Shown piece by piece: positions 1 through 64,000 of a stretch of DNA of 64,000 nt. Every line of letters starts with the position of its first letter. Positions within the stretch are counted from its first letter, which is position 1. The notes below the pieces were generated by a model. That model did not search any database. It saw nothing but the letters and a program-made list of their open reading frames with translations, and was not told where the DNA came from. The translations under genes and the position numbers were made by a program. The DNA lies in the NCBI GenBank assembly GCA_013239625.1, contig MU054338.1, positions 6,610,724-6,674,723 of the forward strand, given 5' to 3'. The stretch comes from Lama guanicoe. Taxonomy: Eukaryota.

Positions 1-606
1 AACTGGAGGATCAGTTTCAAGAATTTGGAAGGGAAAGAGGAATTGGAACCAGAGCTTAATTGGTTGGGCCCAGCTGATGGATGGCTGACTAAGAGAGTTG
101 GGCTGCCTCAGGGCACAAAGGGGAACCATGGAAGGTTTAAGCCAGAGAGTGAAACAGTTGGGTTCTTTAGGAAGTTGTCTCACAGGGAGGCATGTTCCTT
201 CTTTGAGGGACAGTACACTTAGATGTGATGACTTTGGAGAGCAATTTGCCATCATGTAACTTGGTTGAAATGTACATCCTCTGAGGGCACACAGTACTAC
301 TCCTAGGTATGCAGACACTCAGCTCATGTGTTCCAGATGCACACAGGAATGTTCAGAGCTGCCTAGTTTATCCTAGTGAAAAACAGGAGACCATTTCAAA
401 CTCTGTGTACAAGAGAACTCACACATTAATTGCAGTATGGTTGAGCTCTGGAACACTATACAGCCAAGAAAAGTAATTTGACCAAAGTTACGTATGTCAT
501 GTGTGAAGCTTAAAACCTACTGTAGCATGAAAAAGCAAATTGCAGAAGGACACCTATAGTGTAATACCACATTCAAGTTTATAATATTCAAGACTCGATC
601 ATAGGG

Positions 607-771
607 TAGAGGGGAGGATATAGCTCAGTGGTAGAGTGCAAGCCTAGCATGCACAAAGTCCTGGGTTCAATCCCCAGCACCTCCATTAAAAATAAATAAG
701 TAAATAAAAACTGAATTACCCCCCTCCCAAAAAAATCCCCAAGCAAACTAAAATTAAGAAAAGAAGGAAAA
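607..771 (+). mobile_element. tRNA-derived SINE (camelid Vic-1-like)
   Basis: A box TAGCTCAGTGG, B box GGTTCAATCC and A-rich tail. Flanked by an 18-bp TSD caagact(c/a)gatcataggg at 589-606 and 772-789. Confidence 0.88.
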
Positions 772-1336
772 CAAGACTAGATCATAGGGAATATGAAAAT
801 GATAAATGCTAGTTCAGGAGTATGGTTACTTTGTTGGAGGGAAAAGGAGGTGGATGTAGCTGGGGGCTTCAGTTATACTTGCCAAATTTTATTTCTTTAT
901 CAGGTGGCTGGTACTTAGGTGATTATAGATTATTCTGGAAGGACTGTTTTGGATATAACATTTAAGTGATGTGTATAAAAAAGATGCTTGGGTTGTGGGC
1001 ATGGGGAATGACAGTAAGCCTGGAGGCTGGGCTAGGGCTGGGCTTCGGATTGGAAGGAAGTAGGTGGGTCCCAGAGAGATGGAGAATGCAGAAAGAGCAG
1101 GATTTGTGACCAGTCTGATGTGGAGGGGCCGTGGGAGGAGTTGAAAATGAGGATCAAATCCTGACTTAAAGAACCAAGTGGTGGGGAGGCAGGTTTGGGG
1201 ACCTCAGGTGAGATCTGTTTGGCATGTCCAAGGGGGCCTGAAATGTCCAGAGAGAGAAAGTCAAGTGGTAGTTGGCTATTTCTCTGAGGCTGGAGTTCAG
1301 AGAGAGACCAGGAAAAGTACCAGCAGTTTGTAGAGC

Positions 1337-1700
1337 TGTGTTAGTCAGTCTATGATAGGTTTTGCTATAGTAACAAGCAGCAATTCTCTTGGGTTAAGAC
1401 AATGAAGGTTTACCTGAAATCTAATGCAGCTCAGATGATTCACCTCTATCTTGTAGCTTCACCACCAGGCACAAGGGGTCTCCAACATCCCTGGGGCAGG
1501 GAAAAGGGCAGGAGAGTTAATTTTGGAACTTGGAAACATGCATACCCCATCTGCCCACCTCCCATTGGCCAGAAACCAGCCCCATGACGCCATCCTAGCT
1601 GCAAGGGAGGCTGGGAATTGTAGTCTTTCTGTGAGGCCACAGCACAGTCAACATATTGCATTGCCTTGTGTTGGCAGGGGAGGAGGCCCAGGGAGGGATT
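1337..1700. mobile_element. Old MLT1-like LTR fragment
   Basis: tgtgttagtcag...ggttttgctatagtaacaa...ccattggccagaa...gctgcaagggaggctgggaattgtagtct. Approximate. Confidence 0.55.
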
Positions 1701-1776
1701 GTGAAGGGAGGGTCTGGGGGTCCACCGGGGTAATGGCAGCAGACACCGACTCCTGACTTGTTTCTCCCCTCTCTAG

Positions 1777-14946
<13,170 letters not shown>

Positions 14947-15115
14947 AGCCCACCAGCAGCTCTGCTTAGGGGGGATTGGAGCAGGCAGGACCCACAGAGA
15001 GGGCCTCCCGCTCGCTCCCTGCCCCAAGGAGAGCTCACAAGTGGGAGGTCAGCTTCACCGACTTCCTATGCTGTGCTCCTGTCCGGAGACCCCATCTCTG
15101 TGAACTGACTTCCCT

Positions 15116-15466
15116 TGCCTTAGTCTCTTTGGGCTGCTAGAACGAAATACCACAGACTGTGTGGCTTATAAATGACAAAAATGTATTTCTCACAGTTCCA
15201 GAGTCTGGGAAGTCCAAGATCAAGGCATCAGCCTAGTCAGGTCTTGGCGAAGGTCCTCTTCCTGGCTCATAGCCTGTGCCTTCTCACTATGTCCTCCCAA
15301 GGTGGAAGAGGACAAAGGATCTTTCTGGAGCCTCTTTTATAAGGGCACTAATTGCTTTAGTGAGGGCCCCATCCTCATGACCTGTGCAGCTCCTAATACC
15401 ATCACATTGGGCATTAGGATTCCAACATATGACTCTTGAGGGGACACAGACATTCAAACCATAAAA
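15116..15466. mobile_element. MLT1 (ERVL-MaLR) solo LTR within the TYK2 3'UTR
   Basis: aaataccacagactgtgtggcttataa...tttctcacagttccagagtctgggaagtccaagatcaagg...acattcaaaccataa. Lies between the stop (14946) and the poly(A) signal (15601). Confidence 0.85.
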
Positions 15467-15600
15467 CCTTCCAAGGTAATGAGCCTGACCCAGGCTCCTG
15501 AGGGACCCAGGACAACAGGGAGCTAACCAGGCCCTTGAATCTGATCTTTCTGCCGTCCCCCAGCACCCACCCTTGGAGCCCACTATCTCCCCTAGCTAGT

Positions 15601-15606
15601 AATAAA
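15601..15606 (+). terminator. TYK2 poly(A) signal AATAAA
   Basis: First canonical hexamer seen after the TYK2 stop. Confidence 0.75.
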
Positions 15607-16179
15607 CTCGTATTTCCTCTGCTAGAGGCATGGTCCCTGGGCTCTTCTTCAGCAGAGTCTGCTCTCCTGGGGACTGCAGCTAGGGCAAGACACTCACTGC
15701 AGAAGCCAGATTCAGCTATTCAACCTTTGCTCACCTATGAATCACCAGCCAGCAATTAAACCAGTGCCTGGAACACAGAAGGCCCTCCATATGTATGTTA
15801 AATATGTCAGCAAAGGTCCCCCCACATGCCACGTAGATAAGATTGCCAGTTTCACCCTTTTCTCACTGTGTGACCTCAGGCAAGTGGCTTCCCTTCTCTG
15901 GGCCTTAGCTCTCAACTATGAACTGGGGATGGGCATGCTTGCTACCTTGTAGGACTAATGTAAAGAGCTAATGAGGTCATGTTTGTCAAATGCTTATCAG
16001 AAAGATATACAAACAAGTGCTTAATAAACATTTGATAGTATTGTTAATCTAGTGTTTGCCAACATGTTTCTATGGAACAGGTAAATTTGAGACGGGTCAG
16101 CCACGTTGTGAAAGGCATTTAAATTTCTTCCCCATTTCTCAAGACCTTGTGCATCTTAGCTCTCTTGACTGGACAGTTG

Positions 16180-17830
16180 CACACTCTTCTAGTGATATTT
16201 GCTTTTTATAGCAGTTTTCAAAATTAAATATTCATTATAGCTATAAATCTTTTTGGTTTTGGATAGGTAATATTGACATAGACAGTGAAATGTTTCCCTC
16301 CTGTGTCCCTCAGCCACCACTTGTCCCCTCCCTGGGAGACACCCAGCGTCATCTGGTTTCCTGTTTTGACTTCCAGAGACGTTTTTATCCAGATACAAGG
16401 AAATCTATACACATATTATATTTTCTCATTTTCCCCCTATTTTTTCTTTATATATATTTTATATTTTCCCATCTTTGTTTTCTATTTTTTTCTTTTTTGT
16501 GTATTTTTAATTTTGAATTCTATTTTGTATTTTCCCATCTTTTGCAAAAATAATAGTCTGGGCTACTATAGAGAGCTCTAGACTATATCCTTGCTATTTT
16601 TTTTCCCCATGTAATAGGTCTTGGAGGTGGTCCCATATAGCCAGGCCAACTGTGTTTCCTCTTCTTATTACGGTCATGTTTTAGCCCATTATTCAGATGT
16701 CATCAGTGTTTGCTCCCTGCTGGGGTTCATGCAGTCATTGCTCATCCTTTGCCAAGCCCATGCTGCTGCCGCCATGAATAACCGTATGTGCACGTCATTT
16801 CACCCATGTTCAAGGGCATCAGTAGGACAGATACCCAATGGGAATAGCTGCTTGCACCATCTAACCTGGTAATTTAAGAAAGTCCTTGCCACTAGAATAT
16901 ATTTTGATAGTTGATAGGGCAGGTCTTTCCTTATTCTTTTTGCAAAATTATCTTGGCTTGTTCTTGGGCAACCACTTTTGAAAAACCTTTATTATGGACA
17001 ATTTCAAACATATTCAAAACTAGGGAGAATAACGTAATGAACCTACACTGAACCAACAGTCAGCATCAACAGTTTCCAGCACCCATGGCCAACCTCGTTT
17101 CAACTTGACCCCCACCACAGGATCACTTTGAAGCAAATCCCAGACAGCATAGCATTTCGTCTGTAAAAACTTTGATAGGTATCTTGAAAGATACCACCAC
17201 AAACAATAACTACAATGTCATGATCACAACTGAAAAGTTTAACAACAATTCTTCAATATCGTTGTATAGCTTGTGTTTAGAAATTTCTCCAATGGTCTCT
17301 TCTAGATTTGGTGTTTGTTTGTTTACAGTTTCTTCAAATAAAAATCTTAGCAAGATGCATGCACTGCATTTGGTTGGGGACAGGCTCCTTTAAGTTCTGG
17401 GTTCCTCTTCTCCTTTTTCCCCTTTGCAACATATTTGTTGAAGAAAATAGGCTGTGTGTCCTTCTGACTTGACCAGTCTGATGCCATCCTTGTGGTGAAG
17501 TTTAACCCATTCCTCTGTCCTCAAGTTGGCCAATCGAGGGTCAGAGTCCATGTCCGGTTTTTGGCAAGTCTATTTCACAAAAGGCATTGGGTCCTCTCAG
17601 CAGGAGGCACTCAGGGTCTGCTTATCCCTCCTTTGGTGGCACAAGCCACCACCCAGATCCATCAAGGATGCACTTTTCATTTTCTAAATTTTTATTCCAA
17701 AACAATTGCAAACAGAAAAGTTGGAGGAAGAGTACAGTGTATAGATTCCACAATCACCATGTTGCTAAATTTATTTATCACACTGTATCTCCCCATCTAT
17801 CTATCCATTCCTCCGCCTATCCATTAATCC
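16180..17830 (-). mobile_element. Degraded ancient L1 (L1M-type) fragments, AT-rich
   Basis: AT-rich stretch with motifs resembling L1M 3' ends (tttattatggacaatttcaaacatattcaaaactagggagaataacgtaatgaacc). Approximate. Confidence 0.5.
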
Positions 17831-17869
17831 ATCTCACATTTTGGATACAAATCAAAATACGTGGGTGTC

Positions 17870-19270
17870 ACTTTATTTTGTTATGGTGAAATATACATAA
17901 AATAAATTTTTACCATTTTAACCCTTTTAAAATGGTTTAAGTATACAATTCAGTGGCTTTAAATACATTCACAATGTCCTATAATCAACATCATTATCTA
18001 TTTACAGAACTTTTTCATCTTCCCAAAAAAGAAACTGTCCCCATTAAATATTAACTCCCCATTCCCCACTTCCCCTAGCCTCTGGTCCCCATCCTTCTAC
18101 GAATTTGTCTTTCTAGGGACCTCACGTAAGTGGAATATTTGTCCTTTTGTGTCTGGCTTATTTCACTTAACATAATGTTTTCAAGATTCAAGGCTGCATA
18201 ATTTTCCATTGTATGGCTACACCACATTCTGTTTATCCAATCTTCTGTTGATGGACAGAATTTGGCTGGCTTCCACCTTTCGGCTAGTGTGAACCATGCT
18301 GCTATGAACATTACTGTGCAAATATCTATTTGAGTCCCTGCTTTCAATTCTTTTGGATATATATTTAGGAGTGGAATTGCTATGTGAAGGAAAAGCCCAA
18401 CTGGGCTAACGAGCTATGTCACAAATCTAAGTGCAACAAGTGTCGAATTACTGATCTGAGTTCTGCTGGGCTAACTCATAAATCTGAAGTTTAGTGTCAG
18501 TCTGTTGGGCTAACGAGCTCAGTCACAAATCTAAGTGTGATAAGTGTCGGTTTACTGATATAAGTTCTGCCGGGCTAACTTGTAAATCTAAAGTTTAGTG
18601 TCAGTTTACTGGGCTAACAAGCTAACTCGTAAATCCAAGCTCAACAAGTGTCAGTAACGTGATCTGTTCCAAATTGATAAGCTCCAGTGTACTGATTCCT
18701 TGCTTTTTGTTGTTTGAACCTTATTGGCTAATAGCCCCATACTTGTAATTAACCCTATAAAACCTCATGTGCACGTCTTGGAGGTGCTCAGAGCTTCGGA
18801 GCAGAAGCCCCTCTGAGCCCGCCGGCGTAATAAATCTGAGTACTCCAACCCTCCGAGTGGTGCTTGTTTCTTGGCTGGCCTGTCATTTCCATAACAGCTA
18901 ATCAAATGATTTTATGTTTAACTTGTTGAGGAACCACCAAACTGTTTTCCATGTGGCTGTGCCATTTTATATTCCCGCCAGCAGAGTACCAGGGTCCTGT
19001 TTCACCACATTCTCGCCAGCACTTGCTACCTTCTGTTTTGTTTTGTGTTTTTGTTAGTAGCCATCCTAATAGTGTGAAGTGCTATCTCATTGTGGTGTTG
19101 ATTTGCATTTCCCTAATGGCCTGTGATGTTGAGCATCTTCTTGTGAGTTTATTGGCCATTTGTACAGCTTCTTTGGCAAAATATTTACTCGAGTCCTTTG
19201 CCTATTTTTGAATTGGGCTTGTTGTTGAGTTGTAGGAGTTCTTTATAATCTGGACATTAATTTCTTGTCA
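17870..19270 (-). mobile_element. Old LINE-1 3' fragment (ORF2 C-terminus and 3'UTR), interrupted by the LTR
   Basis: ORF 18075-18347 reads as decayed L1 ORF2 C-terminus (MFIAAWFT...W...CPST..WIN.MW...LENIMLSEISQTQKDKY). Typical L1 text continues after the LTR (ctcattgtggtgttgatttgcatttccctaatg). Boundaries approximate. Confidence 0.85.
18383..18896 (+). mobile_element. Endogenous retrovirus solo LTR (ERV1/gammaretrovirus-like), nested in L1
   Basis: TG...CA termini; 4-bp TSD GCTA (18379-18382, 18897-18900); inverted CCAAT at 18723; TATAAA at 18756; AATAAA at 18829; 104-bp tandem U3 repeats. Confidence 0.9.
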
Positions 19271-20149
19271 GATATACTATTTATAAATAATTTTGATTCG
19301 AGTCTTAGTTGCTCTCTCTCGGCGGCATCGCATGGGAAATGGATTTTGGGGGGGGCAGGGCAGGCGAGGAGAGATGTGATTGGAGAGGGTGCTCCAGGTG
19401 AGAAAGGAGAGACGTGGCCTTGGGGATGGGGAGAGTGGATGAATGCTGGGTGCCTCAACAAGGTCCCTCTCTGGAGCTCAGGTCAGAGGCACAGGAAGCA
19501 GGTCAGAGGCCTGAGAAATGGAGCTGATGGAGGTGGGAGTGCCCACCTGACTCCGTAGTCCTTTCTCTTGGGATGAAGAGACTAGTTACATGGAGGGGAG
19601 GGCAAGGGGGATGGGGGTGGGGGTAAGGGCCGGTTACAAGTAGCATCCTTGGCAGACAGTAGCTCACAATTTTGCTGTCCCCTAAACACCCCACCTCAGC
19701 CCTGCACACAGGCAATGTGTAGAACTCACAAGGTCTTCAAAGATGAGGGGCCCTGTAGGAGTCACCCTAGCAGCCAACACAGAGCCTGCCACAGTCCTCA
19801 ATAAATGCAGGCTCTGTTATTTTCCCGGCTTCACTCATCTTAGGGTAGGGGGTCCCTCATGATCACCCCCAAATCTCTTACATGCCCCCAAGGCACGTTG
19901 AGATCTCATTTTAATCCCTTGAGGCCCTGCCTAGAAGTCCGCCCACCATTGTTTCCTCGCAAAGTTGCCTTGAAATCCCACCCTATCTCTTCAAGGACAG
20001 CGTCTGGATGTCCCCCATTAACTTCCTCTCTGATAACAAAACGTCCCACCTTCACCGAAGTTCAAAAGGAAGGAGGTGTCTCACCACCTCCACCCCCTTT
20101 ACCCCTAACCCCACCAGGCTTTTCAGTGCTGCGAACAAAGGAAGATCTG

Positions 20150-20420
20150 TTAGCACTTCCTGTTTCCGGGCCAGGGGTTGGCCCTCGGAAAGTCCTCAGA
20201 GACTCGCCAGCAGCCCCCACCTCCCTAGGCCCCACCTGGACCCCCCAGTTCTGGACTCCTGGGACTACAGAGTATCCCCCTGCCCCTTCAGGCCTAGGTA
20301 AGGTGCGGCCACTTCTGCATTCTTAACTGCGGTGGTTGGGCTTCCTTCCTCTCCGTGACCTGCCTGCTCCTTGGTGCCCAGCGTCTCTTTAAGGTAACTT
20401 CCTCCTGCATCCTGGCCACC
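20150..20420 (+). promoter_or_regulatory. ICAM3 proximal promoter (RUNX and Ets-like sites)
   Basis: TGCGGT at 20328-20333; several TTCC Ets cores (acttcctg near 20155, cttccttcct at 20341); no TATA box seen. Confidence 0.4.
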
Positions 20421-20747
20421 ATGGTGCTTTCTGGGTTACTGTCCAGGGCCTGCTGGACTTCGCTCAACTACCTGCTTCTGATCGGCTGTCTGCCACCCCC
20501 AGGTGAGGACTGTCAAGCTTGGGAGGGCTGGAGTTGGCAGATGGATGGGTGGGGAGGCAGCCTCCCACCCTGCTGCCCTTCCTGGCTGTGCAACACTTCT
20601 TACAATCAGATCTGCCAGAGCGCCCACCAGTGTCCTCAGGAGAAAGTTGTGGCTCCTTAACTCAGCCTTCAGGACTCCCTGAGGCCCAGCCACTGCATTT
20701 GATTTGTTCCCGTCCCCACCCCTCCAACATACACACACAAACACACA

Positions 20748-20783
<36 letters not shown>

Positions 20784-21520
20784 GCTCCATCTGGATCCTT
20801 GATCTCTGCCCATGATCCTCCATCTGCCAGATCATCACCCTTCCTTTTTACTTGGATAACTCCTACTTAATCCTTTAAGACTGGCCATAGTGGTCCCCTC
20901 TTCCAGGAAGGCTTCCCTGACTCACTAGAGGCTGGATCAGGGCCTCCTCTGGCTTCCCCTGCCAGCTCTCCTTGATTTCTGATCCATCCCCTGTCTTCCT
21001 TACTATGAAGGCAGGGACGATCTAGATCTTGGCAAAAAGAGGTGTCAAATGGTGGTATCTGCAGATGAGTGGGTTGTGGGGCACTGGAACAACCAGCAGA
21101 GCCTCCCTTTGTTCCCATAGGTACCCAGGGGCAGGAGTTCCTGATGCGAGTGGAGCCGAAGGACCCAGTGTTGCCTGCTGGAGTGTCCTTCTCAGTAAAT
21201 TGCAGTGTAGATTGCCCCCACCCTGAACGCATCTCCCTGGAGACGAACCTACTCAAGGAGACGGTGGGCCGTGGCTTGGGCTGGGCAGCCTTCCAACTCA
21301 GCAATGTGACTGGTGATACCATGGTCCTCTGCTCTGGCTTCTGCAGTGGCTCCCAGATAGTAGGATCCTCTAAAGTCAAAGTATACCGTGAGTGGCTGTG
21401 CCTGGAGGTGGGACTGGCCTTGGGCAGTGGTGGGGGTAGATGACCAATGGTGCAGGGGAGCGGGGAGCCCTGAGTTTGCAGGAATGGACCAGGGCTCTGA
21501 CCCAGAACTTGGACCTGGGG

Positions 21521-21554
<34 letters not shown>

Positions 21555-24500
21555 CAGAGACAGACAGAGAGATAGAGAGACAGAGAGATACATCTCAAAC
21601 ACATGCCAGGGCAACAGCTATGAAATCAATTTATTTGGGTCCCAACAAGCATTTTTATTTATTTTTACTTAATTTTATTTTTTTAACAGGCATTTAATTT
21701 AAATAGCTCATGTCTTTTTACTTACTACTTTTAGTTTTATGGCAGATAACAGATTCACGTGGTTCCAAAATCAAAAAGTATAAAAAGGTGCAAATGTCAA
21801 ATCTCCATTTACCTAGTGTTGGCTGAGAGTGGCTGCTGTTTGAAGTGTTGACACGTGAGTGCTCATTCAAAAGCCCTGGGATGGGGAGGTGTGCTTATGA
21901 GCCTCACTGCACACACAAGGAAACTGAGGCTCAGTGGGGTGAAGTCAGGGTCCACAGCTCGTGAGCAGAGAAGCCGGGAGTCCAGCTCCCAAGTCCCTGT
22001 TCTTAACAAGCTACATCCTCCTCCCCAGATCCTAAGTCCACTGCCCCTTTACCAGTTCGAGTCTTTCCACGTTTAAAATTTGAAAATTTAAAATAACACA
22101 ATAGAGGGGAGGGTATAGCTCAGTGGTAGAGTGCATGCTTAATATGCACAAGGGCCTGGGTTCAATCCCCAGTACCTCCATTAAAAAAAATTAAATAAAC
22201 CTAATTCCCTCCCCGTCCCCAAAAATAAAATAGCACAATAGACTAGAAAATAGCAGAGTACATCACTCATGGTACCTACTGCTCTGTGAAGCCTTCATAG
22301 AGGTGTCATGTATGTGAGTAACTGAGTGTATGCTCCTCCCGTGTGTGCACCAGTATCTATATTTGTCTGTGTACCTATGTGTGTGTCTATGAGCATATGT
22401 ATGTGTGTCCTTATCTCTGTGACTGTGTGCGTGTACCTGCGTGTCTGTGCATGCATCTGTGTGTCTGTGTGTGCCTGTGTGTGCACATGTGTATCTCCAT
22501 GAGTGAATGTCTGTAAATATCTGTGTTTGTCAGGATCTGTGCCTGTGTGCATATCTGTATGAGGGTGGATGGCTGTGTGTGAGCATACGTGGATGTCTGT
22601 ATCAGTACATGTCCCTCTGTGTCCCTGTGTGAATTTCTGTGTAACATGTACATCTGCATATGTGTGTCTGTTTGCCTATGTGTGTATCTGGGTGTCCCTG
22701 TCAGTGTGACTGCCAGATGCGTCTGTCTAGCATCGTGTAGGAGCCTGTGAGTCCTGGCTCATAAGAGCCCACTGCACTCATGTCTTCCCAACTCTATGTG
22801 TCACACAGCTTGAAATCAGCCAAAGTGGGAGTATTTACACCAGAGAAACTGGCAAATGCTGGCAAATGCTCCGTGTCGGGGCTCCCCGACCCGACTCCAC
22901 CCCACCCCGAGAGCCCAAGCATTATTAGCATTTGCCAGCATACCAGGAGTTAGATGGGGGCCTCCTTGTTAAATATTCTAAAAGATGTTAAATATTTCCA
23001 TAGCAGCCAGTCTGCAGGCCCTGGTATGACAGCTTAAGATCCAGCCTTGAGAGATGCTCCCCAGAGGCCCAGGGCTTGGTATGTGTGCCTGCAGGGGGTG
23101 CTGCAGCTGCAGCTGGGAGAAGACCCAGCCTAGGGCTGCTGAGTCCCCCCAGACAATGCAGAGTGCCCTGAGAGGCTGCCCCAGGCAGGTGTACCGTGAG
23201 AGCCTTGGGCACCTGGGACTGATTGGGGCAGGCTGGACCAAGCTGTGGGAGAGGCCAAGACCAGAATCCAGGCCAGAAACTGCGAGGGGTCAGGGGAGTT
23301 CCTAGTCCTGAGATCAAGGAGACAAGTGGACACATAGGTCTGGAGTTTAGGAAACCCACCGTCTAACCCCTGCTCTACCCTTCCCTGGCTGTGTGTTCTT
23401 GGGCAGATCACCTCCCCCTCACATCTTTGGGCCTCAGTTTCTCTAGCCATAAAAGGTATGAATCGTAGAAGAGATTTCACTGGGTTGCTGTGTGAATGGA
23501 GGTGGATGACATCTGGAAAGTCTAAGGAAAACTCAAACAGGAAATGTTATGATTTCTATTAACATCATAAGTGGCCATAAACTTTAGTCCCCTTCCTTCC
23601 TTTTTTTCCCCCCTTAACTGTGAGGTCCTTGGGAACAATGACTTTTATTTCAATGCCTGGCAAGGTGTCTGACAAAACAGGAAATAATAATCACGATGCT
23701 AATGACAATAGCATTTATACTAGCACATGTCTAAGCCCTGTAGGTTTATTAACACAAAGTTCACAGTTCTGACTGGGCCACCCTGGGCTCCTCTCCACTC
23801 CCTCGGGTGGGGTTTGTGGGGCTGGCTGGTAAGTTCTTCTCTCTCTTTCACACCCCCCAACCCAGGGTTCCCTGAGCGCGTGGAGCTGGCCCCCCTCCCC
23901 CGCTGGCAATCGGTGGGCAGGCACTTCAACCTGAGCTGCCTGGTGTCCGGAGGGGCGCCCAGGTCCCACCTAGCGGTGGTGCTGCTCCGCGGGGAGGAGG
24001 AGCTGGGCCGGCAGCCAGTAGCAAACGGGGAGCCCGTCGAGGTCATGGTCACGGTGCTGGCAAGCAGAGACGACCACGGCGCCAATTTTTCTTGCCGCAC
24101 GGAACTGGACCTGCGGTCCCAAGGGCTGGGACTGTTCCAGAACCATTCGGCCCCCAGGAAGCTCCGAACCTTCGGTGAGGGAAGGGACTGCAGACGGTGG
24201 GTAATGACCTGTGCCAGAGTATGGGTGCCCTGGTCGCGGGATTCCTGAGAATGCGGTGGCCTGGACCTCAGGAGCTTCTGGGAAAAGATGCCCTTGGCTA
24301 TTGAGAGGGGTAGCCTCAGATGGGAGGCTCGAGGCTGTAGGAACTTTTGAGAAGGCTGTGAGTGTGTGTCCTGGGAAGGGGGCGATGCGGGATGCAGAGT
24401 CCTGGGAAAGATGGACTCCTGTTTGGGGGATGAGTGTCATGGGAAAAAGGGTGTCCAAGGCTGTGACACCGCCTCCTGCTCTCTCCTACCCTTCTTTCAA

Positions 24501-25943
24501 GCCATGCCCATGATCCCCCCGCGCCTCGCTGTCCCCCGATTCTCGGAGGTGGAAACGTCGTGGCCGGTGAACTGCACCTTGGATGGGTTGTTTCCAGTCT
24601 CGGAGGCCCAGGTCCAACTGGCGCTGGGGGACCAGATGCTGAATACCACAGTCATGAGCCACGGGGACACGCTCACGGCCACAGCGACAGCAAAAGCAGA
24701 GCAGGAGGGCGTCCAGGAGATTGTCTGTAACGTGACCTTGGGGGACGAGAGCCGGGAGACCAGGGAGAACGTGACCGTCTATAGTAAGAGGAGGCGGAGC
24801 CAAAACGGCTCCAAGGCGAGGGGCGGGGCTTCTGTAGCCCGAGAGGGCGTGGCATAGGGAGCGGACTAAGCGAGAGAGGGGCGGGGCCTAAGTAACACGT
24901 GACGTAGAGCCTGAGCGATCCAAATTGGGCGGGGGCTGCAGAGTAGCCTAAATATCCCGAGGGGAAGGAGGCGGGAGGCGGCGGGGCTTGACTCAAGAGG
25001 TGTGTGGTCAGTCAACTCCAGGGCAATGCCCCGCCTTTAGACTTACAGGGGCCCATCCTGACCCTGAGCGAGCCTAACGCCACTGAGGGGACCACAATGA
25101 CCGTGACTTGCAAGGCTGGACCCAGAGTCCAGGTCACGCTGGACGGAATTCCAGCCGCAGCACCGGGACAGCCCTCCCAGCTTCAGCTAAACGTCACAGA
25201 GAGGGATGACAGGCGCACCTTCTTCTGCTATGCCACCCTCAAGGTGCATGGGGAGATCTTGCACAGTAACAGGAGTGTCCAGTTGCGTGTCCTGTGTAAG
25301 TAGGTCACTCTGATCTTTAATAGCGTGCTTCCTTGATTTGGGAAGACGACTCGCCCTTGCCCCACTGTACCTCGGGTGTGTTGGGTATGTCTGATCATTT
25401 GGCAATCCCACAGACGGCCCCAAGATCGACCGAGCTCAATGTCCCCAGCGCTTGACGTGGAAAGATAAGACTATGCATATCCTGCAGTGCCCGGTCCGGG
25501 GCAACCCGAACCCCCAGCTACAGTGTTTGCAGGAAGGCTCCAAGTTCAAGGTGCCCATCGGGATCCCATTCCTCGTCAGGTTAAACTATAGTGGTACCTA
25601 CTACTGCCAGGCGGTCAGCTCACAGGGCACAGACAGTCTGACAGTGATGATGTACGTTCAAGGTAAGCCTAGGCGGGGCTTATTTATTCCAGTCGGGCAA
25701 GCTCAGGAGGGGCCGAGACGCGCGTATTTATCCTTGCTTTTTTACACAGATCAGAACCCCATTGCCGTTACCATCAGCTTGGGGGTGTTAACTATCCTGG
25801 GCCTTGTGATTGCCACCGCGGCCTTATTGTACGTCTTCCGGGTGCAGAAGCGGAGTGACATCTACCATTTGAAGAAAAAGAGCTCCTGGCTGCCCCTCAC
25901 GTCTAAACAGCCCGACGAGGCTGTGGCAGAGGAGTCATCCTGA
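20421..25943 (+). CDS. ICAM3: Intercellular adhesion molecule 3 (CD50): signal peptide, 5 Ig domains, TM, cytoplasmic tail; 7 exons
   Basis: Exons: 20421-20502 (Kozak GCCACCATGG), 21121-21387 (D1: [14 protein letters not shown] integrin motif), 23866-24174, 24502-24783, 25041-25295, 25414-25662, 25750-25943. All introns phase 1. The tail [18 protein letters not shown] is ICAM3-like. Position between TYK2 and RAVER1 matches synteny. Confidence 0.95.
21520..21588. repeat. Compound microsatellite (GT)n(GA/GACA)n in ICAM3 intron 2
   Basis: Directly visible. A (CA)n(CT)n compound repeat also lies at about 20730-20782. Confidence 0.9.
22106..22226 (+). mobile_element. tRNA-derived SINE (Vic-1-like) in ICAM3 intron 2
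   Basis: ggggagggtatagctcagtggtagag...gggttcaatccccagtacctccattaaaa. TSD aaaata(a/g)cacaataga at 22090-22105 and 22227-22242. Confidence 0.88.
22730..22947 (+). mobile_element. MER63-like hAT DNA transposon remnant
   Basis: gcttgaaatcagccaaagtgggagtatttacaccagagaaactggcaaatgct...catttgccagcatacca matches the MER63 core as recalled. Confidence 0.55.
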
Positions 25944-26010
25944 GGCCTCGGGCTGCCGTGATACTGGGCAAAAACGACGGGAGTTTGGCTGTATCCCCGA
26001 ATTCCGCACT

Positions 26011-26016
26011 AATAAA
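26011..26016 (+). terminator. ICAM3 poly(A) signal AATAAA
   Basis: About 70 bp after the ICAM3 stop. Confidence 0.85.
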
Positions 26017-26099
26017 GACTTTAAAACCCATACTCTGTGGCCTGACTTCATCTGCACTGAAGGGCTCTCCCACTGCCTTGCGTATCTATTGAGTGACAG

Positions 26100-26700
26100 C
26101 TCGATGGCGGAAAGGGGCGGAGCCTGTAGCGCCCAGACGCGGCTTGAACTCTGAGAGGCGGGCTGGGCCTTACCCAATAGGCTGAGGAAGTAGAGAAGGA
26201 GGCGGGGTTTCTCTCGGNNNNNNNNNNNNNNNNNNNNNNNNNNNNNNNNNNNNNNNNNNNNNNNNNNNNNNNNNNNNNNNNNNNNNNNNNNNNNNNNNNN
26301 NNNNNNNNNNNNNNNNNNNNNNNNNNNNNNNNNNNNNNNNNNNNNNNNNNNNNNNNNGAGGTTGAAGCTGACGTTGCCGCGGAGCGCCGGGCGCCTGAAG
26401 AAGAACTGCCGCCGCTAGATCCAGAGGAGATCCGGAAACGCCTGGAACACACCGAGCGCCAGTTCCGTAACCGCCGCAAGATACTGATCCGGGGCCTCCC
26501 GGGGGACGTGACCAACCAGGTATTGGGGGGGGGCCCGTGTGGGAGCGTGGCGGGAAATACCACCGTGCGCGTGCGCGGGGGTACCGGGCGACACCAACGC
26601 TGGCCTGCGGTGGGGGGCGTCGGTGGGTGACTCCAAGCGCGGGATCCACGCGGGGTAGGGAGAGACCAAGGAGCGGGATGTGGGGGGTCGGAGATGGAGG
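26100..26700 (+). promoter_or_regulatory. RAVER1 CpG-island promoter
   Basis: GC boxes (ggggcggag near 26114, ggcgggg near 26201), CCAAT near 26174, dense CpG. Confidence 0.75.
26218..26357. other. Assembly gap (140 N) covering RAVER1 5'UTR/start codon
   Basis: Run of n. Confidence 0.99.
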
Positions 26701-29700
26701 GAGAAACCAACTTTGACCTGAGGGAAGACGTTGCTAGGGGCGACCACAGGCTTGGACGAAACCAAGTGATTGAAGGGGGCGGGGAATGGAAGGGGGCGGA
26801 CAGCTTTGGCCATGTTGGGGGATTGTGAATGGGCAGCCAGATTGGAGCTGTGAGAACAGGGACGCTGTTTGCTCCCTTCTCTACCATGAGGTGGTGGGAC
26901 TTCATATCCATAAGTTTCAGGATTGACTATAGAGTATACCTTTCCATAGCAAGCATTTATTAACTCCTTGTAGAGGTAGATCCGGAAGTTGTAGCAGCTC
27001 CTGGGGTCTTTTTTCCCCAAAGCCCCAGGCTTAATTTGAAAAAATGGAATCTCTTGTTCCCATGCAGAAAAGGGGAAGGGCATTGTTCCATGGAGCCCCC
27101 CCTTGGCTGATCTGACCAGGGGTTCCCTTCTCTTGGGGCCACATGGGCAGGGCTTCCCAGTGCTCTTTGGACCCAGGAAGATGGCATCTAATCTGCCCTG
27201 CCCTTCAGCAGTAGAATGGGTTCTTTCTCCCTGCTGCTGAGAATCTCTGCTCTCTGGCCCACCAGCACACCTGCCGCTGGTTCTCCCTGCCCTTGGGTGG
27301 TGGGCACATGGTTGGTGGGGCACTAAGAGTGTGGGGAGGGGTGTGACTTGGGGACAGACCTGGGGCAGGCAACACTAAGCATGATCTGATTTGTTCCTAG
27401 AGCCAGCCATCCTAGGGCCCACCATCTCTCAGCTGGGAACATGCTGTCTCTCCTGCAGGGTGCACAGTGTGTCTGGCACAGACAGGCCCCAGAGCCTCAC
27501 CCCCACAGCTGGCTTGCAAGAAGGCAGCCCTGTCAGTAGGAGGGAATTGGGAATCACGTGAAGCCACACAATGTGGGCTTATTAAGTACACAGGGTCTCC
27601 AGTCAGGTACCCGCAGGTGGCATTCTCATTGCTTCCCTGACCAACTACATGACCTTTGACAGTTTCCTTCACCTCTCTGAGCCTCAGTTTCCTCATCTAC
27701 AAAATGGGTTTGTTAATACTTAATTTGCAGGGTTGTTGGAAAGAGTCAGTCTTGCAAACCAAGGTTTTGATGGGTGAAACAACTTCACTGTGGGCGTACA
27801 GCAGAACCAAGACTTGAACTCAGTCCCACCTGACTCTCTAATAAGAGTATAAGAGTATATTGTGTTGCTTAAAAGCATGGGATCTGCTGCTAAGCTCTAA
27901 ATCACAGCTCTGCCAGGTGTGGCCTCAATGGCCTTGGGCAAGTAACTGCTGAGTTTGTAAAATGGGAATGGTAATTGACCTGCCTTCATAACTGGTCCGT
28001 GTGAAAATAGCAGTGGGTTGCTCCCTTCAGCCCTTAGTGATTCCCTGTCCCTTGGCTTCTGTCTCCACAGGAAGTGCATGATCTGCTCAGCGACTATGAG
28101 CTCAAATACTGCTTTGTGGACAAATACAAAGGGACAGGTTTGTGGGACCATGGGGTGGGCTAGCGGCAGGGGATGACAGTCCTTGAAGCTGGGAGAGTCC
28201 TGGCCCAGTGTCTCCTGAACTTCAGGCCCAACATGCAGCAGAGATGAAGGGGGCACGGACCAGATGGAAGCCAAGAGGTTGAAGGGGCACCAGTTGTTCT
28301 GGAGGACTTATAGGAGAAGACCAGACAGGCCTGGGTGACTGGCCAGCTAGGGGGATGTCTTGTAAAAGGATGCCCAGTGCCCAGGTATCTACGGGGTAGT
28401 CTGGAAGAGGAGCATCAAGGATGCCCCATGACAGGCACCCAAGATGAGGGACAAACTGGGGCAATAGTCTGTCCTGCACTGGGCCTAGGGGACGTCTCTG
28501 CTGAAATGGCAGCTTCCCTACAGCCTCTCTGCCCCCATGATTTCACTCCCCAGACTGCCTTCCCCTAGGCAACCAGCTCTGATCTGACTGCAAATCTGAT
28601 CAATCCTGGTCCTAACTCTGATGATTCTTCTCTCTCCTCAAAACCTGTCTGAGGCTCCTCCTGATACTACCTTGGAAGGATGTGCCATCTCCTCAGGGGC
28701 CATAAGATTCCAGGCTGTTCCCTCTGCAACTATTCTTAGCCATGTCCTCTTCCATCCAGGTGGCATCAGGGAGCTCTTCACAGTGCCCTGAGTGCACCCC
28801 TCACCTCATAGCACTGACCACCCTAGGCTATCGCCGTGGGCTCAGTCACCTGCCTCCTGCACAGGGTGGTCAGCTCCTCGAGAACCGGGACAGCGCTCAT
28901 CAGCCTCGGCCCCCACATGGGAGGCTCGGGTAGTGGTTAAGATCTTGGGCCCTGGAGGCAAATGGACCTGGGTTTTTGTCGTGGTCTGTCCTCTCTGTGG
29001 CCATAGGCAGAGATTTCCCCTCCTGAGCTTCAGTATTTTCGCCAGAAAATTGGACATGGCCTGCTTAAGTTGACCATTTAGTAAATATGGGAAGGGCAGC
29101 AAGTCAGAGCTCCTTCCTGAGCACCAAGTATGTATATGTGCCAGGCACTGAGGATCCAGGGCTTAAGTGATACTTTTGTTCATATACAAATATTTATCAT
29201 TCAAAAACAAATGTTTGTTGAGCACTTACTGTGTGCTGGGCACTGGGAACAGAGCTGTGAACCAAATGGATATGGTCTAGTCTGAGGAGGAGGTTATTCC
29301 AACAGCTGCAAACATGAAGGTGAGATGGCCATGAGACTAGAAGCTACAGGGCACTGTGGGAGCACAGAGCTGGGATCTGCAACAGAGCAGTTAGGGTAGG
29401 CTTTGTGGGGGAAGTGATGTTTGTGGTCAGATTGGAGAGTGGGTTAGGATTAACCAAGTGAAGAGGTGGGAGTCAGTATTCCACATTCAGGGAAAAGCAG
29501 GTGCAAAGGCCCCAGGCCAAGTGTGTCTTCATAGTCCAGTAAGTGGCAAGAGATGAGAGAGGAGGTCAGCAAACCCACGAGGCCAGGCCACAGAGGTGCC
29601 ACAGTAGATGGGGGCGTGGCACCATATGGGCTGAGACAAGGGATTGGATATGAGAGGTGTTGGTGGCCTGGAAAGGCGGTGGTGGGGAGCTTCAGAGCAG

Positions 29701-32700
29701 GGTTCTGGGCCCATTTCCTTGCTGGAAAAATAGTGGAGTAAGTTATTGTGAGGAGTAAGTTATTCCCATTTGACAAATGAGGAAACAGACCTCAAAGCCA
29801 CTCGGGCTGGAGTTGAAACCCAGGCTCCAGTGGCGACATGCTTCACCACTACCCTGTGTGTCATCTGAATTACACATGTAGTTCTTAGGACAGGGCAAGG
29901 TGCACAGTAGGGGAGTGTTGTAGTGGGTTGCAAGGAGCAAGCCCCACGGAGGCAGAAGGCACTGGCTCTTGTCGCTCTAGGCTGGCAGCTGTTCCAGCTG
30001 ACTGCTGCCTGAGATGTCCCAGTTCGGTGTTGTGAGGTCACATGTGGTTTAGAGAGGGGTGGGAGCGGGTGGTTATGGGGTGGGAGGGCCGGCCCTCAGG
30101 ACCCCAGCTGACCGCCTGCTCTGCCCCGTCGCAGCCTTCGTGACCCTGCTGAACGGGGAGCAGGCCGAGGCCGCCATCAGCGCCTTCCACCAGAGCCGCC
30201 TGCGGGAGCGCGAGCTGTCGGTGCAGCTGCAACCCACAGATGCCCTGCTGTGTGTGGCCAACCTGCCCCCCAGCCTCACACAGCAGCAGTTCGAGGAGCT
30301 GGTGCGGCCCTTCGGTAGCCTGGAGCGCTGCTTCCTGGTCTACAGCGAGAGCACTGGCCACTCCAAGGGCTACGGCTTTGCTGAGTACATGAAGAAGGAC
30401 TCGGCCGCCCGCGCCAAGTCGGACCTGCTGGGCAAGCTGCTGGGCCCGCGCACCCTCTACGTGCACTGGACAGACGCCGGGCAGCTGACGCCCGCCCTGC
30501 TCCACTCACGCTGCCTCTGTGTGGACCGCCTGCCGCCCGGCTTCAGCGATGTGGACACCCTGCGCCGGGCGCTGTCGACCGTCCACACGCCCACCTTCTG
30601 CCAGGTGAGCCCTGTGCCCGGTGCAGAGACCTGGGGGAGCAGATACGAAGCCCAAAGCACCTCAGAGGGGCCCATTAGCTTCACCTGCCCTCTCTAATCT
30701 CCTGGGTCCCCTTTCAGGAAAGCAGCCACGGTGCCACTTTGAATGGGATTCTTGTTAGAAAGGCCACATAGTGTGGTGGGTGACAGCCCAGCCAGGAGCC
30801 AGATGGCTGGATTTCAGATCCTTGCACTCCCTCTAGCGACTTGCTTAGCCTCACTGGCCTTAGTCTCCCCCCTGTAAAATGCAGGCGAAGCTGCCTTTGT
30901 GAAAAATGGCTGTGAGGCTCGCTCACCCCCTGTTTGCATCCACCCAGGCCCTCATCAGGTATTTGTTGAGCCCCTCCTGGGCCCCAGGCCCCAGGCCTGG
31001 CATCAAGGAGGCTACTCCAGAGGAGCCCACAGTCCATTTAAGCCGTGAGGTGAGGAAGTTGGACTTGGCTGGATCCCAGCCCTGCTTTGTGGCCCTGGGC
31101 CAGACACTCACTCTCTGAGTCTTGGGTTCCCTTCTCTGGAAGAAGGGATTCCATACTCGTGCATTAGTTTGGGAAAACGATCCCTGGTTCATTCCAGTCA
31201 CGCTTTTCAGATGCTTCTGTGAGTGTACCTAGCCCAGTGACGGGCACAGTGGGGCGAGAATGGGCCAGGTCAGCTCTCAGGGAGCTCCCATGTGGTCTTG
31301 CCCCCAGACCCCAGGTGGACAATTCCTTCAGGACTCACTGGGCTTACCTGCAGTCCAGCCATCGTGTAACGGCCTGGAGAGGCAGGTTTTAGCCCTGTTT
31401 TCAGGTAGAGACACTGAGGCACGGAGAGGTCAGTTGACATGGCCTGGGACATACAGCCAGGGTGTGATAGAGCCAGCAGTGAAACACCGCAGCCTGGCCC
31501 CAGAGCCTGGAGGAGGCCGGTACCTGGGCTCAGACCCCAGCTCTGCGGCCTCTGTGGGTGTTGGTGTTGGTGAGTTGGACATCAGTAGGAATCCATCTCC
31601 TTGCTCACTACTGCCTCCACTGCGCGCCTACTGTGTGCCAGGCACCGGGCGGGGCTCAGGAAACAGATGAGGTGGCTCCACAGCTTCATCCTCTCGAGTG
31701 GAGTTGGAGGACTGCGGGGCCACAGCCAGCGCCGAGGTCCCTCTCTGCGCCTCAGTTGCCCCATCTCAGCATGGGTCTGGCAATGCTTTGTGATCATGTT
31801 CTGGAGAACAGCTGCTCACTCATTCCTCCACTTAACATATTCTTCAGACATCTGTTGAGCACCTGCGGAGTCCCAGGCATTGAGGTTAACCTCCTCCAAG
31901 GAGCCCAGTCACGCTGGGATCCTGGTTGAATGGAGGCAGGGCTCAGGAGTCAGGTGGGTAGAAGTTTGAGCCTTGGTCCCCATATTTGGGAGCCGCGTGG
32001 CCTTGGTTGCCCTTTGACCCCTTTCTCTGTTCATCTGGAGGATGAGCATGGTTGTGAGAAGAAGTACATCCAGACTTGGCATGGGGCCAGAGGTGAAGGT
32101 GACGTGCTTGCTAGAAGTGGGCTGACGGCCTGAGCTGACCCGCCTGGGCGCTCAGAGCAGGTGCTGGGCCAGGCCCATGGCCTCCCTCACCACTGCACCG
32201 GGAGCACGAGCCTCCCTGCCCCTGTTGAGCTCACTGTTGAATCCCCACAACCTCCCTGCCAGGGGCTCCCGTTGCTAGTCCCATCTTATAGATGAGGAAA
32301 CTGAGGGCCACGGATGGGCACGTGCAGTGACCTGCTCAGGCCAGCCAGCCCATAGCAACCTAGTCTGGTTCACTTTGCCATTTATTCACAGGCCAGTTTA
32401 CATATAGTAAGTGCTTCGTTTTATTGCAGAGTTACTTTAAAATATTTGAATGCTACAGACATGTCTAAAGCAGATGACCCAAGGTGTGAGGTATTATAAA
32501 AAGCTTTTTCAACTTTATTCATTTTTATGAATGGGCAGTCTAGACCTGTTTCGAAATTTAGCATGTCCACAAGGGTCAGCAGTGAAGGCTTCTGTGGTGA
32601 AGGCTCTGTGGTGCTTCTTTCAGTTTGTGTGTGTCCTTCCAGCGAAATTTTATCACCCATTTCGAACAAACATGTATATATGTTCCCGCGTCCCTCTTTC

Positions 32701-35700
32701 TTTGACCCAAATGTGGCCATGCCTGCGTTGGTTTGGTTTTTCCATTTTACTTTGTCTTGGGCATCTTTCTGTGTTTAGAAATGAGAGCTTCTCATTCCTT
32801 TTGCGGCTGCGCCATATTCTATTTTATGGACTCTATGTTACACCCTACTGGCGGGCATTGCGTTGGTCTACCCCACACTGCAGCCGTCCATGTGACACTC
32901 AGGACCCAGGAGGAACAGCATTGGTTCTCAGGACAGCCATTGTCACGCTGAGGTGGACAGCCCTGTTCAGCTTCAGCTCTGTGGCCTTGGCAAGGGACTA
33001 CCCCTCTCTGAGTCTCAGTTTCCTCATCTGGAAAGTGGGTGTGCTGACACCTGCCTCCAAGATTCAGTGAAACAACGCCTGTGGCGACCCGGCCTGGGGG
33101 CGTGCAGGACCCAGCGGGTGATCTCACAGTATCTGCTCACCCTGGGACAGCCCCTGCCGACCATTCCAGTACTTGCAGACACCCTGCAAACTAAGGTTTG
33201 TTCCCTGAGTGGGTGGCAGGCTCACTTGGCAGCAGAGCCTGAGCTGAACTGATGTGAGGTCATCTGTGGCCTTTGTCTTTGCATCTGGCTGCAGAGCTAT
33301 TCATGTGCTTGACTTACAGGGAGCCCCGATCCCACTGGGGATGACTGATACGTAATGAATGTGCGACATCCTCCCTTTCTCATCTCCACACAGTCCCAGT
33401 CCTGGACTACATCCAGCCCCGGGGTCTGGATAAGGGACTGTAAGGTCTGAAGTACCAAATTTGACTCCTGTCAAGGAGGGGTGAAGGGGCTTCCTTGGCC
33501 TGCCTGAGACTACACCTCTGTTCCTGCCACTCACTGGCTCTGTGACCCCGCCCTCCAGCCCAGCACCACCAGCCTCGAACCCAAGCTCAGTGGCCACTTG
33601 CCGCACCACCAGGCTGTGTGCCCTTCCCAGTCCCGGCTGTGGCATCCTCGGCCCAAGGTTGGCAGCCAGGCCAAACTCCAGAGCCACCTGCTGCTTCTCC
33701 CGCCAACCCCTCCTCTTTGAGCCCTGCAGCCTGTGCTTGGGAATCCCAGGCAAAGTCCCAAAGTGGCGTTGGCATGAGGCCTGGGGAAGCTGACCCGTGT
33801 GAAGCAGGTCTCAGCTCTGCCCTCCCACCAACAGTGTACCCTTGGGCATGCTGACTTCTCTGAGTCTCAGTTGCCCCCTCTTGAAATTGGGATGCAGCCT
33901 CCCAGGGCCATTCAGAAGATTAGATGAGCTAACACAGGAACCAGGCTTGGGACAGTGCAGAGCCCAGAATCTGTCCTCTCTAGGGGGACGCTTACATGAT
34001 TGGGATCCTCATCTGGTCACAGCTGTCACTTCCTATGATGGTGGTCACTGTCCCCCAGGTGCTCATGACTGCCTCTCCCCCTGCCCCACAGTTGGCATAC
34101 GGCCAGGATGGGCAGCTGAAGGGCTTCGCTGTACTGGAGTATGAGACGGCAGAGATGGCAGAGGAGGCGCAGCAGCGGGCGGACGGCCTGGCCCTGGGGG
34201 GCAGCCACCTGCGCGTCTCCTTCTGTGCCCCGGGGCCCCCTGGCCGCAGCATGCTGGCTGCACTCATTGCTGCCCAGGCCACGGTGAGTGTGTGCTGGAG
34301 GGAGGGGGCCCCAGCCGGTGGAGATGGGCCCTCCTCCCTGGAGAAATTGGGGCCCCTGTCTGGCACCCTCTGTGGCTAGGCCAGGTGCTAAGCTGCCCCT
34401 CTGTTCCTCTCCTCAGGCCCTGAATCGGGGCAAAGGGCTGCTGCCTGAGCCCAACATCCTGCAGCTGCTCAACAACCTGGGGCCCTCCGCCTCTCTCCAG
34501 CTGCTTCTCAACCCCCTGCTCCACAGCAGCGCTGGTGGCAAGCAGGGTAAGGCGAGCCGGGGCCAAGCGCTCTCTGAACAGGGCACCTCCCGGGACTTCC
34601 CATCTGGGTGATGAGTCAAGAACCAGGGCTGGGATGAGAGTGGTGCTCCTGGAGGAAGCTGGTGCCCTGAGCCCCTGGCATGGGGAGCAGAGCCGCCTGC
34701 AGCGAGGCAGGGTGGTGGCAGGAGGGACCGCCCCTCCCCAGAGGCTCATCTTCCATCTCCTGAGCCCTTTCTTTGGATATATCAGTTGCCCGCTCCGAGC
34801 TTCAATTTCCTGTTCTCAGCAGGCCCGGGGCTGTATTTAATGGGTGTGGGGTGTCTCCATCCAGGGACCACCTCCCATCTTCTGGGTCTTCCCCTAGGCC
34901 TGCTGGGTGCCCCCCCGACCATGCCGCTGCTCAATGGGCCCGCTCTGTCCACGGCGCTGCTGCAGCTCGCCCTGCAGACCCAGAGTCAGAAGGTAACTGC
35001 AGGCCCAGAGGCCCCCGGTTCCGTCCCCACTCACACATGTCCCACAGCCCCTCTGTTTCCTCTCTTGAACCTGCAGTGGGTGGCTAACCATTAGCAGGCT
35101 TGTGGGGCTTCGGGCTGGATCCCTGGGCCTGGCCTGTGGCAGGTGCTCAGGACTTAGGAAGTGAATCAGTCAAAGTCCAGGCTCCACAGTGGAGTAGAGT
35201 GGCCTCTTGCCCCCACCCCCTTGACATACACCGAGACACACACACACAGTTCATTATACCACACACAGACCCACGCAGACACACACACTACCCCATCTGG
35301 TTTGATTCACTGGAGCCAGGTCAGTGGTGTGGATGTGACTGACAGTAACTGACAGAAGGTGAGGTTGTGGGCTTGGGCCCTTGTGTGGCTGAGAGTGATT
35401 CAGCCCATGTGTGGTGTCACCCACTGGGTGTCTGCAATCAACACGGTGTTGTGAGGGTTAGACACTGTGCTTCTTTGATAACAAGGGGGCTCGGGGTGGG
35501 GTGGTGGGTGCCAAAGAAGGACTGTCACTGTGTGTCTTCTGACAATGTGGGGTGACATGCTCCAACACTCTGTGCATTCATAATCTGCGTTCCCTGGGTC
35601 TTCCCAGCACCTCAAGCAGGCCCTGGGGTGTAGGAGGCCCTTCGTCACCACTGGCCAGGCGGGTGATGGCTGGTGTGTTGCAGACATTGACACCCTTCAT

Positions 35701-38700
35701 GTCTGCCTGTGGTTGGTTGTGGGCTGGAGTCTGGGTGTGCTGGGCATTGTGACCCACTGCCCTCATCTCCAGCTGATTGGGCTCTGTCCCTAGAAACCCG
35801 GGATCCTGGGAGACTCTCCTCTGGGCACCCTCCAGCCTGGGGCCCAGCCGGCCAACCCCCTCCTTGGGGAACTGTCTGCAGGTAATGCCTACCCCACTCT
35901 TCCCCCACCTCTGGGCCCTGTCCCACTTCCCTTTCCTGAGCCCCTTTCCTCACTGGGTGTGGTAAACTCCCAGCTGTGCAGCCTTGGGCAGGTGACCTAA
36001 TCTCTCTGAGTCTCAGCATCCTCACCTGTCTGTTGAGTGCCTGGGTGCCCACCTCCCGGAGAAGCCATGAGCATCCTGGGAGCTGATGCACTTAGAGGGC
36101 TCTGCTCTGTGTTCAGCGTGTACTTGCCCTTTAGCTGCTGGCCCTGGTCCACATAGAGGCTCTAGGGCCCTGGGAGGATGTTCCTGTGTGGCTGGGCCAC
36201 TGACACCTTCCCTCTCTCTGTAGGAGGGGGCCTGCCCCCAGAGCTGCCGTCCCGGCGAGGGAAGCCACCACCCCTGCTGCCGCCACTACTTGGCCCCTCT
36301 GGGGGTGACCGGGAAACCATGGGCCTAGGTCCCCCAGCACCCCAGCTCACTCCACCCCCTGCCCCTATGGGGCTTCGAGGTACTGGCCTCAGAGGCCTCC
36401 AGAAGGACAGTGGGCCGCTGCCAACGCCCCCTGGGGTAAGGCCCTACACTGCACCCAGCACCATTCCAGTCTTCTGCCCTGCGAGGTACCCCCTACCTGG
36501 GGCCCTCGTGAGTCTGGCCCTCTCACCACAGGTCTCACTGCTGGGGGAACCCCCCAAGGACTNNNNNNNNNNNNNNNNNNNNNNNNNNNNNNNNNNNNNN
36601 NNNNNNNNNNNNNNNNNNNNNNNNNNNNNNNNNNNNNNNNNNNNNNNNNNNNNNNNNNNNNNNNNNNNNNNNNNNNNNNNNNNNNNNNNNNNNNCCCCAG
36701 CCCCCGGAAGTGGTGGCAGCAGCAAAGCCTTCCCGCTCAAGTCCCGCCTGCTCAGCCCCCTCACCAGCACCCGCCTGCCACCTGAACCAGGGCTGCCCGA
36801 CAGCTATGGCTTTGACTACCCCTCGGTGAGTAACTGACCGCCCTGTGGGGAGCCCTCCCAGGGACTAGCTGCTGTGGCCCTTTGTCCCCTGGGAGCAAGT
36901 CATTGTCCAGACCGATATTTCTCTAGTACTGGCTGCCAGGCGGGGCGCTAGGGAGACAGCGGGGAATGTGTCAGACACGGTCGCTGCCCTTAAGTCTCTG
37001 TGCATCTCTCTGTCTCTGTGCATCAGACCCTGCTTCCTGTCAGTTGTCTTTCTCCTGAGAGGCCTTAGGCCACACTTCTGCTTCCCCTTAGAGACAGGGT
37101 TCAGCCTCCTCTCTGTCTCTCTGTCTTCCATCTCTGCTCTCCCCTCTGCGATTCCTGTCCCTGTCCCTGCAGAGCTGCTCCTTCTGTGATTCCAGCTTCC
37201 TCTAGGTCAGAGATTGCAGCCTTGCCACCTGTATTATGTTTGGCCCAAACTAGATTAAGGAAAAAAAAAAAACTGGAATAGAAGCCAGTGCCAACATACA
37301 GAACCTGCAAGAGTTTGCACAACCTAGATGCCCAGCTTGCCTCGAAAACTCCAAACCTTTGGCCCCATCGGGGCCACACACCTTCACAGCAGTCATCTCT
37401 GGGGCTGAGGTGCAGCCACCCCCTGGGATGGGGCACCTATTCTGTCTCATTGCCCGACCCTGCAGGCTGAGTGGGCTCTTATGCACTGTGTCTATTGGAG
37501 GGGGCTGACTTCCCTGATGACAACTGTGCTGTGGAATTGAGTCAGGGGTGAAGTTGGTTACTGACCTCAACCCAACATGCTGCTTCTCCCACTTTCATTC
37601 AGGATGTGGGACCTCGACGGCTCTTCTCCCACCCACGGGAGCCAACCCTAGGGCCTCACGGACCCAGCCGACACAAAGTAATTGCTGCCCTGTCCATCCC
37701 ACCACCTGAGTGTTAGCTTTTGCTGCATAACAAGCAGTCCCACTACTTCATGGCTTGGAACAGCAAACATTTGATTATTTCTCATCATTCTGTGGGGTGG
37801 TGGGTGGGTGGTTGTCTGCAGTCACCTGGCAGTTCAGCTGCAGCTCAGTGGTCCATGGTGGCTTCTTTCATTTGTCTGGTGGTCAGTAGGCTGGTGAAGG
37901 GGCCTCGACTGCAAGGACTTACCTGCTCCATATGGGGCTTATCCTCCAGCAGGCCAACCTGTGCTCGTGCATGTGGCGGTGGTTCCAGAGGTCCCTGGAG
38001 GATGAAGGGAGGGTGGACCCCTTTGCTGGCCTTGTCATACTCCTATCCCATTGGTCAAAGCCTGGAATTGTTTGGGGATCTATGAAAGGGGATAGTACTG
38101 CAGTGATCCATCTTACTCAGCCAGCCCCCTCTCTGCAGATGTCCCCCCCACCCAGTGGCTTTGGTGAACGGGGTGGCGGAGGTGGCGGCGGGCCCCTCTC
38201 CCACTTCTATTCGGGCTCACCCACCTCCTACTTCACCAGCGGCCTGCAGGCTGGCCTCAAGCAGAGCCACCTTAACAAGGTGAGGAGCCTCCCCAGCTCA
38301 GTGCAGGTCCCCAGGGACAGCCAAGATGTAAGGGGCCCCTGTGACCCTTAGTGCCTAGGTCAAGGCTGGGGTGGTGGCAGGGGTCAGTTTGCTCAGGGCT
38401 GGGCTGAAACTAACCATCCTCCCCTCCCCAAGCCTGTGTGTCTCACACCTTGTATTGCCCAGCCTTCCTGGCCTCCTCTTACATCCTCCCCTAATAGTCC
38501 TGGGTGTGGATGGAATTAGCCCAGTCCACAGATGAAGAAACTGAGGCCCAGAGAGATGAATTAATCTCATAGCTAGTAGGTGGCAGAGGCAAGGTTTGAA
38601 CCTGAAACCCTTGCCTCTGCTCTGGGGACTGCTTCCTCTCCCATCCCATGTCTCTCCCATTTCTCCCAGGTGATTGGCTCCTCCCCACTGGGTTCTGGAG

Positions 38701-38992
38701 AAGGGCTCCTGGGTCTTGGCCCTGGGCCCAATGGCCACAGCCACTTGCTGAAGGTACGGGCAGTGGGTGGGGACATGCAAGGCTGGGGAGCCATGGCCCC
38801 TGGGTGGCCCCTGACCCACTGCCACTCCTTCCCCTTTGTCTCCAGACCCCGCTGGGTGGCCAGAAACGCAGCTTCGCCCACCTGTTGCCCTCACCTGAGC
38901 CAAGCCCAGAAGGCAGCTACGTGGGCCAGCACTCCCAGGGCCTTGGCGGCCACTACGCAGATTCCTACCTGAAGCGCAAGAGGATTTTCTAA
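26358..38992 (+). CDS. RAVER1: Ribonucleoprotein PTB-binding 1 (3 RRMs, PTB-interacting motifs); start codon hidden in N gap
   Basis: Exons: <26358-26519 ([41 protein letters not shown]), 28071-28137, 30135-30604, 34092-34283, 34417-34546, 34898-34992, 35794-35881, 36224-36435, 36532-36825 (contains gap; SLLGEPP motif), 37603-37677, 38139-38279, 38670-38753, 38846-38992 (YLKRKRIF*). RNP1-like motifs KGYGFAEY and KGFAVLEY. Confidence 0.97.
36563..36694. other. Assembly gap (132 N) inside RAVER1 exon 9
   Basis: Run of n; the reading frame is preserved across it. Confidence 0.99.
37708..38080. mobile_element. Old MLT1-like LTR fragment in RAVER1 intron
   Basis: tgttagcttttgctgcataacaa...atttgattatttctcatcattctgtggg...cccattggtcaaagc. 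Approximate. Confidence 0.55.
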
Positions 38993-40181
38993 GGGGCCAG
39001 TGCCAGAGATGCTCAAGGGCCTGAACCAAATCGCTTTTGGGTTTTCTGGTGTTTTGTTTTGTGTTTTTTTTTTCCTTTCGGTAATAGAAAAATCTCTGAA
39101 AGACTTTGCTGACCAACCAGCAGGAGCCCAAGGAATGTGGGGGAGTCCAGGGGCCACTCTGCACCTCTGGCCTGCTCCTGGCGTGGAAACCCTGCAGCCT
39201 TAAGAGGGAGGGGCCCGGCCCCCTCTCTCTCCCCACCCCTGTGTCCGCCTGTGTCCACCTGTGTCTGTCTCTCTGGGAGTCCTCTCCTGCCTCATTGCTC
39301 CTGTACCTTGGCCTCTTGAGTGCCTTGGAGGTTTCCCTCACCTCCCGTGAGGATCAGAGACTGTTCCCTTTTTTAACTTTGACAATTGACTTTGGTTTCC
39401 TTTTCTAATTTTTATTATTTTTTAAAACAATCCAGACAGCCCCCAGCTCTGATTCCTTTAAGGCCCAGCATGTCTGGGCCTCCATTCCACACTTTCAGTT
39501 TGAAATGGCTCACTCTTTTTTCTTTCTCCCATATCTGCTGCAGGCTTGGCTCTCTGCTGCCCCTGCCTGCCCTTTCTAGCCTGTACTCCAGTTCTGGGTC
39601 CCCTACACCCTACCACAGTCCCCTCACCTTCTGATGCCTTAAAGCCAGGCCCCAGGCCCCACTGGCCAGAGCCTCTCAGATGCTGAGCTCCGGAAGCTTG
39701 ACTCAGGACCAAATGGCTCTGGCCTGGGGATTGGGCTCCTTTACGCCGGGTCCCCCATCGTGGGGACAGTAGAAGGCCAAAGCCTTGGTCTTGGCAAACC
39801 AGTCCCACCAGCCCTCCTGCCCAGGCCTAGATGCAGAGATGGACTTTCTCTGCCAGCTTAAACCTCTTCTGTCCGTCTGTGGGGCATTGTGCATCTCACT
39901 GAGCCTCTGCTGTCTCCATGTTGAAGATGAGCTCCGCCTCTTCGTCCCAGGCCAGATCACCTGGAGCTGGCCTCCCTTTGGCCCAGTGCTGGAAAATCCA
40001 ACAACGTGCAGATAAGCTCTGCCCCTGCCCACCAGCAGGACCTGTCAGTCTGAGGTGACCCTGGGCCCTGACCCTGGCCGGCTGGGCCACCAGCTTCCCT
40101 CCCCTGACTCTGGGGGGTTCACATCCACTCCAGGGGAGGGGGGTGTCCTCTCCCCAATCTCCTCACACAGACCTTTGCTGA

Positions 40182-40187
40182 ATTAAA
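40182..40187 (+). terminator. RAVER1 poly(A) signal ATTAAA
   Basis: At the end of a ~1.2 kb 3'UTR, just before the FDX2 promoter. Confidence 0.7.
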
Positions 40188-40446
40188 GTTTGTTAAGTAA
40201 ATGGTTTTAAAGAAAGCAGAGCTGGCTGGTTCTTGGGACAAACAGTGGGCCTGGGTGGGAGGTCTGGGATAGCCCTACAGGTTTTGGTGCTCCCAAGCCT
40301 GTCCAGTGCCCTCCCACTCTGGCAGTTTCCCCTGGAGGCCCCTCCCTCGCAGGCCCCCAAGCAAAAGCCGACTCTTATATTCGGGTGATTATGGGCCCTT
40401 TGCTCGCGTGTCTGTTACTGCGCATGCCTAGTCTGCGGGTCACGTG

Positions 40447-43886
<3,440 letters not shown>

Positions 43887-44139
43887 TAAAGACAGCTGGA
43901 TCGTCCTAGACACTCACGGCCCCAGCGCCGGGACTGGAGAAATAGCCAAGTTGCCAGCCCAGCCCAGAGGAGGGACAGGCCTGAGAGAGAGATGTCGGAA
44001 GCAGCCAGAAGGCTAAAACCCCTGCATCAGAGAGAGCCCATGTCCAGGCTGTGGTGGGGACAGCGCCCCTACTGGGGCAGCCTCCCTCAAGCCCCCTGAG
44101 AATGGGGATGTGGATGGGGTGGAATCTAATTGGAGCAAC

Positions 44140-44145
44140 AATAAA
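44140..44145 (+). terminator. FDX2 poly(A) signal AATAAA
   Basis: About 250 bp after the FDX2 stop. Confidence 0.8.
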
Positions 44146-44299
44146 ACTGTCTCACAAACCTCCAGCATCTTGAATGTCCTTGTGAGGAAGGTGGGGACAG
44201 AGGGGCGGGCCCTGGGGTCTACAGCTGCATCTTCCATACCCCCAGCCTTCCTCTTCCACAACGGTTTTGGGCCAGCGGGAAACTGAGGTAGAGGCCTTA

Positions 44300-44784
44300 A
44301 GGTGAAGGCCCGAGAGCCTGAAGATCAGCGTGGCAAGGCTCCGCCCCGCAGCGCGGAGGGATTTGGAGGGCTCCAGGACGCCCTTGGCCGCAAGGGGTAT
44401 GCAAGCCCCCTGAGCAGAGTCAGGGGAGGGGGAAAGGGACAGAGGCTGGCCCAAGAGTGGGGGCTTGGAAGCCGGTGCCCAACATCGTCCACCAGAGGCG
44501 CCCGATCCCACAGGCGGCGCCCCACTCAGGTGGCGCTCCTTGCACCCTCCGCCAAAAGCGCCCCCGCCCCACGCAGGTGAAGCTCATCCGGTGGGACTGG
44601 CGTGGGCGGAGCAGGGCGAGATTTGGGAAGGGGGCCTGGGCTGGGGTGCAATGGAGGCTGAGCCAGTCCCGGACTTCATGCTGCGAGAGCTGCTGGCGCC
44701 ACGCTGTCTAGACCCCGAGCTGCCCCCGGAACCCCGGGCCCAGCGGGCACCGAGGACTGCTGGATGCCTCAGACCCAGTGGCAG
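44300..44784 (+). promoter_or_regulatory. ZGLP1 promoter/exon 1 with clustered Smad GC elements
   Basis: CpG-rich. GGCGCC at 44497, 44516 and 44695; GTCTAGAC at 44706-44713. Confidence 0.6.
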
Positions 44785-46856
44785 GTACGTTAAGGAGCGG
44801 CCCTTCCCCCAACCTGGCCCAGTGGTCAAGGGATCATGACCTCTGGCTCCTGGGGTTATCCAGGGGTCAAAATGTTAGTTACTGGTACTGACAAGGAAGA
44901 GGGCCTCGTCCCCAGGGATACTTGGGGGTCATGTGGGGGTCAGAGGCTATGCCATTCTCCTTGCCTTGTTCCATATCTCTGAGACCCAAGTAGGTGCTGC
45001 TCGGGGAAAGGGCTGACCACACTGCCCCTTGTCCCCAGGTCCTTCTGGCCTGCACACCAGGATTCAGTCACTGCACTGCGCTTCCTCCAAGAGACAGCAG
45101 AGGGGCTGGCCCAGCCTCCCACGTGGGACACCCAGGCCCTGGGGCCCTGCTGGGAGCTGAAGGCCCTGGGGACCCTGGGACCCCCTCCTCTGGCCAGGGA
45201 TGCCAAGAACATGCTGACCCCAATCAGCCAGCAGTGCCACAGCCCAGGGACTCCCCCGGCCTCTTCAGCTCAGCCTCAGAGGAGGCCCCGGAAGCAGTTG
45301 AACCCCCAGCGGGGTGCGGAGAAAGTGGACCCCCAGTTCGAAGGGGTGACCCTGAAGTTTCAGATAAAGCCGGATGCCAGCCTCCAGATCATACCCAGCT
45401 ACAGGTAGGAGCCAGCCTGGGCAAGGGCACCCTTTATGCAAGTAATGATAAAAGCACAGAGGCGTGGGAACAGGTGCTCCCAGCATCTGCTCAAGGACTC
45501 CTATGCCAGCCCTGCATTACAGACAGCCCCGACTCTAAGCAAGACATCAGGCTGGTGCCAGTCCCTGTCCCTGCTGCTGGAGACCAGTCACATCCAGGTC
45601 CAAGTGCAGGTCTCCTCCTAATGAAATAGTCTGACAGTACCCAGGGCTGCTGCTGTGGTAGATTTTTCCAGTAATGATAATAGCTCCCATTTGTCAGACA
45701 GGACAACGACAATACGAGATACCGGAGCACTTGACGTCTATGGGCTCTCTGAAGCCTGGGGAAGCCCACTTTACAGGTGCAGAAAATGAGGTGTAGAGGG
45801 TGAGATCACTTGTCCAGGGTCACAAAGTGAGGACTTGGGAGAACTGAGCTTTCAACCTGACAGGTTGGCTCCAGACTTATTACCTCTTCACATGATTATG
45901 ACTGTGATTACCAATGAGGGGCCAGGCCTTTCAGTTGTCAGATGCCTCCTCGGGGACTGCCCGATACCCTGGCAGGAAATACTCATTTGCGGGCTGTCTG
46001 GGGCAGGGTACAGACCTCCTGATGCTAACGCCTGTCTACTCCCCCAGCCTGGCCTGCAGCAGCCGCTCTCAGGGTGCCCCGACAGGCCCTGCCGGGGGCC
46101 CAGAGGCCAACCTGCGAGGCAGCGAGGCCCTGGGTAAGTCCTGGAGACTTGAGAGCTATAAATATTTGGGGGAGGGTATGGTTTCCTTTCCTCCTTATCT
46201 TTCTTCCCAACCTGCTTCCCTATTTAGACCCATCCAGGAGGAGTCACAGCGCCCCCCTCCACTCAGGCTGAGTCACCCCCACCCCCAGCTTCCTCCTCTG
46301 CCGAGCTTTGCCATCTGTCTCCCTTCCTGGCTTTCCCTATGTCTTAGATCTGGCCTAGGGCTGGGTGGGGCCTTAACAGAGGACCCCCCCGAAAATGCCC
46401 ACCGTACCCGACACAGGCCTCCTGAGCTTGGACTCTTGGCCTCTGACCCCTGCCCTTTGGCTTATGCCCTTTCAGGGCCCCGACGCTGTGCTTCCTGTAG
46501 GACCCAAAGGACCCCACTCTGGAGAGATGCTGAAGATGGGACCCCTCTCTGCAATGCCTGTGGAATCAGGTCCTCAAAAGGGAGGAGGGAATTGGGGTGG
46601 GGTGACATCAGTCCCTGCTTAGCCAGTGAGGGGTAGTGGGAAGAGAAAACACCCACCTCTTGGGGAAAGTGGCTCCCTGGTGGTGATTTCCAGGCTGAAT
46701 GTGGGTTCCTTGCATCCCCACCCCAGGTACAAGAAGTACGGCACTCGGTGCTCTAGCTGCTGGCTGGTGCCCCGGAAAAGTGTCCAGCCCAAGAGGCTAT
46801 GTGGCCGATGTGGAGTGTCGCTGGGCCCCCACCCAGTCCCAGCTCAGGAAGGGTAA
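44651..46856 (+). CDS. ZGLP1: GATA-type zinc finger protein 1 (GLP-1), germ-cell/gonadal transcription factor
   Basis: Exons: 44651-44784, 45039-45404, 46048-46133, 46476-46569, 46727-46856. GATA finger CASCRTQRTPLWRDAEDGTPLCNACGIRYKKYG; conserved block RRPRKQLNP...FEGVTLKFQI. Exon 1 (MEAEPVPDFMLRELLAPRCLDPE) resembles the mouse N-terminus as recalled. Confidence 0.95.
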
Positions 46857-47142
46857 GCCCTTCCTCACCCAGCCGAGCCTGTCCTGCCTCAGTTTCTCCC
46901 TGGGGAGAACGGGCAGAAGCCCTCGGAGGGGAAGGAGCTTGGGTCTTGAGGGATCCAGTCAGCCTCCTCTCTGCCCCCTCCCCTTTCAGAGACGCCAGTG
47001 GAGGATGCAGGCCCCAGACCTTTTGGCTCAGGGGGTCACTGGCCCCCTCCTTGGTCCCTGCTCCAATCAGGCTTGGCTGAGCTCCCCCCACCCCCCCAGA
47101 AATGCTGTCAACAGCGATACTCATATTGTTAATAGCAATAAC

Positions 47143-47148
47143 AATAAA
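47143..47148 (+). terminator. ZGLP1 poly(A) signal AATAAA
   Basis: About 290 bp after the ZGLP1 stop. Confidence 0.75.
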
Positions 47149-49754
47149 GAATAGAAATACTCCTAGAAGAGGCAGCATGACCCGGACCCCACCTTGCTTG
47201 ATCTCCCTCCCCCGCCTCTCCCCAGGCCCAGGAATGCGGGGAAGGGGTCTTCTCATTGGGGTTCAAGGGACACACACAGTCACAGATACTGGTACCAGCT
47301 CCCCCAAGGGAATTAGCCACATTCGTGACAACAGCCCATACAGGGCAACAGCCACCGAGTGTGGAGACAGACAACACATTCAGAAAGACAGACACGTCCA
47401 CATAGACACACACACTGACAGACACATGTAGACACACATGCGAGACACATCAGCAGATGCAAATGTGCTGACACTCGTAAGACATGTACACCCAGAGACA
47501 GACCACACACAAAACAGAAGGACACACACATTGACGGACACACACCTACCTATAGACACGTGTTGATAGACACACACAGGATGCATATACACACACAAAA
47601 CGGACACAGAGTTGGCGCATAGTGGTACACACATAGGTGGGTCCTTTGTCAGCTCCACCCCTGCCCTCAGGATGTCACCTTCCTGCAAATTTAAGTGCAC
47701 CAGTCCTTGCTCCGTGTCCCTCCCCCCATTTCAAGATCTTCCTGGCCCCACCAAAGAGTGTCCCCAACCTGAAGCCAGGAGCCATGTGCAAGACGCTGGG
47801 TCCTACCCTTGTTGGCAGGACACACAGGCCACCAGTCCTCCCTGGGAGGGAGGGAGGAGGGAGCATCAGGGATGGGTGGGATTCAGCAAAGGCAGAGGTG
47901 GTCCCTGCTGTGGGGGGTGAGTGAGGCCTGCCTGGCTGCATGCCCTGGGGAGGCAAGCCCGTGCGAAACCCACTCTGTGTCTCCCGAGTGAGCCTGCGGG
48001 GAAGGCCTGGGCCTGGATCCCTCGGCCCTGAGATCCCTGGCTCATTCAGCGCCACCCTTCATCAGCTCAGAACACCGTCATCCACATCCCCCATCGCTCC
48101 TGCCTTCTCATCACCTGGGGCAGGGCTCTCAGCCCCAACACTACATCTTCAGAGAAGCCTTCCTTGACCACCCAGCCTAAAATGGCTCCCCCACTCCCAC
48201 CCCCTGTCAGGCTCTAGGTCAGCAGCTGGCTCATCTCCCTTTTAGAACCTACCAGAAGTTTCAAGCTCTCTGCTGGTCCAGGGTTATTTCATTCACATTC
48301 ATCTCCCCTGCTAGACCATGACTTCAGAGGTCCAAAGTCATCACATCTGGGTTTCTGACCATGATAGCCCACCCCCGCCCAGTGCCCAACATGGAGAAGC
48401 TCTCCGGGGATAGACTCTGAATACACGAGGGTCTCAAGACAGTGTGTCTGCAAACCCCTGGCTGTTGTTAGCCACTTATTCAGTATTTACTGAGCAACTA
48501 CTGTGTGCCCAGGCCCCCATGGGGACACTCAGCAGTGAATCAAACACAGACCCCTGCTCTAGCAAAGCCAATATTCTAGAGTGACAGTAAACTAATACTC
48601 AGTTATATGCTAGAATGTCAAGTAGTGATTGTGCTACAGAGAAAATAAAGTCCGTGAGGAGATGAGGAGTTGGGCTGCTACCTTAGCCATGTTCTCAGGG
48701 AAGGCCTCTCTGAGCAGGTGACATCTGTGTAGAGACCTGAAGATAAGGAACTAACTATGGGGCCATCTAAGGTGAGAGGAAATGGCAAGAGCAAAGGCCC
48801 TGTGGCAGGCAGAACTTTGTGGGGTTCCAGGAACCTCGAAGGTGCGGGAGGGCGTGGAGAGGTGATTAAGGGAGGGCGGGATAGCAGTGGCACCTCACTT
48901 GTGCCCTTCCCTCTTCTGTGCCTGGCACCCAGCTGTGGCTCGGCCTCTAGTGCCTCAGTTTCCTGCTCTCACCTTGGCTCCTGAACTGTGTGCACAGAAA
49001 TGCTGGTGGAGCTGGAACTGTCCAGGCCTGCTTCCTTCTGGCAGCTCTGTGTTCCTGCTTTTGAGGGAGGAGGAAACTAGGGGTGGGGGGAGGGGAGGCC
49101 CAGCTGTTCTCTCCTGCTGTGTGTGTGTGTGTGTTGGGGGAGTGCGGCTGATACCCTGTGTGTCTCTCCTGAATCACAATGGGCCAGGTCAAAAGGCAGG
49201 TGGTGAGTAGACTGAGGCAGAGTGAGTGGACATAGAATGGAGGAGGCTGGGGCAGGGGGCAGGGGCACACCTTGTAATAGCAGGGACATTACAGGAGCTG
49301 ACAATCAGAGGATGCAGCATCCTGTGCCCATCCTTGCAAGGCCTCAGGGCAGGGGCTGGGCCAGACCCCTGGGAAAGGGGCTCCACCCATCCAGGGAAGG
49401 CAGTGTCAGTTCTGCCAGGAACACAACCAGGCCTGGGGGAAGCACCTAGCTCCCACCCTCAACCATTAGCCGGATTAGGTGGCAGCGCTGGGCACAAGAG
49501 ATAAGCAGCAGAAAGGGAGAAGCGAGGTCCCCGCCCCAGCCTAAGCGTCCAGTGAGAGCCGGAAACACTGGGTAGGGAGAGCACAAGCTCCAGGCCACAT
49601 CGTGAAAAGGCAGCTTGGACTGTGCTTGACACATGGTAAGCCCTTAAAAACAAAAAGGGTTTTGAATAAATAACCCGTAGGGTTGGGATTGGAACCCTGG
49701 GTTGCTTCCACTTAGCAGGCTGAAGCAGATGGAGCTGGAGTCCTTTATAAAAAC

Positions 49755-49760
49755 TTTATT
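49755..49760 (-). terminator. ICAM5 poly(A) signal AATAAA
   Basis: tttatt on + strand, about 140 bp past the stop. Confidence 0.8.
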
Positions 49761-49800
49761 GGGGGTGGGGGTAGAAAATGGGGGTGACGCCCCTGGAAGC

Positions 49801-49842
49801 GAATAAATAAATAAATGAATAAATAAATAGAACAATAAATAA
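49801..49842 (-). promoter_or_regulatory. AU-rich element in ICAM5 3'UTR
   Basis: Minus strand reads ttatttattgttctatttatttattcatttatttatttattc, with several overlapping ATTTA. Confidence 0.6.
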
Positions 49843-49897
49843 GCCCCCGCGTGCGTCTGGGAGGCGTCCCCCGGCCGGCGGGGAGAGGGGAGCTGGC

Positions 49898-52800
49898 TCA
49901 TGCTGACGTCAGCTGGATGGCGAAGACCTCGCCCCCCGCCGGCGCCTCCGCAGTGCCCGCAGCCTCTGTTCCACCTTCCGCGCCGGTGCCCGCGCTGGCG
50001 CCGCCGCCAGCGCCGTTGAGACACACGGCCTCCCCGGAGCTCTCCGCCTCCTGCACGTTATACTCGCCCTTCTTGCAGGCGGTGGACTGCACGTAGAAGG
50101 CCAGCCCGGCCCCCGCGGCCAACAGCGCCGCGCCCCCCGCCGCGCCGCCCACAGCGACCCACAGCCACGGACCTGCGGGATGGAGATGCTCAAAGAGGGG
50201 GGACGAGCTCGGGGCTCGCCCCACCCGTCGGCATGCCAGGCTGGGCCACTCCTGTCCCCTCCCCGAAGGCACAAGTTCAGTCCTCACGAGCCTGGCAGGG
50301 AGCCCCAGGGAACTCAGCCTTGGAGGAAAGGAGAGACCCCAGTAAGACCACTCGTAACACTGCTGTGACCCTGACCCGTTTGACCAGCTACCCCATCACG
50401 GAGGGGGAGGGGGCAGATATAAACCCCTAGCCATGGAAATACCTACAAGTAAACCAACTCATCCTCATATGGATCAGGGTGGAGGGGACCCGCTGATTCC
50501 TCCACCCTAGAAAGTCCCTAGCCATGGAGATACCTACAAGTAAACCAACTCATCCTCAAATGGATCAGGGTGGAGGGGACCCGCTGATTCCTCCACCTTA
50601 GAAAGTCTCCAGCCCCAGAGATACACGAAATGGGAGAGGGGATATTGTTGGGGTCCCCCGCCCCCATCCTCTGCCCCTGGTCCCTCTCCAACACCCCTTC
50701 TCTGCAGCAACACAGTGGAGGGGAATTGGATCAAGTCTCCACCAAGCAGAACCCACCAAAAGTTAATGAAGTCCCTCCCCGTAGCAGTCACAGCCCCGGA
50801 GGATCCCTTTCCTTGGGCTCTGGTCAGCTCCCTCTCCATCCGCTTCCCACCCCCAACCAGCCCTCAAAGCCCCACCGTCTGGGAGCCCCTAACTTCTACT
50901 CTGGCTCACTTCAGTCTCATCTGTGGGAATGGAGAGCGAGGTAGGGACGGGGTCAAGAATTCCAAGGCGCAGGTCACACCTCCCTGGAGATCCCTCGCCT
51001 CACCCCCACACCCAGTCGCCACTTACCAGCCACGCGCACGGTGATGCGCCGTGTGTGGCGCCCATGCGCGTTGGTGGCTGCGCACTCGTACTCGCCGCCG
51101 TGGCTGCCCATGGCGCCCGCCACGCTCAACGTGCTGTTGTTGCTGGACAGGCCGATGTTGAGCGCCCCCGGGGGCGCGCGCCAGCTGATCTGGGCCGGGG
51201 GCCATGCCTCGGCCCTGCAGGTCAATGTGAAGTTCCCGCCCGGCCGCACGCCTCCCGGAGGTGAAGCAGCCAGCTCGGCCACCACCGGGCGGTCTGTAGG
51301 GGACAGGAGGTTGAGGGTGTCTCACCGCTGACCAAGTGCCCCCTTCTGCCCAACACAATCTGAGACCATCCCTCCTGAAATGGGCAGGCAAGGGTCCTGC
51401 CTCCTATCAGAGGCCCCTCCCCCTACAAGTGGACTATTGTCAGGACTAAAATCCTTAGACCTGCTTCACTGAGTGGAAGGAGATGGGGAACCAGGCCAAT
51501 GCACTTCAGACCCAGAATTTGAAGGTGCCATGATCTTGTTCCGCAGAGTTTTCATTACTCTGAGGTTTAGGCCAGGATTCCTTGTCCCCAGAAATGCGAC
51601 TCGGGGAGATGCCCTTGAACTCCACTGGGCAATCCTACCTCTTCTAGTCACTGTTCTGGAGACTGAATGCCCTCTATCTGGTGCTTCCCCCACTCACATT
51701 CCACGCCCACGGTGACAATCCGGGCATCCGTGCCGTGCGGGTTGGTGGCCAAGCAGCGGTAGCTGCCTGCATCCTCTCGGGACACGCGCAGCCGCTGTGG
51801 CCGGGGCGCGCCCTCCCTGGAGCAGCGCACTTGTGGCGAGGGGCGACCCCGGGCGGAGCAGGCCAGCGCAGCAGCCTCAGCCCCTTCCAACCACGTCTGG
51901 TGACTTGGGCAGGTAGATTCATCCATTTCCGGTGGTGCTGCAAAACAGCCATAGCAGGAGAGGGGGTGGTCAGGAGGGGCTCGGACCCAGGACACCCCCT
52001 ATTCCCCGCCCGCCCACTTGGGCCTGGCTCACATTCCGCGCTCACGGAGACCGTCTTGACCATGGATCCATGCCGGTTGGTGGCATTACAGATGTAGGTA
52101 CCAGGTGCCAGTTCACTAGGGATTCGGGGGGTTCTGGCACTAGGGCCTGGGGGTGCCAGTGGCAGCAGCACCCCCTCACTGGTGCCGCCAGAGCCAATGC
52201 ACTCCACACTTGGCTCTGGCTTTCCATCAACCTCACAGGAAAATAGTCGCCCAGAACCTTCCACCCATGTCCAATTGCTGGGGCAGCTCAGCTCCTCAAA
52301 ACTGGGGCCATCTGAGGAGAAGAGGTCATACAGGGACTGGAGGTCAGAAGAGGGTTATTCTGACATCCCTCATCTTGCCCCATGTTGTCCCCACTCACAT
52401 TCCACCGTGACAGCCACATTTTTGGCTGCAGAGCCTCGAGCATTGGTGGCTTCGCAGCGGTAGGTGCCCGCGTGCTCCCGGGCCACACGCAGCAGGCCCT
52501 CGATGATGACCCCAGCCTCCCCAGAGCGCATGCAGCTCACGTTGGGAGGTGGGACCCCATGGGCCACACAGCTCAGGGAGGCCTCTGTTCCTTCCAGCCA
52601 GGTAATGCGTTCAGGGCAGCCCACACTGTCCAGCGCTGGTGCATCTAGAGGGGAGTGTTGTTGATTTGGGGGGTTTAGGGACCGGTGTAATGTCTCTAGA
52701 CCCCTTTTCCCATCCCAGGGCAGCCAGGAAGCATTGGACAGTCTATGCTCCACAGAGGGACACTGAACCAAAGGAGTTTTGCACCAGTCGAGTCATGCAC

Positions 52801-55800
52801 TGTTTTGGGGCTTCCTGAGCCCTACCTAAGGTGTGCTTTTATCTGATTCCTACAAAGTGCCCACAGGACCCTCCCACCTCTTTGGCCTAAAAATTGTTAG
52901 CCCGTTTGAAACACCCACCTTTCCAAGACAGCCCAAACGCTGTGCGCCAGACCCCCGTGGACACGCCGACCCCTTCCCCTAGGTCCTTCTCCGAGGTCCT
53001 TCCCTTATCCCGCTCACCAGCCTCTTCCCTTTCCCAAAATCCCGCCCAAAGGCTGCGCACCCCCACTCACACTCCACCGTCAGAGTCACGTCTTTGACTG
53101 CCTCGCCCTGGGCATTGGTCGCGGTGCAGCGGTAAGTGCCGGCGAGCGCGCGAGTTACCGGACCGAGCAGGCCCAGTGCCAGCACCGCCCCCCCGTCGGG
53201 CCGCGCGCAGTGCACCGAGGGCTCTGGGTTTCCACGGGCCTCGCAGCGCAGCGTCTGCTCTGGGCCCTCCGGCCACGTCCAGCTCCTGGGACAGTCCGAA
53301 TCGTCCAGCCGGGGAGCGTCTGCGGGAAGAGACATGGGATGCTGTGAGGCTAGACGCGGACCGTGAGGTAAGCCTCCACTTCCTTCACTACAGCGCCAGG
53401 GACCGGAACCGGGCAAGCCCTTTGAGCTCAAGATGAGGGAGGCGAGAGGTTAAAGGCCAACTCACATAGGACGCGCAGCTCGGCGCTCTCGTTCTTACTT
53501 AGGGTCTCCCCGTCCACCTCGAGGGCGGCGTCGCAGAAGAAGCCACGCCTGTCGTCGTTCTCGGTGGCGTTTAGCTGGAGCTGGGCGGGCTGTCCCGGGA
53601 CCGCGGCTGGAATTCCGTCTAGTGTGACCAGGGCTCGGGGCCCAGCTGTGCAGGTTACTGTCACCGTTTTCCCCTCGGGGGTGTTGGGCTCGCTCAGGGT
53701 CAGGAGGGGCTCCGGGAAGCCTGGGGGAGGGGCATTGGTCGGGAGTCCACTGACCACGCCCCTCCTGCGGTTCAAGGCTGCCCCTTTTCAGCCCGAACCT
53801 TCCACGCTGCAGCCAAACCTAGGATACTGTGCCTTGCCTCTTGAGATGTTCAGGCTCCGCCCTTTCTCGCCCCGCCCCCTTTTGGTGGTTAGGCCCTCTC
53901 TCTACGGATCCTCCTGGGGTCTGCAACCTTCCCCTTTGGGGGCGCTCAGACTCCGCCTCTCAAGCTACTATTCAATCTGTCTTCCACCTGCCCCGCCCCT
54001 TCGGGACTCTCGGGCCACGCCTATTCCAATACCAAGCCCCACCCACTATTGGCCCCGCCTTCACGTTCCTCTGGCTCCACCCCCGAGCCGCGGAAGTACC
54101 GCTTCACTCGCTCTTACTGTAGACTGTCACGTTCTCCCGGCTCTCACGGCTTTCGCCCCCCAGGGTCACGTTGCAGACCAGCTGCCTGGCGCCCTCCTGC
54201 TCTGTGCTAGCTGTGGTTGTGGCAGTGGCCATGAAAGCGTCCCCCTCGAGGGTGATATCGGGACTCAGCCTCTGATCCCCCAGCGCCAGGTAGACCCCAG
54301 CCTCCGAGGCTGGAAACAGCCCATCCATGGCGCAGCTCACAGGTCTTTCTGAGCCCACTTCCAAGAGCCGAGGGGCAGCGAGGCGCGGGGAGTCCGGAGG
54401 CAGGGCTGGGAGTAGAAGAACAGAGCTTGAACTTATGTATTGAACGCTCAATATGTTCTAAGCGCTTTACATGCTCAAAGAGGAAAATAACTTTCAGCTG
54501 GTGAGTGTTGGGGTAAGAATTAGAATTCAGGTTTCTCTGCCTCCAAACTTCTTAAATACCCGCCCGACCCCTTGTGATCCCCTTCTCCTCACACCCACTC
54601 ACCGAAGGTTCGGAGCTCTCTGGGGGCCGAGCTGTTTTCAAACAGCCCTAGGCCGTGAGGCCGCAGGTCCAGCTCCGCACGGCACGAGAAATTGGCCCCA
54701 TGGTCCTCCCTCCGCGCCAGTACCGTGGCTGTGAGCACCGCGCCCCGCGCTCGGGGTGGCTCCCCGAAGAAGCTGCGACGGATCAGCTCTTGGGCGCCCC
54801 GCAGCAGGGTCAATGTGAGACTCCCACGAGGCCCAGCGCCGGGGACCCTACAGCTCAGGGTGAAGTTCTCGCCCACTGGCTGCCAGGCAGGCAGCGGCAC
54901 CAGCTCTACACGATCTGGCCGTTCTACAAGGGGACAGATCACGGCTGTTGGAAACGCCAGGGCTCAGCAGGAAGTGGCGTGGAACGCAGGGATTAAGACG
55001 GGGAGGACCTGGGGATCCAGAGGGTGGGGCCTGAAGGAGAGGACCCCGTGACCCAGGGGGCGGGGCCTGGGAGGGAGGGAAAATAGTGGAGTAAGAGCGT
55101 GGCCGCTGAGAACTCACGAAAAGTGCGAATGAGCCCACGCGCTTGCAGTGTGCGCCGCGCGCAGCGGAAGAAGCAGACGGGCTGGGTCTCCGGTTCGCGG
55201 ATGTCCACCAGCTGCCGCGCCAGCCAGCGCAAACCCCTCTGGGTCCCATTCCGGCGCAGTGAGGTCTCCAGGCCACCGCGTTCGGGCCGTGGGCAGTTGG
55301 TGCTGCAATTCAGCCACAGCGATCCTCCGCGTTCCACGAGCGCCACGCGGGGCTGCAGGTCCGCCCAGAAAGGCTCCTGTGCGATTGCTGCCCGGAGAAA
55401 TGCGAGCTTAGCCTGGGAGCCATCTCCCTGGGATCTCAGCGCCCCTATACCGAGACAGGGATTCCCAGGGAATGAACGGAGGCCAGAAAAAAACTCAAGA
55501 GTCTTTACTGCCCAGACCTCAGGTTTACAAGCCCATTCCCACGGTCCAAACCTCGGGGGTGTTTCTGCAACATGGCAGTGGAGAGCCCTGCTCTCCAAGG
55601 TGTCGATGGAGTGATGGGAAAGCATAGGGGGAGGGGAAAGATGGGGTCTTCAACGCACATACCAAAGCTAGAAGGAGGGGACCCCAGGTGGGGGGAGGGA
55701 AATGAACGGGTTCTCAGGGTTCTTGCCCGCAGAGGGGGAGACCCTTGTTGAAGCGAGGGCAAAAGAGAGATGAGGCTGAGTCAAAGATAAAGGAGGATTC

Positions 55801-56387
55801 CAAACCCAGGTGAAGAGTATGGAAAAGAGGACGCGGGGTTGGGCTCATGCAAGGACCTCGGGAAAAGCGGATGGACGTTGTTGCCAGGGCTCCAGGTGGA
55901 GCGGGAACAGCGCCTCTGAGTCACAGCAGTTGGTGAGATCGAGTCTTCGCGGATTAGGAGTGGGGAAGATGCCAGTCCGTGGACCATGGTGCATAGCAAA
56001 GCGTGGGGAGGTACCCCGGGAGGAGACAAGGGAGACATGCAGTCTCCAGAGCCCGATGCTGGGTGCAGAAGGACACCCAGGATCTCGAAGAGGGTAGGGT
56101 AGAGACCTGGGCGAGCCAGAAGTCAGGAAGCTAGGTCTCCAGTGTGTGTTGGGGGCAAGAGGGTTAGAGAAGAAAGCCCGGGCTCAAGGTGGGGGCAGAA
56201 GCGTGGGAGCGAGGCGAGAGTGAAGCCGGGAGGGGCTTGTGGCCTCTTCTCAGGTCTGGGAACTCCACCCCCGCCCTGTCCACCCTGAGCCAGACCGGCT
56301 CTTACCTGAGAAGCCGAGGAGCCCCAGGCCCAGGGCAGCCCAGAGGCCGAGCAGCGCCCGGTGCAGCCCTGGCGAGGGCGCTGGCAT
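49898..56387 (-). CDS. ICAM5: Intercellular adhesion molecule 5 (telencephalin), 9 Ig domains; 11 exons
   Basis: Exons (minus strand): 56306-56387, 55118-55387 ([30 protein letters not shown]), 54603-54923, 54118-54405, 53466-53720, 53071-53319, 52399-52644, 52033-52311, 51698-51937, 51027-51293, 49898-50172 ([25 protein letters not shown]). Confidence 0.97.
50425..50606. repeat. 91-bp direct tandem duplication in ICAM5 last intron
   Basis: Units 50425-50515 and 50516-50606 differ at 3 positions. Confidence 0.95.
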
Positions 56388-57260
56388 CGCCGCCGCGGGG
56401 GAAGCACAGGAGGCGAGGGGAGCGCGAGCGCTGAGCTGGGCTAGAGGACGGCGCGGCGCGGCGCGGCGGGTGGGGTGTGGAGGAGGCTGAGTTGCGCTCG
56501 GGGATTGGTTTAACGTTGGTAACTTGGTTTCCAAGGAGGGGGCGGCAGCAGAGGCGGCGGGGTGAGGGGGGTGCGGGAGGGCGATCTTGCACCAGCCTCC
56601 CGGCCTTGATGAAGGTGTGCTGGCTGGAGCGAGCGACCCCCGGGGTCTACGTGGAGGCCGGCCCCATCTCCCGGGGCCTTCTGGGGGCGGCTGCGGGCTC
56701 CCGCGTCATCCCCAGCGGCGACGCGGAGGTGGGGGGATGCAGGGTTGCCCTTCTCAAATCTCCACCCCACCCCTAGCTTAGATGCTATGATAATAAGCTG
56801 GACTCTGAGCTCCGCCTCCATATTTGGCCCTTCCCACCAGCGCCCCTTGGGGCGGAGATTGATTTGGGGGCTAGGAGAGATTTGAGAAGTGCAAGCTGGG
56901 GAAGAGATGGTTCTAGGAGAGGATGTGGGGATGCCTCCCTCACTGATCCTTCCCCTGTTGAACCGGGGAGCTGAGGGTCACAGCCACGCCCCCAGTCTTT
57001 CTCTGACTCCGCCCCCGCACGCGACAGAAGGGGCGGGGACCAAAGTGACAGCGAGTCGGGAACACGTGTGCCTGCGCGCAGCGTTCCCGGGCATCTAAAT
57101 TAGGGTCGGCTCGGCTCTGGGTCTGTATTTACCCAGCGTGCAGCGGGCACGTGTCTACGCGGCGTGTGTGAGTGGGAACAGCCAAAGAGCACCCCGGAAT
57201 CCGCTTTCTGTGCAGCAGCCGGGGCGCTGGACCGCTTCGGCCTTGCCAGGCATCCAGTGC
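56300..57260 (-). promoter_or_regulatory. ICAM5 CpG-island promoter region
   Basis: CpG-dense; CCAAT (attgg at about 56504 on +); GC boxes; CACGTG E-boxes near 57063 and 57148. Confidence 0.65.
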
Positions 57261-58045
57261 GGGTCCAGATTCTGTGTCCACGCGAGACCAAGAAACCAAC
57301 TATGACACTTTTGACCCCGCATCGGGCCCCAGGCTTTGACACCCTCCTATGCACTCACCAGGCCCGGGGACTATCAGGACGTTGCCAGGACGCGAGTCTG
57401 TGACATCCTCCCCCCAACCCCGGACCATCTGGTTGCTCCTTCCCCGTAGTTACCACATGGGTATCTTTTCTGCAAATCCACGTCCCTTAAAATGTACACA
57501 TGACCCCGCCCATTTGTGCTCTCACTCCCAGCGCTAATGGTGAACTATAGGGATTAGTTCTCGCCCCACCCCTGTGCTCCAGGAAACTGCAGGTTCTGAA
57601 GTGGAGGAGGGAACGAAACTTAACGTCCAATCACAGCTGCTGCGCGGTAGCGGTGGAACCAATCAGGAGAAGCCATACCATGAACCAGCCTTCCCACAGC
57701 CCAAAGCCCCCAGGGCCCATGCTTTGCCCACCTGCACTGCACTGATAATGCCCACGGGAGAGGTTTTTACTACACCGGCGGGGAATGCAGAGAGATTGGG
57801 GCTCCCATGCGGAAGACCAGAGTGAAGAAACCTCAGGTGCCTTCAGGGAGACAAGGAACTTGGAGAAAACGATAGAGGCAAGGCCAAAAAAAGACGACTA
57901 CTTCGTCAGAAGAGGAGCACTAATGGGGGACCTTTATGTCCAGGGACAGAAGCTGGCTGAGGAAGGCTTTTTTGAGACAGGCAGGGTTCTCCAAATAGTT
58001 CCAGATTCCTTTTTCCTCCAGTTCAGCCAGCATGGACCAGTGCCT

Positions 58046-59117
58046 CTAGGCCCGGGACTGCATCAATAGGCACTTTCGCAGGTAGAGGGCCCCCACGACG
58101 AGATGGATCACCACAAAGACTGCGATGGAGGTGGAGGCCAAGGCTTTGGATGCGGGACTCCAAGCTGGAGGCAGGAGGCGAGAATTAGAAACTGAGCACT
58201 TGGAGGTGTGATGACCCGCATGGACATGCTCTCTTGGCCTGCGCACCTTCTTGAGGTCACGACCCTTCCCCACTCCTCCCAGGATTATAAGAATTCCTCA
58301 CCGAAAGCTGTCAGCGTCATGGGTGCCGAGCTACTGAGGACCACCAGGCCATCAAGATTGAGGTGGGCGTGGCAGGTCACTGGCTGCCCGAAGTCACTGG
58401 GCCTGGCATGAAGGGTGTGAGTCATCGTCACATTGGCCAGATCCACGCTAGTGTAGCGCTCCAGGCTTTCTGAGTAGATGACTTGACCACCGCGCCTCAG
58501 AGTCACCACCAGGAAGCCCACGGGGAACACGTGCGTCACGTGGCAGCGAAGAGTGTACTCATCGCCCACTAAGACCGGAGGCTCCAGGATCACGCTGCGT
58601 GGCTGTTCTAAAGCAAGAGGGGACTGCTGGGCAAAATCCGAGGGCTCCCCCTAGAGCGGCTGTCAGCTACCCCAGCAGTCCCCCTTCCCTCACCCCAGCC
58701 CGGCCTGAGCCCCTGTCCCTCACTGTAGGCGGTAATCCTGGCGGTGGCCTCCCGCGTTTCTCCTGCGCAGGTGACGAAGCATTGCACATCGGAGCTCCAG
58801 GCCCTCACATCCAGCAGCTGGTAGGATACCCAACGGGGCCCACTGAGCGTCTCGCCCCGCGGCAGCACGGTGCGGAGGCTGAAACCCTCCGGTAGGGGGC
58901 AGCTGCTGCTACAGTTGAGCCACAGTGAGCCCCCCGGCCGCACGGCCTTGAACTCGGGTCTTATGCGCACCCAGAACGGTGCTGAGGTCTCCGAGGGTGC
59001 GGGAGATCTACCTCCCGTTCCTTGCGTCCGGGTACCCCAGAGCCTCCGCCTGCTCCCAGTTGGCTGGTAGGAGGCTGCCAGCAAAAGCAGCAGAAAGAGG
59101 GGGAGCAGAGACCCCAT
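58046..59117 (-). CDS. ICAM4: Intercellular adhesion molecule 4 (Landsteiner-Wiener blood group glycoprotein), 2 Ig domains; 3 exons
   Basis: Exons (minus strand): 58724-59117 (MGSLLPLFLL; APFWVR; WVSYQLLDVRAWSS), 58302-58607, 58046-58164 (TM, short tail). Lies between ICAM1 and ICAM5. Confidence 0.96.
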
Positions 59118-59164
59118 GGCAGAAAGCCTGGACTGAGGGGCCCCGAGCCAGGGAGCCAAGGCTG

Positions 59165-59255
59165 GCTCTGGAGATAAGGAGGATCGCAGCAGCGCCTTGT
59201 CAGCCCCACCCGGAAAGAGGCTCCCAGGGGCCCAGAAGCCCTGCAGGAAACAACC
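59165..59255 (-). promoter_or_regulatory. ICAM4 erythroid-type proximal promoter (GATA, CACCC, Ets)
   Basis: AGATAA at 59172-59177, CCACCC near 59206, GGAA cores near 59212 and 59246; 55-130 bp upstream of the ATG. Confidence 0.55.
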
Positions 59256-59519
59256 CCCTCCCACGGCCTAAGAATGGGATTTCAGACCCCATTATAAATC
59301 AAACGTCATCCTGTTTTTCTGGAGAGAGATCTTTAATTTTCACTAGCTTCTCAGAAGGCCCTCCGGGTTGGATTAGAGCCTGAGGGTTAGGCCTTGAACC
59401 AGCTTTTTCTTGGGGCAGGAAGTGGGAGGACCGGGTTGTGGTGCCGAGGCTAGAAAGGGCTCCAGCTGGACATGACACCTCCCCTCTCAACTCTTACAAT
59501 GCTGGGAGGATGGAAAAGG

Positions 59520-59525
59520 TTTATT
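59520..59525 (-). terminator. ICAM1 poly(A) signal AATAAA
   Basis: tttatt on + strand, about 1.1 kb past the stop. Confidence 0.75.
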
Positions 59526-60629
59526 AGCACAAGGGAGTGGCTTCCACAGTAGGGAGCAGTTTCTCCCAGGCCTCCCCTCCCCACTGCCTGCTGGATCCTT
59601 ATTGCTGAAGGAGCTTGGAGCTGCAGTGTTCTGCTCTTGCATGGTCCCACTGAGATGGAAACAGGTAAGACAAGGCAGGGGCACGCAGGGGTTGGGCATA
59701 GTTTCATGGGACTCCATGGTTTGGCTATTAAGGAGTGAGCACCCATGTTTAGGCATGCCATCAAGTGTCACTGTGAGCACCAGCAGAGATAGTTATGGGT
59801 GGAGAAGTGGCTAGCAGAGGTCAGTACCAGTGCTGAGGCATCAGGGCTCAGTGGGTCACCCCTGGGCATGACACCAGCTAAACCATGTCACCACTAGTTC
59901 TGGGAGGAAGGAGCTTGGCCAATGGAATGGGAAAGCCTAGCCCCACTTAATCGCTTTGCCAGGTACTCATGTGCAGTGCACAGCCAGCACAACTGTGCCT
60001 TGCAATCCTGAATGAGGTTAGACTGAGAGCTCCCTGAGGGCAGAAACCTACATTCTTGCTTACCGTTCTAGACCACATAAAAGGCACTCAGTAAATAGCG
60101 GGTAGACAACAAATGAATAAATATGTCATCATCAAGGGCTGGGGACAGTCAGTGGACAGATAGCAGTACCCGAGCAGACATTTGTCAGAGAAAGTGAGGG
60201 GATTTGTGTTTCAACGCTGCATGTGTCTGTGCAGGGCCACTTCCCTCTTAGGATTGTAGGGCCTCAGCACATGCAGAATGGGGTGAGTTTCAACGTTTCC
60301 CAGTTGGATATCCCCATGTTGAAGGTATAGCTCTACATCATACACCCTCCAGCCAGGTCAGACTTCAACGTCTCTCACAGTCATGCCCTGAGTCTTGCCC
60401 CTTCCTCTTGGCTCAGTCCCATGGCTACAGGTCAGGTGTGAGGCCTGGGGTTCGTAAGTGCACAGGTGCCATGAACCCGGATGCTGTCTGTATCCTGACT
60501 GAGGCCTCGAGCCTGTCCTCCGGCATCCTGGGAAGGTGGCTGTAGCTGAATAGCATGTGTCCACCATTGTTTGATGCAGCCTCGCTTGTCAGGTGTCGGG
60601 GGCTGAGGAGGTCCTGTCCTGGGGCAGCC

Positions 60630-62607
60630 TCAGGGCGGCGTGGCTGGTGTGTTCAGTTTCTTGACAGATTCTTCCCAGGCCTTCTGGGCCTTCTGCAGCT
60701 CGTACTTCTGCTTCTTCAGCTTACGGTAATAGATGTAAGCGGCAGTACCTACAGCACCCAAGGTGATAACAGCTACCACTGGAACGATGATGGCTGGGAT
60801 ATTCTGGTGGTCTATGGGGAGGACACAAGGGGGCGGTGAGGCTCGAGCTGGGTTCACTGCCCCCACCCTACACAGCCCCAAACTCTGGCACTCACAGATC
60901 ACGTTCACGACCACTTCCCGCTTGGCGACACCGCGAGAGCTGTTGGCCTCACACAGGTAGGTGCCTGCAACCTCCCGCTTGACAGGTCTCAGGTCCCCAA
61001 TGGGCAGCGAAGCCCCGTCCCCTTTCCGGCTACATTTCAGCTTGGGGAATGGGTTCCCCCGGGCCTGGCACCTCAGGGTCTGCTGGGACCCTTCCTGCCA
61101 TGTCCAGTTTCCCGGGCAATCTCTCTCGTCTAGTCGGGGGCCATCTGAAAAAACACAGCAAGATGACGGATGGGGTCAGGGACTAAGACATCACTCGCCA
61201 TCTAGGACTGAAAGACTTAGGTAGGAATCTGGGGAGGGGGCTCAGCAGGGTGGAGGTGAGGGTTGGGCCTTGGAGGTTAGGGGTCATTGTCCAGAGGCCC
61301 CACTTACACAGGACACTGAGCTTCAGGGTCTGGTTCTTGTATAACCACTGCCCAGCCACCTCTAGGGCAGCAGAACAGGAGAAGCTGCGCCCATTGTCCT
61401 CGGCACTGGCGTTCAGCTGGAGTTGGGCCCTCGGGGCACCAAGCCTGGCTGGGGCATCCTCCAGCGTCACCACGGCTCCTGCGTGGGCCTTGCACTCCAC
61501 AGTCACTGTTGTCCATTCTGGGACCTGGGGCCTGCTCAGGGTCAGGTCAGGAGCTGGGAAGCCTGGAGGTGGGGCAGGCACACAGTGAGACCCACCGTGG
61601 GTTCTAGCCCTGCCCCCTCAGAAGCCCCGTCCAGGTTTCTACTTACTGTAGATGGTCACATTCTCCAGTCTACTCCGCGTCTGGTCTCCCAGCGTCACCT
61701 GGCATACCAGATGCTGGGTGCCCTCCTCCTCGTTGCTCTTGACCCAGGCTGTGGCCAAGAGGGAGTCACCATGGTTCACGATTTTGGGTTCCAATTTCTG
61801 GTCCCCCAGCGCCATGTGGACCTCAGCCTCTGCGGCTGGGAACAGCCCATCCAGAGTGCAGTTCACAAGCCACTGTGTGCCCACTTCCACAATCCGGAGG
61901 GTATCAAGGTGCAGGCCGGTCATTGGCAGGACTGGTAAGGGTGGTGGTGTAAACAGAGAGGAGACAGACATCTTGAAGCCTTTTCCTGGGGCATTTCCAT
62001 TCCCCAACGTGGAACACCCTCTTCCTGGGAAACTGTGGCCTGGGTCACCCTTGTCCCAGGATACACACACCACCTGCCCCAGGTCACAGCCTTCTCAGAA
62101 GATCCTGCAGTCCAGGCACCCATTCCAGAACACTCCACCCCAGTGGCCAAGAACATGCTCTTCCCCAAAGCCTTTGCAATCTAGGGCACCACCTTCTCAG
62201 CACCCCCATGGCCACAGGCCTCTCCTTCCCAGGAACCCTGCACCCCAAGAAGGAAATCTCCCTATCCCATCCTCTCTGCTGGCTCCCCAGTGCCTCACCA
62301 AAGGTTTGGAGCTTCCTGGGGGCCGAGCTGTTCTGGAATAGTCCCAGTCCTTCGGATCGCAGGTCCAGCTCCGTGCGGCAAGAGAAATTGACACCATGGT
62401 CTTCTCTCTTCGCCAGCACCGTGAACATGACCTCGGTGGACTCCCCCTTTGCCACTGGCTGCCGCTCCAGCACCTCCTCCCCACGGAGCAGCATCACACT
62501 GAGGTGGGCCCGCGGTGCCCCGCCAGACACCTGGCAGGTCAGAATGAAATGCTCGTCCACGGGCTGCCAGGTGGGCAGGGGGGCCAGCTTCACGTGTTCC
62601 GGGAACC
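60630..62607 (-). CDS. ICAM1: Intercellular adhesion molecule 1 (CD54), exons 3-7 (D2-D5, TM, tail); 5'-partial
   Basis: Exons (minus strand): 62299-62607, 61647-61931, 61308-61562, 60896-61144 ([16 protein letters not shown]), 60630-60811 (tail ending NTPATPP*). Signal and D1 exons lie beyond base 64000. Confidence 0.96.
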
Positions 62608-63699
62608 CTAGAGGGGCAAGTGTTGTGTGAACTGGACGGGCTGGCTGCCCGCCCACAGCGGGGTGCTGGGGCGCCTCTGGCCACACCTGCTTAAGGAACC
62701 TCACCACTCTCTCCCCAAAACACACCCAAAACCACCTAAGCCAGATAGGAATGTTAAGAGCTTCAGGATAAACTGGTAAGAAGTCCGCAAGTGGTTGTGA
62801 AGGGGGCAAAACAATTCTTTATTCACTGCAGCATCTGAAAGCGGGAGGTGAGAAAAAACGTCAAAGTCTCTCATTGGGATTTGGGGCATATAAACAAAGT
62901 ACATTTAAGCTGCCCACCCTCTAGACATTTATGAAAAGACTCGTGTTCTCCCTTCTCCTCTTTTTGACCTTATTTTTGTCCATAGCACTCATCACCTTTC
63001 ACATACAAAATTGTCTACTCAGTTAACTTGTTTCTCCTCTTCCCCCACCATGGAATGTCAGCCCAGGAGGGCAGGGATCTTTGCTTTGACCCCTGTTGGG
63101 TCCTTGACACCCAGTAGGTACTCTATGTTTGCAGAAAGAATAAGGTTGAACCACCCACTCTGATTTGAGGCCATTTGGGAGTTTCCTTTTAAGGGAAAAA
63201 AGTTCCCAAAGGAGCTGTGGGATCCCCTGAAATATTCAAAATGTAAGACCAACCCACAGACATGCAAAACGAGACTCTGAGTATCCCCTGAAAAACAACA
63301 GGCAGGCTTGGGTGCCGTACGCTGAGGTCTCCAATCTATATGAGGAAACAGAATTCTAAGCCTGGAAAGCTGGTGAAAATCACTAGCAAGAAAAAAAAAT
63401 CACCAGCAGGGCCCTGGTGACCTGTGGCTTAACACTGAGACCACCCCGCCAGGCTCCTCAGGGAGGGGTCTTAAGGCCTCCCACTTCCTATTCCCACCTC
63501 AGGAGACCCTAAAATGTTACTTGGCAGTGCTGTTAAAGTGTTAGGAGTCTGGTTTGGATTCCTAGCTTTGCTGGTTTTTCGTGATGGGCTGAGGGGGATT
63601 GACTTTGCCACTGGAACCTTCCCACCCCTCCGGGCTATGGAAGCGAAGCCTCGGTTCTCTCCGCTGTGAACTGGGGCTAGTGGAGTTAGGACTATTCTT

Positions 63700-63752
63700 T
63701 TTTTTTTTTTTAACTTTTTTTGAATTATAGTCATTTTACAATGTTGTGAAGG
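63700..63752 (-). mobile_element. Extremely 5'-truncated L1 3'-end insertion in ICAM1 intron 2
   Basis: Minus strand reads cacaacattgtaaaatgactataattcaaaaaaagtt followed by poly(A). 13-bp TSD tagg(a/c)ctattctt at 63687-63699 and 63753-63765. Confidence 0.75.
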
Positions 63753-64000
63753 TAGGCCTATTCTTAATCCACTTCAGAAGTTGAGAGAGTGACTGTAAAT
63801 AGGCATGAAATTACTTTTTAAGGTGATGGACGTGTTCTTAATCCACATTGTGGTTGCACAACTCTATAAATACAAATTCATTGCACTGTATTCGAAAAGC
63901 TGTTAAAAATAAAAGGCTGAGAAACCCCTTAGAGATTCAAGTTTTACGTCTAACCACCTGTTACAAACCCCCACTTGCAGAGCTGGAGGCCCCCCTCAAA

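What the first reader, a model, noticed from the sequence alone, without database searches (positions are those of the whole stretch)
44490..44713. Perfect composite BMP-Smad response element inside ZGLP1 coding exon 1
Seen: TGGCGCC-acgct-GTCTAGAC at 44694-44713, i.e. GGCGCC, exactly 5 nt, then GTCT, with GTCT extending into the full palindromic SBE GTCTAGAC. Two more GGCGCC (44497, 44516) sit just upstream in the promoter. Established: GRCGNC-N5-GTCT is the bipartite Smad1/5/9-Smad4 element, and ZGLP1 is induced by BMP to drive oogenic fate. Inference: this could be the direct BMP input to ZGLP1, double-coded with the peptide LLAPRCLD. As recalled, that peptide is the best conserved part of exon 1 relative to mouse (ELLASPCLD). 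I did not spot this spacing at other GGCGCC sites in the window, but did not scan exhaustively.
Basis: partly seen in the sequence, partly recalled or inferred. Interest (0 to 1): 0.75.

Follow-up and report, generated by a model that had tools for sequence, protein, structure and literature searches.

The report
Smad motif inside ZGLP1 first exon
A textbook-looking BMP/Smad binding motif really does sit in the first coding exon of a camelid ZGLP1 gene, but most of it is dictated by a deeply conserved peptide, so whether it is a working BMP switch remains untested and moderately unlikely.

Summary
TGGCGCC-ACGCT-GTCTAGAC lies at 44694-44713 (+). It is the only GGCGCC-N5-GTCT or GRCGNC-N5-GTCT in 64 kb, and two more GGCGCC lie at 44497 and 44516. 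The site occupies codons 15-21 (L-A-P-R-C-L-D) of exon 1 of a ZGLP1 orthologue. This rests on a GATA Pfam hit and a 44/45 exon-1 match to an alpaca ZGLP1 protein, so the genome is camelid.

The peptide ELLAPxCLDPE is the best conserved block of exon 1 in 75 aligned orthologues. It is also kept in a lizard and two rays whose residues cannot encode GGCGCC, and 11 mammalian rows exclude the motif. Peptide conservation therefore does not need the DNA motif.

Six of the ten specified bases are fixed by the amino acids. Resampling synonymous codons gives the strict motif in 2.6% of exon-1 versions, and the version with the palindrome in 0.13%.

The site ends GTCTA, not the GTCTG of the ID-gene elements.

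No paper held links ZGLP1 to such a site.

Verdict: a real motif and a testable candidate. It is more likely a coding by-product (about 0.7) than a functional BMP element (about 0.2).

The parts
44695..44700 (+). GGCGCC, the palindromic GC-rich Smad1/5 half-site. It is formed by the third base of Leu15 (CTG), Ala16 (GCG) and the first two bases of Pro17 (CCA).
44701..44705 (+). 5-nt linker ACGCT: third base of Pro17, Arg18 (CGC) and first base of Cys19. Residue 18 is the variable position of the peptide: Pro in 53 of 75 rows, Arg in 6 of 75.
44706..44713 (+). GTCTAGAC, the full palindromic Smad-binding element. GTCT comes from Cys19 (TGT) and Leu20 (CTA); AGAC comes from Leu20 and Asp21 (GAC). 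The fifth base is A, not the G of ID-type elements.
44687..44719 (+). Codons 13-23, encoding ELLAPRCLDPE, the best conserved block of ZGLP1 exon 1.
   Evidence: L14 69/75, L15 69/75, A16 67/75, P17 67/75, C19 63/75, L20 72/75. Also present in marsupials, a lizard and two rays.
44651..44784 (+). ZGLP1 exon 1 coding part, from the ATG to the last exon base before the GT donor.
   Evidence: (44/45 identical to alpaca ZGLP1 protein P0022)
44497..44521 (.). Two upstream GGCGCC (44497-44502 and 44516-44521), 13 bp apart, in the presumed promoter or 5'UTR. Further GGCGC/GCGCC words lie at 44532 and 44558.
45039..45402 (+). ZGLP1 exon 2, 100% identical over 122 aa to the alpaca protein.
46475..46570 (+). 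ZGLP1 exon carrying the GATA-type zinc finger.
   Evidence: PF00320, 46.7 bits, cut-off 26.8
46725..46853 (+). ZGLP1 exon with the end of the GATA finger and the second Cys-rich stretch.
44140..44145 (+). AATAAA downstream of the upstream ferredoxin-like gene. It is probably that gene's poly(A) signal and leaves about 500 bp for the whole ZGLP1 promoter plus 5'UTR.
   Evidence: its role as a poly(A) signal is inferred.

Best explanation
The 20-base stretch is first of all coding sequence. It encodes the core (L-A-P-x-C-L-D) of an ancient, protein-level conserved N-terminal motif of the germ-cell GATA-like factor ZGLP1. The Smad-type composite motif is most likely a by-product of that peptide plus four synonymous codon choices in this camelid lineage: Leu CTG, Ala GCG, Cys TGT, Leu CTN. 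Two further choices, CTA and GAC, give the palindrome. Shown: the motif, its reading frame, the gene identity, the depth of peptide conservation, and the fact that the peptide is kept where the DNA motif is impossible. Inferred: that the synonymous choices are chance, and that the conserved peptide acts as a short protein interaction or activation motif.
For: Six of the 10 specified bases of GGCGCC-N5-GTCT (8 of 14 with GTCTAGAC) are fixed by the residues A, P, C, L and D. The peptide block is the best conserved part of exon 1 in 75 aligned orthologues. It persists in Pogona (L-C-P-P-C-L-E) and in the rays Mobula and Pristis (L-S-P-P-C-L-D/E), where GGCGCC cannot be encoded. In 14 of 74 rows the residues exclude any GRCGNC-N5-GTCT in this register; these include three deer with Tyr19, Saimiri, Galeopterus, Jaculus and Octodon. 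The element cannot therefore be a general mammalian requirement. With the peptide held fixed and codons resampled, the strict motif arises in 2.6% of exon-1 versions and the degenerate one in 4.8%. With 54 compatible rows, about one carrier is expected by chance alone. The site lacks the G of GTCTG found in ID1/2/3 and Xenopus id3 elements, and the window has no ID-type match. Published genome-wide work finds the 5-bp composite neither sufficient for BMP regulation (PMC3203580 passage) nor common among bound sites: 45 bound regions carry the ID-like motif across datasets, and bound composites lie mostly in intergenic enhancers (PMC11907993 section 8).
Against: The motif uses rare codons of this gene: GCG is 2 of 26 Ala codons and CTA is 2 of 26 Leu codons. 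The full GGCGCC-N5-GTCTAGAC arises in only 0.13% of codon resamplings and in 0 of 5000 local shuffles. It is the only such composite in 64 kb, and it falls 45 nt into the one gene of the window known to be BMP-induced. Three GGCGCC within 204 bp is itself unusual (81 of 5000 shuffles). The linker has G at +3, as in the stronger ID1 and ID3 linkers. The promoter is squeezed into about 500 bp, so a regulatory site spilling into exon 1 is plausible.
Confidence: 0.7

Rival explanations
1. The site is a working, dual-coding BMP response element. A phospho-Smad1/5 MH1 domain binds GGCGCC and a Smad4 (or second Smad1/5) MH1 domain binds GTCT five bases away, back to back. Helped by the two upstream GGCGCC, the complex activates the compact ZGLP1 promoter from just downstream of the start site when ovarian BMP2 reaches germ cells.
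For: The sequence matches GRCGNC-N5-GTCT exactly, with the 5-nt spacing and same-strand orientation that reporter work shows to be essential (PMC11907993 passages; PMC3439458). The match is rare against local composition (21 of 5000 shuffles) and against codon resampling (2.6%; 0.13% with the palindrome). Rare codons are used. Zglp1 is BMP/BMPR1A-dependent in mouse germ cells, and a review draws it as a Smad4-Smad1/5/8 target. GGCGCC is locally enriched. The promoter is compact.
Against: There are no occupancy, reporter or synonymous-site conservation data. The SBE is GTCTA, not GTCTG. The residues of 11 mammalian rows exclude the motif. The peptide alone raises the chance of the motif about ten-fold over random DNA. 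The composite motif is not sufficient for BMP regulation. Bound composites lie mostly in intergenic enhancers rather than promoters. BMP induction has been shown in mouse, not in camelids, and the mouse DNA could not be read here.
Confidence: 0.2
2. The palindromic GTCTAGAC serves TGF-beta/activin-type Smad2/3-Smad4, or the GC-rich words serve generic GC-box factors of a CpG-rich promoter, rather than the BMP branch.
For: The palindromic SBE can take two Smad2/3/4 MH1 domains and is the TGF-beta-responsive unit in reporters (PMC11907993 passages). The region has GC 0.69 and CpG o/e 0.55-0.61.
Against: One palindromic SBE is only a half-unit in those reporters. Nothing read here links ZGLP1 to activin or TGF-beta. 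There are no binding data.
Confidence: 0.05

Closest known systems
ID-type BMP-responsive composite element of ID1, ID2 and ID3 (GGCGCC-N5-GTCTG)
   Same: Same GC-rich half-site GGCGCC, same 5-nt spacer, same strand order, and G at +3 of the linker as in ID1 and ID3.
   Different: The fifth base of the SBE is A, not G. The site is inside a coding exon just downstream of the start codon, not in an upstream enhancer. No binding or reporter data exist.
Xenopus id3 / ventx2 BRE and Drosophila BMP silencer element GRCGNC(N5)GNCT (brk)
   Same: Fits the consensus fully, including T at position 15 and the 5-nt linker that the Schnurri complex needs in flies.
   Different: In flies this syntax silences through Schnurri. 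Whether vertebrate Schnurri homologues act here is unknown. The Xenopus id3 element has GACGCC and GTCTG.
Drosophila BMP activating element GGCGCCA(N4)GNCV
   Same: Begins GGCGCCA.
   Different: Position 15 is T, which the V of the activating element excludes. The window has 0 matches.
Transcription-factor sites embedded in coding exons ('duons'; recalled concept, no paper read here)
   Same: A motif that overlaps codons, so amino-acid and binding constraints would act on the same bases.
   Different: Dual use is only hypothesised here. The amino-acid constraint is shown and the binding constraint is not.

Membership tests
Vertebrate ID-type BMP-responsive composite (GGCGCC-N5-GTCTG) | Palindromic GC-rich Smad1/5 site GGCGCC | tested here: met
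   44695-44700
Vertebrate ID-type BMP-responsive composite (GGCGCC-N5-GTCTG) | Exactly 5 nt between the two half-sites, SBE on the same strand 3' of the GC site | tested here: met
   Linker ACGCT at 44701-44705. The requirement is taken from PMC11907993 and PMC3439458 passages.
Vertebrate ID-type BMP-responsive composite (GGCGCC-N5-GTCTG) | SBE of the form GTCTG | tested here: not met
   The site reads GTCTA. There are 0 matches to GGCGCC-N5-GTCTG in the window.
Vertebrate ID-type BMP-responsive composite (GGCGCC-N5-GTCTG) | Smad1/5 and Smad4 occupancy and BMP-dependent reporter activity | not testable with these tools
   No ChIP, CUT&RUN or reporter data are reachable. ZGLP1 does not occur in the main text of PMC11907993, and its supplementary tables were closed.
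Vertebrate ID-type BMP-responsive composite (GGCGCC-N5-GTCTG) | Conservation of the element across species beyond coding constraint | tested here: inconclusive
   Only proteins were available. 54 of 74 rows permit the motif and 14 exclude it. Synonymous positions could not be read.
Bipartite Mad/Medea element GRCGNC(N5)GNCT (BMP-SE syntax) | Sequence consensus including T at position 15 and a 5-nt linker | tested here: met
   GGCGCC ACGCT GTCT. Consensus from a PMC7669266 passage.
Bipartite Mad/Medea element GRCGNC(N5)GNCT (BMP-SE syntax) | Recruitment of a Schnurri-type cofactor | not testable with these tools
   None.
BMP activating element GGCGCCA(N4)GNCV | V (not T) at position 15 | tested here: not met
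   Position 15 is T; 0 matches in the window.
ZGLP1 (GATA-type zinc finger protein 1) gene | GATA-type zinc finger exon and an orthologous N-terminus | tested here: met
   PF00320, 46.7 bits against a cut-off of 26.8. 243 proteins at E<=1e-5, the listed ones named GATA-type zinc finger protein 1. Exon 1 is 44/45 and exon 2 is 122/122 identical to alpaca protein P0022.

The most novel reading that the evidence does not exclude
The conserved N-terminal codons of ZGLP1 double as the gene's direct BMP sensor. A Smad1/5-Smad4 composite site is written into the synonymous positions of L-A-P-x-C-L-D, just downstream of a promoter squeezed into about 500 bp. Signal input and protein motif would then be held by the same 20 bases. 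If the GCG, TGT and CTN choices prove conserved in mouse and human, this would be the first cis-element tying BMP directly to the oogenic-fate determinant. It could be tested cleanly by synonymous mutation.
Probability: 0.2. Interest if true: 0.7.

Novelty: new member of a known kind. Interest (0 to 1): 0.35.

Why it matters
How BMP switches on ZGLP1, the factor that commits mouse germ cells to the oogenic fate, is not described at the level of DNA elements in anything I could read. The searches were ZGLP1+SMAD+BMP (31 papers, passages of five read), ZGLP1+SMAD1+promoter (8 papers) and ZGLP1+GGCGCC (0 papers). Reviews draw Zglp1 as a Smad target without naming a site. A precise, synonymous-mutation-testable candidate site would be useful if it holds in mouse and human. 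If it does not, the case is a quantified caution. A conserved peptide can raise the chance of a perfect-looking composite transcription-factor motif about ten-fold over random DNA, and peptide conservation must not be read as motif conservation.

Tried and rejected
- translated one base out of frame (start 44652). One search corrected it (start 44651).
- **Synonymous-site conservation.** I used orthologous proteins instead. These can only say where the motif is possible or impossible.
- **Read evidence.** I wanted the transcript start, the exon 1-exon 2 splice and variation among relatives. The look-up of sequencing runs listed 24 runs. Fourteen DNA-type holders had at least 0.93 of the words.
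- **Papers.** The Nagaoka 2020 Science paper is not held; what I say of it comes from other papers' citations. The supplementary tables of PMC11907993, which list Smad-bound regions with composite motifs, were closed and may bear on whether ZGLP1 is among them. One search (five terms, at least two required) returned 624 papers, and none of the 15 listed holds ZGLP1; I do not use it for any claim of absence.
- **Other syntaxes.** ID-type (GTCTG), the activating element, the GGCGCC homocomposite and GGCTCC/GGAGCC heterocomposites each have 0 matches in the window. Only an N6 variant at 24068-24083 (-) and an N4 variant at 58572-58585 (-) were found.
- **Pfam.** It gives no family for the exon-1 or exon-2 peptides.
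- **Earlier findings.** The search of earlier findings by words found nothing.
- **Rejected reading.** I rejected taking the peptide's conservation as evidence for the DNA motif, because the conservation extends to species whose residues exclude the motif.
- **Recalled resemblance.** The conserved peptide resembles hydrophobic-acidic activation motifs. This is recalled, comes from no call and was not tested.

Full report
**What is there.** The + strand reads T-GGCGCC-ACGCT-GTCTAGAC at 44694-44713, exactly as reported.
- GGCGCC-N5-GTCT has this single match on both strands of the 64-kb window (0.13 expected; 12 of 100 shuffles with at least one).
- The looser GRCGNC-N5-GTCT has the same single match (0.50 expected; 37 of 100).
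- GGCGCC occurs 17 times (12.98 expected), including 44497 and 44516.
- GTCTAGAC occurs twice (0.59 expected).
- In the kilobase around the start codon the strict motif appeared in 21 of 5000 dinucleotide-preserving shuffles and the degenerate one in 77 of 5000. Three GGCGCC (0.54 expected) was reached in 81 of 5000.
- The local sequence has GC 0.69 and CpG o/e 0.55-0.61.

**Which gene.**
- An ATG at 44651 opens a frame of 45 codons, MEAEPVPDFMLRELLAPRCLD..., that ends at a GT donor.
- Downstream exons carry a GATA finger (PF00320, 46.7 bits, cut-off 26.8).
- A protein search with the finger exon returned 243 proteins at E<=1e-5 among 245 candidates. The 120 listed are almost all named GATA-type zinc finger protein 1, i.e. 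ZGLP1; 53 sample-only candidates were left out by the tool.
- The alpaca protein P0022 matches exon 1 at 44 of 45 residues and exon 2 at 122 of 122. It maps to five or six exons between 44651 and 47077.
- I therefore take the genome to be a camelid (family Camelidae), and name it no finer.
- Upstream on the same strand lie ferredoxin-like exons (weak Fer2 hit, 18.4 bits, below the cut-off of 21) and an AATAAA at 44140. Promoter and 5'UTR of ZGLP1 thus have only about 500 bp. That this AATAAA is the neighbour's poly(A) signal is inferred.

**Register.** The motif is CTG GCG CCA CGC TGT CTA GAC = L15 A16 P17 R18 C19 L20 D21. Of the ten specified bases of GGCGCC-N5-GTCT, six are fixed by Ala, Pro, Cys and Leu. 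Four are synonymous choices. With the palindrome, eight of fourteen are fixed.

**Protein conservation.** Of the 120 listed proteins, 75 had a blastp match (E<=0.1) to the exon-1 peptide and were aligned. The other 45, mostly N-terminally different or truncated models and non-mammals, were left out.
- Rows are not independent lineages; several genera appear two to four times.
- Residues 13-23 are the best conserved block: L14 69/75, L15 69/75, A16 67/75, P17 67/75, C19 63/75, L20 72/75.
- Residue 18, in the linker, is Pro in 53 rows and Arg in only 6.
- Mouse reads ELLAPPCLD and human KLLAPPCLN.
- The block is also present in marsupials, in Pogona (LCPPCLE) and in two rays (LSPPCLD/E).
- Of 74 rows with residues at 15-20, 54 permit the strict motif and 6 more permit only the degenerate one. 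Fourteen exclude it: three non-mammals and eleven mammalian rows, among them three deer with Tyr19.
- The peptide is therefore conserved for its own sake, and the DNA motif cannot be a universal mammalian feature.

**The right null.** I held the exon-1 peptide fixed and resampled synonymous codons from this gene's usage (100,000 samples).
- The strict motif arises somewhere in exon 1 in 2.6% of samples, the degenerate one in 4.8% and the full version with GTCTAGAC in 0.13%. Uniform codon choice gives similar values.
- Excluding the motif's own codons from the usage table gives 1.2% at this register.
- So the peptide raises the chance about ten-fold over random local DNA. With 54 compatible rows, about one carrier is expected by chance.
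- Against this, the site uses rare codons of the gene (GCG 2 of 26 Ala, CTA 2 of 26 Leu), and the palindromic extension is improbable.

**What is known.**
- I read the abstract, sections 8 and 13, and passages of PMC11907993. GGCGCC-N5-GTCTG is BMP-sensitive in reporters, the 5-bp spacing and the orientation are essential, and G at +2/+3 of the linker is enriched. Only 45 Smad1-bound regions carry the ID-like motif across datasets, and bound composites lie mostly in intergenic enhancers.
- Passages of PMC3203580 say the 5-bp spacer is prominent in bound regions, but genes with the composite are not necessarily BMP-regulated.
- Passages of PMC3439458 give GACGCC-N5-GTCTG for Xenopus id3 and GGCGCC-N5-GTCTG for Id2.
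- Passages of PMC7669266 give the fly silencer GRCGNC(N5)GNCT and activator GGCGCCA(N4)GNCV.
- The site here fits the silencer-type consensus. It does not fit the activator element or the ID-type GTCTG.
- Passages of PMC11829761, PMC11893106 and PMC11555627 establish Zglp1 as BMP/BMPR1A-dependent in mouse germ cells. None names a Smad site.
- ZGLP1+SMAD1+promoter gave 8 papers, of which passages of five were read. ZGLP1+GGCGCC gave 0 papers. The Nagaoka 2020 paper is not held.

**What could not be done.** Four RNA runs hold about 0.3 of the words of 43800-45500. That is compatible with exons 1-2 being transcribed and nothing more.

**Verdict.** The functional reading is a legitimate, sharply testable hypothesis. 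However, the conservation argument offered for it is explained by the protein, and the remaining evidence is one lineage's codon choice. My estimates are:

| Reading | Estimate |
|---|---|
| Coding by-product | about 0.7 |
| Functional BMP-Smad element | about 0.2 |
| Other factor use | about 0.05 |

Noticed in passing
window 44672-44719 (codons 8-23): The N-terminal block of ZGLP1, roughly P-D-F-(x)-L-x-E-L-L-A-P-x-C-L-D/E-P-E, is conserved from rays and a lizard to mammals. No Pfam family covers it. It looks like a short hydrophobic-acidic linear motif. Its function as a protein motif is unknown to me, and it is worth a study of its own.
   Followed up: partly
window 44702-44704 (codon 18): Residue 18 is Arg in the window, alpaca, tarsier and squirrels but Pro in 53 of 75 rows. 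In the window the Arg codon CGC puts a CpG, and a G at +3, into the Smad-motif linker.
   Followed up: no
window 49898-50287 (-): On the opposite strand, tail to tail with ZGLP1, an ORF has a transmembrane-like stretch and an Ala/Gly/Glu-rich tail. From recalled synteny it is probably the last exon of ICAM5. Pfam gave no hit.
   Followed up: partly
rows P0038, P0072, P0081: Squirrel database entries named 'ferredoxin-2, mitochondrial, transcript variant' carry the ZGLP1 N-terminus and GATA finger. This suggests annotated read-through or mislabelling between the adjacent ferredoxin gene and ZGLP1, and fits the very short intergenic gap seen here.
   Followed up: no
window 46958-47077 (+): The alpaca gene model adds a further C-terminal exon that matches here, after the frame that ends near 46853-46856. 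An AATAAA lies at 47143. Alternative 3' ends of ZGLP1 are possible.
   Followed up: no
window 24068-24083 (-) and 58572-58585 (-): These are near-miss Smad composites with the wrong spacing: GGCGCC-N6-GTCT and GGAGCC-N4-GTCT. They show that off-spacing versions occur elsewhere in the window.
   Followed up: no
window 49802-49839 (+): A run of overlapping AATAAA hits, i.e. an (AATA/AAAT)-type simple repeat, lies between ZGLP1 and the opposite-strand gene. AATAAA overall is 52 against 8.9 expected in the window.
   Followed up: no
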